Shown piece by piece: positions 1-64,000 of a DNA stretch of 64,000 bases (positions within the stretch are counted from its first letter, which is position 1; each line of letters begins with the position of its first letter). The position numbers and the translations under genes were made by a program. The notes under the pieces are model-generated. The model was not told the DNA's origin. It did not search any database and worked only from the letters and a program-made list of their open reading frames with translations. Source of the DNA: an uncultured Actinomycetota bacterium (GTDB lineage: Bacteria; Actinomycetota; Actinomycetes; JAHEKZ01); contig CAVPLY010000011.1 of assembly GCA_963706045.1 (NCBI GenBank), positions 87,536-151,535 on the forward strand. Direction: 5' to 3'.

Positions 1-345
1 TTCGTCGAGGGCACCGCCGAGCAGCACGCGACGGTGGTCGAGGAGACCAAGAAGGCGTGTACCGAGTCGTACCGCGCCTACCAGGCGATGCTCGCAATGG
101 GCGTGGCGCGAGAGGTGGCGAGGGGCGTTCTGCCCGTGGCCACGTACTCGTCGATGTACGTCACCATGAACGCCCGCTCGCTGATGAACTTCCTGTCGTT
201 GCGCACCAAGCGCGAGGGTTCTGCATACCCCTCCTACCCGCAGCGCGAGATCGAGATGGTGGCCGAGCAGATGGAGACGCTGTGGGCTGGGCTCATGCCC
301 GTCACCCACGCGGCCTTCGAGGCCGCTGGCCGCGTTTCCCCGTAG
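1..345 (+). CDS. thyX: FAD-dependent thymidylate synthase ThyX, C-terminal part (5' end lies outside the window)
   Basis: Frame 1 is open from nt 1 to TAG 343-345. The sequence SMYVTMNARSLMNFLSLR...EIEMVAEQM is ThyX-like. Synteny thyX-dapA-rnj. Confidence 0.8.
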   Translation, partial: FVEGTAEQHATVVEETKKACTESYRAYQAMLAMGVAREVARGVLPVATYSSMYVTMNARSLMNFLSLRTKREGSAYPSYPQREIEMVAEQMETLWAGLMPVTHAAFEAAGRVSP

Positions 346-459
346 CAGCTGTAACGCCGGCCTGACGGCGAACGATCTCCGGTAGACCCCGTCACCGACC
401 GACCCCCCGAGCGGGTGGTGGCGGGGTCCTGCACGTCGTTGGCCCTTCTCGGCCGATAG

Positions 460-1377
<918 letters not shown>

Positions 1378-1381
<4 letters not shown>

Positions 1382-3066
1382 GCCATCCACACCCCGAGCT
1401 CGGACCTCCACCGCCTGCGCCGGCGGGATCACTACGCATCGTTCCGCTCGGCGGGCTCGGCGAGATCGGTCGCAACATGACCGTCTTCGAGTTCGGCGGC
1501 AAGCTCCTGATCGTTGACTGCGGTGTGCTCTTTCCCGAGGACGACCAGCCGGGCATCGATCTGATCCTGCCCGACTTCGACTACATCCGGGACCGTCTCG
1601 ACGACGTCGTCGGCCTGGTGCTCACGCACGGGCACGAGGACCACATCGGAGCAGTTCCGTACCTGCTTCGCGAGCGTGTCGACATCCCGATCTACGGCTC
1701 TCGACTGACGTTGGCCTTCCTCGAGGCCAAGCTGCGCGAACACCGGATCACGCCGATCGCGACGACCGTGGCTGAAGGCGACCGCACAGCTCTGGCGCCG
1801 TTCGACCTCGAGTTCATCGCGGTCAACCACTCCATCCCGGACGCGCTTGCTGTGGCGATCCGGACCCCCGCAGGACAGCTGGTGGTCCATACCGGCGACT
1901 TCAAGATGGACCAGCTGCCGCTCGACGGCAGGGTCACCGATCTACGCGCGTTTGCTCGGCTCGGTGACGAGGGCGTCGACCTCATGCTGGTCGACTCGAC
2001 CAACGCCGAGGTGCCGGGTTTCGTCGCGTCCGAGAAAGACATCGTCCCTGCCCTCGATCGGTACTTCGCCCAGAGTGAGCGCCGGATCATCGTGGCGTCG
2101 TTCGCCTCGCACATCCATCGAGTGCAGCAGATCATCGATGTCGCCAGGGCCCACCGTCGGAAGGTGGCGTTCGTGGGTCGCTCGATGGTGCGGAACATGG
2201 GGATCGCGCGTGATCTGGGGTACTTGACGATCCCTGCTGACACGGTGGTCGACGTCAAGGCGCTCGACGACCATCCTGACGACGGGGTCGTCCTGATCTG
2301 TACCGGGTCGCAGGGCGAGCCGATGGCCGTGCTGTCGCGCATTGCCGGACGCGACCACAGCATCGTGCTTGGCCCCGACGACACGGTCATCCTCGCGTCG
2401 TCCCTGATCCCGGGTAACGAGAACGCCGTCTTCCGGGTGATCAACGGACTGATGCGCTGGGGCGCGACAGTCGTGCACAAGGGCAATGCGATGGTGCACG
2501 TCTCCGGTCACGCAGCTGCCGGAGAGCTGCTCTACCTCTACAACCTGGTGCGGCCCACGAACGTCATGCCCGTGCACGGCGAGATCAGGCACCTACGGGC
2601 GAACGCCGATCTCGCCATGGCGACCGGTGTCGAGGCGAGAAACGTGGCAATGGCAGAAGACGGAGTGGTGGTCGACCTCGTCGATGGTCATGCCCGCGTC
2701 GTCGGCGCCGTTCCGTGTGGCTACGTGTACGTCGACGGCGCCTCGGTCGGAGACATCACTGAGGCCTCGCTCAAGGACCGTCGAATCCTGGGGACCGAGG
2801 GTTTCGTCTCGGTGCATGTCGTCGTCGACTCCGCATCAGGCAAGGTGGTCGGGGGTCCGATCGTCTCGGCGCGTGGGTTCCTCGAGGACGACGCCGTCTT
2901 CGACGATGTCCTGCCTCTGATCACGGCGGCGCTGGAAGAGGCCGGTGGGCGAGGCGTCGGCGAGGCGCACCAGCTGCAACAGGTCGTGCGGCGCACGATG
3001 GGGCGCTGGGTCAGCAGCACGCATCGCAGGAAACCGATGATCATCCCGGTGGTCATCGAGGTCTGA
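1378..3066 (+). CDS. rnj: Ribonuclease J (metallo-beta-lactamase/beta-CASP)
   Basis: 562-aa ORF with LRIVPLGGLGEIGRNM and the HGHEDHIG motif. Conserved position after dapA. Confidence 0.9.
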
Positions 3067-3161
3067 GGGCACGGCAGGGCGCCCGGCTGGAGTCCAGACG
3101 CCATCGCGACACACCGCGTCACCAGCACAGATCGGCTCATACCCCTGGGTAGCCTTCCGCT

Positions 3162-5735
3162 ATGGCCTCGTCTTCCCCCCGGGGCGCCACTCGGTCACGT
3201 CCGTCGAGTTCGCGCTCATCGACCTCCACGCGTTCGAGGTCGTCTTCCCGTACTGCGTCCAAGCCGCGCCCGTCAGTGCGTCGTGCCGGTCCTGGGCCGG
3301 CGATGCGCGTGGTGCGAGCGCTCTGGCTGGCGGTGAGGGGCCTCTGGCTCGGTGTGGCCCATCTGTTCGGGGGAGCGGCGCGGCGTATCGGCACGAGTGC
3401 CCGTGACCTCGACCCCGAGCAGCGACGCGACGGCATCGGTCTGCTCCTCATCGCGCTGGCCCTGGTTGCCGCCGCCTCACAGTGGTGGTCGCTCGATGGG
3501 CCGGTGGACGTCACCGCCGATGCGGTCGTGGTGGGCAGCTCCGGTCGGCTGGCCTGGGCTGTGCCCGTGCTGCTGGTCGGCCTCTCCTGGTGGGTGCTTC
3601 GCCACCCGGCCGGCCACGCTCCCGCCGGACGCCTCGTGATCGGCTGGGCCGCGACCATAGGCGGCGCCCTCGGTCTCGTGCACGCCCTGGCAGGAACCCC
3701 TCAGCCGGTCGACGGCGCTGAGGCCATGCGGTCGGCCGGAGGTTTCATCGGGTTCATGGTGGCAGCGCCGCTGGTATCGGGACTCACGGTGTGGCTCGCC
3801 GTTCCCCTGATGGTGTTGATGGTCGGGTTCGGCTTGTTGGTGCTCACCGCAACCCCTGTTCACCAGGTGCCTGAGCGAATCCGGGCCCTGCGTGACCGGC
3901 TCTTCTTCAGCCAGCCCGTCGACGAGGTGATCGACCTCGTCGATGCCGACAGCCACGAGCTGAACGCCCCCGCTCGACCACGGCGCCGCAGCTGGTTCCG
4001 CTCGCTCCGCCACGAGCACCCGACACCAACGGGACCGGAACCCTTCGAGACGCCCGTGCTGACCGAGGAGGCGCGGGCCGACCTCGATGCCGCAGCCGGT
4101 GACGACCCCGTCGTTGACACGGACTTTGAAGACCTCGCACCGGGTTCGGCACCCGGGGCAGCAGTGGGCATCGTGACGCCAGAGGCGACGCAAGCAGCAG
4201 ACGGTGGTGTCGGCGGCGCTGAGGCCAGCTCACCGATGCCGGCACGCGTCGAGCAGCTACTGCTCGGCGGCGACATCACCTACACGCTTCCGGACCCCGC
4301 CCTGTTGCGCACCGGCAGCCCTCACAAGGCCCGCAGCAAGGCCAACGACGCGGTCGTCGCGGCGCTGACCGAGGTGCTCGAGCAGTTCGGCATCGACGCC
4401 AGGGTGACCGGGTTCACGAGGGGTCCTACCGTCACGAGGTACGAGGTTGAGCTCGGCCCCGGGATCAAGGTCGAACGCGTCACGGCCCTGAGTAGAAACA
4501 TCGCGTATGCCGTTGCGAGTGCCGACGTCCGCATCCTCTCGCCGATTCCCGGCAAGTCCGCAATCGGCATCGAGATCCCCAACACTGACCGCGAGATCGT
4601 GAGCCTCGGGGATGTCATGCGTTCGTCGGCGGCCCGCGGCGACCACCACCCGATGGTCGTCGGGCTCGGCAAGGACGTCGAGGGCGGCTATGTGTGCGCC
4701 AACCTTGCGAAGATGCCGCACGTGCTCGTGGCCGGAGCAACCGGAGCCGGCAAGAGCGGGTGCATGAACGCGCTTATCACCAGTGTGTTGATGCGATCGA
4801 CCCCCGACGAAGTACGTATGGTCCTTGTCGACCCCAAGCGCGTGGAGCTCACGGCCTACGAGGGCATCCCGCATCTGATCACCCCGATCATCACCAACCC
4901 CAAGAAGGCAGCCGATGCTTTGCAGTGGGTCGTCCGCGAGATGGAGATGCGCTACGACGACCTTGCCGCCTACGGTTTCCGGCACGTCGACGACTTCAAC
5001 AAGGCCGTGCGCTTGGGCACGGTGAAGCCACCGCCCGGCAGTGAGCGCGCCCTCGCGCCCTACCCCTACCTCCTCGTCGTTGTCGACGAGCTGGCAGACC
5101 TCATGATGGTCGCCCCGCGTGACGTCGAAGACTCCATCGTTCGCATTACGCAGCTCGCAAGAGCTGCCGGCATCCACCTGGTGCTCGCCACGCAGCGACC
5201 CAGCGTCGATGTCGTGACGGGTCTGATCAAGGCCAATGTGCCCAGCCGGTTGGCGTTCGCCACTTCGTCGTTGGCCGACAGCCGGGTGATCTTGGACCAG
5301 GCCGGCGCGGAGAAGCTGATCGGTCAAGGAGACGCGCTCTTCCTTCCGATGGGTGCCAGCAAGCCGATCCGGGTGCAGGGATCCTGGGTCAACGAGCAGG
5401 AGGTCGCCGCCGTCGTCGCGCACGTCAAGGCCCAGCTCCAACCGACCTATCGCGATGACATCACTGCCGGCCCGGTGCGTAAGGAGGTCGACGGCGACAT
5501 CGGCGACGATCTCGATATCTTGCTGCAAGCCGTCGAGCTCGTCGTCGACACCCAGTTCGGCTCCACCTCGATGCTGCAGCGCAAGCTGCGGGTGGGTTTC
5601 GCCAAGGCGGGTCGCCTCATGGACCTGATGGAGTCGCGGGGAATCGTGGGGCCGTCTGAGGGTTCCAAGGCGCGCGACGTCCTGCTCAAGCCCGACGAGC
5701 TGCCGGCTGTGCTGATCACTCTGCGCGGAGAGTAG
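3162..5735 (+). CDS. ftsK: DNA translocase FtsK
   Basis: 857 aa. Ser/Arg-rich N-terminus, TM helices, Walker A GATGAGKS, LLVVVDELADLM, and a C-terminal gamma domain (STSMLQRKLRVGFAKAGRLMDLME). Confidence 0.9.
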   Translation: MASSSPRGATRSRPSSSRSSTSTRSRSSSRTASKPRPSVRRAGPGPAMRVVRALWLAVRGLWLGVAHLFGGAARRIGTSARDLDPEQRRDGIGLLLIALALVAAASQWWSLDGPVDVTADAVVVGSSGRLAWAVPVLLVGLSWWVLRHPAGHAPAGRLVIGWAATIGGALGLVHALAGTPQPVDGAEAMRSAGGFIGFMVAAPLVSGLTVWLAVPLMVLMVGFGLLVLTATPVHQVPERIRALRDRLFFSQPVDEVIDLVDADSHELNAPARPRRRSWFRSLRHEHPTPTGPEPFETPVLTEEARADLDAAAGDDPVVDTDFEDLAPGSAPGAAVGIVTPEATQAADGGVGGAEASSPMPARVEQLLLGGDITYTLPDPALLRTGSPHKARSKANDAVVAALTEVLEQFGIDARVTGFTRGPTVTRYEVELGPGIKVERVTALSRNIAYAVASADVRILSPIPGKSAIGIEIPNTDREIVSLGDVMRSSAARGDHHPMVVGLGKDVEGGYVCANLAKMPHVLVAGATGAGKSGCMNALITSVLMRSTPDEVRMVLVDPKRVELTAYEGIPHLITPIITNPKKAADALQWVVREMEMRYDDLAAYGFRHVDDFNKAVRLGTVKPPPGSERALAPYPYLLVVVDELADLMMVAPRDVEDSIVRITQLARAAGIHLVLATQRPSVDVVTGLIKANVPSRLAFATSSLADSRVILDQAGAEKLIGQGDALFLPMGASKPIRVQGSWVNEQEVAAVVAHVKAQLQPTYRDDITAGPVRKEVDGDIGDDLDILLQAVELVVDTQFGSTSMLQRKLRVGFAKAGRLMDLMESRGIVGPSEGSKARDVLLKPDELPAVLITLRGE

Positions 5736-5873
5736 GCAGGGCACGCTGCGATAGCGCGCAGCGGCAGGCCAGCTGTGAGCGTGGGGCCGGCTGTTTCGGT
5801 CGCTTTGTCCTGGGCAGGCCTTCGGCCGTAGACTGGGGGCGTTCGCCGTCTGCGTCCCGAGGGGAGGGGCTTG

Positions 5874-6632
5874 ATGTCTATTGGCTCCGAGGTCCTCGCC
5901 GCCCGCGAGAAAGCGGGTCTCTCACTGGCTGAGGTGAGTTCCCGCACCCGGGTTCGGGCGACCGTCATTGGCGAGATTGAATCGGACAATTTCGCCCATT
6001 GTGGCGGCGACATCTATGCGCGCGGGCACCTTCGCGCCATTGCGACCGCCGTGGGCGTTGACCCTCAGCCCTGGGTCGACGCGTACGACGCCGAGTACGG
6101 CACCGGCGCCCCGTCGGTGACCGAGGTCTTCGACTCAGAAACATCTGCCACTCCGGTGCGCCGCAAGGGTGCCAACTGGAGCGCCGTCATGGCTGCTGCC
6201 CTGGTGGTGGCCGTCGGGCTCGTGGCCGTCCAGATCGCTTCCTCCTCCGACGACGGCAGTCGGACCACCACGACCGTCGCAGAGCCGACACCGACGCCGA
6301 CCAGTTCTGGCACCGACGCCGAGGCCACCGACAAGCCCTCGCAGGTCGCCGAGGCCGAACGCGACGAGGTCGTCGTCCGTGTCACGTCTCTACCCGCTGA
6401 GATCAGCTGGGTCCAGGTGACCGCCTCTGACGGATCGGTTGTCTTCTCCGGCTCGATCGGTGGGGGCACGTCGAAGACCTTCCGCGACAAGAACCGACTC
6501 TCGCTTGTCATCGGCAACGCCGCGGCCGTCGAGCTGACGGTCAACGGCCAAGATCTCGGCAGCCCCGGGGAGTCGGGCCAGGTCGCCCGACTGAAGTTCA
6601 CTCCGAAGGACCCCGACGGGACCTCAGGCTGA
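5874..6632 (+). CDS. RodZ-like helix-turn-helix membrane protein (HTH + TM + DUF4115-like C-terminus)
   Basis: ATG at 5874 after a GAGGGGAGGGG RBS. N-terminal XRE-type HTH ([18 protein letters not shown]), one TM segment, Thr/Pro linker. Confidence 0.65.
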
Positions 6633-6633
6633 C

Positions 6634-8076
6634 GTGACACCCCGGGTGTCCCTGGTAACTCTGGGCTGCGCGCGCAACGACGTCGACTCCGAAGAGCTCG
6701 CTGCCCGCTTCGCGGCTGCAGGCCTGACGCTCGTCGATGAGCCAGCCGAGGCCGACGCCGTGGTGGTGAACACGTGCGGATTCGTGGCGGCAGCGAAGAA
6801 GGACTCCATCGACACGATCCTCGCTGCTGCCGACCTGAAGGGTCCTGGTGGCCCGCAAGCGGTGATCGCTGTGGGATGTATGGCCGAGCGCTACGGCACC
6901 GAGTTGGCCGCCGAGCTCGACGAGGTCGATGCCGTCCTCGGCTTCGACGACTACCCCGACATCGCTGCCAAGGTGCGGGCCGTCCTGGCAGGTGACACGC
7001 CGTCGGCGCCCACTCCCCAGGACCGTCGACTGCTGCTGCCGATGGCCCCTGCTGACCGCGCGGTGAGCGCTCGCCCCGACGACCGCCTCGCGTCATCGAC
7101 CCGGCAGGGGCCGGCCTCCGGTCCTCGCGTGCCCAGGCACAGGCTCGACTCGAGTCCGATGGCCCCGGTCAAGATCGCTGCCGGTTGCGACCGTCGGTGC
7201 GCCTTCTGTGCGATTCCTAGGTTCCGCGGGTCGTTCGTGTCGCGCCCGCCCCACGAGATCGTCGACGAGGTCGGATGGCTGGCCGGTCGGGGCGTCCGAG
7301 AGGTTTTTCTGGTCAGCGAGAACTCCACCTCCTACGGCAAGGACCTTGGCGACCTGCGGGCGTTGGAGCAGATGTTGCCGCACCTCACGGAGATCGAGGG
7401 GATCGACCGGGTTCGCGTCAGCTACCTGCAGCCGGCCGAGGTGCGACCGGGACTCATCGAGGTCATGGCAGGAACTCCCGGCGTGGCCCCCTACTTCGAC
7501 CTCTCCTTTCAGCACGCCAGTGGACCATTGCTCCGCCGGATGCGGCGGTTCGGCGACGCTGACGCCTTCCTCGAACTCATCAGCACGGTGCGCTCCCTGG
7601 CACCGACAGCTGGCATCCGGTCGAACGTGATCGTGGGGTTCCCCGGCGAGACCGATCGCGACGTCGAGGTGCTCACTGACTTCCTGGCCGCCGCTCGGCT
7701 CGATGTCGTCGGGGTGTTCGGGTACTCCGATGAGGACGGCACCGAGGCCGCCGGGCTCGACGGCCAGCTCGCTGAGCAGGTCATCGAGGAGCGCAGACGC
7801 CACGTCGACCAGCTCGTCGAGTCGCTGGTGGCCGACCGAGCTGCCGACCGGATCGGTGAAGTGGTGGAGGTGCTGGTGGAAGAACACGTCGACGGCCTGG
7901 CCACCGGCCGCGCGGCGCACCAAGGACCAGAGGTCGACGGCATCGTCGAGCTGCCAGGGGTGGCAGCCCCTGTCGGTACCTGGGTAACGGCACGAGTGGT
8001 GGAGTCGACGGGAGCTGATCTCATCGGTGCGGTGGAGCCGGGGTCAGCCGCCCTGGCCGAGGGGCGGACGCTGTGA
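6634..8076 (+). CDS. rimO: Ribosomal protein S12 methylthiotransferase RimO (radical SAM)
   Basis: [17 protein letters not shown]-terminus, radical-SAM CDRRCAFC motif, C-terminal TRAM region. Position between ftsK and pgsA. Confidence 0.85.
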
Positions 8077-8669
8077 GCGAGGAGGTCAAGGCGGCTGTCT
8101 CGTCCTGGAACCTGCCGAACGCTCTGACTGTCATCCGTCTCTTCCTGGTGCCGGTGTTCGTGGTTGTTGCGTGGGCAGGATTCGGGCGCGACGACCAGGC
8201 CTGGCAGGCATGGGCGGCGCTTATCTTCCTGGCCGCCGCCGTCACCGACCTGCTCGATGGCGAGTTGGCCCGCCGCACGGGCAAGGTGACCTCCTTCGGC
8301 AAGATCGCCGACCCGATTGCCGACAAGGCCCTCACCGGGGCGGCGTTGATCGTCCTGTCGTGGTTCGACCTGTTGCCGTGGTGGGTCACCGTCGTGGTCA
8401 TCGTCCGCGAGGTGGTCGTGACGGTTCTACGGTTCTGGGTGATCAGGCACGGCGTCATGGCGGCCAGTCGCGGGGGCAAGCTCAAGACGGCCTTGCAGAT
8501 CGTCGCCATCACGCTCTACCTCCTGCCGTTGGCCAGCGGTGCTGTCGTCGTCGCCCAAGTCGTCATGGCAGCTGCAGTCATCGTCACGTTGCTGACCGGC
8601 ATCGACTATGGGCTGCGTGCCATCGCGCTGCGGCGAGCGGGAGCAGCGGCCGATGGGGTCTCACCGTGA
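8073..8669 (+). CDS. pgsA: CDP-diacylglycerol--glycerol-3-phosphate 3-phosphatidyltransferase
   Basis: CDP-alcohol phosphatidyltransferase motif [31 protein letters not shown] overlap with the rimO stop. Confidence 0.85.
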
Positions 8670-9172
8670 GTGAGGCGCAGGCTCTTGCTGCTCGGCTCGT
8701 GCCAGCTCTCCACGAACGGGGACTGACGGTGGCCGTGGCTGAGTCGCTGACCGGTGGGCTGGTGATGGCCACCCTCACTGAGATTCCTGGCGCCAGTGCG
8801 GTCCTCCGGGGCGGCCCCGTTGTCTATGCCACTGACACCAAAGCCTCTGAGCTCGGCGTCGACCCCGAGCTGCTGGCGTCCCAGGGACCTGTCAGTGCTC
8901 TCGTCGCAGAGGCCATGGCCGTCGGGGTTCGCGCCAGATGGCGGGCTGACATCGGCCTCGCCACGACCGGGGTTGCCGGCCCGGACGGCCAAGACGGGCA
9001 CCCCGTCGGAGAGGTCTACGTGGCGCTCGCCGACGCCTCCGACTCCTTCGCCATTCCGAGGTCGTTGGGGAAGGGGCGCGATCGGGCGGCCATCCGCCAG
9101 CAAGCTGTGGAACAGGCGCTCATTGCGCTTGCAGCGCACATCGGGATCGCCGGGGAAGCCACCGCAGGCTGA
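8666..9172 (+). CDS. CinA C-terminal domain protein (nicotinamide-nucleotide amidohydrolase PncC-like)
   Basis: GTG 8666 overlaps the pgsA stop. [14 protein letters not shown]...[23 protein letters not shown] is typical of the CinA C-terminal domain. The longer listed ORF 8027-9172 reads upstream across the rimO 3' end and the pgsA gene in another frame. Confidence 0.8.
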
Positions 9173-9254
9173 CGCGGTTACACTGGCAGTGCCCGGGCGG
9201 CGACCGCCGCTCGGTCTGTCAAAAAAGGCAGGGCCTGTCACGAAGGGATCGCCG

Positions 9255-9578
9255 ATGATCGTGTTGCGTCAGCATCTCGGCGACGAGTTGCGCCGCCAGC
9301 GTCAGCAACAGGGACGCACGCTTCGCCAGGTCTCCGCCTCCGCCCGGGTCTCGCTCGGGTACCTGTCCGAGATCGAACGAGGACAGAAGGAGGCGAGCAG
9401 CGAGTTGTTGGCGTCGATCTGCGGCGCCCTCGAGATCCCGCTGTCGGCGCTGCTGCGCAACGTCAGCGACGACATCGCTTTGGCCGAGCTCGCATCGGCC
9501 CCGGTCATCCCCGCGCGTGGTGACGAAGACGGCGACGGCGGCCCGCGTGCGGCCGCCGGGGTGCCAGCCGCCGTCTGA
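9255..9578 (+). CDS. clgR: XRE-family transcriptional regulator ClgR
   Basis: [45 protein letters not shown] closely resembles mycobacterial ClgR. Position after pgsA/cinA as in M. tuberculosis. Confidence 0.75.
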
Positions 9579-9652
9579 CCGTGGCTGATCGCCCGGAACG
9601 TCAGGTCTCGCCAGGGCAACAAAGGGCTCCGCAGGTTCGGGCGGGTAATGCC

Positions 9653-10118
9653 ATGGAGCGGGCCCGAACCCAGATCCTTGTCGCTGCTGCTGACCTCGTC
9701 GCCGTCGGCGGACTTGCGTGCGGTCACGATGGCGTCGGTTGCCCGTACGTCCGCCGTGGCCAAGGCCACCGTGTACAACCACTTCCGCGACCGTGACGAC
9801 GTGTTGCAGGCGTTGCTGGAGTCTGAAGGTGAACAACTCGTCACCCACTGTGCTGCCGTACCGACCGACGAGCGCCTGCAGGCAGCGGCCCGTTGGCTGG
9901 GCAGCTCGCCGGTCATCGCTGGTCTCCGCCGCTACGACCCCGCCACGCTGGTGAACGTGGCCAACCGGGCGGCCACTGAACCCAGCGTTCACGAGGTGGT
10001 GGCCGGTTGGTGCACCCCCGGCCACGATTGCGCCGATGCTCTGCGATGGCTGGTGTCGTTCGCCGTGGTCCCCGGGGAATCTGGTGAAGCACCCTCCGGG
10101 GAAGAAGCGTCCCTCTAG
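9653..10118 (+). pseudogene. TetR-family transcriptional regulator, frame break near 9716
   Basis: MERARTQILVAAADLVAVGGL is in the frame of 9653. The HTH continuation RAVTMASVARTSAVAKATVYNHFRDRDDVLQALL is in the frame of 9648. The join reads gga ctt g cgt. Confidence 0.75.
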
Positions 10119-10171
10119 TCTGTCGGCGCGAGGAGCAGTGCCCCACGGTCGTCGATCCCAGGTATCCGGCT

Positions 10172-13100
10172 CTATCCGTCTCCGTGAGCGGAGCGGCTGC
10201 GATCGGCCGCAGCCGGAGCCCCCTCGGCGTGAGCAGGAATCCGGCTTCCTGCAGATGGTGGCGCCAGCCGGAGGAGTGGATGTCTGTGCCGTCGACGCGC
10301 TGCACGTGCAGAGGGGGTCGACGGCCGGCGCGCACTGCGCCGGCGAGCGCCTCGGCTGCCGCAGCGGCCCGGAGGGACTCGGCCTCGCTCCACGTCAGCA
10401 ACGACCGGCCGCCACGCTCGACGAAGAGCGCTAGTCCGTGGTCATCGAGCACAACGGTGGCACCGGCCTTGCGGCCCGGACGGTGCGCGTCGGCCGACGC
10501 CGGCCAGGGGAGCGCTGCCCCGTAGGGATTGGCCGGGTCGGTGGCTGCCAGGACGATGGGACCTGAGGCAGAGCCCGGGGGCTCACCCGCGGTTTGGCGA
10601 CGTCGGATCTGGTCGACCGCCGAGCTACCGGCGAACTGTGCGGCGCCGAGTCCCTCGACGAAGTAGCCGCGCTGGACGCGTCCGGCGTCTTCCATTGCTG
10701 ACATGACCCGGTAGACGGCGGCGAACCCACCCGAGACGTTCTCGGTGGCGACAGACCCTCGGGTGAGCACGCCATGACGGCTCAGCAGAGCCTCGGCCAG
10801 CGCGTGCGCGCGGAGCGTCGGAGTGGCGGGTTCGGAGGCGACGCGAAACCACCGCCCCGGGACCTGTTCGCCAGGGCGAACCCGGGGCGATCTTCGGCCG
10901 GCACCGGGGGCGCGGCGTCTGGACGTTGCTACCGAGGTCGGCGGGGCCACCCGTTGCGACCGGCCGAGGTGGCTGCGACCCAGCCGTGTGCGTACTGCGG
11001 CAAGGGAGTCGTTGGTCAGGACCCCCGTCCAGACCAGGTCCCAGAGCGCCTCGTCGACGACGTCTGAGGAGTAGCCGGGGAGCCCGGCATGTACGCCACG
11101 CGTCAGAAGGGCGACGCCGTCTCCGAAGAGGTCGAGAACGGCCGACTGGGCCTCGGTGGGAGTGTCGATCGCGACCGGCGGGGGCAGCAGCGTCGACATC
11201 TGATCGGCCGTGACGAAGCCGATCCACCCGTCGCCCTGCGGCAGCCCACCTGCGCCGAACCACATGACGTCGCCCGAACCGGTCAGCTCGTCGAGCCACG
11301 CCGGTTGGTAGCCCGGGAGCCGGGCGGGCAGGATGCTGCGCTCCCACTCAGAAGCAGGAGCGGTGGCGGCGCCGAGCTGTTCGATGCTGCGGTACAGGTC
11401 GTCAACGCCACCTGCCCGACCACCTGGGTTCACGCCCTGCCATGCGGGCAGGAAGGTGGTGAGGGCTTCGCTCGCCACCGGCTCTGCCGCTTGTTGCGCC
11501 AGTGCGAGGCTGGCGCGGCGGATCTGGCGAAGCACCTCGGCGTCGCACCACTCCGCGCCGGTCTCGCCGGGGCGGAAGGCGCCGGCCACCACTCGGCCGC
11601 CGACCGCCAGCCGTTGCAGCGCGGTGTCGACGACGGCGGGACCGAGGAGAGGCCGTGCGCTGCGTCGCTGGTCGAAAAGGGCCCGTGGGTGCGGGCATAG
11701 CGCGAGACGAGATCACCCACCGGATCGGTCACCGAGGCAGTGAACGCGCCGGAGATCCCGGGGGAAGCGGAATGCCGATGGCGTCGCGGAGGCGAGCGAG
11801 GTCTTCGACGGCGACCAGGCGCTCGCCGGAGGGCAGTCGAACTGACACCGCCCGGTTGCTGTCGACGAGGACAGCTGCCCATGTCGGGTCTGCGCCGCGC
11901 CTGACCAGGTCGTCGTCGGACAGTGGCCCGAGCACCCGAAGGGCATCTGCGACCGCCTCAGGATCGCGCAGCCGACGTTCGTCGGTGAGCCACCCGACGC
12001 GGCGCTCGACGAGCGCGATGGCGTCAGGGTCGAGCAGCTCGCGGAGCTCGGCCTGCCCCAGGAGCTCGGCGAGCAGCGTCGTGTCGACCGAGAGCGCAGC
12101 GGCCCGCCGCTCGGCGAGAGGTGCATCGCCTTCGTAGAGAAAGGCGCCGACGTAGGAGAAGAGCAGGGAACGGGCGAACGGTGACGGTTGCTGGGTCTCG
12201 ACCTCGACGATCCGCATCCTGCCCCGGTCGAGATCGGTGAGCAGGTCGCGCAGGCCAGGAACGTCGAAGACATCCTGAAGGCACTCGCGCATCGTCTCGA
12301 GCACGAGCGGGAAGGTGGGGTGACCGGAGGCGACTCCGAGCAGCTGCGCGGAGCGCTGGCGTTGTTGCCACAGCGGAGTGCGTCGGTCGGGGCGACGCCG
12401 TGGCAGCAGAAGCGCACGGGACGAGCACTCGCGGAAGCGGGCGGCGAACAGCGCCGACCCCCAGACCGCGTCGGTGACCTCACGCTCGACGTCGTCGGGA
12501 TCGATGAGCAGGTGGTCGCTCAGCGTCGGTGCTCCGCCGTCATCGGAATCACCGAAGTCGGGCAGTCGAAGAACGATGCCGTCGTCGGACGGCATCACCT
12601 GCACGTCCATGTCGAGGTCGTTGCGCAGGCGCGCCGCGATGGCTAACGCCCACGGCGTGTTCACGCGTCCCCCGGCGAGAGAGTGCACCACGAGTCGCCA
12701 GTCGCCGATCTCGTCGCGGAAGCGTTCGACCACGATCGTGCGGTCGTCGGGAACCGCCCCGCAGATCTCGTGCTGCTCGGCCAGGTAGGCGATGGCGTTC
12801 GTTGCGGCATTGTGGTCGAGACCGACGGCGGTCAGCTGTGCTTCGGCGCCTTCGGCCGTGGCCCCCGGAGCTGCCGGATCGTGGCGCCGATGGCCTGGCC
12901 GAACTCGCGGGGGCGTCCCACCGTGTCGCCATGCCAGAAGGGGAGCTTTCCGGCGCGCCCCGGTGCGGGGCTGACGAGCACCTGGTCGTGGGTGATGTCG
13001 ACGATCTGCCACGACGTCGAGCCAAGGGCGAAGACGTCGCCGACGCGCGACTCGTAGACCATCTCTTCGTCGAGCTCGCCCACCCGTCGCCCTGGGCCTC

Positions 13101-14754
13101 CGCCACCGGCCAGGAACACCCCGTAGAGACCGCGGTCGGGGATGGTTCCCGCGTTGATGACGGCAACGCGCTGAGCGCCGGGGCGCGCGGTGAGGACGCC
13201 GTCGTCGCGGTTCCAGACCAGTCGCGGCTTCAGCTCGGCGAAGGCGTCGGAGGGGTAGCGGCCGGCGAGCATGTCGAGCACGCCGTGCAGTGCCGAGTCG
13301 GGCAGCGATCGAAAGGGGTCGGCACGGCGGACCATCGACGCCAGGTCGGTGACCGTCCAGTCGTCCATGGCGACCATCGCCACCACCTGCTGGGCGAGGA
13401 CGTCGAGCGGGTTGCGGGGCACGGCGAGCGCTTCGATCTCGCCCTTGCGCATGCGCTCGACGGCCACCGCACTGGGCAGCAGGTCGCCGCGGTGCTTGGG
13501 GAACAGAACGCCCCGCGAGACGCCTCCGACCTGGTGACCGGACCGTCCGATGCGCTGCAGTCCGCTGGCCACCGAGGGCGGTGACTCGACCTGGACGACG
13601 AGGTCGACGGCACCCATGTCGATGCCGAGCTCGAGGCTGCTCGTCGCCACCACGGCGGGAAGCGTGCCCTGCTTGAGCTGCTCCTCGATCTCGCTGCGTT
13701 GTTCACGGGAGACCGATCCGTGGTGGGCGCGGGCAATCTCGGTACGTGGGTCGTCGGTGGTACGCGGCAAGGTGGCGCCGGCTTGGGCCATGACGGCGGC
13801 GGGGGCCGAGGTGGGTGGTGGCAGCTCGCTGCCGGTGGCGCGTCGCTCGGCCTCCTCGTTGAGTCGGGCAGCCAGCCGCTCGGTGAGGCGGCGGGAGTTG
13901 GCGAACACGATGGTCGACCGGTGCTCTTCGACGAGGTCGACGATCCTGGACTCGACGTGCGGCCACAACGACGGTGGCGCGGCCGCCAGCTCACCGTCGA
14001 CATCGAGGGCACCGTGGTCGCCAACCGCTGTGAGATCTTCGACCGGTACGACGACAGATAGGTCGAACTCTTTGTCGCTGGGCGGCTGGACGACGGTGAC
14101 CGGTTGCGCACCACCGAGAAAGGCGGCAACGGTCTCGGTGGGCCGAACCGTCGCCGACAATCCGATGCGCTGCGCAGGGGAGTCGACAAGCTCGTCGAGA
14201 CGCTCCAACGACAGCGCAAGGTGCGCGCCACGTTTGGTGCCGGCCACGGCATGCACTTCGTCGATGATCACGGTCGAGACGCTGCTGAGCGTCTCGCGTG
14301 CCTTCGAGGTGAGCATGAGGTACAGCGACTCGGGCGTGGTGATGAGCAGCGTGCTCGGGCGACGAAGCTGTCGCTGACGTTCGGCCGGCGGTGTGTCACC
14401 GGAGCGGATGGCGACCGAGATGTCCGGAGGGGTGAGGTTCTTACGTTCGTAGGCGTTGCGAATGCCCGCGAGTGGAGCGCGCAGGTTGCGTTCGACGTCG
14501 ACAGCGAGGGCCTTGAGCGGCGAGACATAGAGCACCGTGGTGGCAGGGTCGGCCGGTGGCTCAGAGGCACAACGGTCGAGTGCCCAGAGGAAGGCGGCGA
14601 GGGTCTTACCAGACCCCGTCGGGGCGACCACAAGGGTGTGCTGTCCCTGACTGATGGCCTGCCACGCGGCCTCCTGTGCTGGCGTGGGTTCGGCGAAGAC
14701 GCTCGTGAACCACCCCCGGGTATGGGGTGAGAAGGCAGAGAGGGCTGACGGCAC
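10172..14754 (-). pseudogene. lhr: ATP-dependent helicase Lhr (about 1500 aa), split by three frame breaks
   Basis: ORFs 12832-14871 (DEAD/DEAH core, VVAPTGSGKTLAAF), 11729-13012, a short piece in the 11430-11882 frame (GAFTASVTDPVGDLVSRYARTHGPF) and 9913-11592 concatenate into one Lhr. Breaks are at C5 12862-12866, at 11756-11763 and at about 11659. Start proposed at GTG 14754 (VPSALSAFSPHTRGWF). The 3' end is uncertain: the ORF runs on to 9913. Confidence 0.8.
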
Positions 14755-14760
14755 CTGCTC

Positions 14761-14782
14761 ATCTTGGTCGGTGCCTGTGACA
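14761..14782 (-). promoter_or_regulatory. Candidate RecA-NDp/PafBC-type promoter for lhr (leaderless geometry)
   Basis: Minus strand reads TGTCACAGGC-accgac-CAAGAT-gagcag-GTG. The consensus is TGTCAGTGGC-N6-TAnnnT. Spacing is exact, with 8/10 matches in the upstream element and a C at the first position of the -10. Confidence 0.35.
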
Positions 14783-14906
14783 GTGCCCACCCAGGGCCAC
14801 CCGCTCTCAGCACGTGGGGGTCCGACACAGTGGGCCGGAAGCGTCTGAGGGCGTGGTGGCCCGATCTTCACCGGCGTGGGCGCTTGTAGACACAGGTAAG
14901 AGGCGG

Positions 14907-15752
14907 ATGAATGGAGTCATGTCATCGCTGACTCATGCACCGCTTCGTTCCCGAACGCGCCGCTCGGCCTCGCTCGCTGCTCTCATGATGCTCGCCGTCG
15001 TGTCGTTGTCCGGCTGCTTCAAGCTCGACATGTCGCTAGAGCTGTCACCCGACAACACCGTCGATGGCTCGATCATCTTGGCGGTCAACCGAGCCCAGGC
15101 TGAGCTCTTCGGCGGTGAGGACGCGCTGCGCGAGTCGTTGTCCGGCGAGGGCGGCAGCCTGATCGACAATGCACCCGACAGCGGCACCGTCGAGACCCGC
15201 GACTACGAGGATGACGACTGGATCGGCAACGAGTACGTGTTCAAAGACGTCGGCCTCGACGAGTTCAGCGGCGCCGACACCGGCGAGCTGTCCATCACGC
15301 GCGAGGGTGACACCTTCGTCGTCGAGGGCATGCTCGACCTCTCGCAAGGCACCGAACCCGATGCAGCGGCCGCGGCTCTGCTGGAGTCGGCCGAGACCGA
15401 GATCTCCATCACCTTCCCAGGTGCGGTGCAGAGCAGCAACGGCGTCGAAGACGGCAACACCGTCACCTGGTCACCGAAGGCCGGCGAGAGCACCGAGATC
15501 TCGGCGGTGGGTAGTGCCGAAGCTGGACTTCCCATCACCTTGATCGCCGCTGTCGTGGCACTGGTGGCGCTGGTCGCGGTCGGGGTCGTGCTGCTCGTCA
15601 TGCTGCGCGGCCGTCAGGCTGCCGCACTGCCTGCGGCTGGGCCTCTTCCCGAGGGAAGCATCGTTCCGGACGCCCAGCAGCCGGACGCCCAGCAGCCGGA
15701 CGCGCCGACAGGCGACGAGCCACCCGCACCCCCGGCTCCTCCCGCTCCCTGA
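14907..15752 (+). CDS. LppM-family lipoprotein with a C-terminal TM anchor and Pro-rich tail
   Basis: AAGAGG RBS. Signal peptide with lipobox LSGC. FKLDMSLELSPDNTVDGSI is LppM-like. C-terminal TM helix. Confidence 0.65.
   Translation: MNGVMSSLTHAPLRSRTRRSASLAALMMLAVVSLSGCFKLDMSLELSPDNTVDGSIILAVNRAQAELFGGEDALRESLSGEGGSLIDNAPDSGTVETRDYEDDDWIGNEYVFKDVGLDEFSGADTGELSITREGDTFVVEGMLDLSQGTEPDAAAAALLESAETEISITFPGAVQSSNGVEDGNTVTWSPKAGESTEISAVGSAEAGLPITLIAAVVALVALVAVGVVLLVMLRGRQAAALPAAGPLPEGSIVPDAQQPDAQQPDAPTGDEPPAPPAPPAP
15666..15706 (+). repeat. 15-bp in-frame tandem repeat (CCGGACGCCCAGCAG, 2 full copies plus a partial third) inside the LppM-like gene
   Basis: Encodes PDAQQ PDAQQ PDA. Confidence 0.8.
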
Positions 15753-15786
15753 GTGACCAGCGGCCTCTTGTCGTACAGTCGCCTGC

Positions 15787-15981
15787 GTGCGATTCACCGA
15801 CTTCTGGGACCGGATGGAGACCCATCTCGGCTCCTCCTATGCACGCAGCTATGCGCGCGATCACGTCCTGAGCCAGCTCGAGGGGCGCACCGTCGAGCAG
15901 GCTCTCTCCGACGGTGAAGACGCGACGCGCGTGTGGCGCGCGGTCGTGGCGGCGCTCGACCTACCCGCTCGCTACCGGTGA
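15787..15981 (+). CDS. DUF3046 domain protein
   Basis: MRFTDFWDRMETHLG...YARSYARDHVL...TVEQAL is typical of DUF3046, which neighbours recA in actinobacteria. GTG start. TACAGT lies 7 nt upstream, giving possible leaderless geometry. Confidence 0.7.
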   Translation: MRFTDFWDRMETHLGSSYARSYARDHVLSQLEGRTVEQALSDGEDATRVWRAVVAALDLPARYR

Positions 15982-15999
15982 GACGGCGATGAGCTCCCG

Positions 16000-17277
16000 G
16001 TGAACCTGCAGACGACCACGCCGCTGCAGCGGCGAACGGTTCGCGTCCTGGCCGCCGCCCAGGTGCTGACAGGCGTTGGCGTCGGTGCGGGCGTAGCGGC
16101 AGGCAGCTTGCTTGTGGCCGACCTCACCGGAGCGGAGGGTCTGGCTGGTCTGGCGCAGACGGCTGGCGTCGTGGGGGCGGCCGTTGCCGCCGGCCCGCTC
16201 GCCTGGTTGTCGGTGCGCTCCGGACGCCGCATCGGCCTCGTGACGGGGCTCTGGATCGCTGCCGCCGGAGCGCTGGTCGTGATTGGTGCCTCGGTCCTCG
16301 AGGTGGTCCCGCTCGTGCTGCTGGGGACGTTCGGGGTCGGAGTCGCCTCAGCGGTAGGGCTGCAGGCCAGGTATGCGGCGAGCGACCTGGCCTCACCCGT
16401 CCACGTCGGACGTGACCTGTCCATGGTGGTCTGGGCGACGACGGTTGGCGCGGTTCTGGGACCCAACTTGATGCAACCGGCGGCCAACCTCGCCGAGGCG
16501 GTGGGCCTGCCGGCGTTGAGTGGTCCCTACCTGGTCACCGCCTCCAGCATCACATTGGCGGCACTGCTGGTGGCGGGAATGCTGCGCCCGGATCCGCTGC
16601 TTGCTGCCCGCGACCTGGCAAGGGCTTCCAAGGCCGAGGACTACCTGGAACCCCGGCAGATGGGGATGATCGCCGAGCTGACGCACGGGGCCAGGGTGGT
16701 GCGCTCGGCACCTGGGGCAACCCTCGCCGTCGCCGCCATCGCTGTCGGCCACGTGGTGATGGTCATGGTGATGGTCATGACGCCGGTGCACATGCAGCAC
16801 GTCGACGTCACGCTGCAGGTCGTCGGGCTGGTGATCAGCGTGCACATCCTGGGCATGTACGCGTTCTCGCCGATCGTGGGTTGGCTCGCTGACCGACGAG
16901 GCAGCGTCGCGGTGATCAGCGGTGGCGTGGTGGTGCTCGCGCTCTCGACGGTGATCGCCGGAACGGCTCCTGGCGACTCCATCGTGCAGCTCGGGATCGG
17001 TCTCTTCCTGCTCGGCCTGGGGTGGTCGGCGACCTTGGTCGGTGGCTCGGCGCTGCTCTCGACCTCAGTGCCCGAGGAGACCCGACCGGCGGCGCAGGGG
17101 GTCGGAGACACGGTCATGAACGTGGCGGCGGCGGTGGGCGGCGTCCTGGCGGGCGTCATCGTGTACACGGCCTCATACGGGTGGCTGAACGCGGCGGCCG
17201 CTCTGTGTCTCATACCCCTGGCGGCTGCGCTGGTGCGGCGGCGTGTCGCAGATGCCGTTCGAACACCTGTTCGGTAG
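16000..17277 (+). CDS. MFS transporter
   Basis: 425 aa with about 12 predicted TM helices. A Gly/Ala/Val-rich hydrophobic pattern throughout. Confidence 0.7.
   Translation: MNLQTTTPLQRRTVRVLAAAQVLTGVGVGAGVAAGSLLVADLTGAEGLAGLAQTAGVVGAAVAAGPLAWLSVRSGRRIGLVTGLWIAAAGALVVIGASVLEVVPLVLLGTFGVGVASAVGLQARYAASDLASPVHVGRDLSMVVWATTVGAVLGPNLMQPAANLAEAVGLPALSGPYLVTASSITLAALLVAGMLRPDPLLAARDLARASKAEDYLEPRQMGMIAELTHGARVVRSAPGATLAVAAIAVGHVVMVMVMVMTPVHMQHVDVTLQVVGLVISVHILGMYAFSPIVGWLADRRGSVAVISGGVVVLALSTVIAGTAPGDSIVQLGIGLFLLGLGWSATLVGGSALLSTSVPEETRPAAQGVGDTVMNVAAAVGGVLAGVIVYTASYGWLNAAAALCLIPLAAALVRRRVADAVRTPVR
16756..16779 (+). repeat. Perfect 12-bp tandem duplication (GTGATGGTCATG x2) inside the MFS gene
   Basis: Encodes VMVMVMVM within a TM segment. 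In frame. Confidence 0.85.
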
Positions 17278-17284
17278 AGTCACC
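17269..17284. promoter_or_regulatory. LexA (SOS) box upstream of recA
   Basis: TCGAAC-acct-GTTCGg compared with the actinobacterial consensus TCGAAC-N4-GTTCGA. It lies 160 nt upstream of the recA ATG and overlaps the MFS 3' end. Confidence 0.65.
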
Positions 17285-17347
17285 GCGACGCATCACGCAG
17301 TTCCGCTATCCACAGGCTGAGGGCGTCGCCCTCCGACTGTCAGAGGT

Positions 17348-17369
17348 CCGGCGTAGCGTCGCCAGCGAC
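17348..17369 (+). promoter_or_regulatory. RecA-NDp / PafBC-type promoter upstream of recA
   Basis: TGTCAGAGGT-ccggcg-TAGCGT compared with TGTCAGTGGC-N6-TAnnnT. 8/10 matches, exact spacing, and a matching -10. Confidence 0.6.
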
Positions 17370-17443
17370 ATCAAGGTCACTGCATGCTTACCGCATGCCC
17401 GACCGAGTACCGACAGGCACCGACCACCCGTGAAGGGGAACTC

Positions 17444-18490
17444 ATGGCAGACCGCGACAAGGCCCTCGACTCCGCACTCGCCCAGATCGAGCGCCAGTTC
17501 GGCAAAGGGTCGGTCATGCGTCTCGGCGACGAGACACGCGCGCCGGTCGAGGTGATCCCTACCGGGGCCATCTCGCTCGACATTGCTCTCGGCATCGGGG
17601 GTCTCCCACGCGGACGCGTCGTGGAGATCTACGGCCCCGAGTCGTCAGGTAAGACGACGGTGGCTCTCCACGCCGTCGCCAATGCCCAGGCACTGGGTGG
17701 CATCGCCGCCTTCATCGACGCCGAGCACGCGCTCGACCCCGAGTACGCCAAGAAGCTGGGCGTCGACACCGATGCCTTGCTGGTGTCGCAGCCAGACACC
17801 GGTGAGCAGGCGCTGGAGATCACCGACATGCTGATTCGCTCAGGCGCGATCGACATCATCGTGATCGACTCGGTGGCAGCCCTGGTGCCGCGCGCTGAGA
17901 TCGAGGGCGAGATGGGCGACAGCCACGTCGGTCTGCAGGCACGCTTGATGAGCCAGGCGCTCCGCAAGATCACCGGGGCGCTCAGCCAGACCGGTACCAC
18001 CTGCATCTTCATCAACCAGCTCCGCGAGAAGATCGGCGTCTTCTTCGGATCGCCTGAGACCACCACCGGCGGCAAGGCACTGAAGTTCTACTCGTCGATT
18101 CGGCTGGACGTCCGACGGATCGAGACGCTGAAAGACGGTACCGAGCCGGTGGGTAACCGCACCCGGATCAAGGTCGTCAAGAACAAGATGGCGCCACCCT
18201 TCAAGCAGGCTGAGTTCGATATCCTCTACGGCCACGGAATCTCGCGCGAGGGCTCGTTGCTCGACCTCGGCGTCGAGAACGGCTTCGTCCGTAAGTCCGG
18301 TGCCTGGTACACGTACGAGGGCGACCAGCTCGGTCAGGGTAAGGAGAACTCGCGCAACTTCTTGATCGACAATCCCGACCTCGGCAACGAGATCGAGAAG
18401 AAGATCAAAGAAAAGCTCGGGGTCGGGCCGCAGGTTGATGCCGAGGCTGAGGACATCGATCTCACCGAACCGGCCCCCGTCGACGCCTAG
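17444..18490 (+). CDS. recA: Recombinase RecA
   Basis: [30 protein letters not shown], Walker [10 protein letters not shown], and full-length RecA similarity. No intein. GAAGGGGA RBS. Confidence 0.95.
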
Positions 18491-18492
18491 CG

Positions 18493-19059
18493 GTGGCGAA
18501 GGCAGCGAGAGCGGCCCGCGAGCGGTCGCCGGAGTCGGAGGCGTTTGCCGAGGGCATCGGGCCTGAAGCGGACGCCGACCCGGTCGAGGTCGCCAAGCAG
18601 ATCGTCCTGAACCAGATCAGTGCGAGCGCCAAGAGCCGTCACCAGTTGGCGCAGGTGCTTGCGCGCAGAGAGGTCCCCGATGACGCGGCCGAGCAGGCCC
18701 TGGACCGATTCACCGAGCTCGGCTACATCGACGACGCGGCGTTCGCCCGAGGGTGGGTGGAGTCACGGCAGCGCACCCGCGGCCTCGCTGCACCGGCTCT
18801 CCGTCGCGAGCTGCGCGACAAGGGCATCTCGGCTGACCTGATCGATGAAGTGCTGCTCGCCTGCGTCGACGGTGATGCCGAGCGAGTAGCCGCCGGTGTG
18901 CTCGTCGACAAGAAGCTACGCACCATGCGTTCGGGAAGGCCGGTTGACCGCGACACCGCCACCCGCCGCCTCGTGAGCATGCTGGCCCGCAAGGGATACA
19001 ACTCGTCAGTGGCGTACAGCGTGGTGCGCGAGCGGCTCGATCAGGTCGAGACCGGCTAG
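18493..19059 (+). CDS. recX: RecA regulator RecX
   Basis: Lies directly after recA. It contains ...GYIDDAAFARGWVESRQRTRGLAAPALRRELRDKGI... and has RecX repeat architecture. Confidence 0.85.
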   Translation: MAKAARAARERSPESEAFAEGIGPEADADPVEVAKQIVLNQISASAKSRHQLAQVLARREVPDDAAEQALDRFTELGYIDDAAFARGWVESRQRTRGLAAPALRRELRDKGISADLIDEVLLACVDGDAERVAAGVLVDKKLRTMRSGRPVDRDTATRRLVSMLARKGYNSSVAYSVVRERLDQVETG

Positions 19060-19096
19060 GGCAGCAGGTGAGCATATGGGCCGTGTCGGCCTCGCC

Positions 19097-21112
19097 TCAG
19101 CTTTCGAGCGTAAGAGTGGGTACGCCAGGCGGGTCGAAACCGAAGACCTGGCCATAGAAGGACAGCTCGGACTCGAGGGCCACGATCGTCGACTCGGCCT
19201 TGCGAAAACCGTGCTGTTCGCCTGCGAAGAGCAGGTAGGCGTGCGGAATGCCAGTGCCGGCGAGGGCGTCGGCGACAGCCTGGGGTTGGCTTGGCGGAAC
19301 CACCTTGTCGTCGTCTCCCTGGAGCAGCAGGATCGGAGTCCGCAGCTGGCGCAGGTGGGTGAGCGGCGAGCGTTCGACATATCGGTCGCGGGTCTCGGGC
19401 AGTGGGCCGATCAGGCCGTCGAGGTAGCGCGACTCGAAGTCGTGGGTGTCTTCGGCGAAAGGCAGCAGGTCGGTCACCGGGTAGTAGGCGGCCCCGGCGG
19501 CGAAGGCATCGGTCTGCACAAGGGCCGCGACGGTGGTCCATCCGCCTGCCGATCCACCGCGGATGCCGAGACGTGCGCCATCGGCGATGCCTGCGACTGC
19601 CAGGGCCTGCGCTGCTGCGACGGAGTCCTCGACGTCGACGATTCCCCACTGGGTTCGAAGGCGGTCACGGTACTCGCGGCCGTATCCGGAGGAGCCGCCG
19701 TAGTTGACGTCGATGACTCCGATCCCGCGACTGGTGAAGAAGGCCTTCTCGACGTTGAGCCCAGGGACCGAGTGCGAGGTAGGTCCGCCGTGGACGTACA
19801 CCACGAACGGTGGCCGCTCGCCATCAGGCGCAACGGCACCCGGGTTGCGTGGCGGGTAGACGAACGCGTGGATGTCACGCCCGTCGACGCCCGCGAACGT
19901 GTGCGCCTCCGTGCGCGGCAGAAAGGCGGCGTCCGGCAACGACTCGGTGGATGGGCGGACGACGTCGAGCGCGAGTTCTGGGCCTGAGATGTCGACCACG
20001 GCCACTGACCACGGCATCGTGTCGGAGCGCACGACCGATGCGACGGTCTCTCCGAGGGCCATGACGTACGGCTCCCAGGTGTGGTCGAGGCCACTGGGTG
20101 TCAGCGAGCCATCGGCGGGATCGAGAATCGACAGCAGCTCGTGTCCGCGACCATGGGTCACTGCGAGCCGACCGTCGGACAGCACCGCGTAGCTCGTGAA
20201 GCCCAACAGCCAGAGTGGGCTGAAGAACTCTTCGTCCCGTGGTGCCAGAAGCTCGCAGGTCTGGAGACGTTGATCGACGCCGTCGGCAAGGGTGATGCGG
20301 TAGATGTTCCACCACCCGGTGCGGTCGCTGACCGCATACAGGTGGTCGTCGTCGGCCCACTCCGGTTGCATCACCGACTCGGTGGTCGAACCAGCCACCA
20401 CGCGCTCGGTCGCGGGCAGAGCGTCGGAGATGTTGACGACGGCGGCCACGGTGCCGTCCCACGGCATCTGCGGGTGGTCCCACGCGACGTACGACACGCG
20501 CTGTGCATCGGGTGAGAGCCGGGGATGTGAGTAGAAGTGGTGCTGATCGTTGACGACGACAATGGCGGTGTCGTCATCAGCAGCCGATCCGTCGAGCGGG
20601 ATCAGCACCAGATCACGGGTGACGACGCCGGCGACATGTGTCTCGCGGATGGCGAGCACCGTGCCTGAGGGTCCCGGCCGTGGCTCCCCGTACATGTGCG
20701 TGGTGTCGGGGGTGGGTGCGGTGGTCAGAGGACGCGGCTGCGACTGTCCGTCGGGCAGCAGGTAGAGGCGCTGGTCGTCCCAGAAGCAGAAGGTGGTGGC
20801 GTCCGGGGTGCTAGCCAGGCCGGAGGTGCTGACCCTCGTCCATGGGTGGGCGCCGTACTCGATGATGCGGCTACGCACGCTCCATTCGGGGCCGACCACA
20901 TCGCTGATCTCACCGTCGGCCGTGCGGCGAGTCAGGGCGAAGCGGCCACCATCGCGCGGACGCCCCTCGAGCCACCAGATCTCACGCTGATCGGAGTCCT
21001 CTGGTGAGGCCACGACGGCCGGGAACTCCAGGGACCGGGTGCCGCTGGCCACGTCTGCCGCACTGATCGGTGAGGGCCAGGTGCCATAGGGGAGTGTCGC
21101 TACTGCATTCAT
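19097..21112 (-). CDS. S9-family serine peptidase (prolyl oligopeptidase / acylaminoacyl peptidase type)
   Basis: N-terminal propeller plus a C-terminal alpha/beta hydrolase domain with GGSAGGW (Ser) and GEQHGF (His). Start moved to ATG 21112 (MNAVATLPYGTW) to avoid overlap with the divergent gene. Confidence 0.8.
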   Translation of the reverse strand: MNAVATLPYGTWPSPISAADVASGTRSLEFPAVVASPEDSDQREIWWLEGRPRDGGRFALTRRTADGEISDVVGPEWSVRSRIIEYGAHPWTRVSTSGLASTPDATTFCFWDDQRLYLLPDGQSQPRPLTTAPTPDTTHMYGEPRPGPSGTVLAIRETHVAGVVTRDLVLIPLDGSAADDDTAIVVVNDQHHFYSHPRLSPDAQRVSYVAWDHPQMPWDGTVAAVVNISDALPATERVVAGSTTESVMQPEWADDDHLYAVSDRTGWWNIYRITLADGVDQRLQTCELLAPRDEEFFSPLWLLGFTSYAVLSDGRLAVTHGRGHELLSILDPADGSLTPSGLDHTWEPYVMALGETVASVVRSDTMPWSVAVVDISGPELALDVVRPSTESLPDAAFLPRTEAHTFAGVDGRDIHAFVYPPRNPGAVAPDGERPPFVVYVHGGPTSHSVPGLNVEKAFFTSRGIGVIDVNYGGSSGYGREYRDRLRTQWGIVDVEDSVAAAQALAVAGIADGARLGIRGGSAGGWTTVAALVQTDAFAAGAAYYPVTDLLPFAEDTHDFESRYLDGLIGPLPETRDRYVERSPLTHLRQLRTPILLLQGDDDKVVPPSQPQAVADALAGTGIPHAYLLFAGEQHGFRKAESTIVALESELSFYGQVFGFDPPGVPTLTLES

Positions 21113-21224
21113 CCCGGGACTGTATCCATCAGCGACCACGGGTGTTGGCAGAAACCAGTTCACTGAATGGCCATTCAGCGAACTGGTACTGTGGCCGGGT
21201 TGTCCACCGACGGAGGAGACCACC

Positions 21225-22319
21225 GTGACGACCGTGGAACGCCACACCCTGCCTGGCCGCGACTACCGCGACCCGGAGATCTACGAGCTCGAGCGCCAAC
21301 GCATCTTCCTGCAGTCGTGGTTCTGCGCCGGACGCGAAGAGCAGGCCCCCGACCCTGGCGACTGGTTCACCGTGGACGTCGTGGGCGAGAGCATCATGGT
21401 TCTGCGCGGTGACGACGGCGCGCTGCGCGCTTTCTACAACGTCTGCCGCCACCGCGGATCGCGCCTCCGTGAAGAGCCCAGCGGTAACGACAAGGGCACC
21501 ATCATGTGCCCGTACCACGCCTGGTGCTACGACCTGAAGGGCGACCTTGTCGTCACACCGAAGGTCGATGAAGACGAGATCGACCGCAGCAAGCTGTCGC
21601 TCTGGCCAGTGCATCTTGAGGTGTGGCAAGGCTTCGTCTTCGTCAACCTCACGAAAGGATCTCCGCGTCCGCTGCGCGAGACCATCGGCGCGGCGTACGA
21701 CGACATGCTGAGCTTCGAGCGCTTCGAGATGGACGAGCTGCGGATCGGTGCGTCGTCGGAGTGGATTGTCGAGGCGAACTGGAAGATCATCATCGAGAAC
21801 TACAACGAGTGCCTGCACTGTCCGACTGTGCACCCCGAGCTGGTCGAGGTGATTCCGGCCTACCGCAAGGGCTATGTGTTCGAAGAGGGTCGAGACGACG
21901 GTGGGGTCACCCTGGCCAGCGGCGGTACCTACGCCCCAGGGGTCGACACGCTTCCGACGCTCCCATCGATGAACGAGCTCGACGCCCGGTCGGTCTACGG
22001 CGGCACGATCTTCCCGAACATCATGATCGACACCTCGGGGACAGCGATCATCGTGACGCAGCTGTTTCCGCAGGGACCGACGCGGACGCGTCAGGTGGGG
22101 TGGTACCTCTTCCACCCCGATGCGATCAACGCACCCGGCTTCGACCCCAGCGGACTCGTGCAGTTCGGCGAGCTCGTGGCTGGCCAGGACAACGCCATCT
22201 GCGAGCGTGTTCAGCTCGGCGTGAGCTCGCAGGCGTTCGACCACGGCGTGTATCCCGAGAAGGACAAGTGGGTCTACGCCTTCAACCAGCGCTATCTGGC
22301 TGAGCGCGACGGCGGCTGA
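21225..22319 (+). CDS. Rieske (2Fe-2S) aromatic-ring-hydroxylating oxygenase alpha-subunit-like protein
   Basis: Rieske motif CRHRGSRL-x17-CPYHAW. Catalytic-domain motif NYNECLHCPTVHPE. GGAGGAG RBS. Confidence 0.8.
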   Translation: MTTVERHTLPGRDYRDPEIYELERQRIFLQSWFCAGREEQAPDPGDWFTVDVVGESIMVLRGDDGALRAFYNVCRHRGSRLREEPSGNDKGTIMCPYHAWCYDLKGDLVVTPKVDEDEIDRSKLSLWPVHLEVWQGFVFVNLTKGSPRPLRETIGAAYDDMLSFERFEMDELRIGASSEWIVEANWKIIIENYNECLHCPTVHPELVEVIPAYRKGYVFEEGRDDGGVTLASGGTYAPGVDTLPTLPSMNELDARSVYGGTIFPNIMIDTSGTAIIVTQLFPQGPTRTRQVGWYLFHPDAINAPGFDPSGLVQFGELVAGQDNAICERVQLGVSSQAFDHGVYPEKDKWVYAFNQRYLAERDGG

Positions 22320-23556
22320 GCGAGGGACCCGAGGGTTGTGCTGGTGGCCCCGGCATCAACGGCAGGCGGCAGGTCGCGAGGGTCGACGGGGCCCTGGCGT
22401 GGGTGAAGGAAGATCCCGGCCCGTGGCTTCGGCTCGATGTACGTGCTCTTCGGCGGCATCACCTCACCGAGTTCGGCCACTGCGATGAGTTCGGCGTGCG
22501 AGGGGGCGGCGAGCACGAAGAAGGCGTCGTCGGGGTGGGTGGCGGCCACCTCGTGCGCATCCTTCAGCTCAGAGACGTAGCTGACCCGGTCGTGCCCTGA
22601 GGCCACGCCCAGGTGAGGCAGCAAGATCTCGGCGTCCAAACGGGCGACGTCCAGCGCGGCCGCACCCTCGTTCTTGGTCGTCGGTAGCTGCACCCGGTAC
22701 CAGGCCCCGGCCAGGTGCAGGTCGAATCCTCCGTGCCCACGGGTGGGGCCGGACGCCACGGTGACGTCAGCGGTCCGCTTCAGATCCGCAAGCAGGGCTG
22801 GCGCATCGATCGGTCCCGACACGAGTCGGTCGAAGGCGAGAAGGTGAGTCTGGCTCTCGGGGTAGAGCACGCACAGCACAGTTCCGCCGCGAGGGCTGCC
22901 GTGGTCGCGCCAGCGGGCGACAGTCGCCGCCACCCGGTGATGGCCATCGGCGACGTAGTGGCCAAGCGCGCTCAGCCGCTCGATCAACACCACCGCATCG
23001 GAAGTGGAGACTCGCCACACCTGCTGCTCGACGTGGGTGATGTCGGTAACCGTGAGCAGGGGGGGCGCGACATCGTGGCGTTGACGATTGACTCGACCTC
23101 GGCATCGTCTCTGTGCATCACAGCGACGAGCTCTGAGCGAGTAGGCACCGCCTCGAAATGCTTGGCGAGCGCCTTCACCTTCTCGGGCTTGACGTCTTCG
23201 TGACCGAGAACTCGCCCGTCGACGAAACCGCTGACGTCGATGTCGGCAACGACACCGGTGTGCACGTCTCCATCGCGGTCAATGCGGTAGATGTAGAGCG
23301 CCGGGTCACCCAGGTCGCCGTACGAATCCGAACGCAGTAAGCGTTCGAGACCGGCCGCGTTAGCCGCGCCAATGTCCTCGTACGACGCACCGGGCATGTC
23401 GAGAGCAGAACGAGTCACGTTCAGATAGCTCAAGGGGTTCTCGAGGAGCAGGTTGGCGCGCTGCGCGGCGCTCAGCGCGTCATGCATGGGGCACACGACG
23501 TCTGTGGCATGGATCGCCTTGACGATCCGCGCGGGAAAGGGCCTGACCAGAGTCAT
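22292..23556 (-). pseudogene. DUF1015 domain protein, frame break in a G7 run (23059-23065)
   Basis: ORF 22984-23733 (MTLVRPFPARIV...GHEDVKPEKV) and ORF 22292-23020 (...ADGHHR...PPKSTYIEPKPRAGIF) form one DUF1015 protein. The minus strand reads cgc ccc ccc tgc where cgc ccc ccc ctg ctc would restore PPLLTVTDITHVEQQVW. The ATGA start overlaps the upstream stop. Confidence 0.8.
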
Positions 23557-24545
23557 TGGCGCGACTCTGACGTCAACACCGCGGGGTTCACCACGTGGAT
23601 GGGGGCGTCGCTGGCAAAGGCGGCGACGACATCGACGACACCCTCGGCGACGGCCAGCTGCGCCTGCTCCGTGGACGCCCCGATGTGGTGCGTCCCCACG
23701 ACGGCAGGGTGGGTCGACAACGGAGATGTCCACTCGGCTGTGCCTGTTCCCGGCTCGTCCGGAAACACGTCGAGCCCGGCGCGGACCCGCCCGCCATTCA
23801 GAGCATCGAGCAAGGCGTCCGAGTCGACGACGTCGGCCCGTGAGGTGTTGATGAGGATCGCCCCTGGCCGCATTGCGTCGATCGTCTCGCGGTCGACGAT
23901 GCCGGCGGTCGAGGGTCCTGCGGGGATGTGCAGCGACAGGATGTCGACTGCCGCGGCGAGGGACGGCAAGGAGTCGAGCAGGTCTATGCCGAGGTCGGTG
24001 ATGCGAGCCTGTGACTCGGGGGACCGGCCGGGCCGTTGGAGCGCGATGACCTTCATACCGAACGCCTTGGCGCGTTGGGCGACTCCGAGCCCGATGCTGC
24101 CGAGGCCGACGATCCCGAGCGAGGCGCCGGCGAGTCCGCGAGCCCCCTTGGTCATGCCCTTCTTGTCCCAGTGGCCCTCGCGCATCTTGATCACGCCGTC
24201 CGGGATGCGCCGGTCGATGGCAAGCATGAGGCCGAAGGCGAGCTCGGCCACGGCAGCAGCATTGCGGCCGGGCACGTTGCTGACGACGACGCCGGCTGAC
24301 GTGGCAGCTGCGACGTCGATGGTGTTGGTCCCGGCCCCCGCGCGTACGACCAGGGCGAGGGCCTTGCCGGCGTCAACCGTGGCCTGGGTCACCTTGGTGC
24401 TGCGCACGATCAGCGCCTCGTGGTCGCCGATGTGATCCGGCAGCGTGTCGCCCGTGAGGTCTGGGTTGATGACGCAGGTGTGGCCGGCGGACTCGAGCGC
24501 GGCGACCGCCGATGCTTCGAGCGAGTCGGCAACGAGGATGCGCAT
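23553..24545 (-). CDS. D-isomer-specific 2-hydroxyacid dehydrogenase (phosphoglycerate dehydrogenase family)
   Basis: NAD-binding site GIVGLGSIGLGVAQRAKAFGMKVI and the catalytic-domain pattern. Translationally coupled to the DUF1015 gene. Confidence 0.8.
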   Translation of the reverse strand: MRILVADSLEASAVAALESAGHTCVINPDLTGDTLPDHIGDHEALIVRSTKVTQATVDAGKALALVVRAGAGTNTIDVAAATSAGVVVSNVPGRNAAAVAELAFGLMLAIDRRIPDGVIKMREGHWDKKGMTKGARGLAGASLGIVGLGSIGLGVAQRAKAFGMKVIALQRPGRSPESQARITDLGIDLLDSLPSLAAAVDILSLHIPAGPSTAGIVDRETIDAMRPGAILINTSRADVVDSDALLDALNGGRVRAGLDVFPDEPGTGTAEWTSPLSTHPAVVGTHHIGASTEQAQLAVAEGVVDVVAAFASDAPIHVVNPAVLTSESRQ

Positions 24546-24623
24546 GGTGACCTCTCATCGGGCGGCTAGATCGACAGGTGAACGGGGCAGGCAGGTCGTG
24601 CAGGTGATTCGAGCGGGCGAGCG

Positions 24624-24649
24624 ATGATCAGCCTGCCATGATCAGCCTG
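24624..24649. repeat. Tandem 12-mer ATGATCAGCCTG-cc-ATGATCAGCCTG in the divergent promoter region
   Basis: Two exact copies with a 14-bp period, each containing the palindrome TGATCA. Located between the dehydrogenase gene (-) and miaB (+). Confidence 0.7.
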
Positions 24650-24755
24650 ACAGGGCGGTCGCCCTGGGTGCGAGCATGTGATCCACGATGTGGCATAACC
24701 ATCCCACACGGTGGCACCCCGAGGGGGGCGATCGTGAACACCTACCCTTGGGCCT

Positions 24756-26279
24756 GTGACGGCACGGACCTACGAGGTACGCACCTACGGGTGCCAGATG
24801 AACGCCCACGACTCCGAGCGACTCGCCGGGTCGCTGGAGGCCGCTGGATACGTTCGGGCGGCTGGGGCGCAGACGCCCGACGTCGTCGTGTTCAACACCT
24901 GCGCCGTGCGCGAGAACGCCGATAACCGGCTCTACGGCAACCTCGGGCACCTGGCCCCGGTGAAAGAGGCGAACCCCGGTATGCAGATCGCCGTTGGCGG
25001 CTGCCTGGCGCAGAAGGACCGCCGCCGCATCGTCGAGCGGGCGCCATGGGTCGACGTGGTGTTCGGCACCCACAACGTCGGAGCCCTTCCTGTGCTGCTC
25101 GAGCGCGCCCGCGTCCACGAAGAGGCCCAGGTCGAGATCCTGGAGTCGCTTGAGGTCTTTCCGTCGACCCTGCCGACCAGACGTGAGTCGGTCTACGCAG
25201 CCTGGGTGTCGATCAGCGTGGGCTGCAACAACTCGTGCACCTTCTGCATCGTGCCGTCGCTCCGTGGTGTCGAAAAGGACCGTCGCCCTGGGGACGTGCT
25301 CAGTGAGGTACGGGCGTTGGTGGACGAGGGCGTCCTCGAGGTGACGCTGCTTGGTCAGAACGTCAACTCGTACGGAGTCGAGTTCGGTGACCGGTTCGCC
25401 TTCGGCAAGTTGTTGCGGGCATGTGGTGAGGTCGACGGGCTTGAGCGCGTGCGGTTCACGTCACCGCATCCTCGCGACTTCACCGACGACGTCATTGCTG
25501 CCATGGCCGAGACGCCGAACGTGATGCCCTCTCTGCACATGCCGCTGCAGTCTGGTTCAGACGCCGTGCTCAAGGCGATGCGGCGCTCATACCGACGCGA
25601 GAAGTACCTGGGCATCATCGAGCGGGTGCGTGCCGCCATGCCAGAGGCCGCGATCACCACCGACATCATCGTGGGATTTCCCGGTGAGACTGACGCCGAC
25701 TTCGAGCAGACGCTGGAAGTAGCGGCGGAGGCACGCTTCTCCAGCGCCTTCACGTTCCAGTACTCCAAGCGTCCCGGGACACCGGCGGCTGACATGGCCC
25801 ACCAGGTATCGGCAGAGGTTGTGAAGGAGCGCTACCAGCGTCTGGTCGAGCTCGTCGACGAGATCGCCTGGGATGAGGCGAAGAAGCAGGTGGGGCGAAC
25901 CGTCGATGTGCTGGTGGCTGAAGGAGAGGGCCGCAAGGACGAGGCGACCGGACGACTGTCCGGGCGGGCCGCTGACAACCGGCTGGTGCACTTTGCGGTG
26001 AACGCGGGTGCGGCTGACGATGGCGCGGTAGCTGCAGGCAAGAACGGTGACGTACCGCGGCCAGGCGACATGGCACACGTGCAAGTCACATATGGCGCAC
26101 CGCATCACCTGGTCGCTGATGGACCCGTCTGCGAAGTGCGTCGCACCGCTGCCGGCGATGCGTGGGAACGGCGCACGTCAGACGCCGGCTGTGGCCCTGT
26201 GGATGGAGGCGGGGTCTCCAGCGAAGTAGGTCCGGTCGTACTGGGCCTGCCCACGGTCGGCGCGACCCAGGTGCTCTGA
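24756..26279 (+). CDS. miaB: tRNA (N6-isopentenyl adenosine(37)-C2)-methylthiotransferase MiaB
   Basis: [22 protein letters not shown]-terminus, radical-SAM CNNSCTFC motif, and a TRAM C-terminus. Confidence 0.9.
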
Positions 26280-26281
26280 CG

Positions 26282-27043
26282 GTGCTGGTCGCCGCCGCCT
26301 TCTTACCTCACCCACCCGTGTTGCTCCCCGAGGTGGCTGCGGGTGCTGCTCCCGAGCTGGCCGGCTTGCGGGAAGCGTGTTCGGTGGCCCTGCAACGTGT
26401 GGTGGACGCACAACCGGACCTGGTTGTTGTTGTCGGTGACGATGCTGAGCGGTCGACGTACGGCGCAGATGCGCGCGGTTCTTTCGCCGGCTACGGGGTC
26501 CCCGTGACGACGGCGCTGCCGGGAGCTGACGTGGATGGCAGAGGCGCCGAACGGGACCGGGACGGCCTGCCCCTGTCGCTGGCGGTCGCCGCCAGGCTCA
26601 TGGAACGCGTGGGGCCGTGGCCTTCGGTGCGTGGAGAGGGAGTGCCGGCCACGATGACGGCGGCGGACGCGCTGTCGCTGGGCAGGCAGTTGGCCGACTC
26701 GGCTGAGCGCGTCGCCCTGATTGCGATGGGCGATGGAGCGGCAACCTTGACAGTGAAGGCCCCCGGGTACCTCGTCGAAGGTGCCGAGCAGTGGCAGAAG
26801 GGCGTGACACAAGCGCTGGCCGCGGCAGACACGACGGGCATCACAGCGATTCTGTCGGCGGATGCTGACACCTTCCAGGCTGCAGGGCGAGTGGCGTGGC
26901 AGGTAGCAGGCGGGGCAGCGGAGAGCACGGCAGAGGTGGCGACGCCGAGCCGGAAGTCACGGTGGGTCGGTGAGCTGCTGGCCGACGAAGCTCCCTACGG
27001 CGTCGCGTACCTGGTGGCCATCTGGCAGGGGGCATCAACGTGA
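26282..27043 (+). CDS. Conserved hypothetical protein, class III extradiol-dioxygenase subunit B-like fold (tentative)
   Basis: GTG 26282 directly after the miaB stop. VLVAAAFLPHPPVLLPEVAAG... Conserved slot between miaB and miaA. Confidence 0.5.
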   Translation: MLVAAAFLPHPPVLLPEVAAGAAPELAGLREACSVALQRVVDAQPDLVVVVGDDAERSTYGADARGSFAGYGVPVTTALPGADVDGRGAERDRDGLPLSLAVAARLMERVGPWPSVRGEGVPATMTAADALSLGRQLADSAERVALIAMGDGAATLTVKAPGYLVEGAEQWQKGVTQALAAADTTGITAILSADADTFQAAGRVAWQVAGGAAESTAEVATPSRKSRWVGELLADEAPYGVAYLVAIWQGAST

Positions 27044-27894
27044 TCGCCGTCGTTGGGTCGACCGCGGTTGGAAAGTCCGACTACGCGGTGCGCCTGGCGC
27101 TCAAGCTCGCGGAGACTGGCGGCGCAGAGATCGTCAACGCCGACTCGATGCAGGTCTATCGCGGGATGGACATCGGGACGGCGAAGCTGACGCGTGAGGA
27201 GTGGCGCGGCGTCCCTCATCACCTGCTCGACATCTGGCCGGTCACCAAGACAGCCACCCTTGCTGAGTACCAGCATCTGGCGCTCGAAGCGGTTGCCGAC
27301 ATCACTGCCCGCGGTCGGACCCCGATCATCGTCGGAGGCTCGGGAATGTACGTCCATGCCGTCGTCGACGGGTGGGTTATCCCAGGCACCGATCCCCAGA
27401 TCCGGGCGGCGCTTGACGTTGAGCTCACCACGCTGGGGCCGGATGCCATGCATGCGCGCCTGGCGACCCTGGATCCGGCGGCTGCGTCGGCGATCCTTCC
27501 CACCAACGGACGGCGGATCGTGCGCGCCCTAGAGGTAGTTGCGCTGCGGGGGTCGTTCTCGGCGACTCTCCCGACCTTTGCCCCCAATCCAGGCGTGCGG
27601 TTGATCGGCCTGAAACTGCCTCGCGAAGAGCTCGATGGGCGCATCGAGGAACGCGTCGCGCGCATGTGGCAGAGCGGTTTTGTGGACGAGGTGCTGGCTC
27701 TGGAGCGTGGCGGTCTTCGCGAGGGGCGCACGGCGTCCCGCGCGCTGGGTTACGCGCAGGTCTTGGACTTCTTGGCAGGGGAGTGCTCCGAGCAGGAGGC
27801 GCGCGACGAGACCGTTCGAGCAACGCGGCGGTTTGCTCGCAAACAGGAGTCGTGGTTCGGACGCGATCCCCGCATCGAGTGGCAGCCGGCCTGA
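27040..27894 (+). CDS. miaA: tRNA dimethylallyltransferase MiaA
   Basis: P-loop VVGSTAVGKS and EIVNADSMQVYRGMDIGTAK. GTGA overlap with the upstream stop. Confidence 0.9.
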   Translation: MIAVVGSTAVGKSDYAVRLALKLAETGGAEIVNADSMQVYRGMDIGTAKLTREEWRGVPHHLLDIWPVTKTATLAEYQHLALEAVADITARGRTPIIVGGSGMYVHAVVDGWVIPGTDPQIRAALDVELTTLGPDAMHARLATLDPAAASAILPTNGRRIVRALEVVALRGSFSATLPTFAPNPGVRLIGLKLPREELDGRIEERVARMWQSGFVDEVLALERGGLREGRTASRALGYAQVLDFLAGECSEQEARDETVRATRRFARKQESWFGRDPRIEWQPA

Positions 27895-27942
27895 GTCGCA
27901 CCTTCGGGGAAGCTCGGTGGGGGAGCGCGTAGGGTCGACGTC

Positions 27943-28815
27943 GTGAGCACGCCGCCGGCTTCGGGACCAGCAGCAGGGGCACTGGAAGGTTCTGTGGTGA
28001 GTGCTGGCCCGTCTTTCCTCAAGGGGCACGGGACCGAGAATGACTTCGTGGTGCTGCTCGACCCCGATGGCGGGTATGGGCTCACCGAGCGACAGGTACT
28101 CGCGTTGTGTGATCGGCACCGGGGGTTCGGAGCCGATGGCGTCCTGCGTGCGGTTCCCGCCGAGAACGGCACCGACTGGTTCATGGACTACCGGAATGCC
28201 GACGGGAGCATCGCGGAGATGTGCGGCAACGGCGCCCGGCTCTTCGCCCTGGCGCTTCGCGACGTGGGGCTGGTCAGCGCTGATGCCTTCACCCTGCAGA
28301 CGCGCGGTGGTGCACGCCCGGTGATGATCAACGGTGACGAAGTGACCGTCGGCATGGGTGCGGCAGCCTCCAGCTCAGAGCAGGTCACCGTCGGTGTCGG
28401 ACGGCATCGCTGGAAGGCGACGCCGGTGTGGGTGCCTAACCCTCACGCGGTCGCCTTCGTTGACGACCTGGCTGACGCCGGGGACCTCGCGAGCGCCCCG
28501 GAGGTGAGGCCGGCGGCACCGTTTGCGAAGGGCGTCAACGTCGAGTTCGTGGTGGAGCGGGGGCCTGCACATGTGGCGATGCGGGTCCATGAACGAGGAG
28601 TTGGCGAGACCCGCTCGTGCGGCACCGGGGCAGTCGCCGTGGCGTGGGCGTGGCGACGGCGTTCCGGCGTCGAATCCGGGACGGTCCGGGTGGACGTTCC
28701 CGGAGGGACCGTGCACGTCGAGGGGCTTCCCGACGGGGAGTTGACCCTGCGAGGACCAGCGGTGATCGTCGCCCGCGGCGTCATCGACGACCGATGGTGG
28801 AAGGAGAACGCGTGA
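27943..28815 (+). CDS. dapF: Diaminopimelate epimerase
   Basis: FLKGHGTENDFVVL, with catalytic Cys motifs MCGNGAR and SCGTGAVA. Confidence 0.9.
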   Translation: MSTPPASGPAAGALEGSVVSAGPSFLKGHGTENDFVVLLDPDGGYGLTERQVLALCDRHRGFGADGVLRAVPAENGTDWFMDYRNADGSIAEMCGNGARLFALALRDVGLVSADAFTLQTRGGARPVMINGDEVTVGMGAAASSSEQVTVGVGRHRWKATPVWVPNPHAVAFVDDLADAGDLASAPEVRPAAPFAKGVNVEFVVERGPAHVAMRVHERGVGETRSCGTGAVAVAWAWRRRSGVESGTVRVDVPGGTVHVEGLPDGELTLRGPAVIVARGVIDDRWWKENA

Positions 28816-29564
28816 GCGTGTCGTTGACCGTCCGTGAGGTGGCGGTGGCCGCCAAGGGTCCGATCGGCAGCCTTGGTGGGGCCTGGATGACCGGCCAGGA
28901 GGAGGAGGCAGCGACCGAGGCAGCCGGCCTGGAAGGATGGCAGCTCTACTTCTTGGGTCGCCATGGCGTTCTCGGCGATGTTGATGCAGACGTGGTGCTC
29001 GCCGCCGCCTATGTGTTTCCGGCTGATCACCTTCGGCGCGAGTGGGAAGCAGCGCGGCAGAAGATGACGGCCGCCGAGGGGCTCGACAAGTACCTAGCCC
29101 TCTGTCACGCCTGGGGTGAGGACCATCTGGCGGACTTCCCCGGTGCGGCTCGTCTGGCCGACCTCGGACAGGCCGTGATCGATGCGTCGGACGTGGTCTC
29201 GCTGCCGTTGTTCGCCGGGTGGCGGGCCGTACCCGTGCCGAGTTCTGCCGGCGCGCGTTGTGCTCATGTCTGCCAGGTGCTGCGCGAGCATCGCGGTGCT
29301 TGCCATGGTGTTGCTCTCGCCGCGCTACAGCTGGATCCCCTTCTGGCGATTCTGACCAATCTCGGCGGTGAGGCCAACGCCATCGACTACGGCTGGCAGC
29401 CACCCTTCCCCGCGCCCACCGATGATGATCGGGCGCTCAGAGACCGCGCCGAGGTGCTCACCGACGACCTGGTCGCCCCTGCCTATTCGGCGCTGGGGAG
29501 TCCTGAGCGATCCGAGGTCCTTGAGCTCCTCCAGGCGGCGCAGGCGCACTCTCTGGGGGGATGA
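28812..29564 (+). CDS. Conserved actinobacterial hypothetical protein (all-alpha)
   Basis: AAGGAGAA RBS and a GTG that overlaps the dapF stop. 250 aa with good coding character. No family named with confidence. Confidence 0.55.
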   Translation: MSVSLTVREVAVAAKGPIGSLGGAWMTGQEEEAATEAAGLEGWQLYFLGRHGVLGDVDADVVLAAAYVFPADHLRREWEAARQKMTAAEGLDKYLALCHAWGEDHLADFPGAARLADLGQAVIDASDVVSLPLFAGWRAVPVPSSAGARCAHVCQVLREHRGACHGVALAALQLDPLLAILTNLGGEANAIDYGWQPPFPAPTDDDRALRDRAEVLTDDLVAPAYSALGSPERSEVLELLQAAQAHSLGG

Positions 29565-29646
29565 CCCCTGGCCGAGTCAGGAAAGCTTCGCCGTTCCTGG
29601 ATGCTCGCGACGGAATCCGGTTGCACAGCATGAGATCCTTGTCCAG

Positions 29647-31083
29647 ATGACTGAATCACACCCCGCTTTCGAGCGTCCCTCGGCCAGCCGCCGCTCTGTG
29701 CCTCCCGTTCGCCCGGACGCCGGGAGCCTCGACCTTGAAGACCGCTCGGCGCTGCGCCGGGTTGCCGGCCTGTCGACCGAGCTGCAGGACGTCTCAGAGG
29801 TCGAGTACCGCCAAGTTCGGCTTGAACGAGTGGTTCTGGTCGGCGTGTGGACGTCAGGCACGGTCACCGATGCCGAGAACTCACTGCGCGAGCTGGCCGC
29901 TCTGGCCGAGACGGCTGGTGCCGAGGTGCTGGACGGGGTGATTCAGCGTCGCGACAAGCCGGACGCTGCCACGTACATCGGGTCGGGCAAGGCGCGCGAG
30001 CTGCGTGACGTCGTCATCGAGGAGGGGGCCGACACGGTGATCTGTGACGGGGAGCTGACACCCGGTCAGCTGATCCAGCTCGAGGACGTGGTGAAGGTCA
30101 AGGTGGTCGACCGCACCTGGCTGATTCTCGACATCTTCGCTCAGCACGCCAAGAGCCGGGAGGGCAAGGCGCAGGTAGCGCTTGCACAGATGCAGTACCT
30201 CATGCCGCGGCTGCGTGGCTGGGGTGAGTCACTCTCCCGTCAGGCAGGCGGACGCGCCGGCGGTGCCACCGGTGGCGTGGGAACCCGTGGTCCCGGTGAG
30301 ACGAAGATCGAGACCGATCGCCGTCGGATCCGCGAGAAGGTGGCGCGGCTGCGCCGCGAGCTGCGCGCCATGGAGACCTCGCGCATCACCAAGCGTGGAC
30401 AGCGGCGGGCCAACAGGGTCCCCGCGGTCGCGCTGGCCGGCTACACCAACGCCGGCAAGTCCAGCCTGATGAACCAGTTGACCGGCGCGGGCGTTCTCGT
30501 CGACGACTCGCTCTTCGCCACCCTCGACCCCACGGTGCGCAAGGCGCACACCGCTGATGGTCGGCTCTTCACGCTGGCGGACACCGTGGGGTTCGTCCGC
30601 CACCTGCCACACCAGCTGGTCGAGGCCTTCCGCTCGACGCTCGACGAAGTCACCGATGCCGACCTGCTGCTGCACGTGGTCGACGGCTCCGACGCCGATC
30701 CTGAGCGGCAGCTGGCCTCGGTGCGCGAGGTGCTCGCTGAGATCGGTGCGGACAACCTGCCCGAGGTGGTCGTCATCAACAAGGCTGACCTCGCCGACCC
30801 GCTGACGATCGCCAGGCTGCGGCGTCAAGAGCGTGGCGCTGTGGTGGTCTCGGCTCACACCGGTTTCGGCATTGACGACCTGCGCGCCTGCATCGACGAG
30901 TCGCTTCCGCATCCGCCCGTCGAGGTCGAGGTGCTGGTGCCCTACGGACGCGGTGACCTGGTGTCGCGGATGCACACCGAGGGAGAGGTGCTCACCGAGG
31001 ATCACCGAGAGGCCGGCACGTTCGTCACGGCCCGCGTCCACCCCGACCTGGCCGCCGCGCTTCAGGCGTTGACAGCCGTCTGA
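29647..31083 (+). CDS. hflX: GTPase HflX
   Basis: The HflX N-domain (RVVLVGVW...AELAALAETAGA), G1 GYTNAGKSS, G3 DTVGF and G4 NKAD. Start set at ATG 29647. Confidence 0.9.
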   Translation: MTESHPAFERPSASRRSVPPVRPDAGSLDLEDRSALRRVAGLSTELQDVSEVEYRQVRLERVVLVGVWTSGTVTDAENSLRELAALAETAGAEVLDGVIQRRDKPDAATYIGSGKARELRDVVIEEGADTVICDGELTPGQLIQLEDVVKVKVVDRTWLILDIFAQHAKSREGKAQVALAQMQYLMPRLRGWGESLSRQAGGRAGGATGGVGTRGPGETKIETDRRRIREKVARLRRELRAMETSRITKRGQRRANRVPAVALAGYTNAGKSSLMNQLTGAGVLVDDSLFATLDPTVRKAHTADGRLFTLADTVGFVRHLPHQLVEAFRSTLDEVTDADLLLHVVDGSDADPERQLASVREVLAEIGADNLPEVVVINKADLADPLTIARLRRQERGAVVVSAHTGFGIDDLRACIDESLPHPPVEVEVLVPYGRGDLVSRMHTEGEVLTEDHREAGTFVTARVHPDLAAALQALTAV

Positions 31084-31123
31084 CGCGGGCCTTCTGCCGT
31101 TTCGTCGACACTTCGCGACCTGG

Positions 31124-32800
31124 ATGCGACACAGTCATCTCATGACATCGGCCAGCAACCCCGATCAGGAACCTGTGGTCAGGTCGTCCCTGCTGCGGGG
31201 CGGCGTGGTCTGGGCAGGCAGGGGGCGCGCCCGTGGGCCCGCGGCCCTCGTCGTGCGAGACGGGCGGATTGCCTGGATCGGTTCGGAGGACGATGCGCAC
31301 GACCTGTCCGACCAGGTGGACGACGTCATCGACCTCGAGGGCCGGTTACTCACTCCCGGGATCGTTGACGCCCATAACCATGTACGGCTGGGCACCGGGT
31401 CGGACGCCGTCCAGCTGGGCGGGGCGATGTCCATGCCGGCCGTGCAGGGGCGGATCAGCGACTGGCTCGACCAGAACCCCGACGCCGGCTGGGTGCACGG
31501 CGAGGGCTTCGACTACGCGGCGCTCCCCGAAGCGCGCCACCCCAGAGCCGCAGACCTGGCGGGGGTGGGTGGCGGCCATCCGGTGATGCTGCTCGACTAC
31601 AGCGTGCACGCGGCTGTTCTGAACGCCGCGGCGATGGAGGCATTCGGGATCGGAAGTGGTTCCGGCGACGTCCCCTGGGGAACGGTTGAGCGGGAGGCCG
31701 ACGGCGCGCCGACCGGATACGTCGCTGACTTCGCGGTCAAGGGCATCTCCGATGTGGGCCAGAAGGCACTGCAGCAGGTGTCGCCGGCGTACTCGCTCGA
31801 GGCGCAGTACCGCCGAGTCGTGGCCGGTTTGGCGATGGCCGCGCAGTACGGCATCACAACCGTCGTCGAGCCGCAGAACTCTGTCGACGACCTCGAGCTC
31901 TTCGCCCGCGCACGAGTCGCGGGAAACGCTCCGGCCCGCATCGTGGCCGCGCTGTTTCACCCCGTCGGCACGACGGCGGCGACGCTGGACGCGTTCGAGG
32001 CAGCACGCGAGCGGTTCAGCGACGACTGGTTGCGAGTGCTGCCCGTCAAGCTCTACATCGATGACATCGTCGAACCGCACACCGCCGCCATGCGCGAGCC
32101 GTACGCCAACCGACCGGACACGCGTGGGCGCACGTACTACGACGGGGACGAGTTCGCCGCCGTCGTGACCGAGCTCGATCGCCGAGGGTTTCCCTGCTTC
32201 GTGCACGCCACCGGAGACCGCGGAATCGGTGTCTGCCTGGACGCCTTCGCCGCCGCTCGGTCCCGCAATGGGGATCGAGGAAACCGTCACCAGGTCGTGC
32301 ACGTCGAGTGCGTGCACGAGTCTGACCTCGACCGCTTCGCCGAGCTCGGTGTGGTGGCCTGCATGCAGCCGCGTCACTGCGCTCCCGAGATCGTCCAGCA
32401 ATGGCGCGAGAACGTGGGCGAGCAGCGATGGCGGTACGCCTGGCCCATGCGCAGTCTGGCCGAACGGGGTGCGACGCTGGCGTTCTCCAGTGACTGGAAC
32501 GTGGCCGAGATGGACCCGCTGGTCGGCATGTACACGGCGATGACGAGAGCTGACCTCGACGGGAGCCGTTCCTGGGTGCCCGAGGAGTGCGTCGACCTCG
32601 AGACCGCCCTGCACGCCTACACCTGGGGAAGCGCCTACTCCGTCGGAGCCGAGGGGGAGCGCGGTGATCTTGGGGTCGGGTCCTTCGCCGACCTGGCGGT
32701 CTTCTCCGACGATCTGTTCGCCGTCGAGCCGCCGGCCCTGCTCGACGCCCGGGTCGACCTCACGATGGTCGGCGGGCAGATCGTGCACCGCACGTTCTAG
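31124..32800 (+). CDS. Amidohydrolase-family metal-dependent hydrolase (YtcJ-like)
   Basis: GIVDAHNHV metal-binding motif and ...FVHATGDRGI... 558 aa. An alternative start at 31142 is possible. Confidence 0.7.
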   Translation: MRHSHLMTSASNPDQEPVVRSSLLRGGVVWAGRGRARGPAALVVRDGRIAWIGSEDDAHDLSDQVDDVIDLEGRLLTPGIVDAHNHVRLGTGSDAVQLGGAMSMPAVQGRISDWLDQNPDAGWVHGEGFDYAALPEARHPRAADLAGVGGGHPVMLLDYSVHAAVLNAAAMEAFGIGSGSGDVPWGTVEREADGAPTGYVADFAVKGISDVGQKALQQVSPAYSLEAQYRRVVAGLAMAAQYGITTVVEPQNSVDDLELFARARVAGNAPARIVAALFHPVGTTAATLDAFEAARERFSDDWLRVLPVKLYIDDIVEPHTAAMREPYANRPDTRGRTYYDGDEFAAVVTELDRRGFPCFVHATGDRGIGVCLDAFAAARSRNGDRGNRHQVVHVECVHESDLDRFAELGVVACMQPRHCAPEIVQQWRENVGEQRWRYAWPMRSLAERGATLAFSSDWNVAEMDPLVGMYTAMTRADLDGSRSWVPEECVDLETALHAYTWGSAYSVGAEGERGDLGVGSFADLAVFSDDLFAVEPPALLDARVDLTMVGGQIVHRTF

Positions 32801-32860
32801 GGCGGGCGGGCTAGGGCTGGGTGTTGTCGACGCGGGCGGGTGTGGACGCCGCACGTCACT

Positions 32861-32882
32861 CGTCCAAGGCTCGCCCTAGGGT
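32861..32882 (+). promoter_or_regulatory. Candidate leaderless promoter of dinG (weak RecA-NDp resemblance)
   Basis: CGTCCAAGGC-tcgccc-TAGGGT-gacggg-GTG(32889). The -10 TAGGGT fits TAnnnT, the spacing to the start codon fits a leaderless mRNA, and the upstream 10-mer matches only 6/10. Confidence 0.3.
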
Positions 32883-32888
32883 GACGGG

Positions 32889-35387
32889 GTGTCCTCACCA
32901 TCGGTTTCGGACTTGCTCGATGCTGCCGTGGCAGCGATCGGCGGGACGCAGCGTGCGGGGCAGCAGCAGATGGCTGCGGCAGTGGCCGACACCCTCGAGA
33001 CCGGGGAGCATCTGCTCGTCCAGGCAGGGACCGGTACCGGGAAGTCGCTCGCCTACCTGGTGCCCGTTCTGGCGCACCACGACAGCGCCATCGTGGCCAC
33101 GGCCACCATCGCGCTGCAGCGACAGCTCGTCGACCGCGACCTTCCGCGCCTCGTTGATGCCCTTGAGCCACAGCTGGGCCGTCGACCCAGCTTCGCCATG
33201 CTCAAGGGACGCAGCAACTACCTCTGCCTGCACCGGCTCAACACCGGCGAACAGGAACCGGACGACGAGGACGCGCTCTTCGCGCCCACGCCAACGTCGA
33301 AGGCCGGGCGTGACGTCGTCCGCATCCGTCAGTGGGCCGAGACCACCGAAACCGGCGACCGTGATGAGGTCATCCCGGCCCCCGACGACCGAGCCTGGCG
33401 CAGTCTGTCGGTGACTCCGCACGAGTGTCTCGGCGCGCAGCGCTGCCCGTTCGCTGACGACTGCTGGGCTGAGATCGCCCGCGAGCGAGCGCGCGAAGTC
33501 GATGTTGTCGTCACCAATCACGCCATGCTTGCCATCGATGCGCTGTCGGATGCCCGGCTGCTACCGGAGTCCGACGTGATCGTCGTCGACGAGGGTCACG
33601 AGCTCGCCGACCGGGCGACCGGCGCCGTCACCGACGAGCTCACGGCGCAGATGGTCGAGCGCGCCGCGCGGCGCGGTCGTTCGTTCGCTGGCGACTCCCC
33701 GACGCAACGACTCATGGACGCCGCAGCCGCACTCGACGGAGTGCTCGGCGAGACGGCCGAGGGACGCATGCCGGAGGTCACCGGCCGCCTCTTCGACGCG
33801 CTCGTCGCGGTGCGCGATGCCAGCCACGACGCCCTCACCGGCATCGGCGCCGCGAAGAGCGGCGACGACGACCTGGCAACGCGGGTGCGCGCCCGGGCAG
33901 CGGTCGAAGAGGTGCATGAGATCGCAGGACGCCTGGTCGTGGCGGGGGAGCGGGACGTCGTCTGGCTGACCAAGCCAGAGCGGCGTCCGCCCACGCTCTA
34001 TCGCGCTCCGCTCTTCGTTGGTGGCCTTTTGCGTGCCGGGCTCTTCGACGATCGCAAGGTGGTGCTCACGTCGGCCACCCTCGAGCTGGGCGGCGGCTTC
34101 GAGCCGGCGGCGCGAGGTGTCGGGCTCACCGGCGAAGGCGCGCCGCCGTGGCGAGGTCTCGATGTCGGGTCACCGTTCGAGTACGGCAAGCAGTCGATCC
34201 TCTACATGGCGGCGCAGCTGCCGCCGCCGGGGCGCGACGGCCTGGCCGAGGCGACGCTCGCCGAGCTCGCCGAGCTCATCGAGGCGGCGGGTGGGCGCAC
34301 CTTGGGGCTCTTCTCCTCCATGCGCGCGGCGCAGCAGGCGGCCGAGGAGCTGCGTGAGCGGCTCGACGTCCCGGTTCTCTGCCAAGGCGACGACGCCATC
34401 TCAGAGCTGGTGCGCATGTTCGCCTCAGATGCGCAGACCTGCCTGTTCGGCACTCTGTCGTTGTGGCAGGGGGTCGACGTGCCCGGGTCGGCGTTGCAGC
34501 TGGTGGTCATCGACCGGCTGCCCTTTCCGCGTCCGGACGACCCTCTGGCCTCAGCGCGCTCCCGGTACGTCGAGTCGCACGGGGGCAGTGGTTTCATGCA
34601 GGTGTCGGCGACCCAGGCGTCGCTGCGGCTGGCCCAAGGTGCTGGTCGGCTGATCCGGTCGGCCACCGACGTGGGAGTGGTGGCCGTTCTCGACTCGCGA
34701 CTGGCCAACGCTCGCTACGCCGACTTCATCCGTGCATCGCTTCCGCCAATGTGGCCGACCACCGACGGAGCACTGGTGCGGGCATCGCTGGCCAAGATTG
34801 ATGCAGCGGCGCCGCCTGTGCTGCCTGTGGCCGAGCGAGTCGTGGGGGGCGCCTCCGGTGTGGCCGTTCCGGGCGAGGGTGGCTCGGCCAGCGACGACGA
34901 GTCCGACCGTCGTGGCAAGCGCTGGACCGACGAAGAGGACGCCGAGCTCGCCGAGGGGTTCGCCGCAGGAACGCCGCCGGCATTGCTCGCCGACGAGCTC
35001 GGCCGCACCCGGTCTGCGGTGGGGTCGAGGCTGAAGACCCAGGGTCTGACGGCCGCTGTCATCTGGCGTGACGGGGTTCAGGTTTCTGACATCGACAAGA
35101 CGCTGGCCTATGCGCTGGCAGAGGCCCCGCCTCCGCTGGCGGCCACGCTCGATGGCGTGGTGGAGGCCCTGGAAGCCGACGAGTGGGTGGCCACCATCGA
35201 TGGCGAAGCGATCCGCGTCACGTCCACCCCCCAGGGCGAGCCGTTGGACGCCGCGGTCGCGGTCGGGTCGGCCGACCCGCTGCTGATGGGCGATGCGTCG
35301 AGCCGTCTTCTGATCCTCGGCGAGTCAGCAGGCGCTGATGCAGAGGGGATAGACGCCCAGATCGTGCCCCGGGCACCGAGGCCGTAG
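32889..35387 (+). CDS. dinG: DinG/XPD-like ATP-dependent DNA helicase with a C-terminal extension of about 190 aa
   Basis: Walker A QAGTGTGKSLAYL, the DEGH box VVDEGHEL, and helicase C-terminal motifs. The ORF continues in frame past the usual end (PPMWPTTD...) into an extra domain. Confidence 0.8.
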   Translation: MSSPSVSDLLDAAVAAIGGTQRAGQQQMAAAVADTLETGEHLLVQAGTGTGKSLAYLVPVLAHHDSAIVATATIALQRQLVDRDLPRLVDALEPQLGRRPSFAMLKGRSNYLCLHRLNTGEQEPDDEDALFAPTPTSKAGRDVVRIRQWAETTETGDRDEVIPAPDDRAWRSLSVTPHECLGAQRCPFADDCWAEIARERAREVDVVVTNHAMLAIDALSDARLLPESDVIVVDEGHELADRATGAVTDELTAQMVERAARRGRSFAGDSPTQRLMDAAAALDGVLGETAEGRMPEVTGRLFDALVAVRDASHDALTGIGAAKSGDDDLATRVRARAAVEEVHEIAGRLVVAGERDVVWLTKPERRPPTLYRAPLFVGGLLRAGLFDDRKVVLTSATLELGGGFEPAARGVGLTGEGAPPWRGLDVGSPFEYGKQSILYMAAQLPPPGRDGLAEATLAELAELIEAAGGRTLGLFSSMRAAQQAAEELRERLDVPVLCQGDDAISELVRMFASDAQTCLFGTLSLWQGVDVPGSALQLVVIDRLPFPRPDDPLASARSRYVESHGGSGFMQVSATQASLRLAQGAGRLIRSATDVGVVAVLDSRLANARYADFIRASLPPMWPTTDGALVRASLAKIDAAAPPVLPVAERVVGGASGVAVPGEGGSASDDESDRRGKRWTDEEDAELAEGFAAGTPPALLADELGRTRSAVGSRLKTQGLTAAVIWRDGVQVSDIDKTLAYALAEAPPPLAATLDGVVEALEADEWVATIDGEAIRVTSTPQGEPLDAAVAVGSADPLLMGDASSRLLILGESAGADAEGIDAQIVPRAPRP

Positions 35388-35786
35388 TAGCTCAGCAGCC
35401 CAGCAGCCCAGCAGCTCGACAGCCCGGGCGACCTGGCGAACCCGTCTGACCTGGTCGGCGTCTGGCGTCCGCGGGGCCGCGACTCGCTCAATGGACGGTT
35501 GCTTGCGATCGGAGCTGGCGATTTCGCGGACGACAGCTACTGGGAAGGGTCCGATGGCGGGGGACGTCACCGGGTCGGCTGCGGTAGGCATGGACGGCGA
35601 TGAGCCGGTCTACTTCGACGCGGACGGCACCGAGGTCGGGCGCTACGGCTGACCGCACACGTGACGCGTCTCACGCTCCTGACCCGTCAAGGCCGTCATC
35701 GGCGGCACCGAGGACAATGGGGACCGATTCTTTCGGTCCTGCACCCTGACCGTGGCACGATCCCAACCCCGTGAGGACCCCCCTTC

Positions 35787-36647
35787 ATGACGAGCACCAC
35801 CATGACGACCACTGAAGCCCTGGAGCGCGACGTGCTCGAGACCCCCGCAGACTCCCAGCCCTTCGAGGCCCAGCCCTTCGCCGACGAGTACGGCGACCCA
35901 GCGCGCTACGACCTCGAGTACGGCACAGCCGGCGCCGACCTGCCGTTCTACGCCGCGCTCGCCGAGCAGACCGAGGGCCCCGTCCTCGACGTCGCCACCG
36001 GCACCGGACGCGTGGCGCTGGCCCTGGCTGAGGCCGGCCTTGACGTCACCGGCGTCGATGTCAGCGCTGCCATGGTCGAGTTCGCCTCGGCCAAGGACGC
36101 CGAAGAGTCCGTCGCCTGGATCGAGCAGGACGCCCGCGAGCTCAAGGTGCGCGGCAAGTTCGGCCTTGCAGTCCTGGCCGGCAACGCCCTGCAGCAGTTC
36201 GTGACCAACGACGATCGCACCGCTGTGCTGAAGGCGATCTACCGTCAGCTCGCCCCCGGCGCCACGTTCGCGTTCGCGATCCGCTTCCCGCACGCGTCTG
36301 AGCTGGCTCGGACCGTCGAGACCGCCGAGATCTGGCACTCGTACACCGACGCCACCGGCAGCCAGGTCATCGTCTCGGGCACCCAGCGCTACGACGCCGT
36401 CGCCCAGGTCATGACGCACGAGACCTTCCGGCAGTTCGCCGTCGACGGCACCCCAGCCGCGGCACCGACCGCCACCGCCGTTCGCTACTCGTTCCCGCAG
36501 GAGCTGGACGCCGCGCTCAGCGCCGCCCGCTTCGAGATCGAGGCCACGTACGTCGACTTCGCTGGCACCCAGCTGACCGCTGAGACGGCCGCCACGGCGT
36601 CCGCACTCGTGTACGTCTGCCGCAAGCCAGAGAGCACCAAGCGCTAG
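35787..36647 (+). CDS. Class I SAM-dependent methyltransferase
   Basis: Motif I VLDVATGTGRVALALAEAGLDVTGVDVS. Confidence 0.75.
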   Translation: MTSTTMTTTEALERDVLETPADSQPFEAQPFADEYGDPARYDLEYGTAGADLPFYAALAEQTEGPVLDVATGTGRVALALAEAGLDVTGVDVSAAMVEFASAKDAEESVAWIEQDARELKVRGKFGLAVLAGNALQQFVTNDDRTAVLKAIYRQLAPGATFAFAIRFPHASELARTVETAEIWHSYTDATGSQVIVSGTQRYDAVAQVMTHETFRQFAVDGTPAAAPTATAVRYSFPQELDAALSAARFEIEATYVDFAGTQLTAETAATASALVYVCRKPESTKR

Positions 36648-36662
36648 ACCCTGCTTCACCGA

Positions 36663-36702
36663 CTGCGGAGGGGTCCCACCAGCTGGTGGGACCCCTCCGC
36701 AG
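36663..36702. terminator. Bidirectional terminator: perfect 40-nt palindrome
   Basis: CTGCGGAGGGGTCCCACCAGCTGGTGGGACCCCTCCGCAG lies between the convergent methyltransferase (+) and lexA (-). Confidence 0.75.
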
Positions 36703-36798
36703 TTAGTTAGCCGATCGAGGTCGCCTCGGTGGCACGAAAGTGTCGACAGCATGCGTCCCTGGTGGACGGTTTCGTGACACTGGGCAGGCCGGACACGG

Positions 36799-37527
36799 TC
36801 AGAGGCTGCGCAGGACCGCCGTCACCTTGCCGGCGATCACGGCCTCATCGCCGAGGATGGGCTCGTAGTCAGGGTTGTGCGGCATCAGCCAGATGTGGCC
36901 GTCGCGCTTCTTGAACGTCTTGACCGTCGCCTCCCCATCGAGCATGGCCGCCACGATGTCGCCGTTCTCGGCGTTCGGCTGCTGGCGCACCACCACCCAG
37001 TCGCCGTCGCAGATGGCGGCGTCAATCATCGAGTCGCCGACCACCTTCAGCATGAAGAGCTGTCCGTCGCCGACGAGCTGCGTGGGGAGGGGGAAGACCT
37101 CCTCGACCGCCTGCTCGGCGAGGATCGGCCCACCGGCCGCAATACGTCCGACGACCGGAACGTAGGTGGCTGCCGGGGTGGCGTTGCCCGAGTCGGTGAC
37201 GTCGACCGTCGCCGCGGCGACGTCGGGGAGGACCACCTCGATCGCGCGTGGCCGGTTCGGGTCGCGCCGGATGAAGCCCTTGCGCTCGAGCGAGGCGAGC
37301 TGGTGCTTGACGCTGCTCGGGCTGGTGAGGCCCACAGCTTCGCCGATCTCGCGCATGCTCGGCGGATAGCCCCGCTCGGTGACCGACCGGTGGATGTGCT
37401 CGAGCACCAGGCGCTGCCGCTGGGTCAGTCCGTCGTGGGCGACCGGGCCGTCGGGCATCTCGTGGACGCCGGCTGCTCGGTCTGTGCTGGGACTACCTGC
37501 GCCGGACTTGTCTGAGCGGGGGCTCAT
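36799..37527 (-). CDS. lexA: SOS repressor LexA
   Basis: [12 protein letters not shown]...[28 protein letters not shown], with S24 peptidase motifs (GDSM, VVGKV-like). Start set at ATG 37527 behind an AGGAGA RBS. The listed ORF extends to 37626, but that stretch carries promoter motifs. Confidence 0.9.
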
Positions 37528-37596
37528 GGGCTCGTCTCCTGCCGTCGGGGTGTGCTGGGTCGTGCTGGTCGGTGATTCTCGGTGCTGCTCAGTGCC

Positions 37597-37618
37597 TGTC
37601 AGTGGCGGGGTGCATGGT
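37597..37618 (+). promoter_or_regulatory. RecA-NDp / PafBC-type element facing the LysM gene
   Basis: TGTCAGTGGC (10/10)-ggggtg-CATGGT. The -10 has C instead of T at position 1. Confidence 0.5.
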
Positions 37619-37656
37619 GTCGCCATGTCCTCCTCCGCCCCCGAAACTAGCGCTCA

Positions 37657-37685
37657 TCGAACGCATGTTTCAAACACCTGTTCGA
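37657..37685. promoter_or_regulatory. Two overlapping LexA boxes
   Basis: TCGAAC-gcat-GTTTCA (37657-37672) and TCAAAC-acct-GTTCGA (37670-37685). Confidence 0.65.
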
Positions 37686-37747
37686 TTTTGTGGCCGTGTG
37701 TCGTGACTTTGTCGGGGTCTTGGTGTAGACATCGTACAGACGTTCGA

Positions 37748-37763
37748 TCGAACACCCGTTCGA
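37748..37763. promoter_or_regulatory. Perfect LexA box
   Basis: TCGAAC-accc-GTTCGA, 21 nt upstream of the LysM gene ATG. Confidence 0.85.
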
Positions 37764-37783
37764 CCCCTTCCCCGGAGGTCCTC

Positions 37784-38194
37784 ATGATCAGCACCCTGAA
37801 TCGCCCCACCGCGAGCCCTGTCCTGGGCGGTGCACGCGGTCAGCGCAACCCTGGCGGGGCCAGCGTTGGCTCCGCGTCGCAGGTTCGCTTGACGCCGCGG
37901 GGGCGCCTGGTGCTGGTCGCGGTCGTGACTGTGACTGCCTCGCTGCTGTTGGCCCTGTTCACGCTGGGTCCGGTCTTCGCCCAGGGGCAGTCGAGTGCAG
38001 CCGAGTCGGGCAGCGCCGGGGCAGCGCCGGTCAGCTCCACCTGGGTGGTGCAGCCGGGCGAGACGCTCTGGGTGATCGCCGAGCGGATCGACCCCGACAC
38101 CGACCCGCGCGAGACCGTGGCGCGGATCGTGTCCATGAACGACCTGCCCGACTCGTCGGTGCTGGTGGGCCAAGAGCTGCAGATCCCGGCCTGA
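37784..38194 (+). CDS. LysM-domain membrane protein divergent from lexA (Rv2719c/ChiZ-like position)
   Basis: GGAGG RBS. N-terminal TM helix. C-terminal LysM (WVVQPGETLWVIAERI...VSMNDL...LVGQELQIP). Confidence 0.8.
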   Translation: MISTLNRPTASPVLGGARGQRNPGGASVGSASQVRLTPRGRLVLVAVVTVTASLLLALFTLGPVFAQGQSSAAESGSAGAAPVSSTWVVQPGETLWVIAERIDPDTDPRETVARIVSMNDLPDSSVLVGQELQIPA

Positions 38195-38304
38195 CCTGCG
38201 GCGATGCCGAGGCACGCCTCGGAAGAGCCTAGGTGCGACACGCCGGGAAGAGAAAGATCTGGTCGGACCCTTGCCAGCGGGTGTGTCGGGGCGTACGGTA
38301 ACCC

Positions 38305-38317
38305 CTACATCTAGTAG
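38305..38317. promoter_or_regulatory. Candidate NrdR box 1
   Basis: Palindrome CTAC-atcta-GTAG in an unusually AT-rich stretch upstream of nrdR. Confidence 0.35.
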
Positions 38318-38336
38318 TTACATCCCTGTAAGTCGT

Positions 38337-38349
38337 CCACAGATTGTGG
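38337..38349. promoter_or_regulatory. Candidate NrdR box 2
   Basis: Palindrome CCACA-gat-TGTGG. Its centre lies 32 bp from box 1. A further CCACAGA copy lies 21 bp downstream (38358). Confidence 0.4.
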
Positions 38350-38491
38350 TCTGGTATCCACAGACCTGACGGAGTTATCCCCGGCTCATCCCCAGGATCT
38401 CCCCAGGTCCGCCCCCAGGTCACCCTGCACGGCGCGACTCACCGGGGGAGGCGAGCCCTGGTCGGCAGGGCATACCGAGAGGAGGGGCCAC

Positions 38492-38965
38492 ATGTACTGC
38501 CCCTTCTGCCGTGCCACCGAGACCCGTGTGATCGACTCCCGCACCGCAGACGACGGCGCTGCCATCCGACGTCGCCGGCAGTGCGCTGAGTGCGGGCGCC
38601 GTTTCACCACCGCCGAGAACGCTGCCCTCGTGGTGGTCAAGCGCAGCGGGGCCACCGAGCCCTTCAGCCGCGCGAAGGTTCTCGTCGGCGTCCGGAAGGC
38701 CTGTCAGGGTCGGCCGGTGACCGAAGACGACCTCGCACTGCTCGCGCAGCGCGTCGAAGAGGCGGTCCGGGCGACCGGAGCCGCCGAGATCGACTCCCAT
38801 GAGGTCGGAATGGCCATCCTCGGTCCGCTCCGCGAGTTCGACGAGGTGGCCTACCTCCGTTTTGCCTCGGTCTATCGAAGCTTTGACTCCCTCGAAGACT
38901 TCGAGGACGAGATCACGTTGCTCCGCGCCGAGCGCGAACCGGTCGGCATCGAGCCGCCGCCGTAA
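38492..38965 (+). CDS. nrdR: Transcriptional repressor NrdR (Zn ribbon + ATP-cone)
   Basis: [17 protein letters not shown]...[15 protein letters not shown], followed by an ATP-cone. Confidence 0.95.
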
Positions 38966-39051
38966 CCAGCACCACCACCCCCAGCAGATCCATCCAGCCC
39001 GCCCGACCCGTTCTCCCGTTTGTTCTCTGTCCACCAGGAGGGGCAGTACCG

Positions 39052-41949
39052 ATGACCGAAGCCGCACCGCAAGCCCAGCAGGGCAACCTCTCGTCCGACG
39101 ACCGCCCTGAGGTGATCCGCCACGGACTCACCATCGAGCGCATCTACACGACGCCAGGCGTCCACCCGTACGACGAGGTCACGTGGGAGCGCCGCGATGT
39201 CGTCCAGAACAACTGGAAGACCGGCGAGGTCGTCTTCGAGCAGCGCGGCGTCGAGTACCCCGACTTCTGGTCGGTCATCTCGTCCACCATCGTCACCACC
39301 AAGTACTTCCGCGGCGCCGTCGGCAGTGACACCCGCGAGTGGTCACTTCGTCAGCTGATCGACCGCGTCGTGCTCACCTACCGCAGGGCCGGCGAAGAGC
39401 ACGGCTACTTCGCCACGCCCCAGGATGCCGAGATCTTCGAGCACGAGCTCACCTACGCCTTGCTGCACCAGGTGTTCAGCTTCAACTCGCCGGTCTGGTT
39501 CAACGTTGGCACCCCTGCGCCCCAGCAGGTCAGCGCCTGCTTCATCCTCGCCGTCGACGACTCGATGTCGTCGATCCTCAACTGGTACCGCGAAGAGGGC
39601 ATGATCTTCAAGGGCGGCTCCGGCGCCGGCCTCAACCTCTCGCGCATCCGCTCCAGCAAAGAGCTGCTCTCCTCCGGCGGCACGGCCTCCGGCCCTGTGT
39701 CGTTCATGCGCGGTGCCGACGCCTCGGCAGGCACCATCAAGTCCGGCGGCGCTACGCGTCGCGCGGCGAAGATGGTCGTTCTCGACGTCGACCACCCCGA
39801 CATCGAGGAGTTCATCGACACCAAGGCGCGCGAAGAGCACAAGATCCGCGCGCTCCGCGATGCGGGCTTCGACATGGACCTCGGCGGCAAGGACATCGCC
39901 AGCGTCCAGTACCAGAACGCCAACAACTCGGTCCGCGTCAGCGACGAGTTCATGCGCGCGGTCGAAGAGGGCACCGAGTTCGGGCTGCGCGCCCGCGCGG
40001 ATGGTTCGGTGATCGAGACCGTCGATGCCAAGGGGCTCTTCGACAAGATCTCCGAGGCGGCCTGGCAGTGCGCCGACCCTGGCATCCAGTACGACGACAC
40101 CATCAACGACTGGCACACCTGCCCCGAGTCCGGCCGCATCACCGCGTCCAACCCGTGCAGCGAGTACATGCACCTCGACAACTCGTCGTGCAACCTGGCC
40201 TCGCTCAACTTGATGAAGTTCCTGCGCGAGGACGACTCGTTCGACGCGCCCACGTTCGCCAAGGTCGTCGAGCTCGTCATCACCGCGATGGACATCTCCA
40301 TCTGCTTCGCCGACTTCCCGACCGAGGCGATCGGTGACACCACGCGCAAGTTCCGCCAGCTCGGCATCGGCTACGCCAACCTCGGCGCGCTGCTGATGGC
40401 GTCGGGTCTGCCGTACGACTCCGACGCCGGACGCGCGCTCGCCGGTTCGATCACCTCGCTGATGACCGGCACCGCCTACAAGCGGTCGGCCGAGCTCGCC
40501 GCGGTGGTCGGCCCGTACGAGGGCTACTCGCGCAACGCCGACGCGCACAAGCGGGTCATGCGCAAGCACGCCGCCGCCAACGACGCGGTGCGCACGCACT
40601 CCACGCTCGACAAGGACGTGCACGCTGTGGCCACGCAGGTGTGGGGCGACGTGATCGCGCTCGGCGAGCAGAACGGCTACCGCAACTCGCAGGCGTCCGT
40701 GCTCGCTCCGACCGGAACGATCGGTCTGATGATGGACTGCGACACCACCGGCATCGAGCCTGACCTTGCGTTGGTCAAGTTCAAGAAGATGGTCGGCGGC
40801 GGCTCGCTGCAGATCGTCAACAACACCGTGCCGCGCGCGCTGCGCAAGCTCGGCTACACCGAAGAGACGATCGAGGCGATCGTCGAGCACATCGCTCAGC
40901 ACGGCAACGTCATCGACGCTCCTGGGCTCAGGCCCGAGCACGAGTCGACCTTCGACTGCGCCATGGGGGCGCGCACGATCGGGCCGATGGGCCACGTGCG
41001 CATGATGGCCGCGGCGCAGCCGTTCCTGTCCGGTGCGATCTCCAAGACGGTCAACATGCCCGAGACGGCAACGGTCGAAGAGATCGAAGAGGTCTACTTC
41101 CAGGGCTGGAAGCTCGGCCTCAAGGCGCTGGCCATCTACCGCGACAACTGCAAGGTCGGCCAGCCGCTGTCCGACGCCAAGGGCACCAGCCGTGACAACG
41201 GCGTCAAGGCCGAGGCTGAGGCACCGGTGGCCGAGACGGTCATCGAGTACCGGCCGACGCGCAAGCGGCTGCCGAAGAACCGTCCGGCCACCACCACGTC
41301 CTTCACCGTCGGCGGCGCCGAGGGCTACATGACGGCCTCGCGCTACCCCGACGACGGTCTCGGCGAGATCTTCCTCAAGATGAGCAAGCAGGGGTCGACC
41401 CTCGCCGGGGTGATGGACGCCTTCTCGATCGCCATCTCGATCGGCCTGCAGTACGGCGTCCCGCTCGAGACGTACGTCAAGAAGTTCGTCAACATGCGCT
41501 TCGACCCGGCCGGCATGACCGACGACCCCGACGTCCGCATGGCGCAGTCGATGATGGACTACATCTTCCGTCGCCTGGCGCTCGACCACCTGCCGTACGA
41601 GAGCCGGGCGGCACTCGGCATCTACACCGCCGACGAGCGCACGCGCTACGTCGAGACCGGCTCGTACGAGTCCGACGAGGCGCTCGAGTCGGGCGAGTCC
41701 GAGGCAGTGGCCGCCGAGCTCGAGACGCTCGCCCAGTCGGCCCCGGTCGACCGAGGTTCCGGCGGCGGTGGACGAGGAGCCCCCGGAGTCGCGGCCGCCT
41801 CGTCGGCGCACAGCTCGACCGAGCTTCTCGAAGCACTGCAGGGCACCGCGTCGGACGCTCCGATGTGCTTCACCTGCGGCACCAAGATGCGCCCAGCCGG
41901 TTCGTGCTTCGTCTGCGAGGGATGCGGGGCCACCAGCGGCTGCAGCTGA
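39052..41949 (+). CDS. nrdJ: Class II (adenosylcobalamin-dependent) ribonucleotide reductase
   Basis: 965 aa. VFSFNSPVWFNVG, SACFIL, NPCSEY, and a C-terminal CxxC...CxxC tail. Operon-like position after nrdR. Confidence 0.9.
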   Translation: MTEAAPQAQQGNLSSDDRPEVIRHGLTIERIYTTPGVHPYDEVTWERRDVVQNNWKTGEVVFEQRGVEYPDFWSVISSTIVTTKYFRGAVGSDTREWSLRQLIDRVVLTYRRAGEEHGYFATPQDAEIFEHELTYALLHQVFSFNSPVWFNVGTPAPQQVSACFILAVDDSMSSILNWYREEGMIFKGGSGAGLNLSRIRSSKELLSSGGTASGPVSFMRGADASAGTIKSGGATRRAAKMVVLDVDHPDIEEFIDTKAREEHKIRALRDAGFDMDLGGKDIASVQYQNANNSVRVSDEFMRAVEEGTEFGLRARADGSVIETVDAKGLFDKISEAAWQCADPGIQYDDTINDWHTCPESGRITASNPCSEYMHLDNSSCNLASLNLMKFLREDDSFDAPTFAKVVELVITAMDISICFADFPTEAIGDTTRKFRQLGIGYANLGALLMASGLPYDSDAGRALAGSITSLMTGTAYKRSAELAAVVGPYEGYSRNADAHKRVMRKHAAANDAVRTHSTLDKDVHAVATQVWGDVIALGEQNGYRNSQASVLAPTGTIGLMMDCDTTGIEPDLALVKFKKMVGGGSLQIVNNTVPRALRKLGYTEETIEAIVEHIAQHGNVIDAPGLRPEHESTFDCAMGARTIGPMGHVRMMAAAQPFLSGAISKTVNMPETATVEEIEEVYFQGWKLGLKALAIYRDNCKVGQPLSDAKGTSRDNGVKAEAEAPVAETVIEYRPTRKRLPKNRPATTTSFTVGGAEGYMTASRYPDDGLGEIFLKMSKQGSTLAGVMDAFSIAISIGLQYGVPLETYVKKFVNMRFDPAGMTDDPDVRMAQSMMDYIFRRLALDHLPYESRAALGIYTADERTRYVETGSYESDEALESGESEAVAAELETLAQSAPVDRGSGGGGRGAPGVAAASSAHSSTELLEALQGTASDAPMCFTCGTKMRPAGSCFVCEGCGATSGCS

Positions 41950-41977
41950 TCGGTCCCGATAGCGAAGTCGTCAGTCA

Positions 41978-42029
41978 CACGGCCCCTCACCGATCCGGTG
42001 GGGGGCCGTGCGGTGTCGGTGACACCGAC
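41978..42029. terminator. Two hairpins between convergent nrdJ and the GGDEF gene
   Basis: CACGGCCCC-N15-GGGGCCGTG (41978-42010) and CGGTGTC-ggt-GACACCG (42011-42027). Confidence 0.5.
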
Positions 42030-42032
42030 GGG

Positions 42033-42647
42033 CTACGGGTGATCTCGGTCTTCCTGCCCAGCACTATCTGCCACGGGAGCGGGGTCGGCGAGGAGGACTC
42101 GGTTTCTCGCTGCTCTCTTGTTCTCCTTCAGGTTCATGATGGGTGCGGATGCGCGTTCCCAGGTGTGCTCGGGTGATGGATCGTCAGGCGATGCCTGCGC
42201 GACGCCGACGACGGCGGTGAGCATGTCGAGGTCGTCGCCGCGGGCTAGGTGAGGGAGGGATGCGTCGGCGATCGCCGCGCGGAGACGTTCGGCGATCGCA
42301 GCGGCCTCGTCGAGGGTGGTGTCCGGCAGCAGGAGGACGAACTCTTCCCCGCCCTTGCGGTAGACCACGTCTTCGATGCGGCACTGTGAACGCATCACCT
42401 CACCCACCGCGATGAGGGCCTTGTCTCCTGCACTGTCGCCGTGGCGCTTGTTGTACTCGGAGAAGTAGTCGAGGTCGACGAACAGCACACTGAATGGAGA
42501 TCCACTTCGTTGGGCTCTTGCCGCCAGCCGTCGGGAGTCCTCGTCGAGGGAGAGACGGTTGGCCAGACCCGTGAGCGGGTCGGTGCGGGCGAGCTTGGCT
42601 TGGGCGTCTCGTTCCACCTCGAGGCTTTCGGCAGTGGCCAGCAGCAT
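42033..42647 (-). CDS. GGDEF-domain diguanylate cyclase (active-site GGEEF)
   Basis: DPLTGLANR...VLFVDLDYFSEYNKRHGDSAGDKAL...YRKGGEEFVLLLP. The first ATG in this frame that gives a clean domain is 42647. It may instead be the second domain of the upstream broken gene. Confidence 0.65.
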   Translation of the reverse strand: MLLATAESLEVERDAQAKLARTDPLTGLANRLSLDEDSRRLAARAQRSGSPFSVLFVDLDYFSEYNKRHGDSAGDKALIAVGEVMRSQCRIEDVVYRKGGEEFVLLLPDTTLDEAAAIAERLRAAIADASLPHLARGDDLDMLTAVVGVAQASPDDPSPEHTWERASAPIMNLKENKRAARNRVLLADPAPVADSAGQEDRDHP

Positions 42648-43539
42648 GCGCGCGGTCTTGTGCCCACTCCGGCATGTCCCGGCCAGCCACCACGTATGGC
42701 CGCTCGTGACGCTTGGCGTAGTACAAGCGCACCGTCGGCCACACGGACCGCCGCGACCGAGGTGTCGTGAGTCCAGGCTGGTGAGCCCGGCAGTGGCGCC
42801 GCACATCGACCTCAAGGCCGGGTTCGACCTCGATCGGTTCGCCCACGTCCCGCAGCGCCTGGCCCAGGAGGTCTTCGACCCGCGCAACGTCGGGACTTGC
42901 GAACACGACGGCGAACTCGTCGCCGCCCATCCGGAAGACTGTTCCGTGATCAACAACCGCACGTTGCAGCCGGTCAGCGACCGCCACAAGAACCTTGTCA
43001 CCGACCTAATGACCATGCTCGTCGTTGAGCTCCTTGAAACGATCCAGGTCAAGCAGAGCCAGGCATCCCACGCCGTTGAGGCCAGCGAGTGCCCACTCCA
43101 TGCGTCGCCGATTCCCGCACCCAGTCAGCGCATCTGTCTCGACAATCTCCGGCGGGGGAGCGTAGATCGTGACCAGTGTCCCCGTCGCCTGCGATGCCGG
43201 CAGCAGAGTTGCCTCGACGAACACCTCACCGACCCATCCGTCGGGGTGACGGTGCATGGTCCGCCAGCCAGTGCTGTAGCCGGGCTCGTTGCGGGCAGAC
43301 GCCTGCATGAACAAGTCAGCCGCCACCGGATCATCAAACAGCTCCGCGAAGGACGCCCCCCGGACCCTGATCCCGGAAAAGAGTCGACGAGCACCGCGAC
43401 TGGCCCAACGGACCTGCCCATCCGGTCCCACCAACACCACCGCGGTGCTGCTGTAGCGCAGCATCAATGCGAGCGTGCGCCATGGAACATCCATCGAAGA
43501 CCCCCGTCCTGACATGAGTCTCGACGTCACCAGTGACAC
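42648..43539 (-). pseudogene. PAS-GGDEF signalling protein, decayed (in-frame TAG plus several frame breaks)
   Basis: A PAS-like N-terminus is followed by DALTGCGNRR...LLDLDRFKELNDEHGH-TAG(43006-43008)-VGDKVLVAVADRL...RMGGDEFAVVF. The canonical tail (ATAGLTSL / VADGAL / YYAKRHERP) is spread over all three frames between 42723 and 42805. Confidence 0.7.
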
Positions 43540-43761
43540 CCTCTACCGCCAGCCGGGTAACCCAAGATCGGCAAAACTGACATCGCGGCCAGGAGTCGTC
43601 GCTGATGCGGGGCATGGCTTGAGTGCATCGGCGCGGCTCCCCTGGCCGAGCGCGGTCTCACGTAGGCTGTCGAGACACCGCACTCGACACCAAAGCTACG
43701 GGGGATTGTTCTGAGACCGGCCCGCCGACGGGGACTGGCTGCCGCCGCCGCGCTAGTCGCG

Positions 43762-44994
43762 ATGACTGCGATAGCCGCCCCTGCTCACTCCAGTGACATC
43801 GTCCACACCGCCGTAGTCAGCGCGAACCCGGCAGACTTCACACCGAAGGTGCTGGCCGACTCGGTGGTTGCCCAACCCACCGTGCTGGCGCTCGCTGAGC
43901 GCAAGAACGCGATCTTCGCCGGTGGCCGCTTCCGGTCGGTCACCAGCGCCGATGGAACAGAGAACTTCATGCGCGACAACCTCATGCGGTTCTCCTCCAC
44001 GACTGGCGCAGTCCTGCCCTTCGCTCCGGTCGTTGACGGCGCGGTCTGGGCGATCGAGCCACGCGGCAAGGCGCTATTCATCGGCGGCAGCTTCACCCAC
44101 GTCAACGGCGTCGCCCGGCCGGGGTTGGCGAAGATCAAGGCATCACTGGGCAGGTCATCAAGAAGTTCGCACCGAGATTCTCCCCGGGCACCATCACCGA
44201 GATCAGGAAGGCTCGCGGCCGCTTGATTGTCGGAGGCGCGTATCGCGGAAGGCTGAAGGCTTTCGATCCGAGGACCGGGCAGAAGACCGGCTACATCGCG
44301 CTCCGCGTTCAGGGCAGTGTGGCTGACAACGCCGGCCAGACCGACGTGTACCGGTTCGCTGTCAGTCCCAACAAGCGTCGCCTGGTGGCGATCGGCAACT
44401 TCACCTCGGTTGGCGGTGTTGAGCGTTGGCGAGCGTTCATGCTCAACCTGGGCAAGAACCGAGCCAAGCTCAACTCCTGGTCGTACGACCCCCTGAAACG
44501 GCTCTGCACCGCCCACTCGCTCCCGAACTACCTCAAGGATGTGGACTTCGCCCCAGATGGGTCGTACTTCGTGCTGGTCTCGACCGGGTACGTCCCGCAG
44601 TTCGGACGAGTCGGCACGGATGTCTGTGATGCTGCGGCGCGTTTCGAGGTGGACAGTACCGGCTCCGGCCAAGCCAACGTGGATCAACTACACCGGTGGC
44701 GACACTCTTCACTCGGTGGCTGTCAGCGGGGCCGCGGTCTACGTGCAGGGCCATCAGCGGTGGCTGGACAACCCCCAGGGTGCTGACTCTGCTGGTGCAG
44801 GTGCCGTCGATCGACCGGGGATCGGCGCGATCGATCCGGCGACAGGTTTGGCGCTCCCCTGGAATCCCGGCAAGACCAGAGCGGTGGGCGGGAAAGACAT
44901 GCTTCTCACGACGTCCGGTCTGTGGGTCGGCAGTGATGGCAAGTACTTCGGTGGCGAGTCCCGCCCACGCATCGCCTTCGCTCCACTGCCGTAG
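43762..44994 (+). pseudogene. Secreted beta-propeller-like repeat protein, two frame breaks
   Basis: ORFs 43762-44226, 44223-44786 and 44539-44994 concatenate (GGSFTHVNGVARPGLAKI / ITGQVIKKFAP...; ...FEVDSTGSG / AKPTWINYTGGDTLHSVAVSG). A signal-peptide-like RPARRRGLAAAAALVAMTAIAAPAHS is open from 43666 but lacks an ATG or GTG. Confidence 0.6.
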
Positions 44995-45014
44995 GCTAGC
45001 GCTGCTGGCCTTCG

Positions 45015-45443
45015 TCAGTCGTCGGGCTCGACGCGGCGTCCGCGCTTGGTCTCTGCTCGTCGCTTCTTCTGTGAGAGTCGACGCTCGACCGAACCGCGTG
45101 ACGGCTTCGTGGGACGCCGCGGCCGGGGCGGTGGTGAGGTGGCCTCGCGCAGGACTTCGGCGAGCCGGCGCTCGGCGGCACGACGATTCAGGTGCTGGCT
45201 GCGCTCTTCCTGGGCAGTGATCTGCAGGACGCCATCGACAAGCCGGTCACCCAGTCGTTCCAGCGCACGCCTTCGCCACACCGCCGGCAGCGTCGGCGAT
45301 CGTGCAACGTCGAAGAGCAGCTCGACGCGTGAGTCGGTGGTGTTGACCGACTGGCCGCCCGGGCCGCTCGAGCGTGAGAAGCGCCAGCGCAGCTCGGACG
45401 CGGGGATCGCCACTGAGCCGCGGATCGGTACGGCGTCAGCCAC
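45015..45443 (-). CDS. arfB: Alternative ribosome-rescue factor ArfB (peptidyl-tRNA hydrolase, GGQ)
   Basis: RFSRSSGPGGQSVNTTDSRVEL and a basic C-terminal tail. 142 aa. Confidence 0.85.
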   Translation of the reverse strand: MADAVPIRGSVAIPASELRWRFSRSSGPGGQSVNTTDSRVELLFDVARSPTLPAVWRRRALERLGDRLVDGVLQITAQEERSQHLNRRAAERRLAEVLREATSPPPRPRRPTKPSRGSVERRLSQKKRRAETKRGRRVEPDD

Positions 45444-45497
45444 GGTTCAGCGCCCGCGCAGCCAGATCGCGCAGCCAGTGGTTTGTACGCTCATGAG

Positions 45498-46130
45498 ATG
45501 CATACTGCCCTGATTGGTGCGACGGGCCGAACCGGTGTCCTTGTTCTCGACGAACTTCTGCTGCGTGGCCACTCGGTGCGTGCCCTCGTCCGCGCGGAGG
45601 GACGCGTGACACCGGGCGAGGGGGTCACGATCGTCGTCGGTGACAGTCGGGATCGGGACACGCTGTCGTCGCTGGTAGCCGGGGTCGACGTCGTGATCTC
45701 AGCACTGGGACCGCGTGGCCGTGAGGAGACGCTCCACCGCGACACGGCGACGGCACTGGTCGCCGCGATGACGGACGCCGGTGTGCAGCGCTTCGTCGGC
45801 ATCAGCGGTTCGGGGATCGAGGTGCCGGGCGACCAGAGGTCGCCAAGTGCGAAGGTGGCCTCGTCGATCGTGCGCCTTGTCGGGGGAGCACTTTCGCGCG
45901 ACAAACGTGTCGAGTACGACGTCTTCGCGGCGAGCGAGCTCGACTGGACGTTGGCGCGTCCGCCGCGGCTGGTCGACGGAGAGGAGACCGCACGGCTCGA
46001 GCATGATGCGCATCGGTCGACGAGATCCACCAAGCTCGTGCGCGCCGACCTGGCGACGTTTCTCGTCGAGTGCGCCGAGCAGGGCCTCTATGTCCGTCAG
46101 GCTCCGTTCGTGGCGACAGCCAAGCGGTGA
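45498..46130 (+). CDS. NAD(P)H-binding (atypical SDR / NmrA-like) protein
   Basis: MHTALIGATGRTGVLVLDELLLRGHSVRALVR Rossmann motif. Confidence 0.7.
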   Translation: MHTALIGATGRTGVLVLDELLLRGHSVRALVRAEGRVTPGEGVTIVVGDSRDRDTLSSLVAGVDVVISALGPRGREETLHRDTATALVAAMTDAGVQRFVGISGSGIEVPGDQRSPSAKVASSIVRLVGGALSRDKRVEYDVFAASELDWTLARPPRLVDGEETARLEHDAHRSTRSTKLVRADLATFLVECAEQGLYVRQAPFVATAKR

Positions 46131-46157
46131 CGCGGCCTTCTCGCCTCGCCTAGGCCG

Positions 46158-46379
46158 CTAGTCGCGGTCGCGCAGACCACTCACGACGTCAGAGGCCAGC
46201 TCGGCACGCACCATCGCCCGGGTGGCGGGGTCAAGGTCGTCGAGCTGTGAGCGGATCTCAGCGGCGGTCTTGCTCGCGATCTGCTTGCGGCGTTTCGCCT
46301 CCTTGGCGGCTACGAGCGCCGCTGTCACCAAGACGGCCACGACAACGACGGTGAACGCCTTGCGCCGGCGATGTGCCAT
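46158..46379 (-). CDS. Small single-TM membrane protein
   Basis: GAGGAG RBS. MAHRRRKAFTVVVVAVLVTAALVAAKEAKRRK... 73 aa. Confidence 0.5.
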   Translation of the reverse strand: MAHRRRKAFTVVVVAVLVTAALVAAKEAKRRKQIASKTAAEIRSQLDDLDPATRAMVRAELASDVVSGLRDRD

Positions 46380-46443
46380 CTGATCTCCTCGGAGCCTGCG
46401 ATGTCGATCTCTTCCTCGACCACCGTATGCCCCTGAGGCGGGA

Positions 46444-46767
46444 TCAGGCGCCAGGGGGACGGTAGTTCGCGGCGATCTTCGTGGCGGCATCGACTTCGCT
46501 CGGCGTGAGCAGGACGACGGTCTCATAGCTCGAGAGGGTCCCTGCGGAACCGACAGCGGCTGCGATCGCTGCGGCCGTCGTGTTGTCGGGGATGTCGGCG
46601 GTGACGTAGACGTCGTCGCTGCCAAAACTGAAGTACATCGTTTCCAGGGAGCCACCGAGGTTCTCGAGCATCGACGAGATCGCCTTGACGCGCTCGGTGC
46701 CGCCCTCCTTGACGATTCCCTGGATTCCCTGCTGGCTGTATGAACCCTTGATCATGTACTTGGCCAT
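46444..46767 (-). CDS. GYD-domain protein
   Basis: AAGGAG RBS. MAKYMIKGSYSQQGIQGIVKEGGTERVKAI...GGSLETMYFSFGSDDVYVTADIPDN is typical of the GYD family. Confidence 0.8.
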   Translation of the reverse strand: MAKYMIKGSYSQQGIQGIVKEGGTERVKAISSMLENLGGSLETMYFSFGSDDVYVTADIPDNTTAAAIAAAVGSAGTLSSYETVVLLTPSEVDAATKIAANYRPPGA

Positions 46768-46880
46768 GGTGGCTCCTTTGCTGAAGAGGTCCAGGCAACT
46801 GCGCCCGGGGCGCACGGTCAATGGCAGAGCATCGAGATGATCAACATTGATGAGGACACTTGACAGCGCATGCGATGCGA

Positions 46881-47354
46881 TCAGCGGGCAAGGAGCTCGT
46901 CGAGCCTTTCGTAGCCCTCACGGACCCCTGACTCCATGCCACTCGCCACGAAGGCGTCCCTGCCCTCGAAGGAGTCGACCAATGAGGTCGCCACGAGCCG
47001 CGTGTGTCCATCGCCGAGGTCTCCGAGGGTCAGGCGCTCAAGGGCAACGCTGTCGGGGAATCCCTCGAAGCAGAATGTCTGCACGATGAGCTCGCTGGGT
47101 CGCACTTCGTGAAAGCTTCCGTGGAACCCGAACTCGTCGTCACCGCGGCTGTGCACGTATCTGTACGAGCCACCGGTGCGGCAGTCGTAGTGGTCGACCG
47201 TCATGACAAGGTCACGTGGCCCTAGCCACTGAACCAGCAGCTCCGGGTCGGTGTGCGCCCGGAAGACCATCTCCGGGGGTGCGTCGAACACCCGCGTGAT
47301 GCGGACCAGCGGAACGGCGGGGTCGGCGACGATCTCAGTCTCATGTGTGCTCAT
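46881..47354 (-). CDS. SRPBCC-family protein (Aha1/activator of Hsp90 ATPase-like domain)
   Basis: LVRITRVFDAPPEMVFRAHTDPELLVQWLGP... It overlaps the stop of the upstream ArsR gene, a common ArsR-SRPBCC pairing. Confidence 0.75.
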   Translation of the reverse strand: MSTHETEIVADPAVPLVRITRVFDAPPEMVFRAHTDPELLVQWLGPRDLVMTVDHYDCRTGGSYRYVHSRGDDEFGFHGSFHEVRPSELIVQTFCFEGFPDSVALERLTLGDLGDGHTRLVATSLVDSFEGRDAFVASGMESGVREGYERLDELLAR

Positions 47355-47718
47355 CGGATGCTCCTTCGTCGGCTTCGGGTTGTTCCGGAAAGTTGGCGAG
47401 GAGGGCGTCGAGGCGTTCGAAGCGCTCCTGGGCTTGTTGGCGATAACGCTCGAGCCACTTGGTCATCAGGTCGAAGATCTCGGCCTCAAGATGCACCGGA
47501 CGCCGCTGGGCGTCGCGTGAGCGAGTGACGACACCGGCGTCCTCGAGCACCTTCAGGTGCTTGGAGACCGCCTGCAGGGACACCTCATAGGGGGCTGCCA
47601 GCTCGCTGACCGTGGCGTCCCCGAGGGTCAGCCGGGCCACGATGTCTCGGCGGGTGGGGTCGGACAGAGCCGCGAATGCCTTCGACAGGGGGTCGGCCAC
47701 ACCCAGCTCCTTGATCAA
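47341..47718 (-). CDS. ArsR/SmtB-family transcriptional regulator
   Basis: FAALSDPTRRDIVARL...TVSELAAPYEVSLQAVSKHLKVLEDAGVV. TTG start at 47718; a GTG six codons downstream is also possible. Confidence 0.85.
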   Translation of the reverse strand: MIKELGVADPLSKAFAALSDPTRRDIVARLTLGDATVSELAAPYEVSLQAVSKHLKVLEDAGVVTRSRDAQRRPVHLEAEIFDLMTKWLERYRQQAQERFERLDALLANFPEQPEADEGASDEHT

Positions 47719-47760
47719 CCAAATGATTAAGTAACAGGTTAGCCGGGTCCGAGCTCGTAG

Positions 47761-47776
47761 TCAATCAATTGATTGA
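47761..47776. promoter_or_regulatory. Perfect 16-bp AT-rich palindrome, candidate ArsR operator
   Basis: TCAATCAATTGATTGA lies 43 nt upstream of the arsR start, in an AT-rich island within very GC-rich DNA. Confidence 0.5.
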
Positions 47777-47818
47777 ATAGGCGGAGTCGGAGACGGCGCT
47801 CGCAGGTACCTCGCTCCG

Positions 47819-48463
47819 TCAGCGGGCCGCGGGTGGGGCCAACGAAGACCGGTCGTCCGACGAGCCAGCCATGAGCGCGCCGCCGAACATGACCTGCCAG
47901 AGCACCACCGGGTAGGCGATCCACCGCTCGGCGCCACCGTCTCCGATGCTCTCAAGCGGGGGTGCATCGAGGCCTCCGAAGAAGGCCGAGACCAGGGTGA
48001 TGAGGGTGACGGCACCTAGCACGTACGAGAACCAGGCCACTGGCCCGCTTCGTGCTCGTCCACCGGCAATGCCACAGAGTCCACCGGCAAGGAATGCGAG
48101 CAGTGCGAACCACGGATGGATCGCGCCGACGTTGCCGGGGAAGATGCCCACGCCCAAGATCCCGGCACCATTCAGCAGCACGGCGATCGACAGGAAGCGC
48201 CGCTCGTTTGCTCGCAGCAGCAGGACAGCAGCGACAATCACGGCGATGCCGGTCACAGTCATCGTCACGTTGAAGATGGAGGCCGACGGCTGAAGGATGA
48301 TGCTGTTGGGTGGACGCGTCGCCCCAAGGTCGCTGATCTCGTTGGTGTTGGTGGTGTACGTCGCGGGGTAGAGCGCTTCGGCGGTGATGATGCCCATTAG
48401 GATCAGCGAGCCTGCGGCGGAGAGCAGGACACCCGCGAGACGTTGCGGATCGAGTCGCGTCAT
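47819..48463 (-). CDS. DUF998-like integral membrane protein
   Basis: Start at ATG 48463 (MTRLDPQRLAGVLLSAAGSLILMG). About 6 TM helices. The listed ORF start (48601) would overlap the divergent agmatinase gene. Confidence 0.55.
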   Translation of the reverse strand: MTRLDPQRLAGVLLSAAGSLILMGIITAEALYPATYTTNTNEISDLGATRPPNSIILQPSASIFNVTMTVTGIAVIVAAVLLLRANERRFLSIAVLLNGAGILGVGIFPGNVGAIHPWFALLAFLAGGLCGIAGGRARSGPVAWFSYVLGAVTLITLVSAFFGGLDAPPLESIGDGGAERWIAYPVVLWQVMFGGALMAGSSDDRSSLAPPAAR

Positions 48464-48546
48464 GCCACTCCGATCGTTGAGGCACCTGATGGCACCAGCC
48501 TGCCAGTAGGTCGAGCGCGGTGAGAGGGTAACCGCGGAGGTCAACG

Positions 48547-49497
48547 ATGAGTCACGATGACACGGTCCCCGTCGGCCCGCCGGACGCGCGGCAGACGCCA
48601 CGTTTCGCCGGCCCCGACACGTTCGCCCGCCTGCCGCGGCTGTCTGACGTCTCGTCGGCGTCCGTGGCGCTCGTTGGCATCCCCTTCGATGCTGGCGTTT
48701 CGTACCGACCCGGCGCCCGTTTCGGTCCTGGTGGTATCCGCGCGGGCTCGAAGCTGCTGCGGCCGTACCATCCGTTCCTCGACGTCGAACCGTGGACTGT
48801 CCACCAGGTGGTGGACGCAGGCGACATCGACTGCAACCCGTTCGACATTTCAGCTGCCGTCAACGCTGTCGAGCGAGCGGCCTCCGAGCTGCTGGGTCAG
48901 GTCGACCGGATCATCACGCTCGGGGGCGACCACACGATGTCCTTGCCGCTGCTGCGCGCACATGCGGCCAAGCATGGACCGATCTCGCTCGTCCACTTCG
49001 ACGCGCATCTCGACACCTGGGACACCTACTTCGACATGCCGTACACGCACGGGACGCCGTTCCGCCGGGCGGTGGAGGAGGGACTGCTCGCGCTCGGCAC
49101 CTCCGCACACGTCGGAACACGTGGTCCGCTCTACTCGACCGGCGACCTCGAACAAGACCGTGACCTCGGGTTCGCCACCGTCACGACCATGGACGTCGCC
49201 GATCGCGGAGTGGGGCACGCCATTGACCGCGTGCTCGAACGGGTGGGGGATCGTCCCGTCTACGTCTCGGTCGACATCGACGTGCTCGACCCGGCACATG
49301 CCCCTGGAACGGGCACGCCGGAACCCGGCGGCCTGACAACACGTGAGCTGCAGCAGATCCTGAGGGGGCTTGCAGGCAACGCCACCATCGTGGGCGCCGA
49401 CGTCATGGAAGTGGCTCCCGCGTACGACCACGCCGAGCTCACCACGATCGCGGCCGCAAACGTCGCCTACGAGTTTTTGGGGCTCTTTGCCGGCTGA
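48547..49497 (+). CDS. speB: Agmatinase / ureohydrolase-family enzyme
   Basis: Arginase-family Mn ligand motifs GGDHTMS, VHFDAHLDT and SVDIDVLDPAHAPGTGTPEPGG. Confidence 0.8.
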   Translation: MSHDDTVPVGPPDARQTPRFAGPDTFARLPRLSDVSSASVALVGIPFDAGVSYRPGARFGPGGIRAGSKLLRPYHPFLDVEPWTVHQVVDAGDIDCNPFDISAAVNAVERAASELLGQVDRIITLGGDHTMSLPLLRAHAAKHGPISLVHFDAHLDTWDTYFDMPYTHGTPFRRAVEEGLLALGTSAHVGTRGPLYSTGDLEQDRDLGFATVTTMDVADRGVGHAIDRVLERVGDRPVYVSVDIDVLDPAHAPGTGTPEPGGLTTRELQQILRGLAGNATIVGADVMEVAPAYDHAELTTIAAANVAYEFLGLFAG

Positions 49498-49545
49498 GGT
49501 GACAAGACGTCGGCAGGCCCCCGGAGATCGTGGGAGAGTTTGCCT

Positions 49546-50385
49546 ATGACCTCCGCCGACAACACCCCCGAGTACGTCCGTGTCAACCGTGCCAACTGGG
49601 ACGAGCGGGCCGCAGCCCACGCGGCGTCCCCCGACTACGGCGTCCAGCGCTTCCTCGATGACCCGAGCTACCTGTCCGACGTCATCCGTTTCGACCTTCC
49701 CTTGCTTGGATCGGTCGAGGGGCAGCGTGGGGTCCACCTGCAGTGCCACATCGGCACCGACACCCTCTCGCTGGCTCGGTTAGGAGCACAGATGACCGGT
49801 GTCGACTTCTCTCCGCGCTCGCTGGAGGAGGCCAGACGGCTCGCGGACGCCGCTGGCACCTCGATCGACTTCCTCGAAGCCAATGTGTACGCCGCCCCGA
49901 GCCTGCTCGGCTATCACGGATACGACTTCGTGTTTACGGGGGTCGGCGCGCTGTGCTGGCTGCCGAACGTGGCCGAGTGGGCTCAGGTCGTGGCCGACCT
50001 GCTCAAGCCAGGGGGTCGGCTCTTCATCCGTGAGGGCCACCCGATGCTCTGGGCGATCGACGAGGCACGCACCGACTGGATCGTCGTCGACTACTCGTAC
50101 TTCGAGACCGAGCACCCACTGGTCGACGAGGACGATGGAACCTACGTCGAGACAGACATCGAGTTCCGTAACAACCTCACCCACTCGTGGAACCACGGTC
50201 TGGGCGAGATCATCACCGGGCTCGCCGACGTCGGCATGCAGGTCACCGGGCTGGTCGAGCACGACTCGGCACCTTGGGACGCCCTTCCCGGACAGATGAC
50301 ACGGGATGACGCTGGTGAATGGCGTCTGACCGACCGCCCTGAGCGATTGGCGTGCACGTACACGCTGCAGGCCGTCAAGGTCTGA
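49546..50385 (+). CDS. Class I SAM-dependent methyltransferase
   Basis: VHLQCHIGTDTLSLARLGAQMTGVDFSPRSL motif I region. 279 aa. Confidence 0.7.
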   Translation: MTSADNTPEYVRVNRANWDERAAAHAASPDYGVQRFLDDPSYLSDVIRFDLPLLGSVEGQRGVHLQCHIGTDTLSLARLGAQMTGVDFSPRSLEEARRLADAAGTSIDFLEANVYAAPSLLGYHGYDFVFTGVGALCWLPNVAEWAQVVADLLKPGGRLFIREGHPMLWAIDEARTDWIVVDYSYFETEHPLVDEDDGTYVETDIEFRNNLTHSWNHGLGEIITGLADVGMQVTGLVEHDSAPWDALPGQMTRDDAGEWRLTDRPERLACTYTLQAVKV

Positions 50386-50409
50386 CGGTCTGAGGTCGGC
50401 CCACGCACA

Positions 50410-51070
50410 TCAGTCGGCCAGGATACGGGCCAGCAAGAACCCGTCGTACCCCTTGCTGCCCACCGTCTGGATCGCCGTCGCCGACACCCGTGGCTCGTTC
50501 TCCACCGCTTCGTAGAGCGACCGGGTGCCCTTGGTGGCGGCGTCGTTACGCGTGCGAGTCGACGATGGCACCCTCGCGCACGGTGTTGTCGATGATGATC
50601 AGCGACCCGGGCCGGCTCAGCGTCACAGCCCACCGGAAGTAGTCAGCGTTGCTCTCCTTGTCGGCATCGACGAAGGTCAGGTCGAACGGCCCGGTGAGTG
50701 TGGGCAACGTGTCGAGCGCCGGGCCGATTCGGATGTCGACCAGGTTCCCGACGCCAGCGCCGTCCACGTTCTTGCGCGCGACGAGGGCATGCTCGCCGGA
50801 GTACTCACACGTGACCAGCTCGCCGTCGGTGGGTAGGGCACGGGCGAGCCAGATGGTGCTGTAGCCGCCGAGCGTGCCGATCTCCAGAACGCGCCGCGCG
50901 TTGATGGACGCGGCCAACAGCATCAGGAGCTTGCCTTGCGGTGGCGAGACGGCGATCTCCGGCAACCCCGCAGTCCGGCTGCTCGACAGCGTGGTCTCGA
51001 GCGAGGCGTCTGCGACGCCGAGATGGTCGCCGATGAAGGCGTCGACGTCGGACCAGATCTGCTCGTTCAC
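50410..51070 (-). pseudogene. Class I O-methyltransferase (caffeoyl-CoA OMT-like), frame break near 50549-50560
   Basis: AAGGAGG RBS with GTG 51070. LEIGTLGGYSTIWLA...FVDADKESN...IIIDNTVREGAIVDS, then a stop. The conserved tail NDAATKGTRSLYEAVENEPRVSATAIQTVGSKGYDGFLLARILAD continues in another frame to 50410. Confidence 0.75.
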
Positions 51071-51162
51071 GCGGCCTCCTTGGCGGGGCGTCACAGCCAC
51101 GCTAACCAGATAGCAGCGCGAAGGCCATTGATCGCGTGGCCCGGGTGGGGTAGGCAGGCCCG

Positions 51163-52284
51163 ATGACCTCTATCTCGGCGGCAGTGTTCCGCGGAACCGA
51201 TCAACCCATCAGCGTCCAGGCCGTCGATCTGGCGCCTCCCGGTCCGGACGAGGTCGAGGTGGCGATCGCCGCGGCTGGTGTCTGTCACAGCGACCTCCAC
51301 ATGGTGCGAGGCGAGTGGGAACACCGGACGCCCGTCGTGCTGGGGCACGAAGGATCTGGCGTCATCACCGCTGTGGGCGACGGCGTCACCGACCTGACCG
51401 TGGGTGATCACGTCGTGCTGTCGTGGGTGCCTTCGTGCGGCGAGTGCCGCTTCTGCAAGGCGGGTCGCGTGGCGCAGTGTCAGAAGTCGCTCGAGGTGAT
51501 CGCGGCCGGCGGAACGCTCTTCGACGGGACGCCGCGGCTGAGTGTCGATGGCGAAGCGTGCTACCACTACCTCGGCGTCTCCTCGTTCGCCGAGCGGGCG
51601 GTCGTTCCCGCATCCGGTGCGATCAAGGTGCGTTCTGACGCGCCCCTGGACGCGATCGCGCTCGTCGGCTGTGCGGTGGCCACAGGTGTCGGCGCCGTTC
51701 GCAGCACGGCTCAGGTTCCGGCCGGCGCCACAGTTGCCGTGATCGGGTGCGGAGGTGTTGGGCTCTCGTGTATCCAGGGTGCCCGAATGGTCGGTGCCAG
51801 CCGAATCGTCGCCGTCGACCTCGTCCCCGCCAAGCTCGAGCTGGCGTTGAAGCTCGGAGCCACCGACATCGTCGATGGACGGGCAGGCGACGTCGTTCAG
51901 CAGCTGCAGACCCTGGTGCCGGAGGGGCTCGACTACGTCTTCGACGCGATCGGCGCCATCGTCACGACCCAGCAGGCGATCGCCGCGCTGGGGATCGGGG
52001 GAGCGGCTGTCGTCGTCGGACTCCCCCCGGCCGGCCAGACGGCGACGTTCGAGCCGCTGGCGCTCGCCGAGTCGGAGCAGCGGATTCTGGGGTCGAACTA
52101 CGGCTCGTGCGTTCCCCACCGCGACATCCCTGATCTCATCGACCGCTTCATGTCCGGAGAGCTGGACCTCGAGTCGATGATCTCGGCGCGGAGGCCGCTC
52201 GCTGACGCGTCCGCGGCGCTGGACGACCTTGCCTCTGGGACTGCGCTGCGACAGCTGCTGCTGCCGAATCCCGACCTGCTGTGA
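51163..52284 (+). CDS. Zinc-dependent alcohol dehydrogenase (class III / mycothiol-dependent formaldehyde dehydrogenase-like)
   Basis: GVCHSDLH, GHEGSGVI, the structural-Zn cluster CGECRFC, and GCGGVGLS NAD-binding motif. Confidence 0.8.
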   Translation: MTSISAAVFRGTDQPISVQAVDLAPPGPDEVEVAIAAAGVCHSDLHMVRGEWEHRTPVVLGHEGSGVITAVGDGVTDLTVGDHVVLSWVPSCGECRFCKAGRVAQCQKSLEVIAAGGTLFDGTPRLSVDGEACYHYLGVSSFAERAVVPASGAIKVRSDAPLDAIALVGCAVATGVGAVRSTAQVPAGATVAVIGCGGVGLSCIQGARMVGASRIVAVDLVPAKLELALKLGATDIVDGRAGDVVQQLQTLVPEGLDYVFDAIGAIVTTQQAIAALGIGGAAVVVGLPPAGQTATFEPLALAESEQRILGSNYGSCVPHRDIPDLIDRFMSGELDLESMISARRPLADASAALDDLASGTALRQLLLPNPDLL

Positions 52285-52293
52285 GGGCGCGCG

Positions 52294-52509
52294 TCAGGGT
52301 TGACGGCCCCTGACCTCGAGCGATTCGAGGAGCGTCGCCGTGGCAGCGGCCACCTGGGTCACGGCATGATCGAAGGCGGCCCTGTTGTGCGCGGCCGGGG
52401 CACGAAAGCCTGAGATCTTGCGGACGTACTGCAGGGCAGCCGCCTGCATATCGGCCTCAGTCGGCGCTTCGGTGTACGGCGGTCGCAGGGTCTTGATGCT
52501 TCGGCACAT
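52294..52509 (-). CDS. DUF2277 domain protein
   Basis: MCRSIKTLRPPYTEAPTEADMQAAALQYVRKISGFRAP... matches the DUF2277 signature. 71 aa. Confidence 0.75.
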   Translation of the reverse strand: MCRSIKTLRPPYTEAPTEADMQAAALQYVRKISGFRAPAAHNRAAFDHAVTQVAAATATLLESLEVRGRQP

Positions 52510-52612
52510 GGGTTCAGCGTAGAACCCGTCATGGTTTGGTAAGGCGTTCGGCGGATGACGAGCCAGCGCCAGGTGGTTACATCGATGACTGATGACCCAC
52601 AGAGGAGCTCCG

Positions 52613-53335
52613 ATGACCGACACCGCGACCACATCCACGGCGGTCGATGACCGCCGATCGCCAGCGCGCTGGTGGGCCCTGCCCGCCGCCATCGTCATCG
52701 TCGCCATCGGCGTCTGGGTGACAGGTGGAGTTCTCACCAACAACGAGACGGTCGCCATGGGGCTCACCGGGCTTGTGGCTGCTTCTCGCCGGGGGAATCG
52801 CCCTGTTCGTCGCCTGGCGCCGTCGCGCCCTCGCGGCGCCGGTGCTCATCGGCTATGCCATCGCGGCCGTGGGCATCGGGGGTTTCCTCGGCTACACCAG
52901 CATGGTCGACCAGGTGGTCGACGAGGACGTGGTCGTGGCGACGTCCGACACCACCGATTCGGACAGTGCCGATGGCGCCGGGGCCAGCGGCGCCGGTGAT
53001 TCTGGCAGCGCCCAGAACCAGCTGCTCGCTGAGGGCACCTTCGTGGCTGAGGCCCACCCCACGGAGGGCTCGGCGTCGGTGATCGAGACAGCGGACGGCG
53101 TGGTGGTGACGCTCACCGACTTCGTGACCGACCCCGGCCCCGATCTGAAGGTGTATCTCGTGCCGAAGGGTGCAGACGTCGAAGACGGGGTCAACCTGGG
53201 TTCACTCAAGGGCAACAAGGGCAATCAGCAGTACGACGTGCCCGCGTCGTTCGACACCGCGGTCTGGCGGGGGGTTCGGTCGTGATCTGGTGTCGGGCCT
53301 TCACCGTCTCGTTCGGCTCGTCAGCGCTGAGCTAG
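52613..53335 (+). pseudogene. DM13-domain protein with N-terminal TM helices, two frame breaks
   Basis: AGAGGAG RBS. Break 1 at about 52771-52778 (MGLTGL / WLLLAGGIALFVAW). Break 2 is in the G6 run 53269-53274 (..DTAVWRG / SVVIWCRAFTVSFGSSALS-stop at 53335). DM13 core: LTDFVTDPGPDLKVYL...LGSLKGNKGNQQYDVP. Confidence 0.75.
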
Positions 53336-53365
53336 GCGTTGGCCCGTGCGGAACCAGGGGCCGGG

Positions 53366-54010
53366 CTAGTCGACGCGGACGATGCCGTTCGGAGTCGAGA
53401 AGTGGGCGGCGACCAGGCCGACGACGTTGTCGCCGGTGGGCACCCACTCGACCTCGACGTCGTCGAGCGGGTTTCCGTTCAATGAACCGAGCCACTGGTT
53501 GACCACAGAGGCATCACCGGCGATCTCGAGCTTGGTGATCCGGATGTCGGTGCCGTTGCCGTAGCCGGGGCGTTCCTCGGGTTCGCAGTCCCAGTGGATG
53601 AAGAAGGGCAGCTGGGGGTTCTCGAGGAGCTCGTTGATGCCGATCTGCTTCCAGCGCAGGTCGTAGCCGTCCGGCCGTCTGCGGTGTCCCTCGACCGACT
53701 CTCGGCCCAGGCGGCTTTCGACGGTCGCCATCTCGGGCACCTCGACGACCCAGCCCAGCCAGCTGCCGCCGTCCGCCGCGCGCTTCTTGACCGCTCGCCC
53801 GAAGGGGGCGGTGTCTGCTGCGGGGTGGTCGAGCGCGGCGACGACTTCGAGGTAGGCGCCGCCGGCAAGGGGAAGGACGAAGTTGCGGGTACCGAAGCGC
53901 GGGTGCACGCCGCCGTCGGTGAAACCTGCGCCGAGTCGCGAACCAAGTCGTTGCACGACGTCGGCAAGATGATCGGTGGGTGCTGCGTAAGACAGGTGAT
54001 CCAGCCGCAT
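53366..54010 (-). CDS. VOC-family (glyoxalase-like domain) protein
   Basis: MRLDHLSYAAP...GVHPRFGTRNFVLPLAGGAYLEVVA...PFFIHWD. Confidence 0.7.
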   Translation of the reverse strand: MRLDHLSYAAPTDHLADVVQRLGSRLGAGFTDGGVHPRFGTRNFVLPLAGGAYLEVVAALDHPAADTAPFGRAVKKRAADGGSWLGWVVEVPEMATVESRLGRESVEGHRRRPDGYDLRWKQIGINELLENPQLPFFIHWDCEPEERPGYGNGTDIRITKLEIAGDASVVNQWLGSLNGNPLDDVEVEWVPTGDNVVGLVAAHFSTPNGIVRVD

Positions 54011-54064
54011 GTAGAGATACTGCCCAACGCCATTTCCCACCCCGAACTCGGGGTCGGGTTGGGG

Positions 54065-54670
54065 TCAGTCGGCGGTGCTGCCAGGGTGCGCGTGAGCGCC
54101 GGCGTCACCGCGTCCGTAGCGCAGGGCAAAGGCGACATGCCCGACGACAGCCAGCGTGAGGGCGAAGGCCGTCCAGTCGTGCACCCAGGTGGCATCGGTG
54201 CGCGTAGCCGTCGGCCACGACCACCACCATCCGGCCATCACCGTGCCGGTGCCGATCAGCACGATCAGCGCCCCGAGGGTGAGCGCGGCGTTCAGCTTCT
54301 GGCCGGCGTTGAAGCGAGCGACGGGGATGCGGCCGCTGCGCCGGTCCTTGGCGCGCAGCCACTCGACATCGGCTGGTGACCAGCGTTCGAGGTGCGCCAC
54401 GTCCGCGCGGAACCGCGACGACAGCAGACCGACCGCCAGTGGCAACGGCGCGAGCAGACCGGCCGCAAGATGCACCGTTCGCACAAGGTCGCGACGGCCG
54501 ACCGCGATCGAGAGCGTGTCGATCCACATGATGGCGGCGGTGGCGATGCCGATTCCGATCAGCGCGGCGAAGGCACCATGCACGATGACCTCGGCCGTCG
54601 AGAAGCGGCGGTCAGGTGATGGGGTCGTCGCTGCGTCCGTTGGACGATCCGACATAGGCGTCGACGTCAT
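54065..54670 (-). CDS. Cytochrome b-type membrane subunit (Ni/Fe-hydrogenase b-type cytochrome family)
   Basis: 4 TM helices with conserved His residues (VHGAF.., VHLAAG.., VHDWTAF.., GHVAFAL). GGGAGG RBS before ATG 54670. Overlaps the 3' end of the molybdoenzyme gene. Confidence 0.6.
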   Translation of the reverse strand: MTSTPMSDRPTDAATTPSPDRRFSTAEVIVHGAFAALIGIGIATAAIMWIDTLSIAVGRRDLVRTVHLAAGLLAPLPLAVGLLSSRFRADVAHLERWSPADVEWLRAKDRRSGRIPVARFNAGQKLNAALTLGALIVLIGTGTVMAGWWWSWPTATRTDATWVHDWTAFALTLAVVGHVAFALRYGRGDAGAHAHPGSTAD

Positions 54671-55328
54671 AGCCCCGCACCTCCCAGTAGCCGGGGTCGA
54701 CGGCATCGACCAGCTCGATCCGGCTCAGCCACTTCAGTGACTTGTAGCCGTACATGGGCACCACGAGCAGTCGAACCGGCCCACCGTGGTCGCGCGACAC
54801 CACCTCACCGTCGAGATGCGTTGCCACCATCACCTCGTCCTGCTCCACCTGGTCAAGCGTGAGCGACTCGGTGTAGGTGCCGTCGTGGGAGTGGAAGGTG
54901 ATCGCGCGGGCTGAGCCTTGTACGCCCACCGCGTCCAGAACGTCGCGCAGCTGCACGCCCTGCCAGGCAACGTCGTCAACCCGCCAGCCCGTCACGCACT
55001 GGAAGTCGCGCGTCCAGTTGGTCTGCGGCAGATCGGCGATGTCGTCCCAGGTGAGCGTCATCGAGCGGTCGACGAGACCGTCAACCTGTAGGCGGTAGTC
55101 GGACATCGAGAGGCTGGGCTGCTTGGCGGTCACTGAGTAGTAACGCCAGCCGCCCTCACCGGGCACGAGGTCGGCGAGGCCGGTGGGGTCGACGCGACGG
55201 ACGGGGGAGAGCACGGCGTCGATGGCGCTCTGCAGCGGCGCACCGAGTGCGACGCCGATGGCTCCGACGCCGATCACGGACAGCACGATTCGTCGCCCGT
55301 AGGGGCGCGCCTCGCCCGCCTGTGGCAT
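54612..55328 (-). CDS. Molybdopterin-dependent oxidoreductase (sulfite oxidase / MsrP-YedY-like catalytic subunit)
   Basis: RDFQCVTGWRVDDVAWQGVQLRDVL...DGEVVSRDHGGPVRLLVVPMYGYKSLKWLSRIEL. An N-terminal RR-containing signal or anchor. Confidence 0.75.
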   Translation of the reverse strand: MPQAGEARPYGRRIVLSVIGVGAIGVALGAPLQSAIDAVLSPVRRVDPTGLADLVPGEGGWRYYSVTAKQPSLSMSDYRLQVDGLVDRSMTLTWDDIADLPQTNWTRDFQCVTGWRVDDVAWQGVQLRDVLDAVGVQGSARAITFHSHDGTYTESLTLDQVEQDEVMVATHLDGEVVSRDHGGPVRLLVVPMYGYKSLKWLSRIELVDAVDPGYWEVRGYDVDAYVGSSNGRSDDPIT

Positions 55329-55492
55329 GGGTGCGTCTTGTTCCACCCGATCAGCATGCGCTGCCGGAGCCCTGACGGCCAGACGGGATGCGGTCCCTTC
55401 GCGCGTTTTCCCCAACTCGTAAGGTGCGCTTTCATCCACAGGCCAGGCCCGGCCGCCCTTCGAGAGCACGCGAACCGGGCACGGTCTGGGTC

Positions 55493-56582
55493 ATGAGTCT
55501 TCCAATGCCGGCGGCCGACGAGCCGTTCACCTCGCCATCCAGGTCTTGCGACGGGCGCCCCACTCTGCGCATCAGTGGGCCGGCGCAGATCCTGCAGATC
55601 GTCCCGTACCTGCTCGGATTTCATCCCGAACGCAGCGTCGTCATCGTCGCTCTCAAGGGCACGAGGATTGTGGTGAGTGCCCGCTACGACATCGAGGCTC
55701 CGCCGCTGTGTGCTGAGCCGCTGTGTCACTCCGCTTCCGCTGCAGGCGCCGACCGGGTGATCGTCGCGATCTACGACGAGGCGATCAACGGCTCTCCGCT
55801 GCCCCATCTCGACTACCTCGATGCTCTCGGCGACGTCTTCGACCGCTACGGGCTGAGCGGTGTCGACGCGCTTGCAGTGGGCAATGGCCGGTGGTGGTCG
55901 TACCTGTGCCAGGACAACGCTGACTGCTGTCCGAGCGAGGGCACTGAGCTGGAGAGCGCGGGTGTGGCAGCCGCTGGTGCGGTGGCCGAAGGCTTGGTGG
56001 CGCTACCCGCTCGGGCCGACCTCGAGGCCGAGCTCGAACCAGATCTGATCGGCATGGCGAAGGTGCTGGCATCGCTCATCGAGCTCGGCGAGGTCGACGA
56101 CGACCGGCCGGACGTGGTGGTGAGGGCCTCGGACTGGTCGGTGGTGCGCCGTTTCGTCAGGCGAGCCCGCCGAGGCGGGCCGACCACCGACACCGGAAGA
56201 GACCGCTCGGGTCCTCTGGGCGCTGATGGACCGCGCCGTCCGCGATGCCACGGTCGGCTATCTGGCCACCCGCCCCGAGCCCGAGGTCTCGACCGCCTGG
56301 CGAGAGCTGGTCCGGGTGGCCCCACCGCCGTGGCGGGCACCGGTCGCCACTATCTATGCCCTCTGGTGTTTCGCGGCGGGCAGCGGAGCGCGTTCGAACA
56401 TCGCCGTCGACGTGGCCCTGGAGGCCGATCCGTCCTACTCGATGGCGCAGCTGTTGGCCGAGGCGCAGACGGGCGGGATCAACCCGTTCGAGTTCATCGC
56501 CGCCGTGACCGACGAGTGCCGACTGGTGGGACGCCGCATCCAACGCAAGCGGCCGCCGTGGGGACGCCGTCCGTCCGCCTAG
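55493..56582 (+). pseudogene. DUF4192 domain protein, frame break between about 56150 and 56215
   Basis: N-terminal part ISGPAQILQIVPYLLGFHPERSVVIVAL... in the frame of 55388. C-terminal part PEETARVLWALMDRAVRDATVGYL...ALEADPSYSMAQLL in the frame of 56226. Confidence 0.75.
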
Positions 56583-56650
56583 CGGTGTGAGACCCGCGCA
56601 GATCCGGCCACGTGATGGCTGATCTGCGTTTCGGGCGGTAGCGTTCTGGC

Positions 56651-56962
56651 GTGGCTGAGCAGTGGACCCTTCTGACCAATCATGGACGCGTGCTCCTCAT
56701 CATCGCTGACGATGCTGACGTGCGCCTGCGTGACGTCGCGACGTCGGTGGGTATCACCGAGCGTTCGGTGCAGATGATCGTGGCCGACTTCGAAGAAGCC
56801 GGGTACCTCAGCCGCGAGCGCAGGGGGCGGCGCAACCACTACTCGGTCAACTCCAGCAAGCACTTTCGCCACCCCCATGAGGCCGACCACAGCGTGGGTG
56901 AGCTGCTCGACCTCTTCGTCGACCGCAAGGCGTCTCGGGGCGGCCGGGAGTCGGCGCCGTAG
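56651..56962 (+). CDS. Winged-helix DNA-binding protein (MarR/ArsR-like HTH)
   Basis: VRLRDVATSVGITERSVQMIVADFEEAGYLSRERRGRRNHY. 103 aa. GTG start. Confidence 0.6.
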   Translation: MAEQWTLLTNHGRVLLIIADDADVRLRDVATSVGITERSVQMIVADFEEAGYLSRERRGRRNHYSVNSSKHFRHPHEADHSVGELLDLFVDRKASRGGRESAP

Positions 56963-57074
56963 TCGTCGCCGTTCGTAGGCGGACTGTTCCGTTCGGTAGT
57001 CGTGTTGCTCCAGGTGGGTCCGCCGCCTGTGGATCGTCGGTGTGCGGGCCTGCAGCGGCTCTACTCTCCAGCGC

Positions 57075-57983
57075 ATGAGCTGGGGGAGTCGCACAGGGTC
57101 AGCCGCCCTGTCTGAACGTCGATCGGAGCGCACCGCTTGGTGGCGGTGGTTCATGCTCACGATTGGGCTGGGGCTTGTTGCCGCTCTCCTGCCGCCCGCG
57201 GCCGCCATGGCAGCGGCTCCGTGTGAGGGTGCCGACTGTGGCGTTGTCGCCGATCCCGATGATGCTCAGTACGTGGGTTCAGGCGGCCTTTTGCTGCCTG
57301 CCAGCAGCTTCACCGGCACTGACGCCGACCGGGCTGATGCCGCGACCTGTCCCGAGTGCCGATGGGCGCTGCTGCCGATGTGCCGCGGTGACGGCCAGGC
57401 AGGTGGCGTGGCTTGCGGGGGCGCTGCGAGGTCGTGCCCTCCTGGGCAGTTCCGCCGCATCGTGCTGCTGCTGCGTCCCGGCGACGCCGAGTGGCGAGAG
57501 GTAGGCCTGGTCTGCCTGGTGGGAGGGGCGCCCACGACCGTCGACGATGTCGCGTCCGAGCTGGCCGATGTGGTGATCGAGGACGTCCCGCCTCTTGAGC
57601 CATCGACGCAGCCTGAAGGCGGCACGCTAATCGGGCTGCCCGCGGTCTTTGCAGCCGGCCAGCCGCGCTCGTTGGGTGAACGTCAGTTCAACCTGGTGGG
57701 TTTCGAGATCGTGCTTGACGGGCGTGCCACATGGGCGTGGGACTTCGGAGACGGCACCACGATCACGCGCGACGAGCCGGGGGGCCCCTGGCCAGACATG
57801 TCCGTCAGCCACGCCTACGGTCGGGCGGGCGCTTACCCGGTGTCGGTGAGCAGCACCTGGGATGCCTGGTTCACCGTTGACGGGATGGGTCCATGGCCGG
57901 TCGGCGGCGCGCCCGTCGTTCAGGTCGCCAGGACGCCGCTGGTGCAGGTCTTGGAGGCGAGGGCCGAGCTGGTGGTGGGCTGA
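57075..57983 (+). CDS. Secreted or membrane-anchored hypothetical protein: Cys-rich region plus a PKD-like domain
   Basis: Charged N-terminus plus a hydrophobic segment (WWRWFMLTIGLGLVAALLPPAAAMA). 8 Cys residues, including CPECRW. WDFGDGTT...SHAYGRAGAYPVSV is a PKD-type signature. The start is uncertain (57042 or 57075). Confidence 0.5.
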   Translation: MSWGSRTGSAALSERRSERTAWWRWFMLTIGLGLVAALLPPAAAMAAAPCEGADCGVVADPDDAQYVGSGGLLLPASSFTGTDADRADAATCPECRWALLPMCRGDGQAGGVACGGAARSCPPGQFRRIVLLLRPGDAEWREVGLVCLVGGAPTTVDDVASELADVVIEDVPPLEPSTQPEGGTLIGLPAVFAAGQPRSLGERQFNLVGFEIVLDGRATWAWDFGDGTTITRDEPGGPWPDMSVSHAYGRAGAYPVSVSSTWDAWFTVDGMGPWPVGGAPVVQVARTPLVQVLEARAELVVG

Positions 57984-58095
57984 GGTGCTGGCCCGGCCCG
58001 CTCAGGTGGGGTAGCGTCCGGCCAGGCGCCTGATGGAGTGTGGGACAACGTGGCCCAGCTGTCAGATGGCGCTGTGAGTGGCCGAGGAGGTCTGC

Positions 58096-58503
58096 ATGGG
58101 GACGATCGTGGTGGGCTACGTGCCGAGCCCGGAGGGCGAAGCCGCCCTTGACCGAGCTGTTGACGAGGCCCAGCTGCGGGGCAGCAATCTGCTGGTCGTG
58201 AACTCCCAGCGAGGCGGGCGCACAGCCGACTATCACGAGGTTGCCCTCACGAATGAGCAAGTTCAGGTCATTCATGACCGGCTCCACGCGGCAGGGATCG
58301 AGCACGACGTCCGAGGACTGATCCGGGGCAAAGATCCAGCCGATGACCTCGTGGCCATCGCGGAGGAGGAATCAGCTGAGATGATCGTCATCGGACTTCG
58401 CCGACGTACCCCCGTCGGAAAGCTGATCATGGGCAGCAACGCCCAGCGCATTCTGCTGGACGCGAGTTGCCCCGTACTGGCAGTCAAGCGCGCCGAAGAC
58501 TGA
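58096..58503 (+). CDS. Universal stress protein (UspA family)
   Basis: GAGGAGG RBS. MGTIVVGYVPSPEGEAAL...MIVIGLRRRTPVGKLIMGSNAQRILLDASCPVLAVK. Confidence 0.8.
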   Translation: MGTIVVGYVPSPEGEAALDRAVDEAQLRGSNLLVVNSQRGGRTADYHEVALTNEQVQVIHDRLHAAGIEHDVRGLIRGKDPADDLVAIAEEESAEMIVIGLRRRTPVGKLIMGSNAQRILLDASCPVLAVKRAED

Positions 58504-58531
58504 CGGCGAACCCTGACATCGACGGGGGAAG

Positions 58532-58555
58532 GTCAACGCCTCCACGGGCGTTGAC
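58532..58555 (+). terminator. Hairpin after the USP gene
   Basis: GTCAACGCC-tccacg-GGCGTTGAC. No U-tract. Confidence 0.35.
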
Positions 58556-58720
58556 TACAATGTCTATTGCTGCGCCTGTCAAGGGCAGGCCCCCGGGATC
58601 TGACTCATGGTCACACGAGGGTCAGCCTCGAGTCCGCGTCGCAGCAGCGGAAATCCGCATCCATCGTTACGCGTCCCCGCATGACGGCTGCCCGCACCCT
58701 GCAAGGAGGCAACCGCTCCT

Positions 58721-60097
<1,377 letters not shown>

Positions 60098-60121
60098 GTC
60101 GACGCCACGGGATCTGTTTCT

Positions 60122-61216
60122 ATGGCTGAGTTGACTATCGTGCACGCGGTGGGCAGCCCATTTGACCGCGGCGTGACCATCGGCAGAAAGCTCGCCGACG
60201 GGCACCTAAGCGCAGTCGACTTTACTCGCAGGTACACCCGTCGCCACGGTCTGGCCGATGCTGACCTCGAACCTCTGCTCACCCCTTACCTCGCTGCTGC
60301 CAAGAATGCCGTGCCCAGACTTGTTACTCATCTAGAGGGCGTCGCCGAGGGAAGTGGAATCCCGTTTATCGACATCTTTGCCGTCAATGCATTCGAAGAG
60401 CTCTATGCCGTGCTCGAGCTCTCGGTCGAGCCCGTTGACGGCGTTGAGATTGCCCGGGTGCCGCCTCCGATTCCTGTGGAACGGTGTACCGACCTTCTGG
60501 TGCGCACACCGGTCGGAACCATTCTCGGACACAACGAGCAGTGGTACTCGGGGGATGATGGCGGTATCGCGGTCATCGTCGAACATCCGGACTCCGACGA
60601 CGAGGTGGCAACGGTGACTCCGGTCGCGGTGGGTACTCTGCCGCTCGTCGGCATGAACGCAAGTGGCGGCGCTCTGGGCCTGATGTCCTTGTCGGGTGCT
60701 GACGAGCGAGTAGGTATTCCGCGGGCGCTGTTGGCGCGGGACGGGATTGAGGCCAGGGATCGCGTAGATGCCATAGCGAAGGCCACCCGAAAGAATCGAG
60801 CTGGCGGGTACTCCTACGCCTACGCATTCGCAGGTGGAGATTCTTTCACGCTCGAGGTGTCAGCTACTCGCGATGGCCTGGTCGAAAGTTCGGTCCATAC
60901 GAACCACGCTCTGAATCGCGCCGTTGCCGAAGTCTCTGAGGAACCGTCCGCTGGCAGCCGTTCGCGCTTCGACCGTGCATCCACTTTGTTGGCCGATAAC
61001 CCACCGCAGTCGGCCCAAGAGGTCATGCGAGTGCTCGGTGACCATGGCGCTGATGGGCAGGACATCTGTGTTCACCCCAGAGCCCCCGAAGGCGATGAGG
61101 GGTCGACGATTCAGTTCGCGATGGTTTGTGACGTCGAGGGTCGAACGATGTGGCTGGCCCCCGGTCAGCCGTGCTCAACCCCATTCCAGGAGGTACGACT
61201 CGGAGATCTGCTGTGA
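60122..61216 (+). CDS. C45-family autoproteolytic acyltransferase/hydrolase (acyl-CoA:6-APA acyltransferase-like)
   Basis: 364 aa. A candidate nucleophile Cys sits in ERCTDLLVRT..GHNEQW, within Ntn-hydrolase-like architecture. Starts 24 nt after the rpoD stop with no terminator between them. Confidence 0.65.
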   Translation: MAELTIVHAVGSPFDRGVTIGRKLADGHLSAVDFTRRYTRRHGLADADLEPLLTPYLAAAKNAVPRLVTHLEGVAEGSGIPFIDIFAVNAFEELYAVLELSVEPVDGVEIARVPPPIPVERCTDLLVRTPVGTILGHNEQWYSGDDGGIAVIVEHPDSDDEVATVTPVAVGTLPLVGMNASGGALGLMSLSGADERVGIPRALLARDGIEARDRVDAIAKATRKNRAGGYSYAYAFAGGDSFTLEVSATRDGLVESSVHTNHALNRAVAEVSEEPSAGSRSRFDRASTLLADNPPQSAQEVMRVLGDHGADGQDICVHPRAPEGDEGSTIQFAMVCDVEGRTMWLAPGQPCSTPFQEVRLGDLL

Positions 61217-61252
61217 TCCACAGTCGAGTTTGAGCCGGGCGTCGTCAGCAAC

Positions 61253-61309
61253 TAGTGCGCGACTATCTGGATTGAGTCTTATCCACTGTGAACTGATAAG
61301 TCCGACGCG
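61253..61309 (+). repeat. Copy A of the rpoD-terminus repeat, carrying a 24-nt hairpin insertion
   Basis: TAGTGCGCGACTATCTGGATTGAGTC, then [TTATCCACTGTGAACTGATAAGTC], then CGACGCG. The inverted repeat CTTATC/GATAAG lies within the insertion. Confidence 0.65.
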
Positions 61310-61514
61310 ATCCGGACAGGCCGTTGGTCAGATGTCGCCTCCGTAGCTGTCAGACCCCCTTGCTCACACGCTCACCGCGTCTCACGGCACGTCGGCACGC
61401 TCCGCTGTCACCGGTCGCACCCCCCCACCAACCGATAGCGGGCATTGGGTGAGGAGACTCGTAGTCGGGTCGACGTGTGCGGCCCCGGCGTCCTAGGCAG
61501 CCAGTTCGAGAATT

Positions 61515-62798
61515 TCAGTAGGTGACCTTTAGGCGGACCACAAGCCCTGCGCGTGAAGCTTCCCCAGTGGCGAGTAGTCTTCCTTGGGCATCGACGGCGA
61601 GTTCGTACACAGTGTCCCACCCCCGGGCCAGGTCCGGAATGAAGATCCCGTTTCGGCCGAAAGTGCGGTCGATGGCACCACCAGGGGTTATCCGGAGCAG
61701 AACGGCCTTGTCGATGTAGTTGTCCCGGTCGACACCAATCGTCGCGAACGCGTAGCTGCCGTCCGGCAAGAGGGCGCCACTTTCGGCGGAGCTGACCAGC
61801 CGACGATCTGTACTCACAAACGCCACACCGTCCCTGGAGTAACTCGGGTCAAGGACGCCGCTGCTGAGCAACCGGTGAACGGCGAATCGAGTATTGGAGC
61901 TGGCTGGAGTCTTGGAACCGACGACAATATCGTCGGCGGGGGTCACATCGAGGTCGACTGGCCAGATCGCCGCCCCGGATGGTAGCCGGAGGTCGGCTCG
62001 CCCTGAACTGTTGAACGTCGCGTCCCGCTGACCGGAGGTCGTGAGTCGGATCACCGATGCGGTGCTGGTCGGATTCCCTCGCCGATCCGCGATGCTCGAC
62101 AGGACGACCGGACGGTCCTGCGAGTCCACAGCCAGCCCAGTCACTTCAAGGGCCCGTGCGAACTTCAAGTAGACCTGACCGCGAGTTCCAAATGATCGGA
62201 CGATGGTTCCCGCTGGACTCAACTTGGTCACCACGATGCTCGAGCGGAAGGGCTTCTTGCTCACCATGTTGTCGCTGGCGAAGTAAGCGTTGCCGACGGA
62301 GTCTGTGGCCGCCTGTACGTAGCCTCGGGAGATGTGGGACTGAGGCAGGACCCGGTAGCCGCCTGCGAACGACTGATCGACCCGGCCATTGCTACGGAGC
62401 CGGAAGACCAGAGCCTTTCGACGGTTCTGGCCGGCGACGAGAAGTCCGCCAGAGGAAAGCGCGACCCCATCCAGAAGCCACGTGTCGCGGTCCTTCGACA
62501 TGCGGAAAATGCCGTCACCGCTGAACGTACTGTCGAGGCGACCTCGGTTGGTGTAGGCCGCTACCAGACCCCGATCTGACGTTCTGGTCGACGTCGAACC
62601 GAGGGCGTACACCCGCCCATTCGCGGCAGGCACCACCTGCCACCAGATCTCCCTGGTGTCGGCGATGCTGAGTGCTGCCACACCGTCCCTGCTGAACGTC
62701 CGATCGAGCGTCGGGTTACCGTTCGCACCCCACGCCACCGGGAGCAAACTGAGCGACACCAGCCCCACACCCACCAACACCAGCCCACGGGATCTCAT
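61515..62798 (-). CDS. Secreted delta-60 repeat protein (7-bladed beta-propeller type)
   Basis: GAGGAGG RBS. Signal peptide MRSRGLVLVGVGLVSLSLLPVAWG. Seven repeats of about 55-60 aa, of the form G.LD.(S/T)F..DG (PTLDRTFSRDG, GRLDSTFSGDG, GRVDQSFAGG, GVLDPSYSRDG, GAIDRTFGRNG...). Confidence 0.75.
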   Translation of the reverse strand: MRSRGLVLVGVGLVSLSLLPVAWGANGNPTLDRTFSRDGVAALSIADTREIWWQVVPAANGRVYALGSTSTRTSDRGLVAAYTNRGRLDSTFSGDGIFRMSKDRDTWLLDGVALSSGGLLVAGQNRRKALVFRLRSNGRVDQSFAGGYRVLPQSHISRGYVQAATDSVGNAYFASDNMVSKKPFRSSIVVTKLSPAGTIVRSFGTRGQVYLKFARALEVTGLAVDSQDRPVVLSSIADRRGNPTSTASVIRLTTSGQRDATFNSSGRADLRLPSGAAIWPVDLDVTPADDIVVGSKTPASSNTRFAVHRLLSSGVLDPSYSRDGVAFVSTDRRLVSSAESGALLPDGSYAFATIGVDRDNYIDKAVLLRITPGGAIDRTFGRNGIFIPDLARGWDTVYELAVDAQGRLLATGEASRAGLVVRLKVTY

Positions 62799-63086
62799 GA
62801 CGACCTCCTCGTAGCAACGGCCACGACAACCCCCTCGGTGCAAAGATCAGCCCACACGAAGGCACCTGCCAGAGGCGAAAGACCCCACCGGCTCCGTCGG
62901 CGGCAACTACAGCAACTCCGGGACGGCGACGGTGGACTACTGCGCAGGGTCATCGCTGGTGGCTACTCGGTGCCCCAGCTCGTCCGGGTCACCGAACTCC
63001 TCTACCAGGGATGCCCCACTGCTGCCTGGTCACCCGGACCAGAAGTCGTCAGTACGTCCAGGCTGCAGACGTGTGAACGGCGATGC

Positions 63087-63317
63087 CTAGGGCCAACTCT
63101 CAGTCCAGGATATTGCACCGCACAGCGCTCGCGAGCTGACGTGCTTGAGCACGGTTTGCACAGCGCTCAGCGGCTCATAGTGCGCGACTATCTGGACTGA
63201 GATTCGACGCGGGGAATGATCATTTGGCCCCGCCCGCTCGATCTCGTGTGGTCGCATGTTCAGCCAGGCGAGAGCGCCGTCGCCGATCGGGTCGACGCGC
63301 CACGCCTGCCTAGTCAT
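63087..63317 (-). CDS. Hypothetical 76-aa ORF spanning repeat copy B (doubtful)
   Basis: Third-position G+C is elevated in 63211-63317, but there is no RBS. The ORF crosses the repeat, and the opposite strand reads an rpoD-like tail. Confidence 0.25.
   Translation of the reverse strand: MTRQAWRVDPIGDGALAWLNMRPHEIERAGPNDHSPRRISVQIVAHYEPLSAVQTVLKHVSSRALCGAISWTESWP
63178..63210 (+). repeat. Copy B of the rpoD-terminus repeat
   Basis: TAGTGCGCGACTATCTGGACTGAGATTCGACGCG. 23/24 identical to copy A over the first 24 nt. It encodes VRDYLD-stop on the plus strand. Confidence 0.7.
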
Positions 63318-63358
63318 GGCGCGACCGTAGCCAGTGGGATCTGACTGACTGAGGGCTC

Positions 63359-63853
63359 CTAGACCCACCGGGGATCCTTACGCTCCGATAGGCCACAGAA
63401 AGTGAGCCAAGCCCCTCCGGTAAGCCACACCAGTGGCCAGACGAAGTCGAATCCCGACCAGCCGGCGGTGACGTTCTCTGGGTCGTTGGGGTCGTAGGTG
63501 ATATCCACCTGGTCGCCGATCTGGACGCTGTATCCAGGATCGACATCGGCTTGGTAGGTGACCCCATCAACCCGGTATTCAACCGTGGGGACTCGGTCTT
63601 CCGACCAGAAGTCGTAGTGCGTGCTGAGAACCACCGCGGCTGTCTTCTCGCCTCCCCGGACCAGCGAAACGGCATCCATCAGCATCGATCCCCCCAGAAC
63701 GAGGCACGCTGCGCCGGCGAGGACCAAGCCAATCCACTTGCGCGACGTCTCGACGGGGGAGTGAGCCTTCCTTCCAGTGGCCGCGTTGAGCCGAGAGAGC
63801 GTTTGCTCCGGTGTCTCACCGGTCACCCTTCGGTGTCGGTTGATGAGGCTCAT
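63359..63853 (-). CDS. DUF3592 domain membrane protein
   Basis: AAGGAGG RBS with ATG 63853. TM helix, then VVLSTHYDFWSEDRVPTVEYRVDGVTYQADVDPGYSVQIGDQVDITYDPNDP, then a C-terminal TM helix. Confidence 0.7.
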   Translation of the reverse strand: MSLINRHRRVTGETPEQTLSRLNAATGRKAHSPVETSRKWIGLVLAGAACLVLGGSMLMDAVSLVRGGEKTAAVVLSTHYDFWSEDRVPTVEYRVDGVTYQADVDPGYSVQIGDQVDITYDPNDPENVTAGWSGFDFVWPLVWLTGGAWLTFCGLSERKDPRWV

Positions 63854-64000
63854 GGCACACCCCTCCTTACGATGGTGCGCAGGGATCCCAACGCCCGCTA
63901 GGGCCGTTTGTCCCGCTCGCACATCTGACTAACGGACCTTGTCTGGGCTGAATGTCGCCATCGTCGTGGGGCTGCGCTGGTCGCGAGATACCGGATGCAC

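Follow-up and report, generated by a model that had tools for sequence, protein, structure and literature searches.

The window, by which we mean the whole 64-kb stretch of DNA analysed here, contains near its right end the principal sigma factor gene rpoD. Behind it lie a C45 acyltransferase gene, an oppositely oriented gene for a secreted propeller protein and a membrane-protein ORF, and the end of rpoD recurs on either side of the propeller gene. We refer to the three occurrences of this end as copies A, B and C, to the intervals A-B and B-C as units 1 and 2, and to other loci used for comparison by L numbers. The features are as follows.

58721-60097, + strand: rpoD, principal sigma factor of 458 aa, the intact target gene (Pfam Sigma70 r1.2, r2, r3 and r4)
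60080-60098, + strand: copy A, an attL-type core comprising the five terminal rpoD codons, the stop codon and a G (the nhmmer alignment, 60080-60111 at 18 bits, is confined to the core part of the module)
60099-60121, + strand: leader of unit 1, TCGACGCCACGGGATCTGTTTCT, which resembles the post-core sequence of phage attP sites (compare the L086 attP, TGAGTGACGTCACGG, and L226 junction 3, TGAGTTGACGCCAGGGG)
60122-61216, + strand: cargo of unit 1, a C45 family autoproteolytic acyltransferase/hydrolase (Pfam AAT, NCBIfam NF040521)
61253-61276, + strand: copy B, an internal junction in which TAGTG, the phage-side signature, precedes the core (nhmmer 61252-61286, 22 bits)
61277-61336, + strand: downstream arm of copy B, TCTTATCCACTGTGAACTGATAAG and further on GTTGGTCAGATG, homologous to the post-core arm in L152 a and b and in L226 J1 and J2
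61515-62798, - strand: cargo of unit 2, a secreted delta-60-repeat (DUF5122) beta-propeller protein (NCBIfam TIGR02608, Pfam DUF5122)
63080-63221, + strand: copy C, a full-length attR-type module of P arm, TAGTG and core, with the core at 63183-63201 (nhmmer 95 bits, E = 2.5e-27, model positions 7-149)
63099-63108, + strand: CTCAGTCCAG, which repeats the core end CTGGACTGAG in inverted orientation and is better conserved than any other block of the P arm (88-99% across 98 modules)
63120-63129 and 63158-63167, + strand: two direct GCACAGCGCT repeats, candidate arm-type sites (the pair is also present in the right arms of L004, L119, L171, L152 and L226)
63359-63922, - strand: a DUF3592 membrane-protein ORF right of copy C (Pfam; context only)

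An earlier note, made from the sequence alone, had described three copies of the rpoD terminus here, and all three were found where it placed them. CGCGACTAYCTSGAYTGAG is present three times in the 64-kb window, each time on the + strand and at or 3′ of the rpoD stop codon (60080-60098, 61258-61276 and 63183-63201). Its chance expectation in 64 kb is 0.01, three copies were reached in 0 of 100 shuffles, and allowing up to two mismatches added no further match in the window. The 24-nt block with one mismatch that had been claimed for copies B and C, TAGTG included, is borne out by TAGTGCGCGACTATCTGGAYTGAG. Every copy encodes RDYLD followed by a stop codon, and the differences from the rpoD copy are synonymous only, again as the note had it. 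The common core thus forms direct repeats, three copies in one orientation around inserted DNA. Domain matches also bear out the identity and strand of the genes between the repeats, the C45 acyltransferase (+) and the secreted delta-60 protein (-).

The target gene has been kept intact despite the insertion. It is 70-93% identical to actinobacterial rpoD/hrdB, retains all sigma-70 regions and ends in RDYLD-stop. Its terminal 18 nt are nearly invariant in actinobacteria, and the Usp-rpoD synteny upstream is kept across 80 genomes. The empty sites for which the note had suggested looking in relatives exist: among 78 species-representative genomes with the rpoD end recovered, a second junction, or part of one, lies within 10 kb downstream in at most five (L004, L006, L010, L015 and L042). 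GC content is 62.7% in 60001-64000 and 67.3% in the whole window, and homologs of the C45, propeller and DUF3592 proteins are absent near rpoD in 80 genomes; the units look acquired on both counts. The DUF3592 ORF has low GC, as the units do, and may belong to the host flank or constitute one more acquired unit. Rightward of copy C, homology to L089 or the other loci does not extend past about 63213. Each of the two units consists of one non-phage gene bounded by junctions, without recombination or transfer genes. The note had seen no integrase between the repeats, and a six-frame search of the 64-kb window found none encoded there that belongs to the att family described below or is detectably related to it. 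Defence-system models gave no match to the three window proteins.

Copy C is the most complete of the repeats. By blastn it matches more than 40 metagenomic modules at 72-84% identity, it agrees with every conserved block of the consensus of 98 distinct modules, and it is homologous to phage attP/attR modules. The core that the note had assigned to copy C stands, and the extent does not, since about 85 nt upstream (63097-63177) are also in the conserved module. Copy B is a hybrid and attP-like: on its left is the phage-side TAGTG, and on its right a downstream arm in common with junctions of L152 and L226. A GGTCAG motif in this arm of copy B is matched in the left arms of L004, L006, L010 and L149. 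We could not uphold the description of TCTTATCCACTGTGAACTGATAAG as a 24-nt hairpin-forming insertion after copy B; it is the homologue of the post-core arm in L152, L226 and L191 junctions, and its fold is ordinary (z = -0.87). The P arm of copy B is cut to about 5-40 nt and the downstream arm of copy A to about 12 nt. With their arms shortened in this way, copies A and B may be dead as att sites.

The same core is found in phages. The complete, 58-kb Streptomyces phage Kromp (MH744420) carries the rpoD end as GGATATTGCA...TAGTGCGCGACTATCTCGACTGAG, in the position of an attP. The site lies roughly 77 bp upstream of the gene annotated as a tyrosine integrase and separates it from the repressor side of the genome. 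IMG/VR contigs L083-L088, 27-79 kb long and without rpoD, have a Kromp-like arrangement of attP and integrase, and an attP core also lies beside an integrase gene in viral contigs L096-L104. In Kromp and several viral contigs of 27-79 kb, TAGTG and a conserved arm of some 85 nt stand ahead of the core, which adjoins a gene for an Xer-like tyrosine integrase. We infer from these sequences that the Kromp site and the rpoD end pair as attP and attB. Integrase-bearing elements of 3.5-10 kb also sit directly after rpoD, between matching repeats, in other actinobacterial genomes. The 9-kb element in L004 encodes an integrase, a small terminase and an HK97 capsid protein; other repeat-flanked integrase elements after rpoD measure 10.2 kb (L171), 6.1 kb (L212) and 3.5 kb (L111 and L165). 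Among related loci, an integrase is present within L004, L010, L111, L165, L171 and L212.

We consider it very likely that the three repeats are attachment-site junctions of Xer-like tyrosine integrases and that the units in the window are stacked, integrase-less remnants that have been reshuffled core to core. The integrases would be carried by temperate actinophages and small phage-like islands, with the terminal 18-19 bp of rpoD and its stop codon as attB. An incoming element would bring its own rpoD terminus within attP, and therefore recombination in the core would leave rpoD intact (copy A, attL) and move the second copy to the far end (attR). Further integration into a junction would then stack a second unit and create an internal attP-like junction, copy B, and copy C would be the outermost attR, its P arm complete. 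We infer this order of integration events from the present arrangement, and C45 may by now be co-transcribed with rpoD. Both units would have lost the integrase and all phage genes while keeping one cargo gene each, and so would represent cis-mobilizable-type remnants in tandem accretion. Core-core recombination by an integrase supplied in trans would reshuffle units between arrays, and copies B and C may still be competent for it. Serial integrase-mediated insertion at the rpoD 3′ end had been proposed in the earlier note; phage attP cores, integrase-bearing elements after rpoD and variation at the boundaries all support it.

Two full-length prophages or islands might instead have integrated successively, decayed in place by ordinary deletion and never moved again, their likeness to other arrays reflecting shared ancestry. 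Units devoid of phage genes and integrase would fit such a history, as would the truncated arms at A and B. So would L089, where the B-like and C-like copies are decayed and have lost the RDYLD-stop reading, and are therefore not under selection there. The propeller unit also lacks clean core-to-core bounds in L228, its one close relative: the L228 propeller, an 86% homolog, likewise adjoins a family junction, but the homology covers 61463-62998 only and there is no module on the other side. The C45 unit argues against this history. It recurs with identical core-to-core limits in two other metagenomic contigs, L089 and L226, amid differing left or right neighbours. In the window and L089 the C45 gene directly follows rpoD, whereas in L226 the gene ahead of it encodes a peptidase S9 and the array has four or more junctions. 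Homology between the window and L226 spans exactly 60078-61279, core to core; that between the window and L089 extends from rpoD across C45 and breaks off at 61274, within the core of copy B. The unit 1 leader falls within the block common to all three. Relatives thus diverge precisely at the repeat edges, a variation that the note had regarded as diagnostic, and independent deletions would not stop at cores every time. A unit bounded at cores amid different neighbours therefore points to reshuffling at the cores, and we regard decay in place as unlikely.

We also considered a distal arm site within C45, TCCAGGAGGTACGAC at the 3′ end of the gene, which resembles GGATATTGCAC. It was rejected because C45 homologs far from rpoD also conserve the encoded PFQE(V/L)RL. 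No att modules surround the distant C45 homologs L091 (74%) and L092 (70%).

Short integrase-less units stacked in arrays are frequent elsewhere. The TAGTG-core combination is found in more than 120 metagenomic contigs. We delimited 30 inter-junction intervals, all with co-oriented junctions; 24 of the 30 lack an integrase, and these measure 0.64-3.9 kb. In L191, L152, L181, L226 and L188, single-gene units form arrays with modules of about 130 nt between them. Such arrays raise the idea of an integron-like cassette platform, an option that the earlier note had listed, in which the rpoD 3′ end would be equivalent to attI and the single-gene units would be cassettes, each with its own recombination module, the first ones expressed by read-through from rpoD. 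Like integrons, the rpoD arrays consist mostly of single-gene units that each end in a recombination module, they occupy one fixed chromosomal site, and an Xer-clade tyrosine recombinase is involved; the att-family integrases are Xer-like, with weaker, sub-cutoff matches to integron-integrase models. The C45 start is 24 nt past the rpoD stop, with no terminator predicted between the two. Unlike integrons, however, the rpoD arrays have no adjacent intI; no resident integrase adjoins the one in the 64-kb window, and nothing resembling a promoter, such as the Pc of an integron, was detected in 59900-63500. Their modules are duplex phage attP sites with arm repeats, not attC-type folded single-strand sites. 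There is also no consistent cassette orientation: among the units examined about 9 genes are forward and 5 reverse, the propeller of the window being reverse, and the co-orientation of genes expected of an integron was not upheld once more units were included. Some intervals, moreover, contain several genes. What remains of the integron-like option is the single-gene units in arrays, and we judge a cassette platform quite improbable.

A more ambitious form of the remnant reading is that phages and satellites in soil actinobacteria make general and active use of the rpoD 3′ end for docking. Their Xer-like integrases would assemble very small single-gene units that lack an integrase into arrays there and reshuffle them; passing phages would provide the recombinase in trans, and transcription of rpoD would carry over into the first unit. 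Each unit would have a complete attP-like module, and the system would therefore parallel integrons functionally. We put this forward tentatively and with considerable doubt.

It is very improbable that the copies have nothing to do with recombination and represent an intergenic repeat of the dispersed kind or an element with a regulatory or terminator role: although short and intergenic, the motif is not dispersed, having only three copies in 64 kb and those only at rpoD, and at other loci it adjoins rpoD or an integrase gene. Folds at the copies are not significant (z from -0.9 to +0.1), a terminator scan found nothing at them, and searches of the site for Rfam families, tRNA and tmRNA were empty; given the ordinary folds and the empty terminator scan, we rejected a terminator or hairpin function. 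We give practically no weight to remnants of duplicated sigma-factor genes or to gene conversion from rpoD, in spite of RDYLD-stop in all three copies and a true tandem rpoD paralog in L054, since a C45 gene lies upstream of copy B, no Sigma70 domain is present in 60924-61346 or 62838-63200, TAGTG replaces the rpoD codons just upstream of the core, the sequence upstream of copy C is homologous to phage attP arms, and the true paralog looks different. That paralog had entered our comparison as a second RDxLD-stop copy and was dropped as an att pair; it is a complete tandem sigma gene product of 409 aa ending in RDFLD.

There is a precedent for a tyrosine integrase acting on the 3′ portion of an essential protein-coding housekeeping gene: phage 21 and e14 of E. 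coli use icd. They supply a replacement icd 3′ end with mainly synonymous differences, and the displaced pseudo-3′-end lies at the far junction. Gene, host phylum and integrase lineage differ from those of the rpoD system, and we know of no multi-unit arrays at icd. Kromp, for its part, differs in being an entire phage of 58 kb; in the window there are only junctions. The closest known process is the tandem accretion of cis-mobilizable remnants, and the system is not an integron. In the ICESt1 family of Streptococcus thermophilus, and in IME/CIME tandems that have been reviewed (PMC5704250), elements likewise integrate at the 3′ end of a gene and decay to integrase-less remnants that keep attL and attR; the next element enters an att site, and an internal att site is held in common (PMC5704250). 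The donors there are conjugative elements, and here they are phages and phage-like islands; the rpoD system further differs in its target, in units of 0.64-3.9 kb that often hold a single gene and in arrays of at least three junctions. In actinobacteria, the island PAISt of Streptomyces turgidiscabies occupies the 3′ end of a protein gene (bacA). It has a tyrosine recombinase, and one internal and two flanking direct repeats bound its modules; in related species its integrase and sites are eroded (PMC4057263). PAISt is, however, a conjugative pathogenicity island of large size whose site is an 8-bp palindrome (PMC4057263), in contrast to the 19-bp rpoD core, which is embedded in a module of roughly 130 nt that includes arm repeats, and to the window units of about 1-2 kb.

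Actinophage tyrosine integrases are generally described with tRNA or tmRNA genes as targets. For mycobacteriophages, a 2022 review gives tRNA and tmRNA genes as the exclusive targets of these enzymes (PMC9262239). From the sequences compared here, a widespread integrase family appears instead to use the terminal codons of rpoD/hrdB, an essential gene that is highly conserved. We found no literature naming rpoD, hrdB, sigA or MSMEG_2758 as an attB, nor an experiment that demonstrates such use by one of these integrases. The Kromp Int is 83% identical to the L086 integrase, and integrases of Cluster E mycobacteriophages come next within the phage collection, at 43%. There is no rpoD-like core within 1.5 kb of the Cluster E integrase gene of SirDuracell, and the Cluster E attB could not be identified in a 2011 study (PMC3029335). 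The family takes in one isolated Streptomyces phage, viral contigs of 27-79 kb, islands of 3.5-10 kb and more than 120 metagenomic contigs. The rpoD end is thus the predicted attB for Kromp and its relatives. It could become a new integration-vector site in most actinobacteria because its terminal 18 nt are nearly invariant. The DNA directly behind rpoD is a hot spot for the gain of accessory genes, one that is widespread in soil actinobacteria and apparently undescribed, and annotation pipelines would miss it because most units carry no integrase. Single-gene arrays with complete att modules offer a tractable system for studying the capture and movement of integrase-less DNA by phage recombinases.

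The rpoD gene near the right end of the window is followed by two further copies of its own 3′ terminus, as the earlier note had claimed. We call the last five rpoD codons, the stop codon and the following G the core, CGCGACTACCTCGACTGAG, and its three occurrences copies A, B and C. The site is arranged as follows:

58721-60097, + strand, rpoD, all sigma-70 regions present
60080-60098, + strand, core copy A, the rpoD terminus itself
60122-61216, + strand, C45 autoproteolytic acyltransferase/hydrolase, between copies A and B
61258-61276, + strand, core copy B, a recurrence of the core
61515-62798, − strand, secreted delta-60-repeat propeller, between copies B and C
63183-63201, + strand, core copy C, a recurrence of the core

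The core was found nowhere else in the 64 kb even when up to two mismatches were tolerated; 0.01 matches were expected, and all three are on the same strand. Copies B and C have a 24-nt block, TAGTGCGCGACTATCTGGAYTGAG, in common with one mismatch. No tRNA, tmRNA or Rfam family was found at the rpoD-end site. Both genes that the note had placed between the copies are there, and its main interpretation, integrase-mediated serial insertion at the rpoD 3′ end, stands with two corrections. What had been taken for a 24-nt hairpin insertion after copy B is a conserved arm with an unremarkable fold; its homologs are the arms downstream of the core in junctions of three comparison loci (L152, L226 and L191). 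The repeat at copy C, supposedly short, is really a complete module some 140 nt long.

This module consists of a conserved P arm, the five nucleotides TAGTG and the core. Alignment of 98 distinct examples gave the consensus CTCAGTCCAGGATATTnCACnnCACAGCGCT ...(~30 nt)... GCACAGCGCTCAGnCGTCCCTAGTG-CGCGACTACCTGGACTGAG, in which the first block repeats the core end CTGGACTGAG exactly in inverted orientation; the inverted copy is also present in the window. A profile of the module has exactly three matches in the window:

63080-63221, copy C, 95 bits, full length
61252-61286, copy B, 22 bits, TAGTG and core
60080-60111, copy A, 18 bits, core alone

More than 40 metagenomic modules match window positions 63098-63202 at 72-84% identity. 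TAGTG precedes copies B and C and is absent before copy A. It is the phage-side signature, since it precedes the core in phage and viral attP. We read copy A as attL (rpoD body, core and a short element-derived leader), copy B as an internal attP-like junction joining two stacked units, and copy C as the outer attR. We regard CTCAGTCCAG, GCACAGCGCT and the core as candidate integrase binding sites. In the rpoD 3′ ends of 80 genomes, attB reads CGCAGGTCCTG just upstream of the core. In the left arms of the elements there is a similar CGCAGGTCAGAG, some 30 nt downstream of the core. These two sequences and the inverted P-arm CTCAGTCCAG may be the integrase half-sites.

Among 80 rpoD loci taken from species-representative genomes, two have another RDYLD-stop copy further downstream in the same orientation. 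In an Actinomycetota metagenome-assembled genome (MAG; L004), 9 kb separates the copies. The first gene of the segment encodes a tyrosine recombinase of 310 aa (PF00589 and an N-terminal SAM-like domain); the segment also encodes a small-terminase-like protein and an HK97-type capsid protein. In Mumia quercus (L006), the copies are 926 bp apart with no integrase between them, and the first ~140 nt of the segment can be aligned to the left element ends in L004 and another rpoD locus, L010. A second sigma-gene end in another Actinomycetota MAG (L054) was rejected as an att pair and used as a negative control: it belongs to a tandem paralog, a complete 409-aa rpoD-like gene (11584-12813) that starts 230 nt after rpoD and ends in RDFLD. 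The integrase-bearing elements at rpoD in L004 (11051-20051) and contig L171 (113-10329, with a 785-aa ORF) are ~9-10 kb long. Neither has a full set of virion genes, so that they resemble phage satellites more than prophages.

We then searched viral contigs with the L004 integrase. In contigs of 27-79 kb without rpoD, ...TAGTG-CGCGACTAYCTYGACTGA... precedes the integrase gene, and we read this site as an attP. The closest isolate in the GenBank phage collection is Streptomyces phage Kromp, whose integrase is 83% identical. Its attP, GGATATTGCA...TAGTGCGCGACTATCTCGACTGAG, has the annotated tyrosine integrase on one side and the helix-turn-helix/immunity-repressor part of the genome on the other; the predicted attB is the hrdB 3′ end, ...CGCGACTAYCTSGACTGA. 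Directly after the rpoD-like stop in the Kromp attP is a strong hairpin (L093 1375-1450, −38.9 kcal/mol, z = −5.4), with which the phage seems to supply a terminator that would act on rpoD after integration. No such structure was found at any of the three copies in the window. The integrases of this rpoD-end family are Xer-like simple tyrosine recombinases that score below the XerC/XerD cut-offs and keep the conserved R...K...HxxR...Y residues. Their nearest mycobacteriophage relatives are the Cluster E integrases, at 43% identity. Mycobacteriophage tyrosine integrases are described in a 2022 review as using tRNA-overlapping sites exclusively (PMC9262239), and a 2011 paper was unable to identify the attB of Cluster E phages (PMC3029335). 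In the Cluster E phage SirDuracell (L094, NC_041987, ~36240-36420), GTCAGATAATGCACGGCACACCGCTCGC upstream of the integrase closely resembles the P-arm block CCAGGATATTGCACCGCACAGCGCTCGC of the window; no rpoD-like core occurs within 1.5 kb of that integrase.

Junction arrays of this kind are widespread. TAGTG plus core occurs in more than 120 contigs of a metagenome scan and in 11 contigs of a viral scan. Across all fetched loci, the junctions are co-oriented in 30 of 30 intervals. Six intervals carry an integrase (3.5-10.2 kb) and 24 do not (0.64-3.9 kb), counts that favour short intervals, since short contigs had to contain both ends. Integrase-less cargo includes a GNAT acetyltransferase, a PD40 propeller, an RTX protein, a lysyl-oxidase-like protein, a response regulator, DUF3500, peptidase S9, an HTH_17 protein and, assigned by eye, an ECF-sigma-like protein. 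An integron-like platform expressing cargo from the rpoD 3′ end could be considered, but the mixed cargo orientation relative to rpoD (about nine forward, five reverse) argues against it. Actinobacterial rpoD genes hardly vary in their last 18 nt, which makes this end a target no less reliable than a tRNA gene.

The units themselves recur elsewhere. The nearest C45 homolog (L089, 86%) likewise lies 24 nt behind rpoD. Its locus matches the window at the nucleotide level from rpoD on, across C45, as far as 61274, inside copy B; beyond this point L089 has 4.8 kb of other genes and then a decayed C-like copy. The second (L226, 84%) is away from rpoD. It belongs to an array of at least four junctions (DUF3500 / GNAT + S9 / C45 / ...), in which a peptidase S9 gene precedes it, and homology with the window covers exactly 60078-61279, core to core. 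No att modules were found around more distant C45 homologs (70-74%), which sit at ordinary loci. These limits, with the module-less distant homologs, show that the C45 unit was placed or re-placed through recombination at the cores. The boundaries of the propeller unit are less clean. Its homolog in L228 (86%) adjoins a full module, homology is limited to 61463-62998, and no module was found on the other side. The N-terminus of a DUF3592 ORF in the window (63787-63867, − strand; …RVTGETPEQTLSRL…) resembles a small ORF, …TATGETPEQTLARL…, in L229 (reverse complement, 1720-1800). That ORF is immediately upstream of a 60% propeller homolog, and no att module separates the two, a hint that the propeller and this leader were once neighbours.

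The mechanism class is already known. Phage 21 and e14 in icd are the classical parallel, in which the 3′ end of a housekeeping gene is replaced. The process in the window also matches the tandem accretion of streptococcal ICEs/IMEs and their decay to cis-mobilizable elements (PMC5704250), as well as PAISt of Streptomyces, a three-repeat modular island at the bacA 3′ end (PMC4057263). None of the papers that we found gives rpoD, hrdB or sigA as an attB. As far as we found, earlier work describes neither rpoD as the target nor the family's breadth nor arrays of such tiny units without an integrase.

In the window, no integrase of the family or detectable relative was found in any frame of the 64 kb. 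No counterparts of the C45, propeller and DUF3592 genes were found near rpoD in the 80 genomes, in which the upstream Usp-rpoD pair is conserved. Positions 60001-64000 are the 4-kb bin of lowest GC (62.7%, against 67.3% for the window and 65.7-70.0% in the other bins). GC is also low to the right of copy C, so the acquired region may reach beyond nt 64000. At the left end, co-transcription of rpoD and C45 is likely, because only 24 nt separate the rpoD stop from the C45 start and no terminator is predicted between them. The rpoD N-terminus (58735-59040) has Lys/Ala/Pro-rich repeats of the AKKAPAKK type with a 15-45-nt periodicity and a weak histone-H1-like (HC2) match; such an N-terminus is typical of actinobacterial HrdB-type sigma factors.
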